In this document: positions 1 to 64,000 of the stretch, piece by piece
Numbering within the stretch: position 1 is the stretch's first letter
How the letters are laid out: the number at the start of each line of letters is the position of its first letter
Assembly (NCBI GenBank): GCA_963765495.1
Contig: CAVXWP010000001.1
Coordinates: forward strand, 576,001 to 640,000
Direction: 5' to 3'
From: Blastocatellia bacterium
Lineage (GTDB): Bacteria > Acidobacteriota > Blastocatellia > UBA7656
Length of the DNA stretch: 64,000 nucleotides
Notes under the pieces: model-generated
The model's database searches: none
What the model was told of the DNA's origin: nothing
Seen by the model: only the letters and a program-made list of their open reading frames with translations
Program-made: the position numbers and the translations under genes

Positions 1-1221
1 GCCGCGCGAGCCTATGATCGTAACGATCTGCATCAGGGCGATCATATTTACTATGCGATAGGTGGTGCCGTACTTTTTATGTGGTCTGCGAAACCAGTCG
101 GTCAATACCCCGTCTTCCGAGATACGATTCAGCACGCCGTTCGAGCCTATGATGGCCGTGTTTACCGCCCCCGAAAGCATTAGAAAACCCACGATCACGA
201 CGAATGCCTGGAACAGGAGTTTGAGCGATTCCGGGCCTACGAAATTCATCGCGAGCCCCGCGATCAGGTTATCAAGGTATTGCGGTCGGGTCTGGTCAGG
301 GATTAGCGCCACGGCAAAAAATGAGACGAGTGATGTGAATAGCACCGAATAGATAAAGATCACGATGGCGGCGCGTTTGAGGTTTTTCAGCTTCGGATAT
401 TCAAGTTCGCGATTGACCTGCGCAAGCGTCTCTTCTCCGCTCATCGCAAGCAACGAGTGGCCGAAGGCTATTATTATCCCAACCGCCCCCACGATGCTCG
501 GAGAAGCCGAAGCTATCTGATAGCCATCTCCGGTATTTACGAACCATCGCCAGGGCTTGAGCCATCCTAGCGATTCCTCGGAAAAGATCAGATGAGAAGG
601 AATAGGCGAGGGTGGCAAGTGCCCGCCGCGCACAAATAATGTGTAGAGACCCCAGCCGATCATTATTACGACCATCGCCGTAGTCACATACATTATGCGA
701 AGCGCGTCGTTGCTCGATTCGTGAATACCCTTGATGTTGCGCCACCAGAAATAGCCCGTGATGATAAGCGCAAAAAACATCGCCGTATATCCCATTGAAA
801 GCTGGATATTGATGCCGAGTTGCGGCAAAACGGTGTTTGCGAACCCTACGAGATAGAGCCCCGCCGACACGCCCGAGATCGGCCCCGTGAGTATAAAATC
901 GAATATCAGCGTAGATACGCTGAGTTTGGCCATAGTGCCGCCCATCGCTTCTTTGACCACGCGATAGACGCCGCCTCTGGTAAACATCGAGCTTGATTCG
1001 ATGTAGAGGGCGCGCACGGCCAGACTGAAAAGCATCACGGCGAGGATGAACCAGGGAGCGGCCTTGCCCACCGCCTTTTCGGCTATCCCGCCGACATAGA
1101 AGGCCGACGAGCCGAGGTCGTTTAGCACAATGGCCGCCGCTCGCCAAAACGATATAAACGACAGCATCACCGATGTGGCTACAACGATTTTGATTCGCGA
1201 GTGAGGTCTTGACGTACTCAT
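1..1221 (-). CDS. APC family permease (amino acid/cation transporter), 3' end runs off the window
   Basis: Not in the ORF track because there is no stop in the window. Manual translation from ATG 1221 gives MSTSRPHSRIKIVVATSVMLSFISFWRAAAIVLNDLGSSAFYVGGIAEKAVGK..., later MFTRGGVYRVVKEAMG and GEETLAQVNRE; many TM segments. Confidence 0.85.
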   Translation of the reverse strand, partial: MSTSRPHSRIKIVVATSVMLSFISFWRAAAIVLNDLGSSAFYVGGIAEKAVGKAAPWFILAVMLFSLAVRALYIESSSMFTRGGVYRVVKEAMGGTMAKLSVSTLIFDFILTGPISGVSAGLYLVGFANTVLPQLGINIQLSMGYTAMFFALIITGYFWWRNIKGIHESSNDALRIMYVTTAMVVIMIGWGLYTLFVRGGHLPPSPIPSHLIFSEESLGWLKPWRWFVNTGDGYQIASASPSIVGAVGIIIAFGHSLLAMSGEETLAQVNRELEYPKLKNLKRAAIVIFIYSVLFTSLVSFFAVALIPDQTRPQYLDNLIAGLAMNFVGPESLKLLFQAFVVIVGFLMLSGAVNTAIIGSNGVLNRISEDGVLTDWFRRPHKKYGTTYRIVNMIALMQIVTIIGSRG

Positions 1222-1297
1222 AATGAAGTTAAGGATTCAGGGAGTCGAAAGCATAATTTCCAGAAGCGGACAGCCAGGCCATTCATAGTAATTGGAT

Positions 1298-1325
1298 AGC
1301 ATACGCTCTCGGCTCACCTTGTCAA
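1298..1325 (-). promoter_or_regulatory. sigma70-type promoter for the APC permease
   Basis: TTGACA-16 bp-TATGCT on the minus strand, about 75 bp upstream of the ATG. Confidence 0.6.
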
Positions 1326-1337
1326 GGCGAGCAGGCA

Positions 1338-1620
1338 GTGGTCAGCTTCGCAGGGGCCGGGGGCCGGGGGTTGGTGATCTGCGCCCTTTCAAGTCGCTGA
1401 GAAGGCAGCCGCATGAAATTGTGCGATTTGAAAAGGCTCAGAAGGAAGCCGCGTGAAGATGTGCGCCCTGAAAGGGCGCTGGGAAGGTAGCCAGAGGCAA
1501 GCCGAAGGCGCGGCCTCTGGCTACCTTCCTCCGGCCCATCCGGGGCCGGTCTTCATTTACAACTGATCAACACCTACTGATCAACAGCTACTGATCAACG
1601 GCCAAACGGCCACTGACCAC
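1338..1620. repeat. Composite REP-like intergenic element: outer GTGGTCAG/CTGACCAC arms, three degenerate ~40-bp direct repeats, 17-bp perfect stem, 14-bp tandem x3
   Basis: GGAAGGTAGCCAGAGGC 1482-1498 pairs with 1513-1529; GCGCCCT-GAA-AGGGCGC hairpin 1463-1479; ACTGATCAAC x3 near 1562-1600. Confidence 0.75.
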
Positions 1621-3879
1621 TCATATAAACAGCGGGGCCAGCACAAGCGTGATCGTCGAGAGCAGTTTGATCAAGACGTGCAGGCTCGGCCCGGCCGTAT
1701 CCTTGAACGGGTCTCCGACCGTATCGCCCACGACGGCGGCTTTATGCGCCTCGCTGCGCTTGCCGCCGTACATGCCTGTTTCGATGTATTTCTTGGCGTT
1801 GTCCCACGCGCCGCCCCCGTTGTTGAGAAACGTGGCTACGAGTATGCCGGTAATCGTGCCTACCATCAGCATCGCCGCTACCGCCTCAGCGCCGATGCCA
1901 AGCAAGCGAAACACAAGGCCGACGGCTATCGGCATACCGACGGCAAGCACCCCGGGCAAGACCATCTGCCGGAGCGCGCCTCGCGTCACTATGTCAACGC
2001 AGCGGGCATAATCGGGCTGGTCGGTCCCTTCGAGTATGCCGGGCTTTTCCTTAAACTGCCGTCGCACTTCGTTGATCACGGTGTAGGCCGCATTGCCCAC
2101 GGCCTTGATCGCAAAGGCCGAAAACAGAAAAACAAGCATCGCGCCCAACAGCCCGCCCACGAATACTTCGGGCTTGGCCAGATTGACCACGGCTATCTCT
2201 TCGTTTGTGCGGGGGTCGCGCATAAACATAGAGGTCTGTTCGTGCTCGGCAGGGCTTGAGGCAGAGGTTTGCGCTCTCGTCACATCAGAAGCGACAACGG
2301 CGGCAGGCTGCGGCCTTGTGTAGTTGCGAACCTCATCGAGGTAAGCCGAAAACAGAAGGAAGGCCGCAAGCGCAGCCGATCCGATGGCGTATCCTTTAGT
2401 CAGCGCCTTTGTAGTGTTCCCCACCGCATCGAGCCTGTCGGTCTTGGCGCGAATATCATCGGGTTGCCGGCTCATCTCTACGATGCCGCCCGCGTTGTCT
2501 GTGATCGGGCCAAAGGTGTCCATCGCGAGGATATAGGCGGCGGTGCCGAGCATGCCCATAGTCGCGACGGCGGTTCCAAACAGACCCGCGCCCGGTATGC
2601 CCGACATATTGCCCAGATAGTAGGAAGAGACTATGGCAATCGAGATGACGATGACCGGTAAGGCGGTGCATTCGAATGCGATTGCGATTCCGGTGATGAT
2701 ATTTGTAGCCGGTCCCGTCTGCGAGGCTTCTGCGATGGCTCTCACCGGGCCGTATTTGTATTCGGTGTAATATTGTGTGATATAGACGAATGCCACCGAA
2801 GTGGCCAGCCCGACCAGCCCGCAAACGAAAAAGTATATCCACGCGTTTGGCCTCTGCGGGCTGTAAAGTAGCCACCGCGAGCCGATGAGAAACCCTACCG
2901 CTGCAAGCGCGGTCGTGACATAATAACCGCGATTGAGCGCCTTCATCGGGTCGGCGTCTTCCTTAGTGCGCACCATCATCACACCGACTATCGAAGCGAT
3001 CAAACCGAACGCGCGCACGACCAGAGGGAAGAGCATCACGCCCAGCACTCCGTAACCGAAGGGGATGCCCCTTTGAGCGGCGAGCGTAGCAAGCCCCGCT
3101 CCCAGTATCATCGCTCCGATATTTTCTGCGGCGGTCGATTCAAACAGATCAGCGCCGCGACCGGCGCAGTCGCCTACATTGTCGCCCACGAGGTCGGCTA
3201 TGACGGCAGGGTTTCGCGGATCGTCTTCCGGGATGCCCGCCTCAACTTTTCCCACGAGGTCCGCGCCTACGTCTGCCGCCTTTGTGTAGATGCCGCCGCC
3301 CAGTTGCGCAAACAGCGCGACAAACGACGCCCCGAATCCATACCCCACGATCATGTAAGGAATGTCTTTGGGGTTTATGCCCACGACGTAATCCAGCACA
3401 GCATAGAGACCGCCTACGCCGAGCAGACTCATGGCTACGACGAACAGACCCGAAACCGCGCCGCCTCGCATCGCAATTTGCAAGGCGTCGTTGAGCGAAG
3501 TTCGCGCCGCCGAGGCCGTGCGGATGTTTGAACGGATCGAAACGAACATGCCGACGTAACCGGCTATGCCCGAAGAGAGAGCGCCCAGAATAAATGAGAC
3601 GGTCACATAACCGGCGAGCGGCAACGGGTTGACCGGATCGGCCGGGTTATGCGGACGAAGAAAGGCATAGAGCAAAAAGATCACAGCGGCAAAGACTACG
3701 CTCAACAGCCCTATGGTTTTGTACTGTCGTCTGAGAAAGGCTTCGGCACCCTCCTTGATGGCATTAGAGATAAATTGCATTTCCGAGGTGCCCGTGTCTT
3801 TGCTTAACACGTAGGATGTCAGCCAGCCCGCAAACGCTAAGGACAGAAGACTGATTACCAGAACCAGTGTCAGTTCCAT
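1621..3879 (-). CDS. hppA: Membrane-bound pyrophosphatase, probably K+-independent H+-translocating
   Basis: GGGIYTKAADVGADLVGKVE, DNVGDCAG, DTVGDPFKD motifs; GNTTKA has Lys at the K+-dependence site; start MELTLVL at 3879 after AAGAAGAGG. Confidence 0.95.
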   Translation of the reverse strand: MELTLVLVISLLSLAFAGWLTSYVLSKDTGTSEMQFISNAIKEGAEAFLRRQYKTIGLLSVVFAAVIFLLYAFLRPHNPADPVNPLPLAGYVTVSFILGALSSGIAGYVGMFVSIRSNIRTASAARTSLNDALQIAMRGGAVSGLFVVAMSLLGVGGLYAVLDYVVGINPKDIPYMIVGYGFGASFVALFAQLGGGIYTKAADVGADLVGKVEAGIPEDDPRNPAVIADLVGDNVGDCAGRGADLFESTAAENIGAMILGAGLATLAAQRGIPFGYGVLGVMLFPLVVRAFGLIASIVGVMMVRTKEDADPMKALNRGYYVTTALAAVGFLIGSRWLLYSPQRPNAWIYFFVCGLVGLATSVAFVYITQYYTEYKYGPVRAIAEASQTGPATNIITGIAIAFECTALPVIVISIAIVSSYYLGNMSGIPGAGLFGTAVATMGMLGTAAYILAMDTFGPITDNAGGIVEMSRQPDDIRAKTDRLDAVGNTTKALTKGYAIGSAALAAFLLFSAYLDEVRNYTRPQPAAVVASDVTRAQTSASSPAEHEQTSMFMRDPRTNEEIAVVNLAKPEVFVGGLLGAMLVFLFSAFAIKAVGNAAYTVINEVRRQFKEKPGILEGTDQPDYARCVDIVTRGALRQMVLPGVLAVGMPIAVGLVFRLLGIGAEAVAAMLMVGTITGILVATFLNNGGGAWDNAKKYIETGMYGGKRSEAHKAAVVGDTVGDPFKDTAGPSLHVLIKLLSTITLVLAPLFI

Positions 3880-4001
3880 AAATTGTTTAACCTCTTCTTT
3901 GAGACTATTACCGATCAAACGGATCGGAGTGATTACACAAGAATTGAGCGGCCATAACAGTTTCACGAACTGTCCCAGCCACTCCATAGAAAGACGCGCG
4001 A

Positions 4002-4337
4002 TCAGATTGAATAAGGCGGAGCGCGGTCTGCCGACCTTGGGGAGTGAAAGCAAAGAGGCCGCTGATCTAAAGAGATTGTGTGGCGGCCCCCGCAATTGGA
4101 GGGGATAAGGGTACTTTTGAGTGAAGCGGGGGCAACAGGCAACCGCAGCCGTTTCGTATCATTGCGATCCGGGGCCTGCTCTTGCGGGGTTGCCTCGATA
4201 GAAATTTTCGATGAAGCAGAGTGCTGAATGCGAGCCTGATTTCGGGTATAAAATTTCGTCTTTACGGACAAGGCAAGCAACACTATAGCCAACAATGCGC
4301 ACAGACACAGCAGCTTTGCATAGTTCGGTCGCTTCAT
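4002..4337 (-). CDS. Putative leader peptide (111 aa): N-terminal signal/TM segment and C-terminal RAPP arrest motif
   Basis: MKRPNYAKLLCLCALLAIVLLALSV... ending DRAPPYSI*; lies between a predicted promoter and hppA. Confidence 0.7.
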   Translation of the reverse strand: MKRPNYAKLLCLCALLAIVLLALSVKTKFYTRNQARIQHSASSKISIEATPQEQAPDRNDTKRLRLPVAPASLKSTLIPSNCGGRHTISLDQRPLCFHSPRSADRAPPYSI

Positions 4338-4347
4338 AAGAGAAAGC

Positions 4348-4376
4348 AGGATAGCAGTTGAAGAAAACTTAAACAA
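4348..4376 (-). promoter_or_regulatory. sigma70-type promoter for leader ORF-hppA unit
   Basis: TTGTTT-17 bp-TATCCT with extended TG; -10 box ends 10 nt before ATG 4337 (near-leaderless). Confidence 0.5.
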
Positions 4377-4411
4377 GAATTATCAGCTGATAAGTGATGA
4401 GTGATACGTGA

Positions 4412-5212
4412 TCAATTCTCGGGCGGGCGGCTGTATCCGAAGCCTTCGAGCAGCGCCTGTCCCTCATCGCTCAAGATAAACTCGACGAAACGCCCTGCTT
4501 GCTCCTGTTTGCCGGAAGCCTTTATGAGGGCCAGAGCCTGATCTATCGGTTGATGAAGACGCTCGTCTACTTCTATAAAGCGGCCTTCGCCCCGCGAAAC
4601 AAGCGCGAGCGGAATAAAAGCCGCATCGGCGTTGCCCGAGGACGCATACTGTCTGGTCTGCGCTACGTTCTCGCCGTAAACCACTTTAGGTTCGACCGCC
4701 GCCCATAGATTCAGCGCGCGTAAAGTCTCGACCGACGCCTGTCCATAAGGCGCGATGTCGGGCTTTGCGAGGGCTATGATCTTCACATCCGGCCCCGCGA
4801 GGTCTTCGATTCGATTTAGCGCGATGCGGCTTTCAGGCGGCGTCCACACAACCAGTTTGCCCCGCGCATACAGGGCGCGCGTTCCCGGCGCGATCAGCCC
4901 TTTGTCATTGAGTTGATCTACGTGCTCGACATCGGCCGAAGCGAAAACGTCAAACGGAGCGCCGTTTTCAATCTGTTTGGCCAGATTCGCCGTGGATCCG
5001 AAACTATAGGTCACTTTTATGCCCGTGCGTGAAGTGAATTGTTTTCCCAACTCTTCAAATGCATTGGTCAGGTTGGCGGCGGCGGCTACGGTGATTTCCT
5101 GAGCATCGGCCTCGCTCTCAGGTGAATGTGATCCCGAACAGCTTGCCGAAAAGAACAAAAATGCGGGCACGACCAGCGCAAAGAGTCTTCCAAAATTCTT
5201 GAATTGAGCCAT
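4412..5212 (-). CDS. modA: Molybdate ABC transporter substrate-binding lipoprotein
   Basis: ITVAAAANL, FGSTANLAKQIENGAPFDVFASA, APYG, GENVAQT; lipobox-like SASC. Confidence 0.92.
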   Translation of the reverse strand: MAQFKNFGRLFALVVPAFLFFSASCSGSHSPESEADAQEITVAAAANLTNAFEELGKQFTSRTGIKVTYSFGSTANLAKQIENGAPFDVFASADVEHVDQLNDKGLIAPGTRALYARGKLVVWTPPESRIALNRIEDLAGPDVKIIALAKPDIAPYGQASVETLRALNLWAAVEPKVVYGENVAQTRQYASSGNADAAFIPLALVSRGEGRFIEVDERLHQPIDQALALIKASGKQEQAGRFVEFILSDEGQALLEGFGYSRPPEN

Positions 5213-5293
5213 CGAATTTCCCTTTCGCGCTTTGATTTTATATTGCGGCCCTGTAATCTCAAATCTCATATTTGAAACCTAAAATTGAAGCCT

Positions 5294-6145
5294 ATGCTGA
5301 TTGAGAAGATAACCAGTCGACAAAACCCTCTTGTAAAGCGATTCCGGCGCGTCCGCGCAGGCAGCGAGCGTCACATCATCCTGCTTGAAGGCGTGCGCCT
5401 GATCGAAGACGCTTTAGGCGCGGGCGTGCATTTTGAAACCGTAGCCTACAGCCCGGCCCTCGAATCAACCGGCCGGGGACTGGCTCTGCTCGATGCGCTC
5501 GAATCGGTTCCCTGTCGCGGGGCCTTTGTGAGCAAACAGGTCATGGATGCTATATCGGACACCGAAAGCCCTCAGGGAGTGGTCGCTCTCGTCACTCGCC
5601 CGCATTTCGAGCTTGACCAGGCCTTCGCCGGAAAAAAACACCTGATAGTTATAGCCGACCGTCTGCAAGACCCCGGAAACCTTGGAACCATTATTCGCGC
5701 CGCAGAGGCTTCGGGTGCTACGGCCCTCATCACAACCCGTCACACCGTAGACCCTTTCAATCACAAGGCCCTGCGCGCCTCAATGGGTTCGGCGCTACGG
5801 TTGCCCATAGTGACCGATGCCCGGCGCGAAGAGGTTGACGCGCTGTGCCGCAAAAAGAAGATCAAACTCGTCGCCACCCGGCCCGAACACACTCGCCCGC
5901 CCGGCGTTATCGAAGACGCAGCCCTCGTAGAACAGATTCGTATTTACACGGAGTCGGATTTGACCGTTTCACTTGCGCTTATTTTAGGCAGCGAGGCGGA
6001 CGGTCTCTCTAAGGATGCCTCGTCGCGCGCCGACGAATTTGTCCATATTCCGATGGCCCGAGCCGTAGAGTCGCTCAACGTAGCGGCTGCGGCTGCGATA
6101 TTGCTTTACGAAGCGGCCCGGCAGCGCGGCTTCAAATTCGATTAA
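5294..6145 (+). CDS. TrmH/SpoU family RNA 2'-O-methyltransferase
   Basis: ITSRQNP, QDPGNLGTIIR, LGSEADG, IPM..VESLNVA SPOUT motifs. Confidence 0.93.
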   Translation: MLIEKITSRQNPLVKRFRRVRAGSERHIILLEGVRLIEDALGAGVHFETVAYSPALESTGRGLALLDALESVPCRGAFVSKQVMDAISDTESPQGVVALVTRPHFELDQAFAGKKHLIVIADRLQDPGNLGTIIRAAEASGATALITTRHTVDPFNHKALRASMGSALRLPIVTDARREEVDALCRKKKIKLVATRPEHTRPPGVIEDAALVEQIRIYTESDLTVSLALILGSEADGLSKDASSRADEFVHIPMARAVESLNVAAAAAILLYEAARQRGFKFD

Positions 6146-6326
6146 AAGGTGTGTTGAAGAAAGGGGGAGTTGCATTTTTCTTATCTACATCTTGAAAGCT
6201 GAATGGTCTTGCGTCCATCGGTATTATTTACTTCCATCTTCTCAATCGGTGTGGGAAAGCGGTATAATTCTAATCTGACGAGATCGCTTCGACGCGTATT
6301 CCTCAGGAGTATTAGAAGTAATAGCC

Positions 6327-7277
6327 GTGCTTGAGACCTTAGACAAATATATTCAAGAGCAACCCAACCGTGGCGGGCCGTTTTCCGCGCTGTTTGGCGG
6401 TGAGGGGCGTGATCGCCGCTTCTCAAAGATAGTTGTGATGTCGGTTGTGGGACATCTGATCGTTTTGACCGTGATCCTGCAACTCGATTTCTACTCCCTG
6501 CACCCGGACGCACCCGATGGAGGGCGCGAAACAAGCATAATAAAGTTTGTCGACCTTGCGCCGCCGCCTGATCGATTGCCGATGCGCCCCCCGCCCGAAC
6601 CTCCCGAACGCGCCGATCTCAAGAATATGACTTTCGACCCGGAGAACTCCGATGATACTCATCTGATCTCTCGCTCTCGAAACCCCGGCGCTGCGAGCGA
6701 AAAGCCTTCGCTTCCACAGCCGCCAAGACCATCGGTCGCCGAAACTCGGCCCCGAACGGTTTCGTCATCCGAACCCGCGACTCCGCCAAAGGCAAACGCC
6801 ACCCCGCCCGAAGTCTCTGTGGTGGCTCAAACGCCTCCGCCTCAGAATCAGCCCGCGCAGGCTGTGCCTCAGAACTCACCGGCCATAAACCCGCCTCCCG
6901 ACAGCCCCCCGAGTTACACTCAGGGGAGCGCGCGGCGCGGAGAGGGCGACGGAGCGCAGTCGCTTGGGCTTGAGGCGAGCAAGAGCCAGTATATCGCCTA
7001 TGTGCGGTCAAAGATCACCAGGGCAAATGAAAAGATAATCCCGCGCGATTGGATAAAGACCGTATTGACCGACAGGGTATCGGCCGATTTCGTGGTTACG
7101 CTCGGGCGCAACGGCGATATTTTATCCGCTCGTCTGGTCAGGAGATCGGGCTATACCACACTTGACAGCAAAGCCAGAGAAGCTATATACAATGCTAGGC
7201 CTTTCGAAGGCTACCCCCAAAACGCAGACGATACGATGACCATCACGGTGACGGTCTATTATGCCCCCACATGGTGA
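6327..7277 (+). CDS. TonB/TolA-like protein: TM anchor, Pro-rich linker, TonB C-terminal domain
   Basis: S..GH TM motif (SVVGHLIV), Pro-rich middle, C-terminal SGYTTLD..A.EAI..ARPF. Confidence 0.8.
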   Translation: MLETLDKYIQEQPNRGGPFSALFGGEGRDRRFSKIVVMSVVGHLIVLTVILQLDFYSLHPDAPDGGRETSIIKFVDLAPPPDRLPMRPPPEPPERADLKNMTFDPENSDDTHLISRSRNPGAASEKPSLPQPPRPSVAETRPRTVSSSEPATPPKANATPPEVSVVAQTPPPQNQPAQAVPQNSPAINPPPDSPPSYTQGSARRGEGDGAQSLGLEASKSQYIAYVRSKITRANEKIIPRDWIKTVLTDRVSADFVVTLGRNGDILSARLVRRSGYTTLDSKAREAIYNARPFEGYPQNADDTMTITVTVYYAPTW

Positions 7278-7283
7278 ATTTCT

Positions 7284-9938
7284 ATGGGCATACTCAATGT
7301 ACCTTCACGGCTGAGACGCGGCCTTGCGCTCTCGGCGGTTGCGATCGTTTCGGGTTGTTTGCAACCTCTCTTGCTCGTCAGCTTTGCTCAGGCCGCAAGG
7401 GCTTCGCAAAGAGCAAACCCCGCTTCATCTTCCGATAAAAGAGACGGCTCTCGCCCGCGCAGGGTCGAAGACGGCAAGCCGGGTTTTGCCGTTACGGAGC
7501 CGGTGATTCGCATAGGTCTGATGACCGATGTGAATTCCATCTCGTTAAGCTCTCCGTCGGGCCTGCTCGTGCGCCGCCAAACCACAGACCCGAGTGATGC
7601 GGATGATGATCAACAGGTGGCGGGCGAATTACGCTTCGAGGTGCGAAGACTGAGCCCCGCGATTGCTGAAACCCGCGCAGCCCCTCGCCCCGTCCGTGCG
7701 AGCGCGTCTGTGTATCGCGCCGAAGTGGCTCTCGTCTCGACCCCCCGCGATGCTCGCAAGATCACCGATAAGCTGGGGAAGAAGTTTTACGAACCTGCGA
7801 CAACCGTCTACAACGATTCGACCGGGCAATACCGCGTGTTGATCGGGCGATTCAGCGACCGTCGTCAGGCAAACAATCTGGTTGACAGGCTGCGAAGCGC
7901 GGGTTTCACCGATGCCATCGTCGCCCTTGATGTCAATACGGCCGAACAGAGCGCGGCAAAGAGTTTAGAGTCAAGAAATTCAGATCCCCGCTATAGATCA
8001 AAACCGGCGAGCAAATCCGACCGTTCAGCCATTCGCGCTGACGCTCAGGACGTGAAAGACTCGCCTCAGAACAAATCTCAACAGGTAGTCGCATTCGAAG
8101 CAGACAAAATGATCACCTCAAGCGAAGCTGCGATAATAGTCGTGGCTGCCGATTCGGCAACGGACCGCAAAAGCGCGACAGGAGTAAGCTATCGGGCTGC
8201 GAATTATGAAGCGAGAGACGCGGCCCGCGAAGATAATCGCGCTGCGCTATCTGAAAGGCCGCCGCTCGTTAAGGTAGGCAAGACGGAATATCGCGGAGAG
8301 ATTCGCCTGATGCTCAACGAGCGCGGGCGGATAAACGTAGTCAACGTTTTGCCAATCGAATTGTATCTGCGCGGCGTCGTCCCCGAGGAGCTTCCGCCCG
8401 GCGCGTTCCCGGCTATCGAGGCGCTGAAGGCGCAGGCGGTCGCCGCCCGGACCTACGCTATGTCGCATATAAATCGTTATCAAAAGGAGGGCTTCGATCT
8501 GCGCGATGATGCTCGCTCGCAGGTATACGGAGGCTATTCGGCCGAGCAGCATTTGACAAACCGCGCCATAGAAGAGACCCGAGGCGTACTCGCGCTCTAT
8601 GAAGATGCAACAGGCCACCTTGCGCCCATCGAAGCGCTATACACATCAACCTGCGGCGGGCGGACTGAAAACAGCGAAGCCATCTTTCTGACCGACCCTG
8701 TTCCTTATCTGCGTTCGGTGGAATGCGCGCCCGACAGCCCTGTCGCCATCAGCCGCGAAATCAAAAGCAACTGGATGCCGGAACCGCTCACGGGCGCGGA
8801 CGGTCGCCTGCTCACTCGCGAAGTGGCATTGCTTGAGGTGCTCGGGTTTTCGCTTCCGCGCCGTGTGACAAAAGATTACTTGCGCGATTCGCCCGATCGA
8901 GACGAGACGCGGGGCTGGATAGAAAACGCGGCCCGTGTGATAGGACAGGCAAAGCTACAGCTTCCAAAAACGGACCTGTCGCGGCTGCCCGCGTTCGCCT
9001 CCGCGCTCGCTGTTGCTATTTATGGCGAACGCCGCGCAAGTTCGCTGCTCACACCGGCAGATGTGGATTATGTGATGGAGGGGATTGCAAACGAAGATGT
9101 GCCGCGTGATATGCGCGCCGATATAGCACTGCTGCTGAAGGAGGGACTGCTCCGGCTGCCTGCAAACGATAAGTTGAGCGCGCGCACTACGATCACACGC
9201 GGCTATGCGATAGAGACTATAGCGCGCGCCCTTCTGCTTAAGGCTCCGGCTTCGACATCGAGGTTTCAGGCGGGGCTTGTGCAATCGGTCAGAGACAATC
9301 GCGTATTGTTTAGCCAGCCAGGCGGATCGAAATCGAAGACGATAGACGACAAAAGCGAGGGGCTTGAAATAGAAAAAGGGGCGTGGTTGTTCCGCCGTCT
9401 TGGCGCTGAGAGCTACTCGGTTGACCATCTGAAATTGATAGGCAGCGAGCGCGTGGCTTATCACCTGAACGCAAACGGGCGGATTGACTTTCTCGAAGCC
9501 GAGCTTGCCGAACGCGGCGCATCAAGCGACAGCGGTTCAAGCGTATCCGAATGGCGTGAGCGCGTCAGCGTAGAAGATATGCAGAAGAGGCTCGCTCGTG
9601 CGGGCGTGAGCGCGGGCGAATTGCAAGACCTCGACCCCGTAGGGTACGGAGTTTCGAACCGCGTGATCGAGTTAAACGTGATAGGCAGCAAAGGCAGCGC
9701 GCGGCTTCGCGGCTACAAGATACGCACGGCGCTCGGTCTGAAAGAAAACCTCTTTGTGATAGACCGCGAGCGCGACGATCAGGGCCGCATCAAAGCATTC
9801 ATATTTACGGGGCGCGGCTGGGGTCACGGAGTCGGCATGTGCCAGACCGGAGCCTACGGCCTGGCAAAAGAAGGCTATTCCTACAGGGACATTCTCCAAA
9901 AATACTACACGGGGATAAAGGTGCAGCGCGCCTACTAG
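7284..9938 (+). CDS. SpoIID/LytB domain lytic transglycosylase with SPOR domain
   Basis: YLRGVVPEE, ALKAQAVAARTY, QVYGG, STCGGRTE, GWGHGVGMCQ; SPOR-like YRVLIGRFSDR.QA..L..RL..AG. Confidence 0.9.
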   Translation: MGILNVPSRLRRGLALSAVAIVSGCLQPLLLVSFAQAARASQRANPASSSDKRDGSRPRRVEDGKPGFAVTEPVIRIGLMTDVNSISLSSPSGLLVRRQTTDPSDADDDQQVAGELRFEVRRLSPAIAETRAAPRPVRASASVYRAEVALVSTPRDARKITDKLGKKFYEPATTVYNDSTGQYRVLIGRFSDRRQANNLVDRLRSAGFTDAIVALDVNTAEQSAAKSLESRNSDPRYRSKPASKSDRSAIRADAQDVKDSPQNKSQQVVAFEADKMITSSEAAIIVVAADSATDRKSATGVSYRAANYEARDAAREDNRAALSERPPLVKVGKTEYRGEIRLMLNERGRINVVNVLPIELYLRGVVPEELPPGAFPAIEALKAQAVAARTYAMSHINRYQKEGFDLRDDARSQVYGGYSAEQHLTNRAIEETRGVLALYEDATGHLAPIEALYTSTCGGRTENSEAIFLTDPVPYLRSVECAPDSPVAISREIKSNWMPEPLTGADGRLLTREVALLEVLGFSLPRRVTKDYLRDSPDRDETRGWIENAARVIGQAKLQLPKTDLSRLPAFASALAVAIYGERRASSLLTPADVDYVMEGIANEDVPRDMRADIALLLKEGLLRLPANDKLSARTTITRGYAIETIARALLLKAPASTSRFQAGLVQSVRDNRVLFSQPGGSKSKTIDDKSEGLEIEKGAWLFRRLGAESYSVDHLKLIGSERVAYHLNANGRIDFLEAELAERGASSDSGSSVSEWRERVSVEDMQKRLARAGVSAGELQDLDPVGYGVSNRVIELNVIGSKGSARLRGYKIRTALGLKENLFVIDRERDDQGRIKAFIFTGRGWGHGVGMCQTGAYGLAKEGYSYRDILQKYYTGIKVQRAY

Positions 9939-10096
9939 GCAGTAGGTAGTAGGCAGTTTTTTAAGGATACATATCGCTTTCCAGCCAACTGCATGATCAG
10001 AGCAATTGGAATAGGCCACGGATGACGCAGATCAGACGGATTTACGCGGATCGGATCATGCCTTCAATATAACTGCCTACTGCCTACCGCCTACTG
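9937..10096. repeat. Heptamer (GGCAGTA)-armed palindrome between convergent genes, enclosing one nonamer-family arm (10008-10052)
   Basis: AGGCAGTAGGTAGTAGGCAGTT pairs with AACTGCCTACTGCCTACCGCCTACTG; both arms overlap the flanking stop codons. Confidence 0.8.
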
Positions 10097-11387
10097 TTTG
10101 TGGTCCTTGGGGGATAGGGATTCCGAAATTTACCGGAGCGCGCGGACCGCGATAAATCAGAGTAATGTCGCCGAGCCGCACCTCATATCCGTCGAGTAGC
10201 CACTGCTCGCTCACGCGCTTTCCGTTGACGTAAGTCCCGTTGGTTGATTGCAGATCGCTTATGTAAAAATAGCCGGTCGGGTGCCAGATCACGCGCGCGT
10301 GATGTTTCGATACGGAAGGGTGGTCTATCACAAATTCATTGTCGAGCGTCTTGCCTACGTTGACCTGTGCGCGATTGATGACAAACAACACTTCTTCCAT
10401 ACCTGTTTGACTCACCCCGATGAAATGCGGCTGTTGCAGATGAGGAGCCTGCGGAGCCCACGGATTTTGAGCCGCCGCGCGAGGCACTTCAAAGGTCGCG
10501 CCGCAGAAGGTACAAAACCTTGCGCCCGGCACACACTGCCTCCCGCAAGAGCGGCACTGGCGATGAAATCCCTGACTGGCCGCGTTGGCCTGCGGCAAGC
10601 GATTTCCGCAGGCCACGCATTGCGCGCCGGAAAGCCCTATGGCTCCGCACTGCTCACAGTTAACAGGAAGCGTGAGCAACTGCGTGCCTGCGCGATGCGG
10701 CGAACGTTTTACCGCGCGGATGATGCTCACCTCTACATAGACAAACATCAGAACCATCAGCAGCAACACGAGCAGCGCCACTGCCACGCCGCCCAGCACA
10801 TTTGTGGAACTGAGCAGCGTGTCGAACAGACCGTGCATGAAGGCGGCCAGCAGCCAGCCTCCGATCAATATTCTTGCGCGCTTGCCCGGGAGGTTTGACG
10901 AAGCCTTTGCCCGGCTCATCGCAAGCCCCCAGAACGCGGCAAAAAAGGCGTGTCCGGGATTCGACAGCGGAGCGCGAAGCAGTATAACTCCCTGACCTGC
11001 CTGCGACAGGTAAAGTATATTTTCGATTGCCGCGAAACCGAGCGCCGCCGCCGCGCTGTAGACCACTCCATCGGCCGGTTCATCGAAATAGGAAAGGCGA
11101 TAGGCATAAAGGAAAACGGCGAGGAATTTCAATCCTTCCTCGACCGGCCCCACAACAGAAAAGAACATCGCAGCCTTGCCCAACTCTTCGCCGAATACTG
11201 ATCCGAAAACCAGATAGACAAACGAGCCCAGAAGTGTGTTGAGGATAAAGGCGGGGATAGTGGCGAGCGCCCCGGCGGCAAATGTCCCGGCCACATGGCG
11301 GATCGGCTCGCGGTCATACCAGTCCTGAATATAGAAGAACGCGAGCCAGATCAAACAGGGAAAGATTGAAAGGACTAAAGTAAGCAT
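10077..11387 (-). CDS. PrsW-family intramembrane protease fused to double zinc ribbon and FHA domain
   Basis: EEGLK, FAAIEN, H, HGLFD PrsW motifs; four CxxC pairs; FHA GK..SKHH..STNGTYVNG. Confidence 0.9.
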   Translation of the reverse strand: MLTLVLSIFPCLIWLAFFYIQDWYDREPIRHVAGTFAAGALATIPAFILNTLLGSFVYLVFGSVFGEELGKAAMFFSVVGPVEEGLKFLAVFLYAYRLSYFDEPADGVVYSAAAALGFAAIENILYLSQAGQGVILLRAPLSNPGHAFFAAFWGLAMSRAKASSNLPGKRARILIGGWLLAAFMHGLFDTLLSSTNVLGGVAVALLVLLLMVLMFVYVEVSIIRAVKRSPHRAGTQLLTLPVNCEQCGAIGLSGAQCVACGNRLPQANAASQGFHRQCRSCGRQCVPGARFCTFCGATFEVPRAAAQNPWAPQAPHLQQPHFIGVSQTGMEEVLFVINRAQVNVGKTLDNEFVIDHPSVSKHHARVIWHPTGYFYISDLQSTNGTYVNGKRVSEQWLLDGYEVRLGDITLIYRGPRAPVNFGIPIPQGPQTVGGRQ

Positions 11388-11393
11388 ATTAGA

Positions 11394-11550
11394 AAGGATG
11401 AAGGATGAAGGATTTCAGAAGGGATGAGGGGTGAGGGATGAGGGATGAAAAAGAGTCTAAGGGCATATTCCGATTAGGTGTTTTGACCAATTATCGGAGT
11501 TTTCCCCTACAGTCCTTTTCATCCCTCATCGCTCACCCCTCATCCCTCAC
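11394..11550. repeat. Heptamer (GGGATGA)-armed palindromic element, homologous to 61944-62052
   Basis: GAGGGATGAGGGATGAAAA...TTTTCATCCCTCATC; internal core aligns with the reverse complement of the 61944 copy. Confidence 0.85.
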
Positions 11551-11551
11551 C

Positions 11552-13273
11552 TTACTCTGTACGCTTAATTATCATCAGCGTCATGTCATCGACAGGCGCT
11601 GTGGTGCCGACGAAACGCGACAGCGCCTCGTCTATGCGGTCGCGGATGCCGGAGGCCGAGCGGTGCATATTGTTCTTGATCACATCCAGCAGCCGCCAGT
11701 CCTCGAACTCTTCATCTCGTTCGTTCACAGATTCCGTGATGCCGTCGCTGTAGATAACCAGCACATCGCCCGGCTCAAGCGTCACCGAGTCTTCCTCATA
11801 CGTGGTTCCCTTCATCAACCCTACGGGCAGACCGCCCTTGTCAAGCCCGAGCACCTCGCCCGTCCTGCGCACGAGTATCGGAGTGTTATGGCCACCGTTG
11901 GCATAGGTGAGACGGCCCGTCAACGGGTCAAGTTCGCTATAGAAAAGCGTGAGGTATTTGTTTGAAGGCGAATTTTCCTGGATATATTGATTGATCTCGG
12001 CCATCACTTCGCTGATCGAGGCAAGCACCTGCGATTGCGCGCGCACTGCCGCGTGTAGCGACGACATCAAAAGCGCCGCGCCCGTACCCTTGCCCGACAC
12101 ATCGCCCACGGCCAGAATCAGGCGATTGTCGCGCTTGCGATAGATGTAATCGTAATAATCTCCGCCTATTTCGCGACAGGGAAAGGAGACAGCCGTCATG
12201 TCCCAGCCCGCAAGAGCCGGAGCCTCGACAGGCTGCAACCGCATCTGGATTTCGCTTGCGACCTTCAGTTCTTCTTCCATCCGCCGCTTTTCCATGCGCT
12301 CTTCGAGCAGGCGCTCGTGCTCGATCTTGATGCTTGCGACGGAGGCGATAGTGGTCAACACGTTGAGGTCCTGTTCGGTAAAACGGCTGTCGAAGGGATT
12401 ATCTACGTAGATCATGCCAAAGGTCTCTTCGCCTGAGGCAAGAGGGACGGCCATCACAGAGCGAATCTGGCTGAGCACCACGGAATTCTGAGACTGAAAG
12501 CGCGGATCGTGCATGGCATCTGAGGTAAGCACGCTGGCTTTTTCGCCTACGACCTTGTTTGTGATCGAGCGACTTATCTGGACCTGCGAGGCTGTGGGCA
12601 GAGCACCGACGTGGCCGCCACGCGCTATCTTGCAACTGAGGTCGTCGCCTTCTTTGAGAAAGAGAAACCCGCGCTCGGCGGGCACGGCCTGAAAGACTAT
12701 GTCTATGGTCATCTTCAAGGTATCTTCGAGCGAGGTCGTGGGAAGCAGGGCCACGCCTACCTGAGAGACTATGCTCAGAAGGTCGCGTCCCGTCGTATCG
12801 GCCGCCATCACGGTTTGCGCGCCCGCAACTCTACGCATTTCGCCCGAGATCTGTCCCGATTGAATCGAAGAGATCAAATCGGTAGTTGCGCGATTTGGTA
12901 TTGACGCGGTTATTGTATCGGCAGGGAGGCGAGCGGCATCCGGCCCCGAAAGAAAGACGGTCGCGCCCGACAGCATCGCCTGGTCGCCCGAGGCAAACTC
13001 TATTTCGGTTTCGCCTATGCGAATGACATCGCCTACGTGAAGTTGCACGGTCCCGCTCACGCGATGCCCGTTCAGGAAAGTGCCGTTGGCGCTGCCTCTA
13101 TCAACGAGAACCACGTGATCGTTTTCGTTGAGGAGTTCGGCGTGGAGGCGGGAGGCAAAGGGGTCGCCTATACAGATGTCGTTGCGCGAGGAGCGGCCTA
13201 TCGTCAGCCTCATCTTGTTCAGCTTGACGACTGACGGCTCATAATCTTTTGGTCGAACGATGAAAGTTGACAT
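11552..13273 (-). CDS. FHA-GAF-SpoIIE (RsbU-like PP2C) phosphatase
   Basis: FHA GRS..SRLH..SANGT; GAF RSVMAVPL..GMIYVD; PP2C GGDYYD, GDVSGKG, YSDG, DDMT. Confidence 0.92.
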   Translation of the reverse strand: MSTFIVRPKDYEPSVVKLNKMRLTIGRSSRNDICIGDPFASRLHAELLNENDHVVLVDRGSANGTFLNGHRVSGTVQLHVGDVIRIGETEIEFASGDQAMLSGATVFLSGPDAARLPADTITASIPNRATTDLISSIQSGQISGEMRRVAGAQTVMAADTTGRDLLSIVSQVGVALLPTTSLEDTLKMTIDIVFQAVPAERGFLFLKEGDDLSCKIARGGHVGALPTASQVQISRSITNKVVGEKASVLTSDAMHDPRFQSQNSVVLSQIRSVMAVPLASGEETFGMIYVDNPFDSRFTEQDLNVLTTIASVASIKIEHERLLEERMEKRRMEEELKVASEIQMRLQPVEAPALAGWDMTAVSFPCREIGGDYYDYIYRKRDNRLILAVGDVSGKGTGAALLMSSLHAAVRAQSQVLASISEVMAEINQYIQENSPSNKYLTLFYSELDPLTGRLTYANGGHNTPILVRRTGEVLGLDKGGLPVGLMKGTTYEEDSVTLEPGDVLVIYSDGITESVNERDEEFEDWRLLDVIKNNMHRSASGIRDRIDEALSRFVGTTAPVDDMTLMIIKRTE

Positions 13274-13282
13274 AGAAAATAC

Positions 13283-13387
13283 CGTGATGCGTGATTAGTG
13301 ATGCGTGAAACGTGATTTACCAGAACGGCAAGCTGTCTTTAACAGCCACCTGCCTGAAAATCACGAATCACGAATCGCGAATCACTA
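13283..13387. repeat. Heptamer (CGTGATG)-armed palindromic element
   Basis: CGTGATGCGTGA... pairs with TCACGAATCACGAATC; core similar to copies at 19180, 21323, 47540. Confidence 0.85.
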
Positions 13388-13388
13388 A

Positions 13389-14162
13389 TTATCTCGATAC
13401 CACAACCAGAGTGTGGGCGAGTTTGTCGTGCCAGCCCTGCTGACGCTTATCCCACAGTATCCACAGGAAACCGAGCGAGAAGCCTATCAACGAGAGCGGA
13501 TAACCGATGAGGTGGCGCACCATTGCGTCCTTTCGGGTAAAGGGACTGCCGTCTGTGCGCACTATTCGGATGCCGAGAATGCGCATGCCTGCGCTTTGCC
13601 CGTTGAACCCGGCGAAGACGACAAAATTCAATATGAACAGCAACAGTGTCATCAGCAAAACGATTAAGAGATCGCGATTAGAGCCGACCACCGATTTATG
13701 GCTCAACGCCGTTATGATGAACGTAAAGGTCATCATCGCAATGAGCGTAATCAGAAAGTCGAACATCCACGCGCCGTAGCGCAGCCCGAATCCAGCCTGC
13801 TCAAGCCTGCCGACCAGCGAGTGCGTGGGCGGAGCAAGTCGCCCCGAGGCTACGCGAGTTGCGACCGTGCGGGGGCCGGTTCGCGAGATCGAGGAGCGCG
13901 CAGGCGTTTCGGCCACAGGCTGAGCCGATCTGTTTGCGGAAGTTCGGGCGCTGTCGGATTGCGGGCGAGCCGACGGTTCTACGCCAAGAGCGGTGGTATC
14001 GCGACGTCCGGGCGAAGCCTTACCGCATTGCGGGCAGAATTTTGACCGCGCTCCGAGTTCTCTGCCGCAGTATGGACAGAAACGGGGGTGGTTGACCGCC
14101 TTGTGGTCGCTCCCCTTGTGCTCAACCCCTTCCGGCATCAAAGGATTTCTCTCTCCGCTCAA
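13389..14162 (-). CDS. Zinc ribbon + RDD family membrane protein
   Basis: CPYC..CPQC; RYGAWMFD, GQSAGMRILGIRIV, WHDKLA RDD motifs; start could be 14138. Confidence 0.88.
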   Translation of the reverse strand: MSGERNPLMPEGVEHKGSDHKAVNHPRFCPYCGRELGARSKFCPQCGKASPGRRDTTALGVEPSARPQSDSARTSANRSAQPVAETPARSSISRTGPRTVATRVASGRLAPPTHSLVGRLEQAGFGLRYGAWMFDFLITLIAMMTFTFIITALSHKSVVGSNRDLLIVLLMTLLLFILNFVVFAGFNGQSAGMRILGIRIVRTDGSPFTRKDAMVRHLIGYPLSLIGFSLGFLWILWDKRQQGWHDKLAHTLVVVSR

Positions 14163-14178
14163 TAAAGACTAACTTACC

Positions 14179-15807
14179 TCAGACGATCATGAATTTCAAA
14201 GTGGTTCCGCCGAGCTTAAGCTCGTCACCGACGGAGAGCACACGCGGAGACTTGGTGTTGAGTCTTATGGAACCGCCGCTGATTGAGTTGATTATTGTGC
14301 CGTTGACAGAACCGAGGTCTTCTACGAGAAACTGCTCGCCCTGGCGATATATTCTTGCGTGACGGCGCGATACCTTTGTCTCGGGGTCGTGCATGGTCAG
14401 GTCGATCTCCGGGAATATCCCCGTATGCGGATCGGTGCGTCCTATGAGAACGCTCTCTTTGTCTATCATGAAAGGCTTTACCATGTCGGTAGTACCCACG
14501 ACTACGAGTTGAGCCGTCACGCGCCCTGCCGGGGTGAGTCCGGTTCCCGTCCCTAGAGGCGCGCCGCTGTTTGCAATCGGCTGCCGAGACCCGCAATGGG
14601 CGCAGTACACATCTTCCGCCCCGATCTTTTCTCCACAGTGGCCGCAAAAGACCCAGTCGGTTCCGGGTCCAGCCGCAGACGAAGTGGCGGCGGGCGCTCC
14701 GGCGCGGGACTCGCTTGCGGCTTCAAGCCTCGCAGACGAAGCCGTGCTTGCCGCGCGCTCTCTGGACGGCACAGGCCCAGGCGCGGGGGACTCGGCCCGG
14801 CCTTCCATCATTTCGCTGTGCGCCTCCAATGCCTTCATAAATTCAAGCGCCGAGGCGGGCCGGTCTTCGGGCTTATGCGCCACCGACCTCATCAATAGCT
14901 CTTCCATCTCAGGCGTGATTTTAGGATTTATCTGAGACGGTCGAGGGTTCTTGCTGAAATCGAAAATGAGCAGCGGGTTGTCCTGCGGGTCGGAGCCTGT
15001 CAGCATGTGAAACATCGTGGCTCCGAGCGAGTAGAGGTCCGAGCGCGGCTCGACTTTACCGGCAAACAATTCAGGCGGCGCGTATCCCATAGTCCCTATC
15101 GCGGTCACGCCCTTTTCCGTAGGCCGGACTATACGGGCGATGCCGAAATCCACAAGCATGACGCGGCCCGTCCTGTCATCGAGCATCAGGTTTGCAGGCT
15201 TGAGATCGCGATAAATTATGGGCGGCTTCTGTGAATGTATGTAATGCAAAACATCACAGATTTGAACTGCCCATTTTGTGACCTTGCTCTCTTCGACCAG
15301 ACCACTATGATGGCGCATCTGATCGGCCAGATCGCCGCCGCCTATCCACCTCATTACGAGGTAATACCGCCCGCCTTCAATGAAGTAATCGAATATAGTG
15401 GGGATCGAGGGGTGATCGAGTTGCGCGAGCACTTCGGCCTCGCGTTTGAAGTCTTCGACGGCCTTGGCCCGCTGGCTCTGGTCGGCGAACATCTCGATCA
15501 TTTCCTTTACGGCGCATAGCCGGTCGGCGAGGCGTTTGTCGCGTGCTTGATAGACGCTCCCCATGCCGCCCCCGCCCACGCGTTTGACGATAGAGTATCT
15601 ATCCAGTAAAAGAGTGCCCGGCTCAAGCTGATTGCCGGCCGACTTTTTAGGTCTTTTCGACTCAGGCATACGATCCTCGCCGCGTCTTGCGCGCGCTGTT
15701 ACTACAATAGGGGGAGGTGGCAGAAAATCCGGGTCCTGTCTCGCGCCACACTCACCGCAAAATGGGTCTCCCGGCTGCACCTGAGAGCCGCATTCAGGAC
15801 AATACAT
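14179..15807 (-). CDS. Hanks-type Ser/Thr kinase with zinc ribbons and C-terminal FHA
   Basis: GGGGMGSV, AVK, YRDLKPAN, DFG, GTMGYAPPE; CPEC/CGEC and CGHC/CAHC; FHA SRRH..SVNGT. Confidence 0.95.
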   Translation of the reverse strand: MYCPECGSQVQPGDPFCGECGARQDPDFLPPPPIVVTARARRGEDRMPESKRPKKSAGNQLEPGTLLLDRYSIVKRVGGGGMGSVYQARDKRLADRLCAVKEMIEMFADQSQRAKAVEDFKREAEVLAQLDHPSIPTIFDYFIEGGRYYLVMRWIGGGDLADQMRHHSGLVEESKVTKWAVQICDVLHYIHSQKPPIIYRDLKPANLMLDDRTGRVMLVDFGIARIVRPTEKGVTAIGTMGYAPPELFAGKVEPRSDLYSLGATMFHMLTGSDPQDNPLLIFDFSKNPRPSQINPKITPEMEELLMRSVAHKPEDRPASALEFMKALEAHSEMMEGRAESPAPGPVPSRERAASTASSARLEAASESRAGAPAATSSAAGPGTDWVFCGHCGEKIGAEDVYCAHCGSRQPIANSGAPLGTGTGLTPAGRVTAQLVVVGTTDMVKPFMIDKESVLIGRTDPHTGIFPEIDLTMHDPETKVSRRHARIYRQGEQFLVEDLGSVNGTIINSISGGSIRLNTKSPRVLSVGDELKLGGTTLKFMIV

Positions 15808-15875
15808 ACCGCATGAAAAAAAGACCGTCCGAACAGATCAACCTTCCAGTGTCCAGTAATTCGGACGTTGTCCAT

Positions 15876-16721
15876 CTATCTGAGAATCTGAAACTTCAGA
15901 AAGGTTTTGCCGACGATAACCTCGTCACCATTCTGGAGCATGTGCCGTTTACCGGGCAGCAACCTCCGGCCGCGATTGACGAACGTGCCGTTGGTCGAGC
16001 CCAGGTCTTCGATGAAGTACTGCCCGTTATGATTGATGATGCGCGCGTGACGCCTGGAAATCTTCGCCTCCGGGTCGTCCTCGTCAAGGTCAACGTCGGG
16101 GAAGATCCCGCTGTCGGCGTCCCATCGCCCGATATTTGTCTCTATGCCGGTGATGGGAAATTCTCTGCCTATGCGACCGCCCCGCTCGATCATCAGCTTT
16201 GCGGTCACGCGCGGATTTGCCGACTGATGAGACTGCTGATTTTCAGAGCGCAATCCATCGGTCGCTCCGCGCCCCGACAGCACATAGGTCTGCGCCGAGC
16301 CTGCCGCGTTCGCCTCCGGCAGTTTCGGTTCGTTCGGCACGCGGTAATGATCCGGTCTGTTCGGGCGCGGCGCGGACCGCTCTTCCACATCATTACGGCG
16401 GTCACGTAGAAAACGAGGCTCTATATTGTCTGCCCCTTCTTCTTCGACTCTTTCCGGCGGCCTTTGATCTCTCGCAGGCATGGCCGGTTTCGGTATGCTC
16501 GTAGAGGTGGTAAACGACGGCGGAGTGGGCGGCGGCCCCTCTATGGTCCTTGATGACAGATGATCATTTTGCACGGCGCTCGGCGGCTGATAGATAGGCG
16601 GTTCGACACTATCACGAATATTGGGCGCGGGCGGCGGATTAGCTTCCAGTCTCATGCCGCACTCGTCACAATATTCGCTGCCGTCAATATTTTCTGTTCT
16701 ACAGTTATTGCACCTGATCAT
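15876..16721 (-). CDS. Zinc ribbon + disordered linker + FHA domain protein
   Basis: MIRCNNC..CDEC; GR..SRRH..STNGTFVN; GGAGG 9 nt before ATG 16721. Confidence 0.88.
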   Translation of the reverse strand: MIRCNNCRTENIDGSEYCDECGMRLEANPPPAPNIRDSVEPPIYQPPSAVQNDHLSSRTIEGPPPTPPSFTTSTSIPKPAMPARDQRPPERVEEEGADNIEPRFLRDRRNDVEERSAPRPNRPDHYRVPNEPKLPEANAAGSAQTYVLSGRGATDGLRSENQQSHQSANPRVTAKLMIERGGRIGREFPITGIETNIGRWDADSGIFPDVDLDEDDPEAKISRRHARIINHNGQYFIEDLGSTNGTFVNRGRRLLPGKRHMLQNGDEVIVGKTFLKFQILR

Positions 16722-17021
16722 TTGGCTGGGCCTCCGACCGCTACCGTTACCCAACAGATCCTCTACCGGCAGCAAACTAGATTATACTTCACACTTCCAG
16801 GCGGTCGCAATTCTTTGATTCGGATGGGCCTGTGCCCAAAGACGGCTCGGGTTCACGTCCCTAAAGCCTCGACACTAACGCTACGACGCAAAAGCGACGC
16901 CCTCAAGCGCTCAACGAGCGCGGCAACCTCGGTGATCGGAAACTTTTTCGGTAAAGGCTTCGCTAGTATTTAATCTCTATCTCAGGATAAAGGATATGAA
17001 TGGCCTCACCGTGTCATGCCG

Positions 17022-17107
17022 CCCAATCGGTTCCCCCAATCGGTTCCCCCAATCGGTTCCCCCAATCGGTTCTCCCAATCCGTTTCCCCAATCCGTTCGC
17101 CCCCAAT
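17022..17107. repeat. 13-bp tandem repeat (CCCAATCGGTTCC) x6 plus partial
   Basis: Three exact units, then three degenerate units, read directly. Confidence 0.9.
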
Positions 17108-17151
17108 ATATGATTACCCGAACCATTTTTCAACCCCTGATCGGAGACTGT

Positions 17152-18315
17152 TCATTTTGCGCCCCGACTCATGGCCTCGATCAATATCGCCGCAACCTCC
17201 GGGCGCGAGAATTCACCGGGCGGCATTTCGCCCCCGGCGAGCATTTCGCGCACCTTCGTGCCCGAAAGCGCGACGTGCTCGCTTGAGTCGTGAGGACAGG
17301 TCTTATTGGAGGCCATAGCTTCACAACGTCTACAGAAAAAGGAGTGATCAAAAAAAATGGGCGTGATCCCGAGCGCCTCGGGGTCGAATTCATTGAAGAT
17401 GTAGTGCGCATCATAAGTGCCGTAATAGTTGCCCACTCCGGCGTGATCGCGCCCTACGATGAAATGCGTGCAGCCGTAATTCTTACGGATTATCGCGTGA
17501 AAGACCGCCTCGCGCGGCCCCGCGTACCGCATGGCCGCAGGGTTGACGGCAAGCAGCGTCCTCGTCTTCGGAAAATAATTTTCGAGCATCGCTTCATAGC
17601 AGCGCATTCGTATGTCGGGCGGTATGTCATCGGACTTCGTTTCGCCAACGAGCGGGTGCAGCAAAAGACCGTCTACGGTTTCAAGCGCGCACTTGATGAT
17701 ATATTCGTGTGCGCGGTGAATCGGATTGCGAGTTTGGAAGGCGACCACGCGATGCCATCCTTTCTTCTTGAAAGTCTCGCGTGTTTGAACCGGGTCCAGG
17801 CGATGGGCGGGGAAGGCCGGATTGCGCGGGCGGTTGAGCAGACTGATCGGTCCGCCCAGCAAATAATCCCCCCTGTCGTAAAGGGCACGCACGCCCGGAT
17901 GCGCAAGGTCCGTGGTCAGATAGACGCGCTCGGCTTCTCGCTGTTTGTCGTAAGTGTATTTCTGTCTGAGGTGAAGCACGCCAAGCGGATGATCTTCGTC
18001 GCCGTAAAGCGCGATATCGGAGCCTTCCTCCAGATCGCCTGCAAAATCCTCTGAGGCCGCGAGCGTGACCGGAATCGTCCAGGGCAGCCCCGAAGCCAGG
18101 TGCTTGTTGCCCCTGACCGCGACGTAATCGTCTTCACACATAAAGCCTTCAAGCGGGCTAAATGCGCCGTTGGCGATCATTTCAAGGTCAGAGACCTCGC
18201 GGTGTCGCAAATTGATGCGCGGCATCGCGGGGACCCTTTCAAGAAGCGTCTCGCGTTCGACGCCCGTGAGTTCGCGGTTTATAAGCTGACCGCCGTGTGC
18301 AGGTATTGTTTCCAT
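17152..18315 (-). CDS. sat: Sulfate adenylyltransferase (ATP sulfurylase)
   Basis: [43 protein letters not shown]. Confidence 0.96.
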
Positions 18316-18360
18316 ATCTATTATTCCTCGCTGAATTTCAAAACTATAAACAAACTTCGA

Positions 18361-18390
18361 ACGATACGTGACCGCTATGGAGGCTGTCAA
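18361..18390 (-). promoter_or_regulatory. sigma70-type promoter for sat
   Basis: TTGACA-18 bp-TATCGT about 45 bp upstream of the ATG. Confidence 0.45.
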
Positions 18391-18489
18391 CGCGGTGGCC
18401 AGTGATCACTGAGCAGTGGTCGGTGGCCGGTAATAAGGAGTTGCGGCATCAGATCGGCCCCGGAGAGACGTAGATGCGCCGACCGCTGC

Positions 18490-19170
18490 TCAACCTATGA
18501 ATTTATAACCGAGCCCGTGAATTGTGAGAATGAATTGAGGATGGCGGGGATTTGGTTCTAGTTTCTGGCGAAGCCATGCCACGTGTACATCAACCGTTCG
18601 GGTCGAGGGCATGGCATTGTAGCCCCACACTTCGTTCAGCAATTCGTCACGCGAAAGCGTGCTGCCTCTATGATCTATAAAGTAGCGAAGCAATTGAAAC
18701 TCGCGGGCGGATAAATCGACTGCCGCACCATTGCAAGTGACTTCGGCGCGGCGAAAATCCACCCGCACAGGCCCGAACTGATAGGCAGTTTGAGGATAAA
18801 CGGTTGCCACGGGTGCGCGACGCAACAGCGCTTCTATTCGCGCAAGCAATTCAATGGTCTCGAAGGGCTTGGTTAAATAATCATCAGCACCCAGTTTCAA
18901 ACCCACCACTTTATCTACGACCTGCCCGCGAGCCGTGAGCATGATGAGGGGCGTCTCTATGCCGCGCTGTCGCAAGTCTCTGCATACATCGAACCCGTTT
19001 TTACGCGGAAGCATAACGTCGAGGATGATCAAATCAAACGACTCGGCAGACGCTCTCTCAAACCCGGTCTCACCGTCCCCGGCCGTCTCGACCTTATAGC
19101 CTTCGCTCGTCAGCCGGTCGCTCAACGTAAGAACCAGTCCCGGCTCATCTTCTATCAATAAAATTCGCAT
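18490..19170 (-). CDS. OmpR/PhoB family response regulator
   Basis: MRILLIEDE, LDVMLP, GADDYLTKPF, RTVDVHVAWLRQKL. Confidence 0.95.
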   Translation of the reverse strand: MRILLIEDEPGLVLTLSDRLTSEGYKVETAGDGETGFERASAESFDLIILDVMLPRKNGFDVCRDLRQRGIETPLIMLTARGQVVDKVVGLKLGADDYLTKPFETIELLARIEALLRRAPVATVYPQTAYQFGPVRVDFRRAEVTCNGAAVDLSAREFQLLRYFIDHRGSTLSRDELLNEVWGYNAMPSTRTVDVHVAWLRQKLEPNPRHPQFILTIHGLGYKFIG

Positions 19171-19179
19171 ATTGAAAGA

Positions 19180-19298
19180 GATGCGTGAATCGTGATGCGT
19201 GATGCGTGATTCCGAGACAGGCAATTATCTGTAACAAGTCTTCTGCCTCAAAGTCATGTATCACGATTCACGCATCACGATTCACGCGTCGCGCATCA
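19180..19298. repeat. CGTGATG-family palindromic element between kinase and regulator genes
   Basis: Heptamer arms; right arm supplies the final codons and TGA of the kinase gene. Confidence 0.85.
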
Positions 19299-21252
19299 TT
19301 ATCAGTGCTTCATCGCTGGCCTCGGTCGCCTGAGCTACAGCGGGCAGGCGCAAAGTGAAGGCGCTTCCACGTCCGGGCGCGCTTTCTACATCCACGCTTC
19401 CGCCGTGGGCATCAATTATGTGTTTTACCAGGCTCAACCCCAGGCCGTTCCCATGAATCTGGGCCGAGGCGGCCTCGCGGCCCCGATAAAACGGTTCAAA
19501 GATGTGAGGCAAATCCGAAGCCGTTATTCCCATTCCACGGTCTTCGATTGTGATTTCGACTTCCAGACCGCGTCTGCCCTGAACCGATTTCGCTCCAATC
19601 CTTATCAAACGGCTTTCGCCCGCGTATTTCATGGCGTTGTTGAGCAGGTTTTGAATCGCTCGCAGAAGCGCCGCCCTGTCGGCTAAAACCGGAGGCAGAT
19701 TCATCTCGATCTCTTTTTCCACATCGAAACCGCCTTCGCTTATCTGCATACGGCAATCGGCGAGCGCCGCGTCGATCAGGTCATTTGCGTCTGTCGGATA
19801 CAGATCATAAGTCTTCTGGCCCGATTGCGCGCCCGCAAAATCGAGCACCTGCTCGACCATCTTCGCAAGCCTCTGCCCTTCGCCCTTTATCAACGCGCCG
19901 TATCGTTTGATCTGCGCCCGGTCGTCGATCACCCCGTCGGCCAGATTTTCGCCCGCCGAACAGATAACGGCGAGCGGGGTCCGCAACTCGTGCGATACGC
20001 CCGCGACAAATTCAATCTGCTGTCTTGCCAACCGCTGTGCGCGCCGCGTCGAGATTATTATCATCGCTACGCTCACCGCCAGCAGCAAAAGTATGCCGAA
20101 GCTCACGATCAAATTTCGATGACGCACGCCCGCGACCGCCAGATCGAGCGAGCCCGCGCGATGCTTTATCACAAGCTGCCAGACGCCGTCTTTATTCCCT
20201 GTAAGAGAGCCTTTCGCGGACGTCTCTCCCGGCGATTCACTGCGAATGCTGAACGTCATAATCTGCGACCTGTGCTCGCCCGCCGCCGCCGTTTCTCCGC
20301 GCATTCCCATCTCCGGCAACAGATCGCTGAACTCTTCGAACCTCAATCCGAAAAGCCCCGCCGTCTGGTCGCCCGCGACGGCTTCTTCATCAGAGATCTT
20401 CGCATCGGATCTGTATATGATCTTCTTCGGGTCTTCGCGTTCCACAATCGCCACGTTGTAATCGACTGTATCGCCGCTTGCGAAGTACCTCCGGGCAAGC
20501 AGGGGAAGAAACTCCTGTTTTATGTAATCGAGATCGAGCGTGATAATGTTGTGGCCGGTGAGCGGGGCTATCTCGGGCAACCCCGCGCTTTCGCGACTTT
20601 CGACGCGAGCGGTAAAGGTCTTTCTCTCCTTTTCGATGAAGCGATATTTCGGGAGCACGACGAAAGCCTTATCGGTCTTCTCTACAAGACGGTCGCCTGT
20701 AATCATTCGAAGTCCGAGTATGGGTGTGACGATGGCGGGCACATCTTCGGCTATAGTATTCAGGAGGTTTCGCGCAAGCATTGCCGGTTCGGGAAGTTCA
20801 GCCCGCTTCATATCGGCAAACGAGTCGCGCAGGGTCAGGAGTTCCGGCGGCCACTCGCGCGGCTTGAGCATAGCCTGCGCCCTGTCGAATTCGAGCAATC
20901 GAGGCCCGCTCTTGTCGTCCTCTTCAACTACGAATACGCCTTTGACAAGCCTGGGATAAGGCGCGGTTTGAAACCACCTGTCATAACGTTTCGAATAATC
21001 ATCCCATCGGTTATCGCGCAAGTCGGCCGCATCCATCTGCAAACTCAAATATGCGCGGGCAAGTTCGCGGTCAAAATCGCGGCTGAATTGCGTAGCCCCG
21101 GCGCTGAGACTCTCCTGCATCCGCTCGCGCTCTGCCCGGCTGACCTGCCCGAGCCATCGGTATTGCAGGGTCGCAAACAGCGCGAGCAACAATACGAGCG
21201 AGGCGGCAAGCACAAGGGTCAGAGGCGGGCGTTTTTTCAACAGCTTCTTCAC
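19282..21252 (-). CDS. Membrane sensor histidine kinase
   Basis: Two TM segments; SHELRTPL, NLLNNAMKY, DRGMG, GNGLGL; GTG start just below an extended -10 (TGCTATAAT), possibly leaderless. Confidence 0.95.
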   Translation of the reverse strand: MKKLLKKRPPLTLVLAASLVLLLALFATLQYRWLGQVSRAERERMQESLSAGATQFSRDFDRELARAYLSLQMDAADLRDNRWDDYSKRYDRWFQTAPYPRLVKGVFVVEEDDKSGPRLLEFDRAQAMLKPREWPPELLTLRDSFADMKRAELPEPAMLARNLLNTIAEDVPAIVTPILGLRMITGDRLVEKTDKAFVVLPKYRFIEKERKTFTARVESRESAGLPEIAPLTGHNIITLDLDYIKQEFLPLLARRYFASGDTVDYNVAIVEREDPKKIIYRSDAKISDEEAVAGDQTAGLFGLRFEEFSDLLPEMGMRGETAAAGEHRSQIMTFSIRSESPGETSAKGSLTGNKDGVWQLVIKHRAGSLDLAVAGVRHRNLIVSFGILLLLAVSVAMIIISTRRAQRLARQQIEFVAGVSHELRTPLAVICSAGENLADGVIDDRAQIKRYGALIKGEGQRLAKMVEQVLDFAGAQSGQKTYDLYPTDANDLIDAALADCRMQISEGGFDVEKEIEMNLPPVLADRAALLRAIQNLLNNAMKYAGESRLIRIGAKSVQGRRGLEVEITIEDRGMGITASDLPHIFEPFYRGREAASAQIHGNGLGLSLVKHIIDAHGGSVDVESAPGRGSAFTLRLPAVAQATEASDEALIMMRDA

Positions 21253-21302
21253 AACGGCGATTATAGCATCACTATTACGCCGCCGGATGGGGCGGCAAAA
21301 AA

Positions 21303-21319
21303 TTTTACATCCTTAACAA
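21303..21319. promoter_or_regulatory. Candidate transcription-factor site TTTTACATCCTTAACAA
   Basis: 16/17 identical to 25473-25489; both lie in divergent promoter regions. Confidence 0.5.
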
Positions 21320-21322
21320 TTA

Positions 21323-21416
21323 CGTGAAGCGTGAAGCGTGATTCATGACTTCAGGTGGCAGGATTAAACCAACTTGCAAGCCTCGTAAATCACGAATCAC
21401 GCTTCACGCTTCACGC
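21323..21416. repeat. CGTGA-family palindromic element, inverted relative to the 13283 copy
   Basis: CGTGAAGCGTGAAGCGTGATTC...GAATCACGCTTCACGCTTCACG. Confidence 0.85.
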
Positions 21417-21471
21417 TTTTGATGGTTGCTGATTCTTTTGGCACACGACTTGATGACACTTAATCATCGTA

Positions 21472-22392
21472 GTGGCAGATTACTCAATAAATCACATTCC
21501 GATATGGATATGGGCGATATTTGGCGTGCTGATTCTGATCCTGCTCGTGATTGATCTTGTCGCGCATCGGGACGATCATGCCACGTCGCGCAAGAGTGCC
21601 ATCATCTGGAGCATAATCTGGATCGCGTCGGGGCTTGCCTTCAATGTCTTCGTATATAATATGTTCGGCGGTCGAGCCGGGCAGCAATATCTGGCCGCTT
21701 ATCTGATCGAAAAGAGCCTGAGCCTCGATAATCTTTTCGTATTCCTGATAGTCTTTCGGGGGCTCAACACGCCCGAGAAGCATCAGCACAGGGTGTTGTT
21801 CTGGGGCATCTTTGGCGCGCTCGTTTTTCGCGGCCTCTTCATATTCGCGGGCGCTGTGGCCATCGAGCGATGGCAGTGGGTCTCTTACATCTTTGGCGCG
21901 CTTCTTTTATACGGCGCTTACAGCGCGCTTCGTAAAGACCCCGCTCGCGAGCGAAAAAGCGAGGTGGTCGAGTGGCTCTCAAACCATCTGCCCGTCACCG
22001 AAAAAGTTCAAGATACAAAATTCTTCTCAATTGAAAACGGGAAGCATGTGGCCACGCCGCTCTTTGTCGCTCTGGTTGCGATTGAATTGACCGACATCGC
22101 CTTCGCCATAGATTCGGTCCCGGCGGCCTTCTCGATGAGCCACAGCCGATTCATACTCTATAGCTCAAACGTCTTTGCGATACTCGGACTGCGCGCTCTT
22201 TACATCACGTTGGCGCATTCTTTAGCCAGACTCAAATACCTGCGTTACGGGCTGGCCGGAGTGCTCGCGTTTGCGGGCTTCAAGCTGATCGCCGATCAGT
22301 GGATAGAGATCCACACGCTCGTTTCAGTAGGAGTTATCGTGCTGATGATAGGTTTATCGGTCTGGGCGAGCCTCGGCGAGAAAAAGATGTAG
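21472..22392 (+). CDS. TerC/Alx family metal homeostasis membrane protein
   Basis: EKSLSLDNLFVF, ELTDIAFAIDSVPA, SNVFAILGLRALY. Confidence 0.93.
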   Translation: MADYSINHIPIWIWAIFGVLILILLVIDLVAHRDDHATSRKSAIIWSIIWIASGLAFNVFVYNMFGGRAGQQYLAAYLIEKSLSLDNLFVFLIVFRGLNTPEKHQHRVLFWGIFGALVFRGLFIFAGAVAIERWQWVSYIFGALLLYGAYSALRKDPARERKSEVVEWLSNHLPVTEKVQDTKFFSIENGKHVATPLFVALVAIELTDIAFAIDSVPAAFSMSHSRFILYSSNVFAILGLRALYITLAHSLARLKYLRYGLAGVLAFAGFKLIADQWIEIHTLVSVGVIVLMIGLSVWASLGEKKM

Positions 22393-22596
22393 GGCATTAA
22401 GAAGCGGCTTATTATTCCAGAAAATTACCTCTTCACCTTGTCGATATGAGATTTCACACCTCAAATCACAGATTAGCCGACACGAGAAAAACTATGTATT
22501 CAGACTCTTCTTTTACTGTGGTACACTCTGCGTTGATATTGGCCTCGGTCGAAGTTTCAAAACACATAAGCGCTTAAAGTTTGCCAGGAGACCTGA

Positions 22597-22965
22597 GTGG
22601 AAAAAATTAAAAAGCGCATCCTTTACGTAGACGATGATATAGAGTCTTGCCGTGTGCTTGCGCAACTTCTGACCATCTGGGGATATGAAGTTGAGATCGC
22701 CCAATCCTTCGCCGACGGATTGAATTTAGTCACAAGCAAAAGCTTTGACCTCTACATTCTGGACAACTGGTTCAAGGATGGAAGCGGCATCAAGCTGTGC
22801 GAGACGATTCGCATATCCGATCAGGAGACGCCCGTTATTTTCCTCTCGGCCGCCGTTTACGAATCCGATCATCGGGCCGGAATGGATGCGGGAGCCCAGT
22901 TCTACTTCAACAAACCTGTCGAGATAAAAAAGCTGGAAGAGGTGCTGGCGCAGTTGTTTAATTAA
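22597..22965 (+). CDS. Single-domain response regulator (receiver only)
   Basis: ILYVDDD, LYILD, FLSA, KP. Confidence 0.88.
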   Translation: MEKIKKRILYVDDDIESCRVLAQLLTIWGYEVEIAQSFADGLNLVTSKSFDLYILDNWFKDGSGIKLCETIRISDQETPVIFLSAAVYESDHRAGMDAGAQFYFNKPVEIKKLEEVLAQLFN

Positions 22966-23034
22966 CGGCTATTCAATCCCTTTAATTCTGTAAATCTTCT
23001 TTATCCTGTCCGATTCTTTCTCGCTCTTCACCCG

Positions 23035-23730
23035 TCACGCATGTTCGTTTAATTCACGCACAGCCGTTTCAAGTGATCCTATGATCTGTTGGCGGTTTCC
23101 CGTAATCAGTCGAGGCGCGCCGAGGCGGACTTCGCAGAAAAAGGGCACAGGAATATATTCACCCTTCGGCAGGCTCCGCCCCATATTCACGAGGTAGGCG
23201 GGTACGACCGGCACATCGGGCATCTTTTCAAGCAGATGAGCTATGCCGGAGCGAAATTGCCCTACGGCTTCGCCCGACCCGCGCGTCCCTTCGGGAAATA
23301 TGATCAGAGATTGCCCCGCTTCGAGCGCCTCCTGCATGAAGTGAATCGGGTTGCTTTCGGAGGTTATCTTTTTTCTTGCGATGGGCAATATGTTGAAGAG
23401 GGTTTTCGTAAAGATTGAGACCAGCCTGTTGCGCTCGAAGTAATCTGCTGCCGCCACGGGGCGTATATTGCGCAGCCGCCTGAGAGGGAAAAGACTCAAA
23501 AGCGAGATGGTATCGAGATGGCTTGAATGATTCGCAATCAGAATGAATGGATCAGACCCCGGCAGGTGTTCGCGTCCTCGCACGCGCAGCCCGATAAAGA
23601 GCGCCATAAACGACCTTACAAGTGCCGCGAAGAAAATCATCTGTACGATGTTTGCCACAGCGCCGTGCCCGATTGTCCGTTCCGATTTCGCTTCCTTCTC
23701 ATCCTTCATCATTTGCTTCCCTCTCTGCAC
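23035..23730 (-). CDS. Lysophospholipid acyltransferase (PlsC family)
   Basis: NHSSHLD and FPEGTR motifs; start may be near 23709. Confidence 0.9.
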   Translation of the reverse strand: MQRGKQMMKDEKEAKSERTIGHGAVANIVQMIFFAALVRSFMALFIGLRVRGREHLPGSDPFILIANHSSHLDTISLLSLFPLRRLRNIRPVAAADYFERNRLVSIFTKTLFNILPIARKKITSESNPIHFMQEALEAGQSLIIFPEGTRGSGEAVGQFRSGIAHLLEKMPDVPVVPAYLVNMGRSLPKGEYIPVPFFCEVRLGAPRLITGNRQQIIGSLETAVRELNEHA

Positions 23731-23742
23731 AGTGTTGCCGCC

Positions 23743-24684
23743 TTAATAGTGGTAATAACGAATATAGTGAAAGAAGAGCGGCGCGGCGTAGCAGAGCGAA
23801 TCCACCCGGTCGAGCATGCCGCCGTGGCCCGGGATTATGCCCCCGAAATCCTTTACGCCAAAATCCCGTTTGACCGCGCTCATCACAGCGCCCCCGCAGA
23901 AACCCGCGACCGTTATCAAAAGCGATACACCCATGGTTTCCGGCACGGAAAACGGCGTAAGAAAGCGTATCGCGAGGCTCAGGCATATGGCGCTTGCGAT
24001 GCCGCCTATAAACCCTTCCCACGTTTTATTAGGGCTGATGGCCGGGATGATCTTATGGCGTCCGAGGGTCTTGCCCCAGATGTATTGCAGCACATCGCTT
24101 ATCTCTACGACGAAGACCAGAAATAGCAGAAGCGTGCGCCCGTTTGCGTCGTGACCTTCGATTACGGGGAGCGTGAGCAGGAACCCGAGATGGCTAAGTC
24201 CATAAACAAACGCCATCAGCCCCCACTGTATCTGCGACACAGAGGCCACAAACCCGACCGTGTCCTTTGACAGCATCAGCCGCACCGGCAGGATCAGGAA
24301 CATGTATACGGGGATGAAGATTATAAACATCCCGTACCAGGGGATGGCGATCCAGAAATACTGAATCGGGATGGCCAGAAAGGTGATCACAAGGGTCTTG
24401 TGATCAGCCGGGCGCGTCTTGAGTAATGTGATGTACTCTTTCATCGCCCAGAAACTGAGGAATGTAAAGAAGATGAGCGACACGATGTTATTGACTACGA
24501 CCGCGCAGAAGAAAACCGCAGCCATCAGCCACCACGAATTCACGCGAGCCGACAGTTCCTTGTAATCACTCCGCGGGCGCGCCAGCCGGAGTATGGCCAC
24601 GAGGACAGAAGCTACAACCAGCACGGTCAGAACCAGCAGGGCCATTCGCCAGACCGGGGGGAGATCGGTCACACTCATTGGCAT
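23743..24684 (-). CDS. Phosphatidate cytidylyltransferase (YnbB/CdsA-like)
   Basis: SPNKTWEG, SAVKRDFGVKDFG..IPGHGGMLDRVDS. Confidence 0.92.
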   Translation of the reverse strand: MPMSVTDLPPVWRMALLVLTVLVVASVLVAILRLARPRSDYKELSARVNSWWLMAAVFFCAVVVNNIVSLIFFTFLSFWAMKEYITLLKTRPADHKTLVITFLAIPIQYFWIAIPWYGMFIIFIPVYMFLILPVRLMLSKDTVGFVASVSQIQWGLMAFVYGLSHLGFLLTLPVIEGHDANGRTLLLFLVFVVEISDVLQYIWGKTLGRHKIIPAISPNKTWEGFIGGIASAICLSLAIRFLTPFSVPETMGVSLLITVAGFCGGAVMSAVKRDFGVKDFGGIIPGHGGMLDRVDSLCYAAPLFFHYIRYYHY

Positions 24685-24702
24685 TCTCAGATCAACCTTT
24701 CA

Positions 24703-25326
24703 TCAATTTCGCCCGGCATTCAACGGCAATTCCGCGAGCGCCTTCGAAATTCTATTCCAGCAGGTGAGAACGGTAAGCAGCGCGACAATGCCGAAGACCC
24801 AGGGCCAGAGCCTGAATGCGCCCGGTACGATAGCGGTGAGGACGCCGAGCGCGCCCACGATTAGCGCGCGGTCGCTCTTACCCATAGGCCCTTCATAGTG
24901 GCGGCTTGCGCCAAGTGCGCGACCGAGCACACCGCAAAACTCCGTCAGCAGCGCCCCGATTGAAAATGCCACAACCGGCCATAGCGCCTCTTCGTAGAGA
25001 AGGGCGAGCGGGAGATAAAGCCCGAGGTCCGAGACAGCATCGCCAAGCTCATTCAACACGGCGCCGAGCGTTGAGGCCATATGGAGTTCGCGCGCCATCA
25101 TACCGTCTATGGCGTTCAAGGCCATGCGCGCAAAAAGCCACACGGGCAACAGGAGAAGTAGCGCAGGCCGGGTTCTGGCTTGCGATACAATCGCGCCTAC
25201 GATTATTGACCCCGTGATGGCGATCAGGGTGATTGCGTTCGGAGTGAATCTCAAACCTGCGAGCCTTTTCATCAGCGGTCTGAGCAGGGATTGAAATTTC
25301 GGTTTCAGATCGTAAACAGACGGCAT
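24703..25326 (-). CDS. CDP-alcohol phosphatidyltransferase (YnbA-like)
   Basis: SVYDLKPKFQ.LLRP, NAIDGMMAR...GAVLNELGD.VSD, GPMGKSDR. Confidence 0.9.
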   Translation of the reverse strand: MPSVYDLKPKFQSLLRPLMKRLAGLRFTPNAITLIAITGSIIVGAIVSQARTRPALLLLLPVWLFARMALNAIDGMMARELHMASTLGAVLNELGDAVSDLGLYLPLALLYEEALWPVVAFSIGALLTEFCGVLGRALGASRHYEGPMGKSDRALIVGALGVLTAIVPGAFRLWPWVFGIVALLTVLTCWNRISKALAELPLNAGRN

Positions 25327-25472
25327 TTGCCTCTCTATTGTTGTCCTTAGCTTTGTGAGTGCTCTGAGGCTTTCAAGAACCTGCTGCCGGGGCCTGTGTC
25401 AGTGTTTGTCGATAGCCTCAAACCGCGTCGCCGGATTATAGCATAGAGGGGCTATAAGAACGCGAAGCAACT

Positions 25473-25489
25473 TTTTACATTCTTAACAA
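25473..25489. promoter_or_regulatory. Second copy of candidate TF site TTTTACATTCTTAACAA
   Basis: Matches 21303-21319 at 16/17. Confidence 0.5.
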
Positions 25490-25564
25490 AATCCTTTCAT
25501 CGTCTTAACCACCTGGGCCCGCTTTTCAGCCATAATCCTTTCAGAACATGTGACAGGAGAAAAT

Positions 25565-27079
<1,515 letters not shown>

Positions 27080-27112
27080 ATGTTGTTTCAACAAAACAGG
27101 AGGTTACTTTTG

Positions 27113-28012
27113 ATGAAGAGATTGGCATTACTGATTTTTGGATTCGTATTGTTAACGGCGACAGCAAACGGAGCCGATGAAAAATCTCGCGCCGAAGAGA
27201 TACTCAATCAGACAAGGCAGGCCCTAGGCGGCGCCTCAAAGCTCAACGCAATCCACGCCCTCACGGCCTCGCTCGAATTCCGCCGCGTAATCGAGATGAA
27301 AGACGAGTCGGGCTCCAGCCAGACTATGGACCAGTCGGGAGACATGGATCTCGATCTGCTTCTGCCCGACAAATACATGAGATCAGAGACTACTAACCTG
27401 ATGGGAGACGCTCGCGTGACGATCATTCGCGCTGTCAACGGAGACCAGACGTGGTCAGACACGCGCACGAGCGGGCCGGGCATGATCATCGTTCGTGAGG
27501 CGAAACCGCAGGGCGCAAACAGCGCAAACGCCGGTCTGCGAGGAGAGTTTTATCGCTATCTGGTCGCGTGGCTTCTCGCCGCGCCTGCCTCAGAACAACT
27601 CGAATACAGCTACGCCGGGCAGGCCGAAGCCGACGACGGCAGCGCCGACGTGATAGACGTGAAGGGAGCGGATGGGTTTTCGCTCCGCCTCTTCCTCGAC
27701 AGCCAGACGCATCTGCCGCTGATGTTGAGTTACAAGACACAAAGACCTCGCGGAGGGCGAATGATAAACCGTCGCATGACGCGCGAGCCTATGAGCGAAG
27801 AAAGAATAGCTAAAGAACATCAGGAGGGACCCGAGCCTGAAATGGTCGAAGCGGAAATTCAGGAGCGGTTCTCTGATTACCGCAAGGTAGACGGGCTGAT
27901 GCTGCCCCATCACATCTCAAGAGCCACCGACGGCAAGACCGATGAAGAGTGGGAGATCAAACAATTCAAGATCAACCCCGACCTCAAACCCGAAAAGTTT
28001 GTGAAGAAGTAA
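27113..28012 (+). CDS. Exported hypothetical protein, possibly LolA-like fold
   Basis: GGAGG SD, signal peptide, ALGG near N-terminus, FSDYRKVDGLMLP near C-terminus. Confidence 0.7.
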   Translation: MKRLALLIFGFVLLTATANGADEKSRAEEILNQTRQALGGASKLNAIHALTASLEFRRVIEMKDESGSSQTMDQSGDMDLDLLLPDKYMRSETTNLMGDARVTIIRAVNGDQTWSDTRTSGPGMIIVREAKPQGANSANAGLRGEFYRYLVAWLLAAPASEQLEYSYAGQAEADDGSADVIDVKGADGFSLRLFLDSQTHLPLMLSYKTQRPRGGRMINRRMTREPMSEERIAKEHQEGPEPEMVEAEIQERFSDYRKVDGLMLPHHISRATDGKTDEEWEIKQFKINPDLKPEKFVKK

Positions 28013-28013
28013 C

Positions 28014-28105
28014 ACGTGATGCGTGATGCGTGATGCGTGACCGGAAGCACCCGGCCCATCGAAGCCCGGTTGTAACTCTCACACATCACGTATCACGCAT
28101 CACGT
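28014..28105. repeat. CGTGATG-family palindromic element inside operon
   Basis: (CGTGATG)3 ... CATCACGTATCACGCATCACG. Confidence 0.8.
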
Positions 28106-28119
28106 CCACAGGAGTTATT

Positions 28120-30765
28120 ATGCAAAGACGGTTATCTTTTATCCGGTTGCTCAGCCTGATTCTCGTTCTCGCGTCCGTATTCAATCAGGCGTGGTCGCAG
28201 ACCCGAACCCTCGATGGAAATTTGAGAGTCAGGGCGATTGATCCGCTAGGCGCGGCACTCGACCGGGCTCGCGTAAGAGTGGTGTCGGCCGAAGGGCGCG
28301 AAGAGGCGAGTGAAACCAATCAGAAAGGCGAGGCTTTCTTTCAAAAGCTTGCGCCCGGCCGGTACAAAATTATGGCCGAGGCCGACGGGTTCGAACCTGT
28401 ACAGGTGAGCGATGTTACCGTAAAAGCAGGCAACAATCAGTTCGAGATTCGGCTTGAGGTGGCTCACGTAAAAGAAGAGATGGCCGTCTCTCGCGACAAC
28501 CGCGAAAAGCAGACCGACCCCAACGGCAACGCATTCTCGACCATTCTGACAGAAGATGATATTGCCAATCTGCCCGATGACCCGGAGGAGCTTTCAGCCG
28601 CCTTGCGCGATATGGCCGGACCGGGCGCAGGACCTCGGGACCCAACCATTCGTATCAATGGGTTTCGCGGAGGCAAGCTGCCTCCCAAGTCTCAGATACG
28701 CGAAATCCGATTTCGCATGAACCCCTACTCCGCCGAAAATCACGATGCCGATTTAGTAAGCATAGACGTATTCACAAAACCGGGAGTTGACCTCTGGCAC
28801 GGCAATATGAATTTCGCCTTCAGAGACGAGTCCTTTAACGCGCGCAATCCTTTTGCCCCTTTTCGCGGACCTGAGCAAAATCGGCGCTACGGTTTTGATC
28901 TTGGCGGGCCGCTCTGGCGCAACCACACATCGCTGTTTGTGAATGTCGAAGGGACATCTCTTTATGATTCCCAGACGATAGTGGCTGCGCTGCCCGAGGG
29001 CAATTTTTCAGACCTTATCCGCCGCCCCTCGCGCTCGCTTGACGGTTCGGCCCGAGTCGAGCACGCGCTGACAAAGACGCACAACCTGATGGTCGAATAT
29101 CAGCGCAACGCTCGTTTGCAAGAGAATCTCGGCGTAGGCGATTTCGACCTCGCCGACCGCGCTTACTCGACCGATGTGGTTGAAAATATTTTTCGCCTGT
29201 CCGATTCCGGTTTGCTCTCAAAGAGGATGATAAACGATTTCCGGTTTCAGGCTCGATGGCAGAGCCTCGATTCGCATTCGGCCACGAGTGCGCCCGCCAT
29301 ACTAGTGCTCGACGCCTTCAACCGAGGCGGCGCGCAGATAGAAAATCGTCGCCGCACGCGTGAGCTCGAACTTGCCGATAATGTCAACTTCGCCTCCGGC
29401 AAACATTCCATGAAGGCGGGCGCTTTGCTTGAAGCCGCAGGTTACACGAGCCGCGACCTTCAAAACACGGGCGGCACTTTCACATTCGCGAGCCTTGAAG
29501 ATTTTCGCCTGGGTCGCCCGACCACTTTCACCGAGCGAGCCGGAGAGGCCGATGTGTCGTATTCCCAGTATCAGTTCGGCTGGTTCTTTCAAGACGACTG
29601 GAAGCTGACCAAAGGTCTGACCCTGAGCCTGGGGCTCCGCCACGAAGTCCAGAACCATCTGGGCGATCGCAACAATTTTTCGCCGCGAATCGGGGTGGCG
29701 TGGTCTCCGTTCAAGAACGGGCAGACGACTTTTCGCGCGGGCGCAGGCGTATTTTACGACTGGTTTGCCGCCGAGACTTTCGAGCAGACCCTTCGCGTAG
29801 ACGGCAAGCGCCAGCAGGAGATCGTCGTTCGCAATCCCGGGTTTCCCGATCCGTTTGGCGGCGGCGATTCGATAACGCTTCCGCCCGGTCGAATCATGAG
29901 CGCGCCCGATCTCAAACTTCCCGCCGTTGAGCAGGCATCATTTATGGTAGAGCGCAGGCTGACAAAGACTCTGATGCTCAGAAGCGGCTACACCTATCAA
30001 TCGGGCGTAAATCTGCTGCGCGGCCACAACATCAACGCGCCGATTCCCGGGCTTGGGCGGCCCGACCCGACGGCGGGAAATATCATTCAGATAGAGTCAA
30101 CGGCCCGGTCTACGCTGCACATGTTCAACGTAGGCGTGAGTCGCCTGACCAGAGGGTTCCATTTTAATTTGAACTATTCGCTATCGAAGGCTACAAACGA
30201 GGCGGATTCGCCGCTTGCCTTGCCCGCAGACAATTTCGATCTGCGAGCCGAGCGCGGCCCCGCCCCCTGGGATGCGCGCCATCGCCTTTTCGGATTGGTG
30301 ACCGCAAATCTTATAAAGGGATTCCGGCTGGGAGCTACGTTTACCGCGCGCTCGGCCACGCCTTACGACATCACAACCGGCTTTGACGACAACGGCGACA
30401 GCGTAAGCAACGACCGGCCCGAGGGAGTTACGCGCAACAGCGCGCGGGGCTCTGCCCGGTGGGATATGGGAGCGCGTTTGAGCTGGGGGTTTGGTTTTGG
30501 CAAGCGGCCCGATACGGGAGCGCGTGGCGGGCGGCCAAAAATGATTCGCATACGTGACGGGGATGACGCGCTCGGCATGGTCAGTGGCGACCCGCAAGCG
30601 GTCGATAAGCGATGGCGCATGGATTTTTATATACAGGCCAACAATCTGTTCAATCACACAAACCTGATGAATTTCACCGGGGTAGAGACCTCGCCCTTCT
30701 TTGGGCAGGCGATTGCAGCCGCGCCCGGGCGCAGGATCGAAACCGGAATGAAGTTCAGCTTCTAG
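28120..30765 (+). CDS. TonB-dependent receptor-like outer membrane protein (Oar-type) with carboxypeptidase-regulatory-like N-domain
   Basis: Signal peptide, DPLGA..PGRY N-domain, FFQDDWK..LSLGLR, NFSPRIG.AW, C-terminal Phe. Confidence 0.88.
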   Translation: MQRRLSFIRLLSLILVLASVFNQAWSQTRTLDGNLRVRAIDPLGAALDRARVRVVSAEGREEASETNQKGEAFFQKLAPGRYKIMAEADGFEPVQVSDVTVKAGNNQFEIRLEVAHVKEEMAVSRDNREKQTDPNGNAFSTILTEDDIANLPDDPEELSAALRDMAGPGAGPRDPTIRINGFRGGKLPPKSQIREIRFRMNPYSAENHDADLVSIDVFTKPGVDLWHGNMNFAFRDESFNARNPFAPFRGPEQNRRYGFDLGGPLWRNHTSLFVNVEGTSLYDSQTIVAALPEGNFSDLIRRPSRSLDGSARVEHALTKTHNLMVEYQRNARLQENLGVGDFDLADRAYSTDVVENIFRLSDSGLLSKRMINDFRFQARWQSLDSHSATSAPAILVLDAFNRGGAQIENRRRTRELELADNVNFASGKHSMKAGALLEAAGYTSRDLQNTGGTFTFASLEDFRLGRPTTFTERAGEADVSYSQYQFGWFFQDDWKLTKGLTLSLGLRHEVQNHLGDRNNFSPRIGVAWSPFKNGQTTFRAGAGVFYDWFAAETFEQTLRVDGKRQQEIVVRNPGFPDPFGGGDSITLPPGRIMSAPDLKLPAVEQASFMVERRLTKTLMLRSGYTYQSGVNLLRGHNINAPIPGLGRPDPTAGNIIQIESTARSTLHMFNVGVSRLTRGFHFNLNYSLSKATNEADSPLALPADNFDLRAERGPAPWDARHRLFGLVTANLIKGFRLGATFTARSATPYDITTGFDDNGDSVSNDRPEGVTRNSARGSARWDMGARLSWGFGFGKRPDTGARGGRPKMIRIRDGDDALGMVSGDPQAVDKRWRMDFYIQANNLFNHTNLMNFTGVETSPFFGQAIAAAPGRRIETGMKFSF

Positions 30766-30822
30766 AATTTGAGATTTGAAATATGAGATTTGAGATTTGG
30801 GATTCCAGATTCCAGATTTCAG
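30766..30822. repeat. Degenerate heptamer tandem (ATTTGAG family)
   Basis: AATTTGAGATTTGAAATATGAGATTTGAGATTTGGGATTCCAGATTCCAGATTTCAG; similar tracts near 5256, 22445, 40035, 43608. Confidence 0.7.
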
Positions 30823-30862
30823 CATTCGACAGCAAGAGCCGCCCGTGTAATAATTTCGATCT

Positions 30863-31960
30863 ATGCGTTTAAGTATCAGGCATATTCGGGCGGCGCTCCT
30901 GTCGATCCTGCTTCTTTCAATCCCGGTCGCGGCGGCCAACTGGGAACGCGGTGTGGCGCTTTATAACAAGGGCGATTTCCGGGCGGCGCTGGCCGAGTTC
31001 CAGGACATTGTCCGAGAGCGCGCTGATGTTGCGGGCGCGTGGTATTACATAGGGCTTTGCGAGTTCAATCTGAAGCGCTACAACCGCGTAGAGTTGCCCC
31101 TTGAACGCGCCATTGATCTGCTTGAGATACAGACGCCCGCAAGCCCGGACATCGCGGGCGCGTGGTATACCATAGGCATTTCGCACTACCTGTCGAACGA
31201 ATACGATAAAGCCATCGAGCCGCTCAACCGATATATCGAAATCGCCACGAAGTCGAAGCGCGAAGTCGATCCAAGCGCGCGGGCGGCGCTTGGCCGGGCC
31301 TATTTTTTCCTCGAGCGTTATGATGAGGCCGCGCCCTTGCTTGCCGGCGCGGCGGCAAACGACAAGGCGAAAGAGAGCGGGACCGATTCTTATTATCTGG
31401 GCGCAATCTATTTCAAACGCGAAGACGACGACCACGCCATCCCCGCCCTCAAACAGGCTGTCAAAGCCAATCCTGAGGATACGGCCGCGCTTGAACTGCT
31501 CGCCGAAAGCCTTATGCGCAAGGCGCGCAAGCCCGGCTCCGACGCGCTCTGGCTGGAGTCGATTGAAGCGGGCGAGCGACTTCAGGCCATTCGCGACGAT
31601 TTGAAAACGGCCAACATTTTGGGGCGAGCTTACCTGGGCGCGCGGCAGTTCGACAAGGCCGTCGCGCCGCTTGAAAAACTGGCAAAGGCAAACCCGGATA
31701 ACGGGCAGGCGTGGCTTTATTATGGAATAGCGCTTTCGCGCAGCGGAAGGATGAGAAAGGCTATGGAGGCGCTGGAAATAACAATAACGCTGATGCCGGA
31801 TTCAATCCCGGCGCTGTCGGAACTCGGTTACGTTTACGAAAGCGATAAGCAGTATCAACAGGCCCTTCGCATTTACGAAAAAGCCTTTAACGCCTCAAGT
31901 GACCCCGCGATGAAAGAGAGCATGGAGCGAGTCCGCGCTCTTGCCGCTCAACAGCCCTGA
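30863..31960 (+). CDS. Exported tetratricopeptide repeat protein
   Basis: Signal peptide; repeated AWYYIG / AWYTIG / AWLYYG TPR patterns. Confidence 0.88.
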   Translation: MRLSIRHIRAALLSILLLSIPVAAANWERGVALYNKGDFRAALAEFQDIVRERADVAGAWYYIGLCEFNLKRYNRVELPLERAIDLLEIQTPASPDIAGAWYTIGISHYLSNEYDKAIEPLNRYIEIATKSKREVDPSARAALGRAYFFLERYDEAAPLLAGAAANDKAKESGTDSYYLGAIYFKREDDDHAIPALKQAVKANPEDTAALELLAESLMRKARKPGSDALWLESIEAGERLQAIRDDLKTANILGRAYLGARQFDKAVAPLEKLAKANPDNGQAWLYYGIALSRSGRMRKAMEALEITITLMPDSIPALSELGYVYESDKQYQQALRIYEKAFNASSDPAMKESMERVRALAAQQP

Positions 31961-32056
31961 AGTATGCGGAGGCGGTGAGCAAAGGCGAGAGACCCGCAAT
32001 CGACACGCCACTCGATTTCCCCTTATTTACGTTTCACTTTGTAGAGCAAAGCTCGT

Positions 32057-32419
32057 TCAGGCCGATGGAGACGCCTCGGCGGCTTTGAATGAGTCGAGGG
32101 CTTCTTTCTCGCCTTCGTATGTGTCAAAGACGGTAATCAGTTTGGTTATGGTCAGCAAATCCTGAATGCGTTTGGTCAGGCTTACGAGCTTCAACTGTCC
32201 TCCTTCGCGCTTGACGGTCGTATAGCTGCTGATGAGCGAGCCGAGCCCGGCCGAATCCAGATAGGTCACATCGCCCAGGTTTAGCAGTATCTGTCGCTGT
32301 CCATCGGCCAGAAGGTCTCTGATTCGGTCTTTGATTTGAAGGTCGCCTTCGCCTAAGATGATCTTGCCCGATAAATCAAGCACGCTCACACCGTTGACGA
32401 CCCTTTCTCTTATGTTCAT
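32057..32419 (-). CDS. STAS domain anti-sigma factor antagonist
   Basis: LNLGDVTYLDSAGLG.L motif with phospho-Ser; GAGGAG SD. Confidence 0.92.
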   Translation of the reverse strand: MNIRERVVNGVSVLDLSGKIILGEGDLQIKDRIRDLLADGQRQILLNLGDVTYLDSAGLGSLISSYTTVKREGGQLKLVSLTKRIQDLLTITKLITVFDTYEGEKEALDSFKAAEASPSA

Positions 32420-32856
32420 AGCGTTCTCCTCGTTAATGTTCTCTGAAGTCGTGAAATTATCATAGCGCGGCACATGAGTAAACCCCTTGTGAGTTGATCC
32501 GTCGCATGCGTGGCCTATCAGCCAGGGTCATTCAGTTTTCCAATATGTAGAAAGGGAAAAGGCGAATAGGCCGGGACGGACGCGTATGCGACGGATTTTC
32601 GCGGATCTGACTCTATATGATTTAATCCGAGTAGGTCAGCTGCAATTCCCCGTCAGCGTGCTGCGGCTCCATTTCAACTCCCTCTTGCGCGATACCTGCA
32701 GCTTGCTGCGAGGAGCTTAATTATTTTTTCCGCCTAAAATAATTCAAAGTTCTCCTTTTGTCCTCAACTCAAGAACTGAATGGCCCTGCCTATCAGGGCA
32801 TGTCTTTCCTTCAAATCCACCTCTGAAGATTATCGACGACGCTTGCCAAAAAAATC

Positions 32857-32896
32857 GGCGCGACCGCTTCAAGAAATTTCTTGAAGCGGTCGCGCC
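32857..32896. terminator. Perfect 40-bp palindrome, probable bidirectional intrinsic terminator
   Basis: GGCGCGACCGCTTCAAGAAA/TTTCTTGAAGCGGTCGCGCC with an A tract on the left and T tract on the right; 37 bp past the C25 gene stop. Confidence 0.75.
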
Positions 32897-32933
32897 TTTT
32901 ATCAATCAGGCCGGATGATCGCAAGCAAAGCGA

Positions 32934-35900
32934 TCATCTCAGTTTTGTCGTAGGATCTCCGAGCAATACCCAGGTCCGGCGCACGTCCGGATCGGTTATC
33001 GCAGATTTCGCACGTCTCGTCGCTTCGCCGAGCGTCAATCCTTCGCCGCCGAACAAGCGCCGGTACGCTTCCTGATTCATCAGCCATTGATCGCCCGGTT
33101 GTGTAGTCCCTGTCGAAGCCCACACGGCTACTGCTCCTCCCTGTGTTGACTTCAACATAGACTCTGCAAGAGAGTCGACCGACGGGTCTTCAAAGTACCC
33201 GTTCAGACACGTCATGGTGATAAAGAGCGACAACTGATTTCTGTTTGTCAGCGCGCTTGCGTCTCCCGAGGTCAGGATATTGCCTCTCCACAGATTCAAC
33301 GATCCGTGACCTGTGTAGTTGACTATCTTTGCACCACGATTGATCGCGTCTATGATCTGGCCCCTCGTGGTCGCGTCGTCTGTGATACCCCGATCTATCT
33401 CTTCGACTCTGAGCGAGCCGGGGATCAGCGCCCTTAAGGCCGTGTTCATCTCCGCGAAGTTCATCCCATCGTTGCTGTCGGCCACAAGCACTACGCTGCT
33501 TCCCGCGCGGCTATTGTCATAGCCTACGATCTTGCCGACCATAATTGATGCTTCCTGCGCGGTTCTAAACGGCAATCGCCCAAGCGCCACGTTCGCTATC
33601 GCGTCACCATCCGGGTCCACGAGCGCATCGTCGCTTGCGGTCTCCATCAACGCCGTGTCTACAAGCTTCGTAGGCACGAGGTCTGTCACCCCGTATCCGA
33701 GATAGTCTCTCGGGTCGTAGCTTGCGTCTCCGGCAAGCAAGACGTGAGTCGGCTTCCGCTTCCAGCTTGTTATGGCGTAATTCAGGAAGTCTTCAACCGC
33801 CTGCGCGCTCTTGTTTCCGAAGTTGAACTCGTCATAGATGTCTTCGACCTTTATCACACCGACGGCCATCTTCTGGCTCTGCCTGAGCGCCTTCAACTGA
33901 TCAAGCGCCCCCGCGTACTGCTTCGGTGTGATTATCAGGAAATCGGCCCCGTTCGAGGTTTGTCTCAAGCTCGACGGTTCGTTTGCTTCGGCAGATGCCA
34001 CCTGCCTCACCTGATCGGAGGCATAGGCAAGCATGGTTCTCTGCCCCGATCCCTGCGCGAGCACCGTGATCGAGTAGCTGCCTTTTTGATTCACAACCGT
34101 CCCGCTCACTTCCTGTACAACGTTCGGGTCGGTCACATCCATTACTTTGATCTGGCTGCTCGTGAACCCGCCGATTGTCACCGTCTGTTTGGCATCGGCC
34201 GTCAGTCTGAGGGAGTTGTTTTCAGCCGCGTAGAGATGCCGATAGCTGATGCGTGTGTAATCGATAAGGTTCACATCGGTCCCGCCGTTGAGACTCAGCA
34301 GGCTTATGACATTGTCGCCGTCTCTCAACTGCGACTGCAAAACAGGAATCGAGAGTGTGCCCTCTTCCTGCCCGTTGAAGCTCAACTCGCCTACACTCAC
34401 TCCATTGAGTTGGATGCTCACCCGGTGCGGAACCTGCGTCACACCTTGCACGGCGACTTCAATCAATGCGTTTGATTCAACCGACCTATCCAACTGTCTG
34501 AGAGTCAACGTCTGATCCGCCGATGATGACGAGGTTATGACCGCGCCAAAGAAATTCTCTTTATCGCCGTTTCTAAGCGACGAGAAATAGATCGTGCGGT
34601 CACGGCGTTCGACCGTATAGCCGAATCCGCTCGGCCCGGCAACAAGCGTCTTGCCTGACGGTGCGGTAGCGATCCTCTTGCCTGCCGATGCGCCTTCGAC
34701 GAGCCAGTAGACCCGCGTGTCAGTTGAAGGCGTATCGAGCCCGAGTCCATAAAATTCGATTGAATCCGAGGCATCAAATCGCCCGTCACCTTCTCCGTTG
34801 ACCCGGATAGGCACTTCAACCCCGCCTACGAACAATTGCAGGTTGCGCGGGTTGACCGTCGAAGCAAGACCCGATTGCACGAGTTCAGGCTGAGTGACGC
34901 GATACCACGCTTCGTTCTTGACCGACAGTTTGACCGCTGGTTGAGCGGCAAGAGTCGATTGGAGACTGACAAGCGCCGGGTGACAACTGAGCCGGAGAGG
35001 CCGCGCGACGTAACGATGTCGAGCCGGTTCCAAGGCTGAGTTGAGAGGCGTGCTGTCCGAGCCTCGCAAGGAATGTGGCGCGGGATTCGGAGATGGATTT
35101 GCTTTGACTCGACGTGATGTCAATCGGACCATAGAAATTGGACCTGCCCTTGAGATCAACATCTTCGATCCAGTACCTGACACCCTTTCCACCCGATGAA
35201 GGAATATCGAGCCACGCGTAAGAAAGCCCCGCATTGAGCGCGGTGTCAGCGCCCGCAACCAGAGCCGATCCGGCGATCAGTTGAGGCGTTATGCGGACGC
35301 GCTGTCCGTTCTGCTCGCGGTACACATTGTAGCCGAGGTTCTGGACTTCGTTGGCCGTCTGCCACTCGATTGCAACGCGCCCGTCGTCGTAGCCCGTGGC
35401 TTTGGCCGTATCGAGTTTGACGGCGGTCGGCACGGTTATGATGATCAGGTTGTTGCCGGTCAGGCTCTGCCCGTCCGGGTTTATGATCGTCACATTTTGC
35501 GTGCCGGTAGAGGCGGCGGTCGTGTTGAGATTCAGCGTCACCGAGGTCGGGCTGTTATAGGTTACGCTGTTGACTATCACTCCGCCCGTTACGGTCGCGT
35601 CTATCCGGCAATTAAAGCCCGCGCCCGGATCATAGAAACCTGATCCGTTGACCACGGTGCCGGTGATCGTGACATTGAAAGGAAGTCTCATTCTGAGGGA
35701 CGGCAAACGGCGTGGACATAGAGGGAGTCGCCGGAGGCGGAGCCAGCAGCTTCACAGCCCTCACGCCATAAGTGTTTGTCCCGTTGCAGTATTCCTGAAT
35801 GGTCCATATCGTCATGTCGTCGCAGGGGTCGAGGCTCGTGTACGAGTAATCGCCCCAGCGGCGTCCGCCCCCCCCGCCCGGATCGCTCGGCGGATTGTAA

Positions 35901-37661
35901 GCCGTGCTGCTCGCGGTATAGCCCAGAAGCGTGGACCCGCCCGGTCCGTCTCTGAGCGTGCCGAGCGTATCGCCCGCGAGGCGGCCCGTCGTGAAGGCGT
36001 TTATGCGCTCGCTTGTTCCGGCGATGCTGCATCCGAGCGCCGCGTGCCCCTGCCCGGAAACCATTATAGAAGGTATCCAGTAGTTTCTCTGATTTGCGTC
36101 AACTATTCGCAGTATTGTCAAACAGCGTGCCCGATTGACGAACAGTGGGCGTAGTGGTCGAGGTTTTGAATCTCGTACCACCGCACAGCATTACGATTGC
36201 GAGGAGCGGTCGCTCCCACCTGTGGCATTTACGCCTGTATTATGGGCGGTCCACAGGCGACCGTTTCTCAGGTGTGCCGCGTACAATCTATCGTCGAGGC
36301 TATCGAGCCTGCCGTTGTTGCCGCCCGTGTTACCGAGATGCGGAACCAGCACAGAGGCGTTAGTGGTTGTAACGGTCAGTAGGATGTTCGCCGAAATCGT
36401 AGGCGTTCCACCGGGATTGGTGATGCGACGAAAATCCAATCGGCTGAAGAAGCGCCGCATCAACTCCTACGAAGTACCCCACCGCCGTAGGCCCCGTATT
36501 GTTCGGGTCGTAATTATCAACACCTCTGGGCGCAAACGGACCCGTAGAGCCGACTACCAGATTTGCAAATGTGGTGAATACGATTGGCCCGGCCCCGAGT
36601 ATCGAAGATTTTCTGATGACATACGCATTCGTATTTACGAAAGAGCCGGCCAACGAAAATTGATCGGTGCCGATATAAAGGGCATCCGCGTCTATGCCAA
36701 GCGACGGGTAATCGGCAAAATTGGTTGCGTCTGATTGAAACTGGAAGAAAGTCCAGACCGTGGCTCCCGTCAGTACGCTGTTGCTGCTCACAGCAAACAG
36801 TATGCGATTCGGCCTGGTCGTAGCGCCGGTTGTGCCGTTCAAGACAACGTCAATGATGGTCAGGAACCAGCGACCCGACAATCGGTCATAGCGCACATTC
36901 GGATCGGATGTAAATGCGACCTCGCCCACCCCCGGCGTGCTAATGACCGTGGCGAAAAAGACATCCGAGTCCACATTCAAAACACCATCGGCCACCCCTG
37001 TGTCCTTATTGAATGTCCGTATGCGACCGTTGAGGAATACGAGAAACTGCGACGGGCCGACAGCGCCCATCGTGTCGGGAGGAAAGGCTCCGGTCTCGGT
37101 CGGGCCGGTCGCGCCGTCAAAGGCGGTGCTCGGCGTCTGCGGGCCGGAGGGGAGAGGCGCTGCTTCGGGAGCGGATTTATCTACAGGGGGCCATTGCGGC
37201 GCGTCTATCGCTCCGGGCGCTTGCGGAAGGTTGCTTCTATCGGGGCCTTCCAACTCTCGCATAAGGCTTCGCGGATTGAACTTTTTGGCCGGAGTTGCGG
37301 CCTGTAAATCCATGATCTCGGCCGAGGTCTTTTGAATGCCTAAAGCGCCGTATTGCGGCGTGCCGACCATTTCGCCGATGCCTTCTCGCTGCTCGGATCG
37401 GTCGGCCTCTTTGGCCTCTTCCGATTCTTCCTTTTCAGATTTCTCGGTTGATTTGATTGATTTTGTTGATTTCGGGTCAACGCTCTTCTTGGCGGCAGGA
37501 GCTGCGCCCGATCCTTTTGATACCTTTTGAGCAGAGATAACGGCTGTAAAGGAGAGGGCCACAAACAAGCAAAGCAAAAAAGCTATAGACTTGCGGTTGG
37601 CCAATCTCGCCCGAGCAGCAATCGCTGAAGTGAATATGGAATAAAGCTCTCTTTTCTTCAT
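32934..37661 (-). pseudogene. Large secreted protein (about 1570 aa when repaired) with C-terminal peptidase C25 (gingipain) domain; six apparent +1 frameshifts (pseudogene or assembly error)
   Basis: GGGAGG SD, MKKRE start and signal segment; PPDTMGAVGP, DYPSLG, RWGDYS motifs; C25 VLLAGDA, GRLP, NYTGHG, MTCLNG, LLGDP; ORF-track fragments join up after removing one base near each of 36452, 36211, 36160, 36107, 35679, 34977. Confidence 0.8.
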
Positions 37662-38287
37662 AATTATTTTTCTGATCCTCCCTACTTTAAGTAACTTCCA
37701 GACGAGCCAACCGATTCGGTGAATAATCGACCTGCCGGAGTACAAGTGCGACGAACTGTTACAACTACCAAACCCTTTCACGTCAATTTCCACTGATAAA
37801 TTGTCAGGATGGCGAGGCGCCTGCTTGTATTATCTGAAAGACTCCGGCCCGCGCTGAACGATCCGAAAACAGCAAGTACAAGCTTTCCATTAAATTCGAT
37901 TGCTCTTGATAGCACTCGATTCCAGGTGCAATCGAACCTCTACGTTGTCATTAATAATACAGCTTGCCTGAAAAACGTCAGGGGCTGATGGCCAGATGGC
38001 TCAAGATGAAATCTAGTTCAAGACTTCAAGCAACTCAAAAAACCACAAAAGCCCCGATGCACGGCCTTGCACCGAAAAAGTTGAAATAGGCCAACCGCCC
38101 TGTTTTAAACCTGCTGGAACCCGAAAGACCTGGTTTCGCTCAAAGAGGCCGTTTGCGCGCGCTATTTTATTCTAAATCCGGGTTGATTGCAATAAGGATG
38201 GAAATGAAGAAACCATTGTGCATGATTTGCAATAATTGTAGAATACGGGCGAACCTCCTCAATACAGAGACGGTTCTTTCGTCAGTC

Positions 38288-38326
38288 ATGGCCGACCGGA
38301 GTCGCGACCGGTCGGCCATCTGTTTT
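38288..38326. terminator. Hairpin downstream of the HEAT-repeat gene
   Basis: ATGGCCGACCGG / CCGGTCGGCCAT 12-bp stem. Confidence 0.55.
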
Positions 38327-38350
38327 CGGATACTCAGACTCTCACAAAGA

Positions 38351-39793
38351 TCAATTCGGGCTTGCCGAACGGCGCGGGCGAGTCTCCCTCTGCAACACTT
38401 CGTCGCGGGCGCGAGGCCGACCGCTCATACGCCACTCGATGCGTTTGATTGCGACCGTCGCCATATCGGACGTATCTGCGCCCGAAGTCCGCGCCACCGG
38501 CTCAAGTTCGCGCACCGTATCCTGGTTGCCTATCTGGCCGAGTATGTCAATCACCTTGCGCCGAACGGTCTTGTTGCTCGATCTGATGTAAGGGTAGAGG
38601 TCGGCAGGGTCGTTGCTCTCCAAGAGATACTCGCGCATCGTTTCTTCTTTATCGCTGTCGAGTTCGTTGACGATGTAGCGGATATTGGGGCGGCTGCCCA
38701 TCTTATAAATCGCCCAGTGCTGGGCCAGTTTCACATCGCTGTCGCGCTCGACAAGCACAAGGCGCGAAATCTGATCCATGTAGTGCGGGTCGGCTATGCG
38801 CGCAAGCCCTTCGAAGGCGTACTGACGGCGGTCGCCGTCCGGGTCGCCCATGTTCTCTACGAATATCTGTTCGGCCCTTTCGTCGCCTATGAGCGAGAGC
38901 GCCCACAGCGCCGCCTCGTCTCGCGGCGGCAAATAAGTAAACACTCCCTTCACCTTGCGCGTGACCCGCGAGAAGGTGTTTCTTTTCTGGGGACCGAGCC
39001 CGTAAACGGAAAGCAGAGGCTCGACGGCCGGGCGATATTTGAGCGCGCCGGCCGCATACATCGCCTGCGTGCGAACCTTCTGATCCGAATCGCGGAAGAA
39101 GGGAATAAGGTATTGTCCTGCCGCCGGGTCTCCGATTTTTATAAAGGCTCGGATTACGTCTATGCGGACGTCCTGGTCGGCGTTGAGCGCGTCGGCCAGT
39201 TGAGGCAGCGCATTATAGCCGCGCAGAACGCCGAGCGCGCGAATGGCGGCTATGCGGACATCGCGCTCGTTATCCCCCCGGGCCGATTGGCCGAGCGCAT
39301 TTATGATCGAGGGATCAACCTGTATATAAGGCTCTATGATCTCGTGATCGCTCGTATCCAGAAAAGGATTGAAGCGATTCCATCCCGTGCGCCGGTTTGT
39401 GATGAAATCAATATCGTGTTCGGTGTAGAGGGCGACAAGGGCCTTGACCGCAGTTGAGCGCACATCCTTGTCGGAATCCTTGAGCGCGCCAAGCATCTCG
39501 GGGAGGGCCGAGAAATCCTTTATCAATCCGAGCGCCCAGACGGCTTCGGCGCGTACCTCGCGGTTGTCGTCTTTGCTTGCGGAGACGGCAAGCGCTTCGA
39601 CAACGAGTTGAGTGCGAAAACGGCGCTCGCCCAGTTTGTGCGCGGCATCGCGTCGAGTGTCGGCGTTGGGGCTTTTCAGATACGCAAGCAATGTTTCGAG
39701 TGATTGAGTCTCGCCGAGCGCAGGCACTGAAAGCGCCAGCGTCGCAAACGCGAGAATCAATAGACGCGCGTTTATCTTTGTTTTTGAAATCAT
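38351..39793 (-). CDS. Exported HEAT-repeat protein
   Basis: Signal peptide; repeated D.DVR..A..ALG units. Confidence 0.88.
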   Translation of the reverse strand: MISKTKINARLLILAFATLALSVPALGETQSLETLLAYLKSPNADTRRDAAHKLGERRFRTQLVVEALAVSASKDDNREVRAEAVWALGLIKDFSALPEMLGALKDSDKDVRSTAVKALVALYTEHDIDFITNRRTGWNRFNPFLDTSDHEIIEPYIQVDPSIINALGQSARGDNERDVRIAAIRALGVLRGYNALPQLADALNADQDVRIDVIRAFIKIGDPAAGQYLIPFFRDSDQKVRTQAMYAAGALKYRPAVEPLLSVYGLGPQKRNTFSRVTRKVKGVFTYLPPRDEAALWALSLIGDERAEQIFVENMGDPDGDRRQYAFEGLARIADPHYMDQISRLVLVERDSDVKLAQHWAIYKMGSRPNIRYIVNELDSDKEETMREYLLESNDPADLYPYIRSSNKTVRRKVIDILGQIGNQDTVRELEPVARTSGADTSDMATVAIKRIEWRMSGRPRARDEVLQRETRPRRSASPN

Positions 39794-40253
39794 GACAAAA
39801 CTCCTAGGAAGAGACTGCCGACCGGGGCTGAACCGAGGGCCGGTGGGGCTACAAGTGGGAACCTGTCTTTATCCACAGACATTGTTGTCCGCATAGCGAA
39901 TCAAAGTCAAGCTGTACGCTGCAAAATGGCTTGCCTGAAGCCACTCCAAAGAATCTCAGGCTTGATGATCAGCCTCCGGCTACAGTTGCCTGACGTGACG
40001 GGCAAAATACGAGATTTGTATGGTATCGAGCCATTAGATTTCAGATTTACATTTGAGATTCGAAACCTGAGACAGTCAGAGTCTGTGTGGAACGGTGATT
40101 GCCCTTCTCCTAAAAACGGCGTTATCGGCGCGCGGAATTGTATTTGTTGAGTTCAGATACCCGCGTCAGAGTGTAGCGTTTTCGAGTGATTCAGAGCCAG
40201 GTTTTTATGAACGGGATGGTTTTGCATTTCAAACGATTTGAAGGAGGGAGAGG

Positions 40254-41783
40254 TTGATGAGCATACGAAAATTAACTATAACTAGCGCGCTCGTGTTGAT
40301 AATGATTTCGGGGGCGGCTTTCGCTCAAAGGGGCGAAGTGATAACAGTGGGGCCGACCGCGCAGGTAGTGCCTATCCGGCATACGGTTCTCGCCGTCGAG
40401 TACCCTGAAAATAACGGCACCGAAGTCGATATGATCGGCACGACCCTTGCCCCGCGAGCCAGAGGCGAGGCCGAGGTAAAACGCAAAGAGGGTCGCACCC
40501 GTATAAAACTGAAGATGAAAGACCTGGGCCATCCTCAAGCCCTGGGCGGCTATTACACCACGTTTATCCTGTGGGCCATAGCTCCCGAAGGCCAGGCAGA
40601 CAATCTGGCCGAGTTGCAGATAAAGAATGAATTCGATGTAGAAGTGACCACAGCATTTCAGACTTTCGGCCTGTTGATAACCGCCGAGCCGCATTCCGCG
40701 GTCAAGTCTCCCAGCCCCGTCGTTGTGGCTGAGAACGCTCTGCAAAAAGACACCGAAGGCCGCATCAAAGTGAGCCGGATAGATTATCGCGGCAATGACG
40801 CGATTGTTTATCTCGTCTCTTCGACCGATGCTCCGGCATTGAGCGCCGATTACAGCACGCCGCTTGTCATACTCGGCGCGCGAAATTCGGTCGAGATAGC
40901 CCGCCGCGCAGGCGCTTCCCAGTACGCCGAAGATGAACTGAGACAGGCCGAGATAAAGCTCGCGGCCCTGGAGCAGTTATGGCCCGGAGAGCGCAAGGAC
41001 CTGGAGAAATATACGGGTATGGCCCACGATGTGATGCGATTGGGTGAGCAGGCCCGAGAGCTTACGGTCGAGCGAATTGCCGCTTCCCGCCTCGATGCCG
41101 AACGGCAGGAAGCCAGATCAACCATAGAGGCGGCGCAGACGGAAGCCGACCTGGCGCGCGACGAAGCCGCGCAGGCCAGACAGGAAGCCGACCAGTATCG
41201 CGAAGCGGTCGAAAAGGCAGAAAAAGAGATTGCCCTGGCGCACGAACGCGTAGACCAGGCCCAGACCGAAGCCGACCGCGCAAAGGCTAACGAAGAACTG
41301 GCGCGAACCGAGGCCGAGCGGGCTCGCATAGAAGCCGAGCACGCGAAACAGGACAAGGCCGAACTCGAACAGCGATTATATGTTTCGCTTTCCGAGATTC
41401 TGGAAACTCGCCGCGAAGCTCGCGGATTGATCGTGAGCCTGAGTGATGTCTTATTCGATTTTAACAAGGCATCGCTCAAACCCGGCGCTCGCGAAAAACT
41501 GAGCAAGCTGGCCGGGATACTGATTGCCTATCCGGGCAATTATCATATCGAGATCGAAGGCCACACCGACAGCATCGGAACGCCTGAGTATAATCGCAAG
41601 CTTTCGGAAGACCGCGCCGATTCGGTGCGTTATTACCTGACGCAGACCGGCATAGCCGCCGACCGCATAACCGGCACGCGAGGTCTTGGCGAAATGCAAC
41701 CCGTCGCCACAAACGACACGCCCGAAGGCAGACAGATGAACCGTCGCGTGGAGATCATCATCACCGACACAGACAATAAGTAA
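40254..41783 (+). CDS. OmpA family protein with coiled-coil linker
   Basis: Signal peptide, Ala/Glu coiled coil, VLFDF, IEGHTDSIG, LSEDRA, NRRVEI. Confidence 0.92.
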   Translation: MMSIRKLTITSALVLIMISGAAFAQRGEVITVGPTAQVVPIRHTVLAVEYPENNGTEVDMIGTTLAPRARGEAEVKRKEGRTRIKLKMKDLGHPQALGGYYTTFILWAIAPEGQADNLAELQIKNEFDVEVTTAFQTFGLLITAEPHSAVKSPSPVVVAENALQKDTEGRIKVSRIDYRGNDAIVYLVSSTDAPALSADYSTPLVILGARNSVEIARRAGASQYAEDELRQAEIKLAALEQLWPGERKDLEKYTGMAHDVMRLGEQARELTVERIAASRLDAERQEARSTIEAAQTEADLARDEAAQARQEADQYREAVEKAEKEIALAHERVDQAQTEADRAKANEELARTEAERARIEAEHAKQDKAELEQRLYVSLSEILETRREARGLIVSLSDVLFDFNKASLKPGAREKLSKLAGILIAYPGNYHIEIEGHTDSIGTPEYNRKLSEDRADSVRYYLTQTGIAADRITGTRGLGEMQPVATNDTPEGRQMNRRVEIIITDTDNK

Positions 41784-42002
41784 GCCGGTTGATGATTGGT
41801 AACCCTTGAGCGAGTGCCTTGATTCAAATCAGGGCCCTCGCTTTGTTCAATATTTGAACAATCGAGACTTCTCGGGCCAGGAGAGTGCTTTGGTAGCCAG
41901 TGGAAAAGCAAGCCGGCATCAGTCTGATATACATTCTGATACCGTATTGAGTTGAGACAATCAGAATAAATTTAAGCGACAACCTCGGATAGAGATAACC
42001 TG

Positions 42003-42236
42003 TTATACGCCGGCCGTCCGGCGCGACCCGGTGTAGAAGACATAAACCGGATCGTCCATGTCTCCCAGATGAATCGCGGACCAGACAAACCTCTCATCCG
42101 GGTCGTGAGTTATCACTTCGCCTGCGGCGGCAAAACCGTCCTCATCGGTCTCGGTGATAGCGATTGCAACCCACTGATTCGGATAGATGCGTTTGATCTC
42201 TCCAAGCGAACAGCTAACAACCCCACTACCAAACAT
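42003..42236 (-). CDS. Small acidic hypothetical protein (77 aa)
   Basis: GGAGG SD before MFGSG; EIKRIYPNQWVAI...VFYTG reads as a real small protein. Confidence 0.6.
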   Translation of the reverse strand: MFGSGVVSCSLGEIKRIYPNQWVAIAITETDEDGFAAAGEVITHDPDERFVWSAIHLGDMDDPVYVFYTGSRRTAGV

Positions 42237-42417
42237 TGTTGGATAACCTCCGGGCATACTGGGCATTTGACGTATTATCGGGAACATCTGCTTAATCAAA
42301 TTCTTAAGGGGCTGTGGGGAAAAGCAAGCAGTGCAGGGGACGACCGCTCGCCTACATTGTAGCACTGGATGTCAAGCTCTGGAATTTAAAGAATCTGCTC
42401 GGCCAGGGAATGAAACA

Positions 42418-42481
42418 GCCACAGAGGCGCAAAGACACAGAGAAATAATTCATAAACTCTGTGGCTTTGCGCCTCTGTGGC
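42418..42481. repeat. CACAGAG-family palindrome between co-directional genes, downstream of mdh
   Basis: GCCACAGAGGCGCAAAGACACAGAG / CTCTGTGGCTTTGCGCCTCTGTGGC; related to 55577-55632. Confidence 0.8.
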
Positions 42482-42527
42482 AAAGCAAGGCGAGCACCGC
42501 TATCTAAATCATGCAGGCGGGCTTTTA

Positions 42528-43553
<1,026 letters not shown>

Positions 43554-43644
43554 CTAAGGAGTGCCAATCGTAAATCGACATGCGAGTGCATAAGACTGCG
43601 CGACTCCTGGATTTGAGATCTGAGATCTAAGGAGATTTGAAGTT

Positions 43645-43800
43645 TCAGTGCTTCTCTTTGAATCTGTGACCGCAAGCCTTGCACTTGTAAAACTGCCCCA
43701 CACGCTTCGGCGAGTAGGCGCGGGTCTTGCCGCAGTGAGGGCATTTCCTCTTAACACTTTTTATCGAGTCGAATATTACAGGCATCCAGATCGGGTTCAT
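43645..43800 (-). CDS. Small basic zinc-ribbon protein (51 aa), absent from the ORF track
   Basis: MNPIWMPVIFDSIKSVKRKCPHCGKTRAYSPKRVGQFYKCKACGHRFKEKH*; GGGGGAGG 9 nt upstream. Confidence 0.7.
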   Translation of the reverse strand: MNPIWMPVIFDSIKSVKRKCPHCGKTRAYSPKRVGQFYKCKACGHRFKEKH

Positions 43801-43853
43801 AAATCCCTGCCTCCCCCGGTCATTTCAGCATATCACAATCCTCTGACTCGGAA

Positions 43854-45845
43854 TTATCGGCCCGGCCCGTTATCGGTTCTGAATGGAGAGGCCGGAAGCC
43901 CCGCGCCGTTGTAGAGGTTCGTCGCCGGGTTGTCGGCCCACGCATAACGCACCGCCTTCGGCTGCGCGACCGATTCGCTCCATACTACTACCTCATTGCC
44001 CTCGATCTTTGCGCTCGCCCAGACAAATTTCCCGTCCGCGCCCGCAATAGAAAATCCCTCGACCGCCGCGCCGTCCGTAGTGCGCAGCCCCTCGGCGTGC
44101 GAGAACTTTATTCGCGCCCTGTCGCCTTCGACCGTAAACGATTTGTAGAGCGGTCCTGAAAACTCGACCGCTTGCCCGTAGGTCTTTGCCAGCGCCCAGA
44201 GCGCGAGGCGATGGCCCACATCCTGTTTGTTTTTCGGATGAATGTCGTTTGCCTCGCCGATGTCGATAATGACCGCCATGCCGGTCGCGGGTTCCTTGAG
44301 CGTCATCAATTGCGCCTCGCGCAGTTCGGCCCAGTCGCTTGGGCCGGGCTCCGGTTTTCGCGCCTGAAAATTTGCAAGCTGAACAAAAAGGAATGGAAAG
44401 TCTCCTTCGCCCCACTGAGCGCGCCAGTTGCGAATCATCGCGGGGAAAAGAGTCTGATACTGCCGGGCGCGGTTGGCGTTTGATTCGCCCTGATACCAGA
44501 TCGCGCCGCGAATACGGTAGGGAGTGAGCGGCGCAAGCATCGCGTTGTAAAGCACGGTCGGGGTATTCGGGTTGCCCGCCCCGGCCGGAGCTACGGGTTG
44601 CTTTGAGAAATCCACTTTTATCGGCTCGATGCTTGTCTCTATCTTGTAGAGCCAGTCACCGGCAAGCGAGATGGGCGACCCGCCCGCAACCGTGAGCGTC
44701 ATATCGGCTCCCGCGCCGCTAAAGCCTCCATCCCCGTAATGATCGAAAGCGCGCACGGCGATCACATTGCGACCGGCGCGGACGAGCGAGCCGGGAACAG
44801 TGTATTTTCTTGGAGCCATATAAAAATTCGGCGTTTCGCGGCCCGTCGAGCCAACCTTTGTGCCGTTGAAATAGGTTGTGTCGAAATCGTCTATGGCTCC
44901 GAGGCTGAGCGCAAGCTCTTTTCCGGCCCAATCTGCCGGAACATCTACGACCTTGCGAAACCAGACCGAGCCGTCAATGGCAAGCCCCGCCGATTCCCAG
45001 TGTTGCGGCAATCGCATCTTTTTCCAGTCTTCATCGGAAAAATCGGGCCGGGCGTACCCAAGATCGAACCCTTTGTTTCCGGGGTCGTGCGCGAAATTCT
45101 CATCTTCCCACTTCGCCTGCGCCGCCTCGTATTCACGCATCGCCGAAGGAAGGTCTTTCGCGGCGAGGTCCAGAGCTTCGGTCATAGGTCGAAGTTCAGG
45201 GCTGGCCGCAAGCGTCTCGCGGCTGGTCCACGCTTCGGCGGGTGTGCCTCCCCACGAAGAGTGAATAAGCCCGACGGGAACCTTGAGTTTGTCGTGCAAA
45301 TCGCGGCCAAAGAAATATGCGACGGCCGAAAATGTCCCGGCTGTCTCGGGCGTGCACGCGACCCATCGGCCCTCGACATCGTCGCGCGGTTCGAGCGAAG
45401 TTGCTTTCGTCACGGTAAAGAGCCGAATATCGGGATAATTTGCCCGCGCCACTTCGTCTGCGCCGTGAATCACATTCTGAAGCTGCCATTCCATGTTTGA
45501 TTGACCCGAGCCGACCCACACTTCGCCGACCAGGACGTTTTTGATGACGATAGTGTTCTTTCCGGCTATCGTCATCTCGAACGGGCCGCCCGCTTTGAAC
45601 GGGCCGATCTGCGCCTCCCAATGCCCTTTAGCGTCGGCCACAGCCATCGCCTGCTTGCCTGCCATCATAACCTTCACGCGCTCGGATGGCGCGGCCCATC
45701 CCCACACACGAGCCTTTACGCCCTGTTGAACGACCATGTTATCGCCTATGAGCGCAGGCAATTTCACATCTGCTCGCGTGGGCGAGGCGAAGGCTATAGT
45801 CAGACATAGGATTGAAATCGTCATAATCACGTGGTTGAATTTCAT
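43854..45845 (-). CDS. Sialate O-acetylesterase (SASA/SGNH) with inserted sugar-binding domain
   Basis: Signal peptide; GEVWVGSGQSNM, WGGTPAEAW, WYQGESN, DIHP. Confidence 0.92.
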   Translation of the reverse strand: MKFNHVIMTISILCLTIAFASPTRADVKLPALIGDNMVVQQGVKARVWGWAAPSERVKVMMAGKQAMAVADAKGHWEAQIGPFKAGGPFEMTIAGKNTIVIKNVLVGEVWVGSGQSNMEWQLQNVIHGADEVARANYPDIRLFTVTKATSLEPRDDVEGRWVACTPETAGTFSAVAYFFGRDLHDKLKVPVGLIHSSWGGTPAEAWTSRETLAASPELRPMTEALDLAAKDLPSAMREYEAAQAKWEDENFAHDPGNKGFDLGYARPDFSDEDWKKMRLPQHWESAGLAIDGSVWFRKVVDVPADWAGKELALSLGAIDDFDTTYFNGTKVGSTGRETPNFYMAPRKYTVPGSLVRAGRNVIAVRAFDHYGDGGFSGAGADMTLTVAGGSPISLAGDWLYKIETSIEPIKVDFSKQPVAPAGAGNPNTPTVLYNAMLAPLTPYRIRGAIWYQGESNANRARQYQTLFPAMIRNWRAQWGEGDFPFLFVQLANFQARKPEPGPSDWAELREAQLMTLKEPATGMAVIIDIGEANDIHPKNKQDVGHRLALWALAKTYGQAVEFSGPLYKSFTVEGDRARIKFSHAEGLRTTDGAAVEGFSIAGADGKFVWASAKIEGNEVVVWSESVAQPKAVRYAWADNPATNLYNGAGLPASPFRTDNGPGR

Positions 45846-46147
45846 ATTTCTATTATTGCGCGGCGTGACACCTGGGCCGCTCTCCTTTCTCGTGTGATCG
45901 AATTGCCGGATGAGCCAAAGCATATACTCAACCGACCGGGTTCGTAAAAGCATTTTGAAGCAAAAGGCCGGGCATCCACCCGAAGCCTTCTGGACAAACC
46001 GAGATATTTAGTGAAAATAGAGTGAGTGAGCGGACACCATCATCTCACGGCTGTCGAGCATTACAACTAATCTTTAACTGGAGAATACAGACGCAGATGA
46101 CAACCCGAATCCAGCGATTGTCACTCTGCTGAAATAAGAAACAGACT

Positions 46148-47530
46148 ATGAAACGAACCACGATCTTTGGCCTCGCGGCCTGCGGCGCGGCACTCTGGGC
46201 GGCGCAAACCATACTGGCCAGTCCTGAAACACCTCACGAGGGCGCGGCCGAGGCTTCGCACGGCGCGCTCGATCCGATGGTGCTCTTAGGCATCGCGGTA
46301 ATCCTGATAGTAGCCAAGCTGGGCGGCGAGTTGTTCGAGCGATTTCATCAGCCCGCTGTCCTGGGAGAGCTTATCAGCGGCATCATCGTAGGCAATCTCG
46401 CGCTGGTCGGATTCACTATGGCCGAGCCTTTGAAAAGCGATGCGGTCATAGGCGCGCTGGCCGAGATCGGAGTCATCATCCTGCTGTTTGAAGTGGGGCT
46501 GGAATCGAATCTCGGTGAGATGCTGGAAGTCGGATGGTCGTCTCTGTTCGTAGCCGTGGCGGGCGTGATCGCTCCCTTTTTCCTCGGGTGGGGCGTGGCG
46601 GCTTACTTTATCCCCGACGAAGCGGAACTGGGTCACATCTTCATAGGCGCTACGCTTTGCGCCACCAGCGTAGGCATCACTGCGCGAGTGCTGAAAGACA
46701 TGGGCAAGCTCGATGCGCGCGAGTCTCGAATCATTCTGGGCGCGGCCGTGATTGACGACGTTTTGGGATTGCTGATTCTCGCCGTTGTGGCGGGCGCTAT
46801 CAATTCGGCCTCAACCGGGCAGGCGCTCTCGGCGCTCGACGTAATCATAATAGCGGGCAAAGCGATTCTGTTTCTGATCGGAGCAATCCTACTCGGGCAC
46901 TTCGTCGTGCCGCGTCTGTTTCATAACGCCGGGCGACTTGAAAGCCGGGGCGTGCTTCTGGCGCTGGCCATCTCTTTTTGTTTCGTGCTTGCGTGGATAG
47001 CATCTCGCGTAGGGCTTGCGCCGATTGTAGGAGCATTCGCCGCCGGGCTTGTGCTCGACGAAGCCTACTTCGATAAATTCCGTCAGAAAGGCGAGCATTC
47101 GCTTGAGCATCTGCTCAAGCCAATAAGCGCGCTGCTTGTGCCGATATTTTTTGTGTTGATGGGATTAAAGGTCGATCTGCGCGCATTCGCCCGGCTCGAT
47201 CTGCTTGGCTTTGCGATGGTGCTGACGCTGGTCGCGATAATCGGCAAGCAGATATGCTCGCTCGCCGTGGCCGAGCGCAACCTCAACCGCCTCTCAATCG
47301 GGCTGGGGATGATACCGCGCGGCGAGGTAGGTCTGATTTTCGCAGGCATTGGAGCCACGTTGATGCTGCCCAACCTCGAAGGCGTGATGGAGCCGGTAAT
47401 CAGTTCAGGCACATTCGGCGCGGTGGTGATAATGGTCATCATCACTACGCTTGTCACACCGCCCGCGCTGAAATGGTCGCTTGACCGCACGCCTTCCGAG
47501 AAAGAAAAAAAGGTGGAAGAGAGCGTGTGA
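46148..47530 (+). CDS. Cation:proton antiporter (CPA2/NapA-like)
   Basis: QPAVLGEL, ATSVGIT, AAVIDD, GMIPRGEVG. Confidence 0.93.
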   Translation: MKRTTIFGLAACGAALWAAQTILASPETPHEGAAEASHGALDPMVLLGIAVILIVAKLGGELFERFHQPAVLGELISGIIVGNLALVGFTMAEPLKSDAVIGALAEIGVIILLFEVGLESNLGEMLEVGWSSLFVAVAGVIAPFFLGWGVAAYFIPDEAELGHIFIGATLCATSVGITARVLKDMGKLDARESRIILGAAVIDDVLGLLILAVVAGAINSASTGQALSALDVIIIAGKAILFLIGAILLGHFVVPRLFHNAGRLESRGVLLALAISFCFVLAWIASRVGLAPIVGAFAAGLVLDEAYFDKFRQKGEHSLEHLLKPISALLVPIFFVLMGLKVDLRAFARLDLLGFAMVLTLVAIIGKQICSLAVAERNLNRLSIGLGMIPRGEVGLIFAGIGATLMLPNLEGVMEPVISSGTFGAVVIMVIITTLVTPPALKWSLDRTPSEKEKKVEESV

Positions 47531-47533
47531 CCC

Positions 47534-47854
47534 GCGCTCCGTGATGCGTGAAGAGTGATGCGTGATTTAGCAGGCTTGCATGTAATCTTTATCAGGAGGT
47601 CTGCTAAATTATTCCGCAAGAGATTGGTACAAATGAAATTGAATGAAAGGCAAATTGAAATAGGCCGCGGATTTACGCGGATGCGGCGGATTAGCGCGGA
47701 TTAGATCAAATTGGGACTGATCCGCGTAAATCCGTCGCATCCGCGTCATCCGTGGTCTATTTCTACTCACCCTATGTTGGAGTTTCGCTTGTACCAATCT
47801 TGTGCATTTCGATTTAGAAAGTCACGAATCAAGCATCACTCTTCACGTGAGCGC
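47534..47854. repeat. Triple-nested palindrome between convergent genes
   Basis: Outer CGTGA-heptamer arms; middle AGATTGGTACAA 47621-47632 / 47789-47800; inner nonamer (CGCGGAT) arms 47657-47763. Confidence 0.85.
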
Positions 47855-47870
47855 ACCATTGCCGTTTTTT

Positions 47871-49580
47871 TCAACTTCCAAGCTTCAATATCGCATCGCG
47901 GAGCCGCGCGTGTTTCCGAAGCAGATTGACATACTGCCATTCGTCCGCGCCTCCTTTGGCCCGAATTATTCGAACGAGACCGCTCTTTTCAGCAGCGGTC
48001 CAGTTTTTCAGATCGGGGATGAGGGCAAGCACCAGCGCGAGATTTTCAAACGCCCGCAGCTCGTTCGGTCTCCATCTGTCACGCTGAATTTCGAGCGCGC
48101 GGGCGACTTCCTTTATTGAGGCCGCTCGGACACGCGCCGCGTCCGAGTCAAACTCTTCCGCCATGCGATGCTGAACCGCGAGGGCCAGATTGCGTACCTG
48201 AAAATTGTCCCAATCGCCACCGGGTGATCCGGGCATCTCGAAGACTACGTGCCCGGACGAAAGACGCCGAAGAGTCTTAACAGATGTTCTGTACCCGGGT
48301 CTGGATTTTATCTTCTTCTCTTCGGCGAGAGTCAGTTTCAAAAGCTCCGGCTTTACGGGGCGGAAACCGAGCTTACGGTAAAACCAGAATGCGCCCGACT
48401 CGATTGCCTCTTCGTTGTTGTAACCTACCTGATAAGGGTCTATCGAGATCGTCGTCACACCGAGAACCTGATTTAGAAGTTTGAGCGCCCGCCCGTACAC
48501 CCACGCCGATTCGCCTTCGCGAAATGTGTAGAAAGTATTGAAGCCGATCTCCATACGTTCAAACAGCGTAATGCCCTCGATGTAATTTATCGGCACACCG
48601 TTTTTGAGCGTAAACCCTGCCGCATACCCTCGCAGCGGCAACCGGCGTTCGGGCGCAAGCCCCCACAAAAAAATGCTTGTGCCTCGACCCATATCGGCTT
48701 GCACTGCGGTTTTCGGGTCGCCGTTTGTGATGCCGTAAAGCTCTCGATACCTGACCGCCGTCGCCTCCTTCACCATATCGAGTATCGCTTCGCCTTCACT
48801 CGGCCTCAGCCTCTCAAGTTCCAGGGGCGGCGAATCAAGCTCCTGAACGATATCAACATCGCTGCGGCGAAGAAGCGCGCCCGTGTGATAAAAGACCTCC
48901 GGCACCCGGCGTTTCAACGCCGTGCGCGAAACCGGGAGTTCCTGCATTTCCCATCTGAGGGGCAATTCCATCAAATCGTAAAGCTGCGCTTTCTCTCTAT
49001 GCGCAAGCGGCAGGCGGTCAAAGCCGCGAAGAAGCAATGAAAGATCCGATTCGTCTCGCGCTTTTGCGGCGCGGAGCCAGTCAAGATAAGGGATGTTCGC
49101 CTCGACGAGCGAGTCTTCTTCAAGCAGAGGGAGCAGGCGGGGCCAGACAGAGCCCAGCCGTTCTTTCTTCTCGTAGCGATCCCAATCAACCTCGACCCTT
49201 TCAGGAAAACGTCTGACCAGAAAGCGCGCGATTTCGTAGCTGAACGTGCCCGAAAGCGCGGTTCCGGCGATGCCCGAATATTCAATGTAATTGAACGGCG
49301 TGAGGTCTGCGCCCGTCGAGCGAAGATGTTCTACGCGCGAGGAAAACCCGGCGACGAGGTCTTCGACCCTGCCGAGCACTTCCCTGCTCTGCGGGTATGC
49401 GCGCAAAAAAAGTAGCGCCTCGTGAAGACGTATGAGCGAAAGCGCGTCGGGGAAATTCCTGCGAGCAAGCTCAGTGAGCAACTTCTCTACGCGTTTGCCG
49501 TCGCCCTTATTGAAATGGCGCTTTGCTTCTTCGAGTTGTGAAAGAAGATCATCGAGTGTTCTGGGCGGCATAATTTTCAC
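47871..49580 (-). CDS. Hypothetical protein, possible GNAT-like module
   Basis: 569-aa ORF co-directional with cinA (10-bp gap); GAFWFYRKLGF motif. Confidence 0.75.
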   Translation of the reverse strand: MKIMPPRTLDDLLSQLEEAKRHFNKGDGKRVEKLLTELARRNFPDALSLIRLHEALLFLRAYPQSREVLGRVEDLVAGFSSRVEHLRSTGADLTPFNYIEYSGIAGTALSGTFSYEIARFLVRRFPERVEVDWDRYEKKERLGSVWPRLLPLLEEDSLVEANIPYLDWLRAAKARDESDLSLLLRGFDRLPLAHREKAQLYDLMELPLRWEMQELPVSRTALKRRVPEVFYHTGALLRRSDVDIVQELDSPPLELERLRPSEGEAILDMVKEATAVRYRELYGITNGDPKTAVQADMGRGTSIFLWGLAPERRLPLRGYAAGFTLKNGVPINYIEGITLFERMEIGFNTFYTFREGESAWVYGRALKLLNQVLGVTTISIDPYQVGYNNEEAIESGAFWFYRKLGFRPVKPELLKLTLAEEKKIKSRPGYRTSVKTLRRLSSGHVVFEMPGSPGGDWDNFQVRNLALAVQHRMAEEFDSDAARVRAASIKEVARALEIQRDRWRPNELRAFENLALVLALIPDLKNWTAAEKSGLVRIIRAKGGADEWQYVNLLRKHARLRDAILKLGS

Positions 49581-49590
49581 AGAGTACTTT

Positions 49591-50829
49591 TCATAGCAGG
49601 TAGCGGCGGCGAATCATTTCAAGCGCAGCCGTGGAAGCGCGCCATCTTATCAGGTGACGGTCGCCCGGCAAAATCAATCGCCGGTTGAACGTGCCTACGT
49701 CGTCGGCCAGCCCTATGTAAACGGTCCCAACCGGCACGGCATCGGTTCCGCCGCCGGGGCCTGCGATTCCCGTCACGCTTACGCCGATGGTAGCATTCGT
49801 CCGCTCTTTGATGGCTCGCGCCATCGCCTCGGCCACCTCCCCGCTCACCGGCCCCTGACGCTCTATCACCTCCGACGGCACACCGAGTAATCGCGTTTTG
49901 GCTTCGTTTGTGTAGCTGACAACGCTGCCGACGAAATACTCGCTCGCGCCGGGAACCTGCGTGATTCGCTCGGCGATCAACCCGCCCGTGCAGCTTTCGG
50001 CGGTCGCCAGCGTGTAGCGTTTGAGCAGAAGGCGCTGGCCCATCACCTCTTCAAGCGTCTCGCCTCTGGTCGTGTAGAGATTGTCTCCCAGCTTCTCTTC
50101 AAGCTTGTCCGTAAGCTCATCGACAAGCTCCTCGGCGCGCTGGATGCTTTCAGCCGTCGCGGTCAGGTGTATTTCTATCTCCGAATCGGTAAACAGAATG
50201 GTTGTCAAAGGGTTGGTATACTGGCCGTAAATCGGCGCGATCATATCATCGAGCGCGGATTCGCCGATCCCGGTTACCCTCAGCAGTCGCTTTGCTATGC
50301 GCGTGCCGCGCGATTTTTTCTCAAGCGTCGGCATAACGAAATTATCAAACATCGGCTGGTTTTCACGCGGCGGACCGGGCAGCAAAATGATCAGCTTGCC
50401 CTCCTGCTCCATCAGTATCCCGGGCGCGGAGCCGTTCGGATTTGGCAGCACCGTCGCGTCGCGGGGTATCAATGCCTGGCGCTCGTTGTTGGGCGTCATC
50501 TGATAGCCCCGGCTCGCAAACCGCTCGCGTATCTCTTCAAGCACTTCGTAATTGAGCGTCAACTGCCGATTGGTGACGCGGGCAAAAACCTTGCGCGTGA
50601 TGTCGTCTTCGGTAGGCCCAAGCCCGCCCGTAGAGATTATTATCTCAGACCTCCGCAGCGCATCGCGGATGGTCTCTTCCATTCGGGGTTCGTCGTCGCC
50701 TACGACCGTCTTTAACATCACAACTATGCCTATGGAATTCAACCGCTCGGTCAGCCACAGTGAATTTGTGTCTGTGCGGTGTGGGGTCAGCAACTCCGAT
50801 CCGATGGCTACTATCTCAGCTTTCAACAT
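49591..50829 (-). CDS. cinA: Competence/damage-inducible protein A (MocF-like domain + PncC NMN deamidase)
   Basis: IGSELL..DTN, GGLGPTEDD.T, LPGPP.E, AESCTGG, TGIAGPGG. Confidence 0.95.
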   Translation of the reverse strand: MLKAEIVAIGSELLTPHRTDTNSLWLTERLNSIGIVVMLKTVVGDDEPRMEETIRDALRRSEIIISTGGLGPTEDDITRKVFARVTNRQLTLNYEVLEEIRERFASRGYQMTPNNERQALIPRDATVLPNPNGSAPGILMEQEGKLIILLPGPPRENQPMFDNFVMPTLEKKSRGTRIAKRLLRVTGIGESALDDMIAPIYGQYTNPLTTILFTDSEIEIHLTATAESIQRAEELVDELTDKLEEKLGDNLYTTRGETLEEVMGQRLLLKRYTLATAESCTGGLIAERITQVPGASEYFVGSVVSYTNEAKTRLLGVPSEVIERQGPVSGEVAEAMARAIKERTNATIGVSVTGIAGPGGGTDAVPVGTVYIGLADDVGTFNRRLILPGDRHLIRWRASTAALEMIRRRYLL

Positions 50830-50833
50830 ATAT

Positions 50834-51565
50834 TCACCTGTAGAGCCTTTGCTCGTTTATATACTGCTCGGCCGCTGCGGGCACAAGCCCCGTAATCGAC
50901 TCTCCCGCCCGGAGTCGCTCTCTCACCTCGGTTGCCGAGCGCTCGCCCAGATACTCAGGGAAATCGAGATACAGCACGCGCTCGTGAAACCAGGCTGGCT
51001 CTCGACTGATGAGAGCTTTAACATCTTTCAGGTCCGCGCCTGACCGGCTTGCGACTATCAGGCTGCTGTTTTCAAAAAGGTATTCAAGAGATTCCCGGCG
51101 GTCGTTGAATTTCCTGTGATAGGCGGGCGTGTATCTGTTTTCGGGATCGAGCACGCGCTCGAATGTATCGAAGCCGAGTATGAAGTGCAACTCGGTTTGC
51201 GGAGGGTAAATCAATTTGAGCGCCTCTACAAGATCGACGAAGTAAGCGTGCGATGCCAGACCTACAGACACGCGAGGGTCATCATCGAAGGTGAGAACAA
51301 GCATCCGCAGTCGATCTTCGAGCGAGCAGGCATAATCGGACTTATCCGCATTGGCCTTGCTTGCGAGCACGAGCGTTGAATCGAGCGAGAATTGCCGGGC
51401 AGCGCGTCTGACAAGCTCGATGTGAGCTATGGTCACGGGATTGAACGAAGAAGCAAAAACGCCGAGGCGAGGCCCTCTCATCTGTGCTTGCTTGATAAGC
51501 TTGATTTCGGGGTAGCCCGCCGCGCCCGTTTGATCAATTATCTGTTTGAGGTTACCCCGTTCCAT
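50834..51565 (-). CDS. Nicotinate-nucleotide adenylyltransferase-like (NadD family)
   Basis: SFNPVTIAH, FILGFD, SATEVR, YINEQRLY; likely start MERG at 51565. Confidence 0.8.
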   Translation of the reverse strand: MERGNLKQIIDQTGAAGYPEIKLIKQAQMRGPRLGVFASSFNPVTIAHIELVRRAARQFSLDSTLVLASKANADKSDYACSLEDRLRMLVLTFDDDPRVSVGLASHAYFVDLVEALKLIYPPQTELHFILGFDTFERVLDPENRYTPAYHRKFNDRRESLEYLFENSSLIVASRSGADLKDVKALISREPAWFHERVLYLDFPEYLGERSATEVRERLRAGESITGLVPAAAEQYINEQRLYR

Positions 51566-51585
51566 AGCGATGCCGAAAGCATAGC

Positions 51586-52065
51586 TTACAACAGATGAGC
51601 CAACTGTCCCAGCCAGACAAGCACCGCCGCATAGACGCCCGCGAGCGCGTCGTCGCTCATCACACCCAGTCCCGCGTGAAAGTGTTCGAGTTTGCGAATC
51701 GGGTAAGGCTTGAATATGTCGAAGAGGCGAAACAGAACGAAGGCCGCGATCACCCCAACAACCGAAGGCGCAACCGCCATAGGCACAAGCGAGATCAACT
51801 GCCCGCTCACCTCGTCGATCACGACCTGACCCGGGTCTTCCAGTCCGCAAATCTCGCACGCGCGGTTTGCGGCCCACACTCCCACAACGTAGACGACTAT
51901 ATTGACCGCTATGAGCAATAACAGAAAACCGCGCGGCGAAAGCGGCAGCGCGCTCATAGCCAGAAACAACCCCACGCCCTCGATAGCGCCAAAAGTCCCC
52001 GGGGCCAGGGGCGCAAACCCTGCTCCGAACCCGGTCGCTATGAAGTAGGCAAAACGATTCAGCAT
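51586..52065 (-). CDS. pgpA: Phosphatidylglycerophosphatase A
   Basis: ATGFGAG..P.APGTFG, DPGQVVIDEVSG, FRLFDIFKP, GVMSDD..AG. Confidence 0.93.
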   Translation of the reverse strand: MLNRFAYFIATGFGAGFAPLAPGTFGAIEGVGLFLAMSALPLSPRGFLLLLIAVNIVVYVVGVWAANRACEICGLEDPGQVVIDEVSGQLISLVPMAVAPSVVGVIAAFVLFRLFDIFKPYPIRKLEHFHAGLGVMSDDALAGVYAAVLVWLGQLAHLL

Positions 52066-52070
52066 AGAAG

Positions 52071-52192
52071 AGGGACCAGGGGCCGACTGGCGCATGATGC
52101 GCTATCGCGCGGCGCGGGGCTGGGGGCCAGTCTGCTGCAAGAGAAACAGTCATCTTAGCCCGGAGCCCCCGGCCCCTGACCCCCGGCCCCCG
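52071..52192. repeat. GGGGCC-heptamer family palindromic element inside operon
   Basis: AGGGGCC/GGGGCTGGGGGCCAG ... CCCCCGGCCCCTGACCCCCGGCCCCCG; same heptamer at 1353-1370. Confidence 0.65.
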
Positions 52193-52193
52193 A

Positions 52194-53552
52194 CTAAACG
52201 ATTCTTCCGATCAAATCGTAATCGTGCGCTTCGGTAATCTCTACGGTGACGAAATCGCCCGGCTGCGCCAGCCGGTCTTCCTCCACATCGTTGATCAGAA
52301 TTGATCCGTCAATCTCGGGCGCTTGAGATTGCATGCGGCCTTCAAGCAACAGGTCGCTTTCTTTCGAACGACCTTCGAGCAGGACCGGCACGCGGCGGCC
52401 TACGAGCGAGCGGTTTTTGCGCCTTGAAATCCGCGCCTGCTCTTTCATCAAACGGCGCTCGCGGTTTTTCATCGTTGCCTGATCCACTTTTTCATTGAGC
52501 GCAAAGGCAGCCGAGTTCTCTTCATCCGAATAGGTGAATACGCCCACGCGGTCGAACTCTACTGCGCGAGTAAAATCAAGAAGCTCTTCGAAGTCCTCTT
52601 CGCGCTCGCCCGGGAAACCGACTATGAAGGTAGTACGAACGGCAACATCGGGCACGCGCTTTCGTATGCGCTCGATCATGCGTTCGTAAGAACCGCGCCC
52701 GCCGCCTCTGCGCATGCGCTGAAGCACTCGGCGGCTCGCGTGCTGGAGCGGTATATCGAAGTATGAGCAGACGTTCGGGCGTTCGGCCATCACGCGCAGC
52801 AACTCGTCCGAGATGCCTGTCGGATAGCAATAAAGAAATCTGATCCAGTCGAGGCCGCCAATGTCGGCAAGCGAGTCAAGCAGGCGGGCGAGTCCGTCCT
52901 TAAGAGCGAGGTCTGTGCCGTAGTTGACCGTGTCCTGCGAGATGAGAACTACTTCCCTGACGCCCTGAGCCGCGAGCATTTCGGCCTCTCTCAGGATCGA
53001 TTCGGGCGAACGCGAACGAAAGGTGCCGCGCAAGCGTGGGATTATGCAAAACGCGCAGGTGTGATCGCACCCTTCGGCTATTTTTATGTATGAAGTGTAT
53101 GGCGCGGTGGCGCGAATGCGCGGCGTGGTTTCATCATAAAGATAAAGCTCCGGGGCGGAGGCTCCTTCGCTGTAAACGGGAAGCTTTCTTCGACCGCCCG
53201 GCTCGGCCACGTCCAGAATATCTTCCAGTTGATTGACTCCGATGCAGGCGTCTATCTCGGGTATCTCGCGCTGAAGCTCGTCCTTGTATCGTTCGACCAG
53301 ACATCCGGCGACGATCAATCGCTTGAGATTGCCCGATTGTTTGAGGCCGGCCATCTCGAGGATCGTGTCTACGGATTCCTGCCGCGCAGAGTCGATGAAT
53401 CCGCACGTGTTGACGACGAGTATATCGGCCCGGTCGCGGTCGGCAGTCAGTTCATACCCTTTGCGGGCGAGCATGCCAAGCATCACCTCGCTGTCAACAA
53501 GGTTCTTCGGGCAGCCCAGGCTCACCATTCCTACTCTCTTTTTTTCAGCCAT
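52194..53552 (-). CDS. rimO: Ribosomal protein S12 methylthiotransferase
   Basis: SLGCPKNLVDSE, NTCGFI, CDHTCAFC radical SAM motif, APEIDG TRAM domain. Confidence 0.96.
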   Translation of the reverse strand: MAEKKRVGMVSLGCPKNLVDSEVMLGMLARKGYELTADRDRADILVVNTCGFIDSARQESVDTILEMAGLKQSGNLKRLIVAGCLVERYKDELQREIPEIDACIGVNQLEDILDVAEPGGRRKLPVYSEGASAPELYLYDETTPRIRATAPYTSYIKIAEGCDHTCAFCIIPRLRGTFRSRSPESILREAEMLAAQGVREVVLISQDTVNYGTDLALKDGLARLLDSLADIGGLDWIRFLYCYPTGISDELLRVMAERPNVCSYFDIPLQHASRRVLQRMRRGGGRGSYERMIERIRKRVPDVAVRTTFIVGFPGEREEDFEELLDFTRAVEFDRVGVFTYSDEENSAAFALNEKVDQATMKNRERRLMKEQARISRRKNRSLVGRRVPVLLEGRSKESDLLLEGRMQSQAPEIDGSILINDVEEDRLAQPGDFVTVEITEAHDYDLIGRIV

Positions 53553-53651
53553 GTACTTCTTCTCTTAAGTCCTTCAGGTCAGCGATTTGCGCGCTGAGGT
53601 AAACAACCATATTAAATCATCGGCTGAAGATTTGCCAGCATGGACTGTAGA

Positions 53652-55070
53652 GCCGAAGCACGTAACTTTTACTGATAGAGAAATGAGATAAACTCCATAA
53701 GTCTGCTCAAGACACTATAAACCTTTTGAAGGAGAAGACTTATGGAGCCTGACACAGTTCATTCTATCGCCAATCTCATCTTTGACGCTATGCCTGCCTC
53801 TAGCTTTAGTGACAAATCTGCCCACCAGATGGAACAACTTGTTCAGCAACTTCTGGCTTCTATCGCCAACTCCCTGATGCAGGATTTCTTATTTCCTTCC
53901 AGAATCAACCAGATTCAGCAACTTGTAGAGAGTGGTCAAATTCTCTGCAAAAGCTGTGGTTCGCTTCTTAAACTCCACAAACGTGACTGCTCGATTCATC
54001 CAAAGACGATCTTTGCCTCAAAGATTACCCTTACTCGCAATCAATACCATTGTCAGCAGTGTGACTCCTACACCATGGTCGCTGACCAGGAGCTTGAGTT
54101 GCTATCTCGGCAGATGCTGCCCCGCTTAGCTTTGATTGTTGTGATGTGTGGAGCAAGCTGGCCTTACGGCGTGGCTTCTGCCTTCCTCGATTTTTTGTTC
54201 GGCGTAGAAGTTTCGGCAAAGACCGTAGAACTTGCTACGACAGATGAGCGGCTGTTGCCTGACGAACTTGACCCTGCCCCAATGGATCAGCCTCCAGGCC
54301 TAGTGACAATGGATGGCGTTGTAATACACGGACGCAAAAAGGAGCAATGGCTTGAGATGAAAGTGGGCGAGTTTTTCTCCTCCGTTGTAGAAGTGAGCAA
54401 AGATCGTCGAGAGGTAATGGATGCAAGCTTTGTGGCCAATGCGTGCGAGCGGTGGGTGGATTTTCAAGCTCCGGTAACTGAGGAAGCCTTGCGCCGTGGG
54501 ATAGGCCCGACATCAGAGGTGGAGTTTGTCGCTGATTCAGCAGAAGGGATATGGAGTTTGTGCGATATGGTATTCCCCTGTGCGAAAAAACGACTCGATC
54601 TCTATCACGCAAAGTGCAAGGTAGGCGAGCGAAGTCGGGAGGCATACTCTGGGAGAGGAGATAAGAAACAGAGGCAGGAGAAGTTACAACAATGGCTAGA
54701 GGAAGGAGAAACAGGGCAAGCGCTAAAGTACCTGCAAAAGCATATGCCGAAGAGTGAAACGAAGAAGGAGGCAGCAAAGAAGTTAATCAGATACCTGAAA
54801 CGAAATGAAGAGAGGATAGTCAATTATGAGCAAGTAAAGGAGGAAGGAGGGACGAGAAGCAGTGGGCTTCAAGAGAAAGGAAATGACCTAATAGTAAATC
54901 GAAGGATGAAGGAAGGGATAATGCATTGGAGTAGAGAAGGAGCCAATCCAATCCTATTGCAAAGGACAGGATTCATAAACAAGTATGCGAGGGCAAGGAC
55001 AGGTCCTTACGAATTAGCTTTCTGTCAAGCCTGACTTCTTTTTCTTCCAGTAATTCTTACGTGCGTCGCC
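53652..55070 (+). mobile_element. Insertion sequence, ISKra4/ISLre2-like, with 23-bp imperfect terminal inverted repeats
   Basis: Left GCCGAAGCACGTAACTTTTACTG vs reverse complement of right GGCGACGCACGTAAGAATTACTG (18/23); more A+T-rich than flanks; no obvious target duplication. Confidence 0.8.
53742..55034 (+). CDS. ISKra4/ISLre2-like DDE transposase
   Basis: CxxC..CxxC, MDG, ADSAEGIW, LDLYHA, SSG..E...VNRRMK...HWSREGA. Confidence 0.85.
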   Translation: MEPDTVHSIANLIFDAMPASSFSDKSAHQMEQLVQQLLASIANSLMQDFLFPSRINQIQQLVESGQILCKSCGSLLKLHKRDCSIHPKTIFASKITLTRNQYHCQQCDSYTMVADQELELLSRQMLPRLALIVVMCGASWPYGVASAFLDFLFGVEVSAKTVELATTDERLLPDELDPAPMDQPPGLVTMDGVVIHGRKKEQWLEMKVGEFFSSVVEVSKDRREVMDASFVANACERWVDFQAPVTEEALRRGIGPTSEVEFVADSAEGIWSLCDMVFPCAKKRLDLYHAKCKVGERSREAYSGRGDKKQRQEKLQQWLEEGETGQALKYLQKHMPKSETKKEAAKKLIRYLKRNEERIVNYEQVKEEGGTRSSGLQEKGNDLIVNRRMKEGIMHWSREGANPILLQRTGFINKYARARTGPYELAFCQA

Positions 55071-55071
55071 G

Positions 55072-55539
55072 ATGAGGAAAGGGATAGTTGACATCAACAG
55101 ACGAGTAGAAGTAAGTCGAGGGGCCAGCTCTCGTTATCTTGAAGGGCTGGCTGTAGTAGGAGAGCCAAAGCCGTCGCGCAAACTCTTCGACGAGGTCTGT
55201 AGTCGAGTGGAGGTTGAAGGGAGAAAATACAGACCGCTTCGACCGATCACTCTCGAAGAGAGCGAACTGTTCAAGGCGGTTCTCAAAGGAGAGAACCAGA
55301 TACAGGGTATTCGCAACGAAGCGATAAGAAAGCAGCTTTATGGGGAAGAAGAAAGAGATGAGCAAAAGCGTCGAAGAGCATCTGGGCGAGTGAGCAGAAA
55401 GCTGATGCTGTTGCGAGCACATGGATTGATATACCGAGTGCCGCGAACGAATTATTATCGAGTGACGAAGAAAGGGCATGAGGTTATGTCAACGGCAATA
55501 AAGTTCCGCGAAAGCGACATCGCTTTGCTGGCGGCATAA
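55072..55539 (+). pseudogene. C-terminal winged-helix fragment of a probable mobile-element protein, truncated at the IS end
   Basis: Starts immediately after the right TIR with no SD; basic wHTH-like GIRN..IR, SRKLMLLRAHGLI.RVP.TNYY.VT.KG; followed by TTCTTG..CAAGAA hairpin. Confidence 0.6.
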
Positions 55540-55576
55540 TTTCTTGCTCAAAAAACAAGAAGTTGAGACCTTGTCA

Positions 55577-55632
55577 CACAGAGACACAGAGATTTTTATA
55601 ATTCTTCTCTGTGTCTCTGTGCCTGCGGTGGC
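55577..55632. repeat. CACAGAG-family palindrome with a shortened left arm
   Basis: CACAGAGACACAGAGA / TCTCTGTGTCTCTGTG. Confidence 0.75.
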
Positions 55633-55673
55633 AAATATTTTCCCTGGCTGAACAGATTAACTTTGATGGCTGG

Positions 55674-57200
55674 TTACTGTTTTGGCGCTCGCTCGTATAG
55701 CTCTGTCATCTCGCCCAGCCGGTCGCTCAGTTCTCTGGTCAGAGCGCCGGGTTTATATCGCCAGGTCCAGTTATCGTCCTGGCTCGCGGGCAGATTCATG
55801 CGCGCGGAGGAATCCAGCCCGAGCACGTCCTGAAGCGGAATGATCGCAAGATCGGCGACCGAAGCCATAATCGCTCTTATAAAGTCCCAGTTGATTTCCT
55901 TGCCGGTTGAGTCGAGGTACTTAAGGCAAAAGGCGCGCTCGTGTTCGATCTGTTCGAGATCGCGGGTCGATCCTTCGCCCGGCTTGCTTTGGAACCACCC
56001 TACGGTCGTGTCGTTGTCGTGCGTGCCGGTATAGGCCGCCACGTCCCGTATGTAATGATGCGGCAGATGCGTATTGGAACTGTCGCCGCCAAAGGCGAAT
56101 TGCAAAACGCGCATTCCGGGGAAGTGGAACTCATCGCGCAACTCTTCAACATCGGGCGTGATAGTGCCCAGGTCTTCGGCAAGTATCGGAAGCTCTCGGA
56201 ATTCTTGCTTGAGGGCTGAAAACAATTCGCGTCCGGGCACTTCGATCCATCGACCGTTTTCGGCCGTCTCGTCTGTAGCAGGAATCTCCCAGCAGGCGGC
56301 AAACCCGCGAAAATGATCTACGCGAACTATGTCTACCAGATGTAATGAGAACCGCATGCGATCAATCCACCACCTGAATCCGGTTTGTCTCATTCTGTCC
56401 CAGTCGTAGAGAGGATTGCCCCAACGCTGCCCCGTCTCGCTAAAGGCATCGGGCGGCACTCCTGACACCACCGTTGAGTTTCCCTTCTCATCGAGCCTGA
56501 ACATATCCGGGTGCGTCCAGACATCGGCCGAGTTATGGGCTACGAAGATGGGCATATCGCCGATGATTTTTATCCCGTGTTTGTTGGCATATGATTTAAG
56601 CTCAAGCCACTGTTTGAAGAAGAGATATTGAAAGAATTTGTGCGCCCGGATGCGGTCGCTTAGCTCGTGGCGTGCGCTCTCAATCGCTCCCTTGTCGCGG
56701 CGAATAAGGTCCGGTTCCCACTCGTTCCAGACATCGCTTGAGCGCGATTCCTGAAGGGCGCGAAACAGCGCGTAATCCTCAAGCCAGGCCGAAGCGTAGC
56801 GGCTGAAGTTTTCAAAATCATCACTCAAGTGGTTATTGTTTCCGCGCTTGAAAGCCTTATAAGCCTTTTCAAGCAACTGATTTTTGTACTCGATTGCCTT
56901 GCCGAAATCGACGCGGTCGGCAGATGTTTTCGGGGCGCTGGCTGTATCGCTCTTTGATAAAAGTCTGTCGCCTGCCAGACGGTCCGGGTTTATGAGCAGC
57001 GTGTTTCCGGCAAAGGCCGAGAAGGATTGATAAGGTGAGTTGCCGTAACCGGGCGGGCTGAGCGGCAATATCTGCCAGAGGCTTTGCTTGCTTTCGGAAA
57101 GAAAATTTACGAAATCATAGGCATCGCGTCCCAGATCGCCTGCGCCGCAAGGGCCGGGAAACGACGTGGGATGCAGGAGTATTCCGCACGATCTCTTCAT
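55674..57200 (-). CDS. malQ: 4-alpha-glucanotransferase (GH77)
   Basis: GILLHPTS, WQILP, RVDHFRG, AEDLG, YTGTHDNDT. Confidence 0.96.
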   Translation of the reverse strand: MKRSCGILLHPTSFPGPCGAGDLGRDAYDFVNFLSESKQSLWQILPLSPPGYGNSPYQSFSAFAGNTLLINPDRLAGDRLLSKSDTASAPKTSADRVDFGKAIEYKNQLLEKAYKAFKRGNNNHLSDDFENFSRYASAWLEDYALFRALQESRSSDVWNEWEPDLIRRDKGAIESARHELSDRIRAHKFFQYLFFKQWLELKSYANKHGIKIIGDMPIFVAHNSADVWTHPDMFRLDEKGNSTVVSGVPPDAFSETGQRWGNPLYDWDRMRQTGFRWWIDRMRFSLHLVDIVRVDHFRGFAACWEIPATDETAENGRWIEVPGRELFSALKQEFRELPILAEDLGTITPDVEELRDEFHFPGMRVLQFAFGGDSSNTHLPHHYIRDVAAYTGTHDNDTTVGWFQSKPGEGSTRDLEQIEHERAFCLKYLDSTGKEINWDFIRAIMASVADLAIIPLQDVLGLDSSARMNLPASQDDNWTWRYKPGALTRELSDRLGEMTELYERAPKQ

Positions 57201-57286
57201 TCAAATCCTCAAATAGATAATTATGACGGGCAAGAGAACTGATTTGACGCGCCGAAACCGGGAGCCGAAATCAGGGGCCGAGCGGA

Positions 57287-57535
57287 TCAGGCTATGCCTG
57301 CGCCTCGCGTTTTTATCGTAGTTAAAAGTGCTTTCTTACTGGAGGATTTTAACTGGCGCAATTCTCGCAAGGCTCCTATCTCCTGGCTCAACTGCCGCAG
57401 CAGTGACATCTCCCTGCTCAATGATTTTACATCCTTCCTGAGGTCGGACTTCAGGGTCTGTATTTTCCTTGTCCTAGCATCGATCAAACGATCCAGAGCG
57501 ACAAGCTCTTCAACGGGGAATCTATTCTCTTTCAT
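57287..57535 (-). CDS. Small basic coiled-coil hypothetical protein (82 aa)
   Basis: AAGAGG SD before MKENRFP; heptad pattern. Confidence 0.5.
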   Translation of the reverse strand: MKENRFPVEELVALDRLIDARTRKIQTLKSDLRKDVKSLSREMSLLRQLSQEIGALRELRQLKSSSKKALLTTIKTRGAGIA

Positions 57536-57967
57536 GCTGCACCTCTTATGCCGATGCTGAAACATACGGCGTCCACAAACTGACTGGATTCTACCACACT
57601 TATTATAGCTATTGTCATCAATCCTAATCCCAGCAAGAAATATTCCACAGTTTTCGAGCAGAGCCGTTTTATTTTTCAATAGTCTTTTTGGCATTTGCGG
57701 CCCGCGAGAGGCTGCCACATACAAAGACGCTAAAAAACTGCAAAGCCTTTCATAAGGTATCAGTCCTTCCAACAGGACATGGCCGGATCATTTAAAAACC
57801 AAACGGCCCCAATCAGGCAAACCTGCCCCGTTCACTTACGCCGTTATTGCTCTTTACATTTGGCCGCATCATGGTGCACGCTATTTTCAGGCCGATCCAA
57901 CCGGCTTTGTGGATTGCTTGATACTATATCTCGCGCAAGCGGCCTCGTGGCCGCCTACTTTTAATTA

Positions 57968-59914
57968 ATGCCAAAAAACAATAAAGCGAATACGCGCAGG
58001 CGGGCGTCAGCCGGGAAGCTCTCTGTGGGGGCCGAGGTATTGTCTGACGGTGGGGTTCGTTTCCGCGTATGGGCCTCAGGGTGCAAGAAGGTAGAAGTAG
58101 TAGTCGAAAACAAGACCGAATCTGGGCCGGGCCGATTGCCTCTGGCCGTTGAGTTGGAACCGGAAGCCGGTGGCTACTTTTCGGGTTTCCTACCCGAAGC
58201 AGGCGCGGGTGCTCTTTACAGATACAGGCTCGATTCCGGCGATGATCTTTATCCCGACCCTGCCTCGCGGTTTCAGCCCGAAGGTCCGCACGGGCCTTCT
58301 GAGGTCATTGACCCCAGCCTGTTTAAGTGGACCGACACAAAGTGGGGGGGCGCTCGCATTGATGGTCAGGTGATCTATGAAATGCACATCGGCACATTCA
58401 CCGAAGAGGGCACGTGGGAGGCCGCTACGCGTGAGCTCGACGAGCTTGCCGAGCTTGGCATAACTGCAATCGAGGTCATGCCGGTTCACGAATTCCCCGG
58501 TCGGTTCGGGTGGGGATACGACGGCGTAGACCTGTTTGCGCCGACTCGTCTCTACGGCGTGCCTGATGATTTTCGCCGCTTCGTTGACCGCGCGCACGGG
58601 GCAGGGATCGCCGTGATTCTGGATGTCGTTTACAACCACCTGGGGCCGGACGGCAATTATCTCAAACAGTTTTCCGAGAATTATTTTTCAAAAGAGTACG
58701 ACACGGACTGGGGCGAAGCCATAAACTTCGATGGGGAAAATTCCGAACCGGTGCGCGAATTTTTCATCTCTAACGCCTGTTACTGGATCACGGAATTTCA
58801 TCTGGACGGGTTACGCATTGATGCCACGCAAAATATTTACGACAAATCGGACGACCATATCCTCGGAGTTCTCACGCGTCGGGCCAGAGAGGCGGCCGGG
58901 AAGCGAGCCATCTTTGTCGTAGGCGAAAACGAGCCCCAACAGGCGAAGCTGCTCAGAAAACCGGAAGAGGGCGGTTACGGGCTTGACGCGCTCTGGAACG
59001 ACGATTTCCATCATACGGCGATGGTCTTTTTGACGGGACGCCGGGAAGCCTACTACACCGATTACACGGGCACGCCGCAGGAATTTATCTCGGCGGCAAA
59101 ATGGGGATTTCTCTATCAGGGACAGCGCTACAAATGGCAAAAACAGAGACGCGGGACTCCTACGTTCGGGCTGGCCCCCTCTGCTTTTATCAATTTCATA
59201 CAGAATCACGATCAGGTAGCAAACTCTGCGCGAGGCGACCGCGTGCATCGCCTGACGGGTCCGGGGCTCTATCGCGCGATGACCGCTCTGATGCTGCTTA
59301 TGCCGGGAACGCCCATGCTGTTTCAGGGGCAGGAATTCGCCGCATCGAGCCCGTTTCAATACTTTGCCGATCACGCGCCCGAGCTTGCCAAACTTGTGAC
59401 GCGTGGCCGCCTAAAGTTCCTCTCTCAGTTTCGGAGCCTCGCGCTCGAAGAGATGCACGCGGGGATTGATGAGATGGCCCCAAACGATCTGGAGACCTTT
59501 ACGCGCTCGAAGCTCGATTTCGCGGAGCGCGAGCGCCACAAAGAGATTTATGAAATGCACCGCGACCTGCTCGGGCTGCGTCAAAACGACGCGGTATTCA
59601 GCGCGCAGAAAAAGGGCGCGCTTGACGGGGCGGTGCTCGGGGCCGAGGCGTTTGTCTTGCGCTTCTTCGGGGAGGGCGGAGACGACCGGCTTCTGATTGT
59701 AAATCTCGGCGAAGACATGCGTTTTGACCCGGCCCCCGAACCATTGCTTGCGCCGCCCGAAGAGAAGAGGTGGCAGGCAATCTGGTCCAGCGAAGACCCT
59801 CGATATGGAGGGTTGGGAACGCCTCCGCTCGATACGAAAAAGAACTGGCAACTTCCGGGGCGTTCGGCTGTCGCCCTTCGGGCAATACAGAGGGAGGATG
59901 AAGAAAATGAATGA
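57968..59914 (+). CDS. treZ: Malto-oligosyltrehalose trehalohydrolase (GH13)
   Basis: DPASRFQPEGPHGPS, WGYDGV, DVVYNH, GLRIDA, QNHDQ. Confidence 0.9.
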   Translation: MPKNNKANTRRRASAGKLSVGAEVLSDGGVRFRVWASGCKKVEVVVENKTESGPGRLPLAVELEPEAGGYFSGFLPEAGAGALYRYRLDSGDDLYPDPASRFQPEGPHGPSEVIDPSLFKWTDTKWGGARIDGQVIYEMHIGTFTEEGTWEAATRELDELAELGITAIEVMPVHEFPGRFGWGYDGVDLFAPTRLYGVPDDFRRFVDRAHGAGIAVILDVVYNHLGPDGNYLKQFSENYFSKEYDTDWGEAINFDGENSEPVREFFISNACYWITEFHLDGLRIDATQNIYDKSDDHILGVLTRRAREAAGKRAIFVVGENEPQQAKLLRKPEEGGYGLDALWNDDFHHTAMVFLTGRREAYYTDYTGTPQEFISAAKWGFLYQGQRYKWQKQRRGTPTFGLAPSAFINFIQNHDQVANSARGDRVHRLTGPGLYRAMTALMLLMPGTPMLFQGQEFAASSPFQYFADHAPELAKLVTRGRLKFLSQFRSLALEEMHAGIDEMAPNDLETFTRSKLDFAERERHKEIYEMHRDLLGLRQNDAVFSAQKKGALDGAVLGAEAFVLRFFGEGGDDRLLIVNLGEDMRFDPAPEPLLAPPEEKRWQAIWSSEDPRYGGLGTPPLDTKKNWQLPGRSAVALRAIQREDEENE

Positions 59915-61952
59915 AGTGATTCACAAAGTGCCTCTCAAAGAGGCAAGCGAGGATGGATCAGATCCGCTGGTCTCACGTGAATGGCTGGTAACGAACGGGC
60001 TTGGGGGGTACGCTTCGGGGACGATTTCAGGCGTCCTGACGCGGCGGTTTCATGGGATGCTCGTAGCCTCGCTGCCCGCGCCGTTCGGTCGAATGATGAT
60101 GCTCAACAAGGTTTCGGAGCGGGTCCATCTGTCGGATGGTTCGACTATCCGGCTCGACGGAGAAGACCACATTGATAAATCCTTAAACCTGTATGATGCG
60201 AAATATCTGACCGGGTTCCGGCTCGAAATGGGGTTGCCCGTCTGGCGCTATGAAATCGAAGGCACGATTCTGGAAAAGCGCGTCCTTCTACCTTACAAGC
60301 AAAACACCGTCTATATCACCTACACCATGCTTGCCGGAGACGGCAAAATAAGGCTTGAACTGCACCCGGCTGTTCAGTTTCGCCCGCACGAAGGAAGGTT
60401 GGACGTGAAGACGCAGAAGCCCTACCGGCTGGCGATAGTCGAGGATCGTTATGAGTTGTCAAGCGACGCTCAATTGCCGTCGCTCAGGATGCAGATTTAC
60501 TCCAAGCAGGAAGCCTTCACATTTTCTAGAAAGCATATACGCGACCTGTGTTATCAAAGGGAGCAGAGCAGGGGGTACGATTACACTGGCGATCTGTGGA
60601 GCCCGGGTTATTTCCACGCGGAGCTTAGCGAAGGGAGCGCCGCGACGCTCGTAGCCTCTACCGAAGAATGGGAGACCATTCATGCCATGCCGCCAAGCGA
60701 GGCGTTTGATTCCGAGTGCGAACGCCGCCGCCAGTTGCTCAGCGCGGCGCACGTGAAGGCTCAGGAGGGAACGGCCGCCGAACTTGTGTTTGCCGCCGAC
60801 CAGTTCTTGATAACCCCCGCCGGTCGCGTGGAAGACGCGGCGCGCGCTCACGCTTCAGGCGAAGAGTTACGCTCGGTCATAGCCGGTTACCACTGGTTCA
60901 CCGACTGGGGCCGCGACACCATGATCAGCCTCGAAGGGCTGACGCTTGTGACCGGACGCCAGAAGGAGGCCAACTGGATACTGCGCACCTTCGCGCATTA
61001 CATCCGCGACGGCCTGATCCCGAATATGTTCCCCGAAGGCGAAAAGCAGGGCCTATATCACACGGCTGATGCCACGCTCTGGTTCTTTCACGCGATGTCG
61101 CGCTACGTCGCCTCCACAGGTGATCGAGAGACTTTGCGAGTGCTGCTTCCTCGCCTGATAGAGATCATAGACCATCATCTGAAAGGCACGCGCTTTGGCA
61201 TCAAGGTAGACCCGAGTGACGGGTTGTTGACTCAGGGCGAGGAGGGCTATCAACTTACGTGGATGGATGCCAAGGTCGGCGATTGGGTAGTGACTCCGCG
61301 CCGGGGCAAGGCCGTCGAGATAAACGCGCTGTGGTACAACGCCTTGAGATGTGTGGAAGAGTGGGTGCGCGAAGCGCAGAATGAAGATAAGGCGCGTCCC
61401 TTTGCCGAGCACGCCGACCGCGTCCTCAGATCGTTCAACGAGCGATTCTGGTATGAGGAAGGCGGGTACCTTTACGACCTGATTGACGGCGAGCACGGAG
61501 ATGATCCCGCCTTACGACCGAATCAGATATTTGCCCTATCGCTCCCTTACGCGATTCTCGACCGCGAGCATTGGGAGCCGGTCGTAGAGATCGTGCGCAA
61601 ACAATTGCTCACACCTGTCGGGCTCCGCTCGCTCGCGCCGGGGCACGCGGATTACAAGTCCACTTATGACGGCGACCTTCACGCGCGCGATGCGGCCTAT
61701 CATCAGGGAACGGTGTGGGGATGGCTGATCGGCCCGTTCATTGACGCGTGGCTCAAACTGCACCCGGAAGACATCAAGGGCGCAAGAGAGATGCTCGAAG
61801 GATTCGTGCCTCATCTGGATGAATTCGGCGTAGGCTCGATAGCCGAAATCTTCGACGCCGAACCGCCTTATCATCCGCGCGGCTGTATCGCTCAGGCATG
61901 GAGCATAGCCGAAGTGCTCCGTTGCTGGGTGAAAACGACAACTGAGGGATGA
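59907..61952 (+). CDS. Glycogen debranching enzyme (amylo-alpha-1,6-glucosidase, GDE_N + GDE_C)
   Basis: REWLVTNGLGGYASG, AGYHWFTDWGRDTMI, LTWMDAK, YHQGTVW, QAWS; overlaps treZ by 8 bp. Confidence 0.93.
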   Translation: MNEVIHKVPLKEASEDGSDPLVSREWLVTNGLGGYASGTISGVLTRRFHGMLVASLPAPFGRMMMLNKVSERVHLSDGSTIRLDGEDHIDKSLNLYDAKYLTGFRLEMGLPVWRYEIEGTILEKRVLLPYKQNTVYITYTMLAGDGKIRLELHPAVQFRPHEGRLDVKTQKPYRLAIVEDRYELSSDAQLPSLRMQIYSKQEAFTFSRKHIRDLCYQREQSRGYDYTGDLWSPGYFHAELSEGSAATLVASTEEWETIHAMPPSEAFDSECERRRQLLSAAHVKAQEGTAAELVFAADQFLITPAGRVEDAARAHASGEELRSVIAGYHWFTDWGRDTMISLEGLTLVTGRQKEANWILRTFAHYIRDGLIPNMFPEGEKQGLYHTADATLWFFHAMSRYVASTGDRETLRVLLPRLIEIIDHHLKGTRFGIKVDPSDGLLTQGEEGYQLTWMDAKVGDWVVTPRRGKAVEINALWYNALRCVEEWVREAQNEDKARPFAEHADRVLRSFNERFWYEEGGYLYDLIDGEHGDDPALRPNQIFALSLPYAILDREHWEPVVEIVRKQLLTPVGLRSLAPGHADYKSTYDGDLHARDAAYHQGTVWGWLIGPFIDAWLKLHPEDIKGAREMLEGFVPHLDEFGVGSIAEIFDAEPPYHPRGCIAQAWSIAEVLRCWVKTTTEG

Positions 61953-62052
61953 GGGATGAAAAGGACTGTCAGGATAGATTTCGATGATATGGTCAATCCC
62001 ATTAATCGGGATGTTTCCCCAGAGTCCTTTTCATCCCTCATCCCTCATCCCT
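61944..62052. repeat. GGGATGA-family palindromic element between convergent genes
   Basis: Arms supply both stop codons; core homologous to 11433-11530. Confidence 0.85.
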
Positions 62053-63496
62053 TCGTATGCGCTTGTATCCAGTCGCCTATAACTTTGAGGGCAAGCGGAG
62101 AGATCGTCTCTTCGATTGAGGAGTATTCGACGGGCGAGCCGGTTTTACTGGTCTGGAACAGATGATTGAGGTTTGGAAGTTTTACCAGAGTGTAATCGTT
62201 GTTGCCGCCGTCTTCGAGGGCCTTCGAGATAGCGGGCAGGTTTGCGCTGGGAGGAACCTGTAAATCCTTAGCGCCGTTTATCGCAAGGACCGGGCATTTC
62301 ACTTTCATGAGTGTGGGGCGCGGGTCGTAGGTGAGGAAGTATTGAAACCACGGCGTGAGAAGAGTCTTCAGATTGTTTTCAAGCGAGCTTTCGGAGATGC
62401 CCATCTTCTTCTTTTCCTCTTCGGTCATTGTGGCCATATCGGCAAGCGTCTTTTCGCGTATCTTCTTTTCAGCGACTTTCAAATCCTTCTCCTGTTTCAT
62501 CACCGAGAAGATTTTTTCCTGCGCCTGACGAGAGCGAGCTACGACCTCGTCGCTTGCGCCGTTTGCTTTTGCGATCAATTCGCCCTGAAGATAGAGAATC
62601 TCTTCGCCGGTTATGCCGGGTCCGGCCATCAGAATTATGAACGCGACATCTGCCGATTTTACGGCCACAATCGGCGCGATTATTCCGCCTTCGCTATGGC
62701 CCAGAATTCCAATCCGGTGGTTGTTTATCTCTTTACGGCTCTTGAGAAACTCTACGCCCGCAAGCGCGTCGCCCGCGAAATCCTGGCTTGTGGCTTCTCG
62801 GAAATTGCCGGTTGATTTGCCGACCCCGCGATCATCCACGCGAAGAACCGCTATCCCGAGGCGGGTCAGGTAATCAGCCAGCACGAGGAACGGGCGATGT
62901 CCCAGCACGGTTTCGTTGCGGTCCTGAGGGCCGGAACCTGTGACGAGAAGGACCGCCGGAAACGGTCCCTGGGAGCGCGGCAAGGTCAACGTTCCGGCAA
63001 GTGTCACTCCGGCCTCCTTGTTTTCGTATGCCACCTCTTCTTCCAGATAGGGGTAAGGCTTTTTCGGTTCCTGCGGGCGGGCAAACTCAACCGCCTTGCC
63101 GCTTTCGGAAGCGAGTTTGCGTTCGAGCTTGAAGGGAAAGGTCTGACCACCCTGTGTGAAATTCCCTGAAATCGCTTTGCCGTCTTCGGCAAGCCTTCCG
63201 CTAAAGGACGGATCGCCGGGAACTCCCGGCATGACGAAAGATATTTGTTTGTCTTCGACGGTGATCTGGCCGAGCGCGAAGTCTTTAAGCCCCTGGGCGG
63301 GAACGGCTATGGTGCCTGTCCACGCGCCCTCTTTTTGAGCCAGGTCAACCAGGATGTCGAGCTTGAGGCTGGGAACCTCTATCTGACCTTCCCAGTGTCC
63401 GGCTGCTGCGGGCGGATTTTGCGCAAGAACGCCAAGCGGCGCTTGCCCTATTAATAAGATCAGGATCGCCAGTCGCGGTAAAAAGTGCTTCGTCAT
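62045..63496 (-). CDS. Secreted alpha/beta hydrolase
   Basis: Signal peptide; GSGPQDR, DDRGVG, GHSEGG nucleophile elbow, KDLQV, LNHLFQ. Confidence 0.92.
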   Translation of the reverse strand: MTKHFLPRLAILILLIGQAPLGVLAQNPPAAAGHWEGQIEVPSLKLDILVDLAQKEGAWTGTIAVPAQGLKDFALGQITVEDKQISFVMPGVPGDPSFSGRLAEDGKAISGNFTQGGQTFPFKLERKLASESGKAVEFARPQEPKKPYPYLEEEVAYENKEAGVTLAGTLTLPRSQGPFPAVLLVTGSGPQDRNETVLGHRPFLVLADYLTRLGIAVLRVDDRGVGKSTGNFREATSQDFAGDALAGVEFLKSRKEINNHRIGILGHSEGGIIAPIVAVKSADVAFIILMAGPGITGEEILYLQGELIAKANGASDEVVARSRQAQEKIFSVMKQEKDLKVAEKKIREKTLADMATMTEEEKKKMGISESSLENNLKTLLTPWFQYFLTYDPRPTLMKVKCPVLAINGAKDLQVPPSANLPAISKALEDGGNNDYTLVKLPNLNHLFQTSKTGSPVEYSSIEETISPLALKVIGDWIQAHTKG

Positions 63497-63985
63497 TCTC
63501 AACTCCTGTCATGGTTTGATTGCTGTCTTTAGATTTCTATCATCCGGGCTCGCCGATTGGTAGAGCGCGGCAGAGGTTTGAGTGTGACGCGAGCGGCTTA
63601 ATAAGCTGAAAGGCGGTTGATCACAGAAGAGGTCGGGCTGCGCGCTAATTCTCCAATTAAACATTTTGCGTCTGCCGGACCATGTGCTATTATCCGTTCA
63701 GTTTCGCCACATCTGTATATATGGCGCAACCGTTTGGAGGCTGAATCGGGGCGGTTCGAGCAAGAAACGCTTGCCGGTAGAATTAACTCGATCAATCAAG
63801 CAGCCGCCTGGAAGTAATCTCGAATTTAATGGCTACGGTACCCCTCGCCAACTAATGATGAGTAAATCGGCGTGGCTTGCGGTTTGCCGGGCAAGTAACC
63901 GCTGTTTTGAGTGCCCGAATTTTCAAAGTATAGTAGAATAATTGTGCCCGAAGTTAGAATTGGCCCGCGCGAGGAGTTTAAGAAG

Positions 63986-64000
63986 ATGAAGCAATGCCCC
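63986..64000 (+). CDS. 5' end of the next gene (MKQCP..., likely zinc-ribbon N-terminus)
   Basis: GAGGAG SD, then ATG AAG CAA TGC CCC at the window edge. Confidence 0.5.

Follow-up and report, generated by a model that had tools for sequence, protein, structure and literature searches.

The Sec/YidC monitors SecM, VemP, MifM, ApdA, ApdP and ApcA combine an N-terminal localisation signal with a C-terminal motif of the RAPP/RAGP type. Monitoring substrates of this kind are the subject of PMC7897499, PMC10987492 and PMC10951233. A much broader class of putative arrest leaders was described by Fujiwara et al. (EMBO J 2025, PMC12992588), who identified RAPP and RGPP as the most excluded 4-mers in bacterial proteomes and found them to accumulate at the C-terminal ends of small proteins that are secreted or reside in the membrane. 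Arrest was demonstrated for seven peptides of Streptomyces lividans and for CruR, with RAPP by itself being insufficient and adjacent N-terminal residues contributing to the effect (PMC12992588). According to the same source the RAPP uORFs precede genes for TonB receptors, copper genes and genes encoding ubiquinol oxidase subunits and cation:proton antiporters, and many of them are tied to metal homeostasis. Its table of the top 30 groups lists 152 RAPP versus 3 AAPP uORFs for the ubiquinol oxidase subunit II and furthermore includes the cytochrome ubiquinol oxidase subunit I and the cation:proton antiporter; RAPP leaders in front of genes of bioenergetics and ion transport have therefore already been catalogued. 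In view of these published non-Sec targets, a restriction of such leaders to sec/yidC genes is an outdated premise; the first-pass annotation of our locus had described them as usually preceding secA, secDF or yidC. Whether the arrest regulates the downstream genes is presented as an open question in PMC12992588, and its Discussion poses the question of a force-dependent release outside the Sec/YidC context.

A member of the class with a downstream effect is CruR (Bp2923, DUF2946/PF11162) of Bordetella pertussis, whose uORF combines a signal for export with a RAPP at the C-terminus (Roy et al., mBio 2022, PMC9426467). The stalling on CruR prevents Rho-dependent termination and thereby keeps the downstream genes expressed, and copper is sensed via a CXXC motif (PMC9426467).

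The ORF described here is a new, unconserved candidate of this already published class of arrest leaders. It is located in the window, i.e. the whole stretch of 64,000 nucleotides that was analysed, in front of the hppA gene (Table 1). With its 111 aa, the near-terminal RAPP and the co-directional hppA 122 nt downstream it corresponds to the uORFs as they were delimited in PMC12992588. The first-pass annotation had reported the ORF at 4337-4002 with a basic N-terminus, a hydrophobic stretch and the ending DRAPPYSI, followed by hppA on the same strand. All of these coordinates were confirmed, including the exact distance of 122 nt between the stop of the ORF and the hppA ATG at 3879. Its central proposal, a RAPP arrest leader which controls hppA, stands in part: the anatomy fits the class and six further leaders occur in the same genome, whereas no link between a stall and hppA emerged from the computations. 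Taken together, we regard it as rather probable that the ORF is at least a genuine arrest-type leader, be it with or without control of hppA. That it represents a lineage-specific member of the RAPP/RGPP arrest-leader class which also controls hppA is a serious possibility, to which we subscribe only tentatively.

Table 1. Features of the hppA locus in the window.
Feature	Position	Strand	Description
APC-type permease gene	1221-1		downstream of hppA
hppA, membrane-integral pyrophosphatase	1621..3879	minus	752 aa; Pfam PF03030 (H_PPase), E 6e-266
SD-like AAGAGG	3891..3896	minus	11 nt ahead of the hppA ATG
Imperfect hairpin	3946..3984	minus	16 pairs; begins 17 nt past the ORF stop; then AAUUCUUGUGU
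Candidate arrest-leader ORF	4002..4337	minus	ATG 4337 to TGA 4004-4002; 111 aa; ending DRAPPYSI, then stop
RAPP codons CGC GCT CCG CCT	4014..4025	minus	R105 A106 P107 P108; then Y-S-I and TGA
Hydrophobic segment LLCLCALLAIVLLAL	4269..4313	minus	residues 9-23; MKRPNYAK before, SVKTKFYTRNQAR after
Promoter-like hexamers	4348..4376	minus	TTGTTT (4376-4371), 17-nt spacer, TATCCT (4353-4348); 7/12 consensus matches
Genome-wide heptamer repeat (ATCACNN)	4380..4412	minus	three units; directly past the modA stop
modA-like, molybdate-binding protein gene	4412..5269	minus	upstream of the ORF; TIGR01256, E 7e-61; Pfam SBP_bac_11

An in-frame TTG at 4376 is available as an alternative start of the ORF and would extend the product to 124 aa. 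The basic N-terminus MKRPNYAK is followed by the hydrophobic segment LLCLCALLAIVLLAL, whose Kyte-Doolittle maximum over 15 residues (3.30) is the highest of all RAPP/RGPP-tailed ORFs in the genome. A hydrophilic stretch of about 80 residues connects this segment to the DRAPPYSI ending, in which only 3 residues separate RAPP (105-108) from the stop. The 111-aa ORF matched no Pfam (E<=0.01) or NCBIfam family. An SD is absent before the ATG at 4337, and clear SDs are also missing at the other six leaders. The codon-usage score of the ORF is -0.06 and thus non-genic. Since the scores of the whole group of seven leaders are low (-0.19 to 0.04, whereas 111-codon windows from long genes average 0.17), codon usage has no discriminating power here; even the two leaders with similarity to DUF2946 look non-genic, and the coding score was rejected as an uninformative criterion. 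The contigs of sequencing run X1 were identical to the window wherever they overlapped with it. Sequencing run X2 provided a single contig of 151 nt covering 4288-4393 with 4 differences, the RAPP end being outside its reach.

The predicted start of hppA is supported by its orthologues, which align from residue 1. The protein lies above the cut-offs of the two NCBIfam models NF001953 and TIGR01104 ('sodium-translocating pyrophosphatase', 'V-type H(+)-translocating pyrophosphatase'), and because both are exceeded the pumped ion is left unsettled by NCBIfam. A GNTTKA motif in this pyrophosphatase would presumably speak for a K+-independent enzyme of the H+-pumping type. On the other side of the ORF, the promoter-like sequence proposed by the first-pass annotation proved to be present as far as the two hexamers are concerned. 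However, this part of the proposal is weak, because the hexamers agree with the sigma-70 consensus at 7 of 12 positions and a sigma-70 promoter scan of 3500-4700 with a threshold of 9/12 gave 0 sites. No RNA family was detected in the same interval at E<=1 in an Rfam scan. The heptamer repeat between modA and the ORF runs into a 14-nt perfect palindrome, TTATCAGCTGATAA (4393-4380).

The frequency of the arrest motifs was analysed in the whole genome (7.3 Mb, 17 contigs, ORFs of at least 40 aa). In the 5,361 ORFs of at least 200 aa, which serve as a rough proxy of the proteome, the observed/expected ratio was 0.47 for RAPP (18/38.2), 0.16 for RGPP and 0.36 for RAGP, and the control motifs AAPP and AGPP reached 1.19 and 0.95 in the same ORFs. 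Based on this depletion of RAPP and RGPP in long ORFs the organism avoids stalling motifs, in agreement with the mean bias of 0.12 for RAPP and 0.08 for RGPP given for the Acidobacteriota (PMC12992588).

The picture differs in the 5,011 intergenic-type ORFs, defined as ORFs of 60-200 aa overlapping with a long ORF by at most 30%. A hydrophobic N-terminus was found in 581 of them, and a co-directional gene is present within 600 nt for only 286 of these 581. Seven of the 5,011 ORFs carry RAPP within their last 15 residues. All seven belong to the 581 ORFs with a hydrophobic N-terminus, among which RAPP is the most frequent tail 4-mer. In the remaining 4,430 intergenic ORFs, whose N-terminus is not hydrophobic, a RAPP tail never occurs, and the neutral rate thus appears to be low. 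The nine permutations of R, A, P and P that do not overlap RAPP were detected in 0-1 hydrophobic-N-terminus tails each, averaging about 0.4 per genome, which suggests that about 0.4 such ORFs per genome are to be expected by chance.

Judging from their sequences, the other six RAPP-tailed ORFs are plainly genuine leaders. A TonB-type receptor gene lies downstream of five of them and a CPA2 antiporter gene downstream of one, and all six are followed by a co-directional gene or operon. Two of the six match DUF2946, one with E 2e-5 (above the Pfam cut-off) and the other with E 3e-4 (just below); both precede a gene encoding a TonB-dependent receptor and end in S-D-R-A-P-P. Three of the six share a Cys-rich region and precede genes for TonB-type or outer-membrane barrel proteins. 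CxxC or Cys-rich clusters are carried by the other leaders of this genome. Five of the six form two within-genome groups and the sixth is related to ORFs in other genomes. The Cys-rich type was detected in 43 and the antiporter type in 13 of the 52 other genomes of the family.

The antiporter leader (G000 C5:110132-110533) lies 500 nt before the gene of the CPA2 cation:proton antiporter, with two small ORFs intervening. RAPP is retained in all 11 fetched loci of its relatives (9 DRAPP, 2 GRAPP) at sequence identities of 28-40%. In 7 of these 11 loci the next gene codes for a protein of about 165 aa that is conserved, and in the one relative locus that is annotated the CPA2 antiporter gene follows the gene of this protein. 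An aspartate precedes RAPP in 9 of the 11 relatives, in both DUF2946-like leaders and also in the hppA-proximal ORF. Because of the six further leaders, the occurrence of two of their types in other family genomes and the invariant RAPP of the antiporter leaders, it may be stated from sequence comparison that this lineage makes working use of RAPP-tailed leaders.

Of the seven, the hppA-proximal ORF alone has no relatives. A homologue search in 60 related genomes yielded a best E of 0.005, every match being in an unrelated frame. A word-indexed search of 5.8 billion protein clusters gave no match at E<=1, and an exhaustive phmmer search of 1.84 billion representatives gave 0 hits at E<=0.001. 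Two candidates on metagenome contigs were rejected as spurious, since one is antisense to a 271-aa gene and the other is located inside an 853-aa permease gene; the RAPP tail is missing from both. In a DNA search of the relatives with the 532-nt intergenic region only pieces of up to 48 nt were recovered, many of them at the end with the heptamer repeat. The public protein collection seems to contain no gene call for the ORF, but it does include two other leaders of this genome.

The first-pass annotation had named conservation of the ORF or its motif upstream of orthologous hppA genes as the point on which its reading depended, and neither was found there. A hydrophobic RAPP-tailed uORF was detected within 1.5 kb upstream of pyrophosphatase genes in 0 of 27 loci, comprising 26 loci in 22 related genomes and the second copy of the genome itself (one locus offered 891 nt only). 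The same result was obtained in the 1.5 kb upstream of hppA in 80 diverse loci of species-representative genomes with identities of 43-75% (0/80). In front of the closest hppA orthologues (87-91% over the first 160 residues) lies either tyrS or a further pyrophosphatase gene. In part, the lack of homologues of the ORF reflects a gap in sampling, since the 60 relatives and the 52 family genomes searched comprise no genome of the same genus. The ORF is thus an orphan, and we see in it a plausible candidate that occurs only once rather than a conserved circuit for energy sensing.

The neighbourhood of the ORF points to an insertion. The modA gene is directly adjoined by the gene of an APC-type permease in 4 of 11 related modA loci (G023, G006, G013, G017), whereas in the window the ORF and hppA separate modA from the orthologous permease gene; the pair therefore sits as an insertion between these neighbours. 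No RAPP-tailed ORF was seen 3' of the modA orthologues in the 11 related loci, as judged by eye on the listed ORFs. The type of hppA found here is patchily distributed and occurs in 3 of the 52 other family genomes at E<=1e-60. The insertion is compatible with a two-gene module as well as with a junction that it created and in which an open frame occurs by accident.

In the latter case the ORF would be a chance frame in the 532-nt spacer created by the insertion of hppA between modA and the permease gene, either untranslated or without any role. We consider this rather unlikely. Its orphan status in every search, its non-genic codon usage, the lack of an SD and the apparent lack of a gene call in public annotation would all be expected of such a frame, although the missing homologues may in part reflect that no genome of the same genus was searched. 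The permuted motifs suggest about 0.4 chance frames of this kind per genome of this size, and the ORF is the sole one of the seven that lacks relatives; furthermore, the charges are distributed around its hydrophobic segment in a different way than in the other six. However, the complete absence of RAPP tails from the non-hydrophobic intergenic ORFs speaks for a low neutral rate. A chance origin would moreover have to account for a fitting size (111 aa compared with 125-145 aa), the RAPP-stop distance, the D before RAPP and the co-directional gene at 122 nt.

For the reading as an arrest leader that controls hppA we infer the following course of events by comparison with the published systems. 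Translation of the ORF would start from the ATG at 4337, and the N-terminal hydrophobic segment would direct the growing peptide to the membrane. Three codons ahead of the stop (4019-4014) the ribosome would then pause, the P site being occupied by R-A-P and the A site by the second Pro codon. The toeprints of CruR (PMC12992588) suggest by analogy that Pro107 (4019-4017) would be the residue of the P site and Pro108 (4016-4014) that of the A site. Expression of hppA, 122 nt downstream, would be modulated by the ribosome parked there or by its release. Most likely this would proceed by the route of CruR, with the stalled ribosome shielding the transcript from Rho-dependent termination, an unmasking of the ribosome binding site being less likely. 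The default releasing signal for the class would be the pulling force arising from translocation or insertion of the chain.

A masking of the hppA SD was considered but rejected as supporting evidence. In a 201-nt fold the positions 4060-4052 pair with this SD (z = -1.69), but the pairing is gone in the fold of 496 nt. The best anti-SD duplex, that of 4060-4052, has a predicted energy of -11.6 kcal/mol compared with a null mean of -12.7, and a pairing at least as good occurs in 72% of 200 shuffles. When the footprint of a stalled monosome or disome was held single-stranded, the predicted pairing of the SD and the AUG remained unchanged. An unmasking of the SecM type is thus without computational support, because the pairing is no better than in shuffled sequences and SD and AUG are unaffected by the footprint. 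No shared RNA design was seen past the stop codons of the seven leaders.

The spacer contains the stable hairpin at 3984-3946. The 77-nt stretch bearing it has a predicted stability of -23.7 kcal/mol (z = -2.43), which is reached by 1 of 200 shuffles. It may be terminator-like or may act as a stabiliser. A U-tract is absent from it, it was not called in the terminator scan, and no comparable hairpin was found 3' of the other six leaders. Moreover, a ribosome stalled at 4019-4014 would be too far away to reach it, and the stall could therefore not block its formation.

The hairpin is also the starting point of a further explanation, according to which the ORF encodes a genuine RAPP-containing small membrane protein or arrest peptide which does not control hppA. 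In that case hppA would have a promoter of its own and the hairpin would end the transcript of the uORF, or the ORF would be a partner of modA. A stable structure 17 nt past the stop and out of reach of the stalled ribosome would suit such a transcript end, but without a U-tract it was not called as a terminator, and the promoter scan revealed no site in the 122-nt spacer. A partnership with modA would be in line with the frequent link of published RAPP uORFs to metals (PMC12992588), modA being a metal-uptake gene; however, in the 11 related loci inspected by eye no RAPP-tailed ORF follows the modA orthologues. The missing computed coupling between the stall and the SD and the fact that orthologous hppA genes manage without such a leader are compatible with an ORF without influence on hppA, although all six other leaders have a co-directional gene or operon downstream. 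On balance this explanation seems improbable.

Control of hppA by a force sensor, as envisaged in the first-pass annotation, depends on the topology of the product. The positive-inside rule is the basis for judging the orientation of such a segment from its flanking charges. As read from the sequence, 3 K/R residues precede LLCLCALLAIVLLAL and 4 follow it, and these charges (+3 before, +4 after) leave the topology ambiguous. The other six leaders possess strongly basic N-termini and a neutral or acidic flank C-terminal of the hydrophobic segment, so the export of the C-terminal part would be less clean for the hppA-proximal ORF than for these. The idea of a force sensor requires the translocation of the C-terminal 80 residues, which the flanking K/R residues would make less clear-cut. 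It is a speculation, and one that we regard as quite improbable, that this export depends on the proton motive force (PMF) and that low energisation prolongs the RAPP stall and raises the synthesis of the PPi-driven pump. If it were true, the cell would switch to PPi as an emergency source of membrane energy, and a new lineage-specific arrest-peptide circuit would act on a primary pump and travel with hppA as a two-gene module.

A different releasing signal would apply if the ORF were a ligand or redox sensor similar to CruR, in which the stall is tuned by C82, H86, C96 and H98 near the C-terminus, through binding of a metal or formation of a disulfide. The length of the ribosomal exit tunnel is roughly 30-40 residues. 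The four residues sit 7-23 positions before R105, so they would be inside the tunnel at the moment of the stall, which argues against a metal sensor of the CruR kind. Such a sensor would have precedents in the CxxC or Cys-rich clusters in other leaders of the genome and in the sensing of copper by CruR through its CXXC (PMC9426467), but the ORF has neither a CxxC motif nor a DUF2946 hit and offers no homologues in which the conservation of the Cys and His residues could be tested. It therefore appears very improbable that the ORF works as a sensor of this type.

Should the ORF prove to stall ribosomes and thereby affect hppA, a membrane pyrophosphatase would join the genes governed by RAPP arrest peptides, and the locus would provide a concrete case for the question of force-dependent release outside the Sec/YidC context. 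The terms pyrophosphatase, pyrophosphate and proton pump were not found in the text of PMC12992588 or in the available part of its supplement, whose enrichment table covers the top 30 groups, and a literature search linking pyrophosphatase or hppA with a RAPP arrest peptide or uORF returned nothing relevant. Due to its orphan status the ORF could exemplify the easy recruitment of a RAPP-ended frame as a regulator. The more solid yield lies at the level of the genome with its at least six other RAPP leaders and the CPA2-antiporter family, in which RAPP is invariant across genera. The locus itself is of moderate interest, mainly as a single case that can be tested at the bench.

Compared with the Sec/YidC monitors, the hppA-proximal ORF shows a similar combination of a putative N-terminal localisation segment with RAPP, and the force-dependent release of these monitors was the model adopted in the first-pass annotation. 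In contrast to them, hppA and not secA, secDF or yidC is located downstream, and there is no supported structure that would expose an SD upon stalling. Since hppA is no component of the localisation machinery, a feedback in which the monitor would be relieved by the product under its control is not apparent. Similar to CruR, the ORF has a hydrophobic N-terminus and a C-terminal RAPP, and two leaders of the same genome hit DUF2946. Unlike CruR, it lacks a CXXC and a match to DUF2946 (0 Pfam families at E<=0.01), and the downstream gene encodes a PF03030 H_PPase instead of a TonB-dependent transporter or a copper gene.

The leader family of the CPA2 antiporter resembles the ORF in its occurrence in the same genome, its similar size (125-138 aa in the family), the ion-transport gene downstream and the basic N-terminus followed by a hydrophobic segment. 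Its members end in S-P-P-x-D-R-A-P-P plus 1-12 residues. In contrast to the ORF this family is conserved (13/52) and has a conserved middle region; when a profile of 12 members was run against all ORFs of the genome, the hppA-proximal ORF was absent from the 15 best hits (E up to 3.1). The uORFs of PMC12992588 differ from the ORF in that their groups recur across many genomes, whereas the hppA case is single and has a pyrophosphatase as its target. In common with these uORFs, it has a length of less than 300 aa, a candidate N-terminal signal or membrane segment, a RAPP near the C-terminus, a co-directional gene downstream and a host whose proteome is depleted in RAPP and RGPP.

Small ORFs with a hydrophobic N-terminus and a RAPP-type tail were detected elsewhere in the source genome of the window, among them the two types below. 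The antiporter-type leader has relatives in 13 of the 52 other genomes of the same bacterial family, and the downstream neighbours of this leader family are CPA2 cation:proton antiporter operons. Its members are 125-138 aa long and combine a basic N-terminus with a subsequent hydrophobic segment, a conserved middle part and the tail SPPxDRAPP, in which RAPP is invariant in all 11 fetched loci and the preceding D is present in nine of them. No Pfam or NCBIfam family was matched by the antiporter-type leader.

The second type is represented by three mutually paralogous Cys-rich leaders sharing a C-x3-CC ... CCC cysteine pattern and ending in SSPRAPP or PSPRAPP, none of which matched a Pfam family. 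Genes encoding TonB-type or outer-membrane barrel proteins are located downstream of all three. Homologues were present in 43 of the 52 other genomes of the family, with RGPP or RSPP replacing RAPP at the end of some relatives.

Locations of RAPP leaders in the source genome and of heptamer arrays in the window
Feature	Position	Strand	Locus or relatives
Antiporter-type leader	C5:110132-110533	+	L063:501-902; relatives at L092-L102
Cys-rich leader	C1:508271-508708		L061
Cys-rich leader	C16:31262-31684		L062
Cys-rich leader	C1:773366-773800		L064
ATCACNN array	window 4392-4412
ATCACNN array	window 13282-13302
ATCACNN array	window 19190-19210
ATCACNN array	window 28014-28105

At L062, the region 3' of the Cys-rich leader (L062:1131-5239; C16:31892-36000) contains a receptor-like gene of just 393 aa, then two ORFs of about 300 aa on the opposite strand and, after these, another outer-membrane-like gene. 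Due to this arrangement an inserted element may interrupt the receptor.

RAPP-like motifs also occur in both other frames of the strand encoding the candidate arrest leader (uORF) upstream of the pyrophosphatase gene hppA (window 4095-4159). RGPP, upstream of the hppA ATG, comes immediately after an in-frame TTG (4095), and RAGP terminates a 49-aa ORF (4308-4159). Arg/Ala/Gly/Pro-rich codons have probably produced both motifs by chance.

In the related genome G017 the closest hppA orthologue (L032, contig C1127; 91% over 160 aa) is part of a tandem pair. The gene preceding it on this strand encodes a second, different membrane pyrophosphatase and ends about 100 nt upstream. The modB gene of the source genome sits on a different contig from modA.

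Tandem ATCACNN heptamer arrays, mostly of ATCACGC/ATCACGT units with 3-10 units per array, number 278 in the source genome versus none in a shuffled contig, and inverted pairs about 70 nt apart are frequent among the matches listed. One array (window 4412-4392) directly follows the modA stop codon and continues into a 14-nt palindrome; related genomes likewise give short matches to the heptamer-array end of the uORF-hppA upstream region.

The APC-type permease gene is located directly 3' of modA in four of 11 related modA loci (L082, L083, L087, L089), whereas in the window (positions 1-5269 compared) it is placed beyond hppA. Given this adjacency in the related loci, the gene order suggests that uORF and hppA together represent an apparent 3.2-kb insertion between modA and the permease gene.
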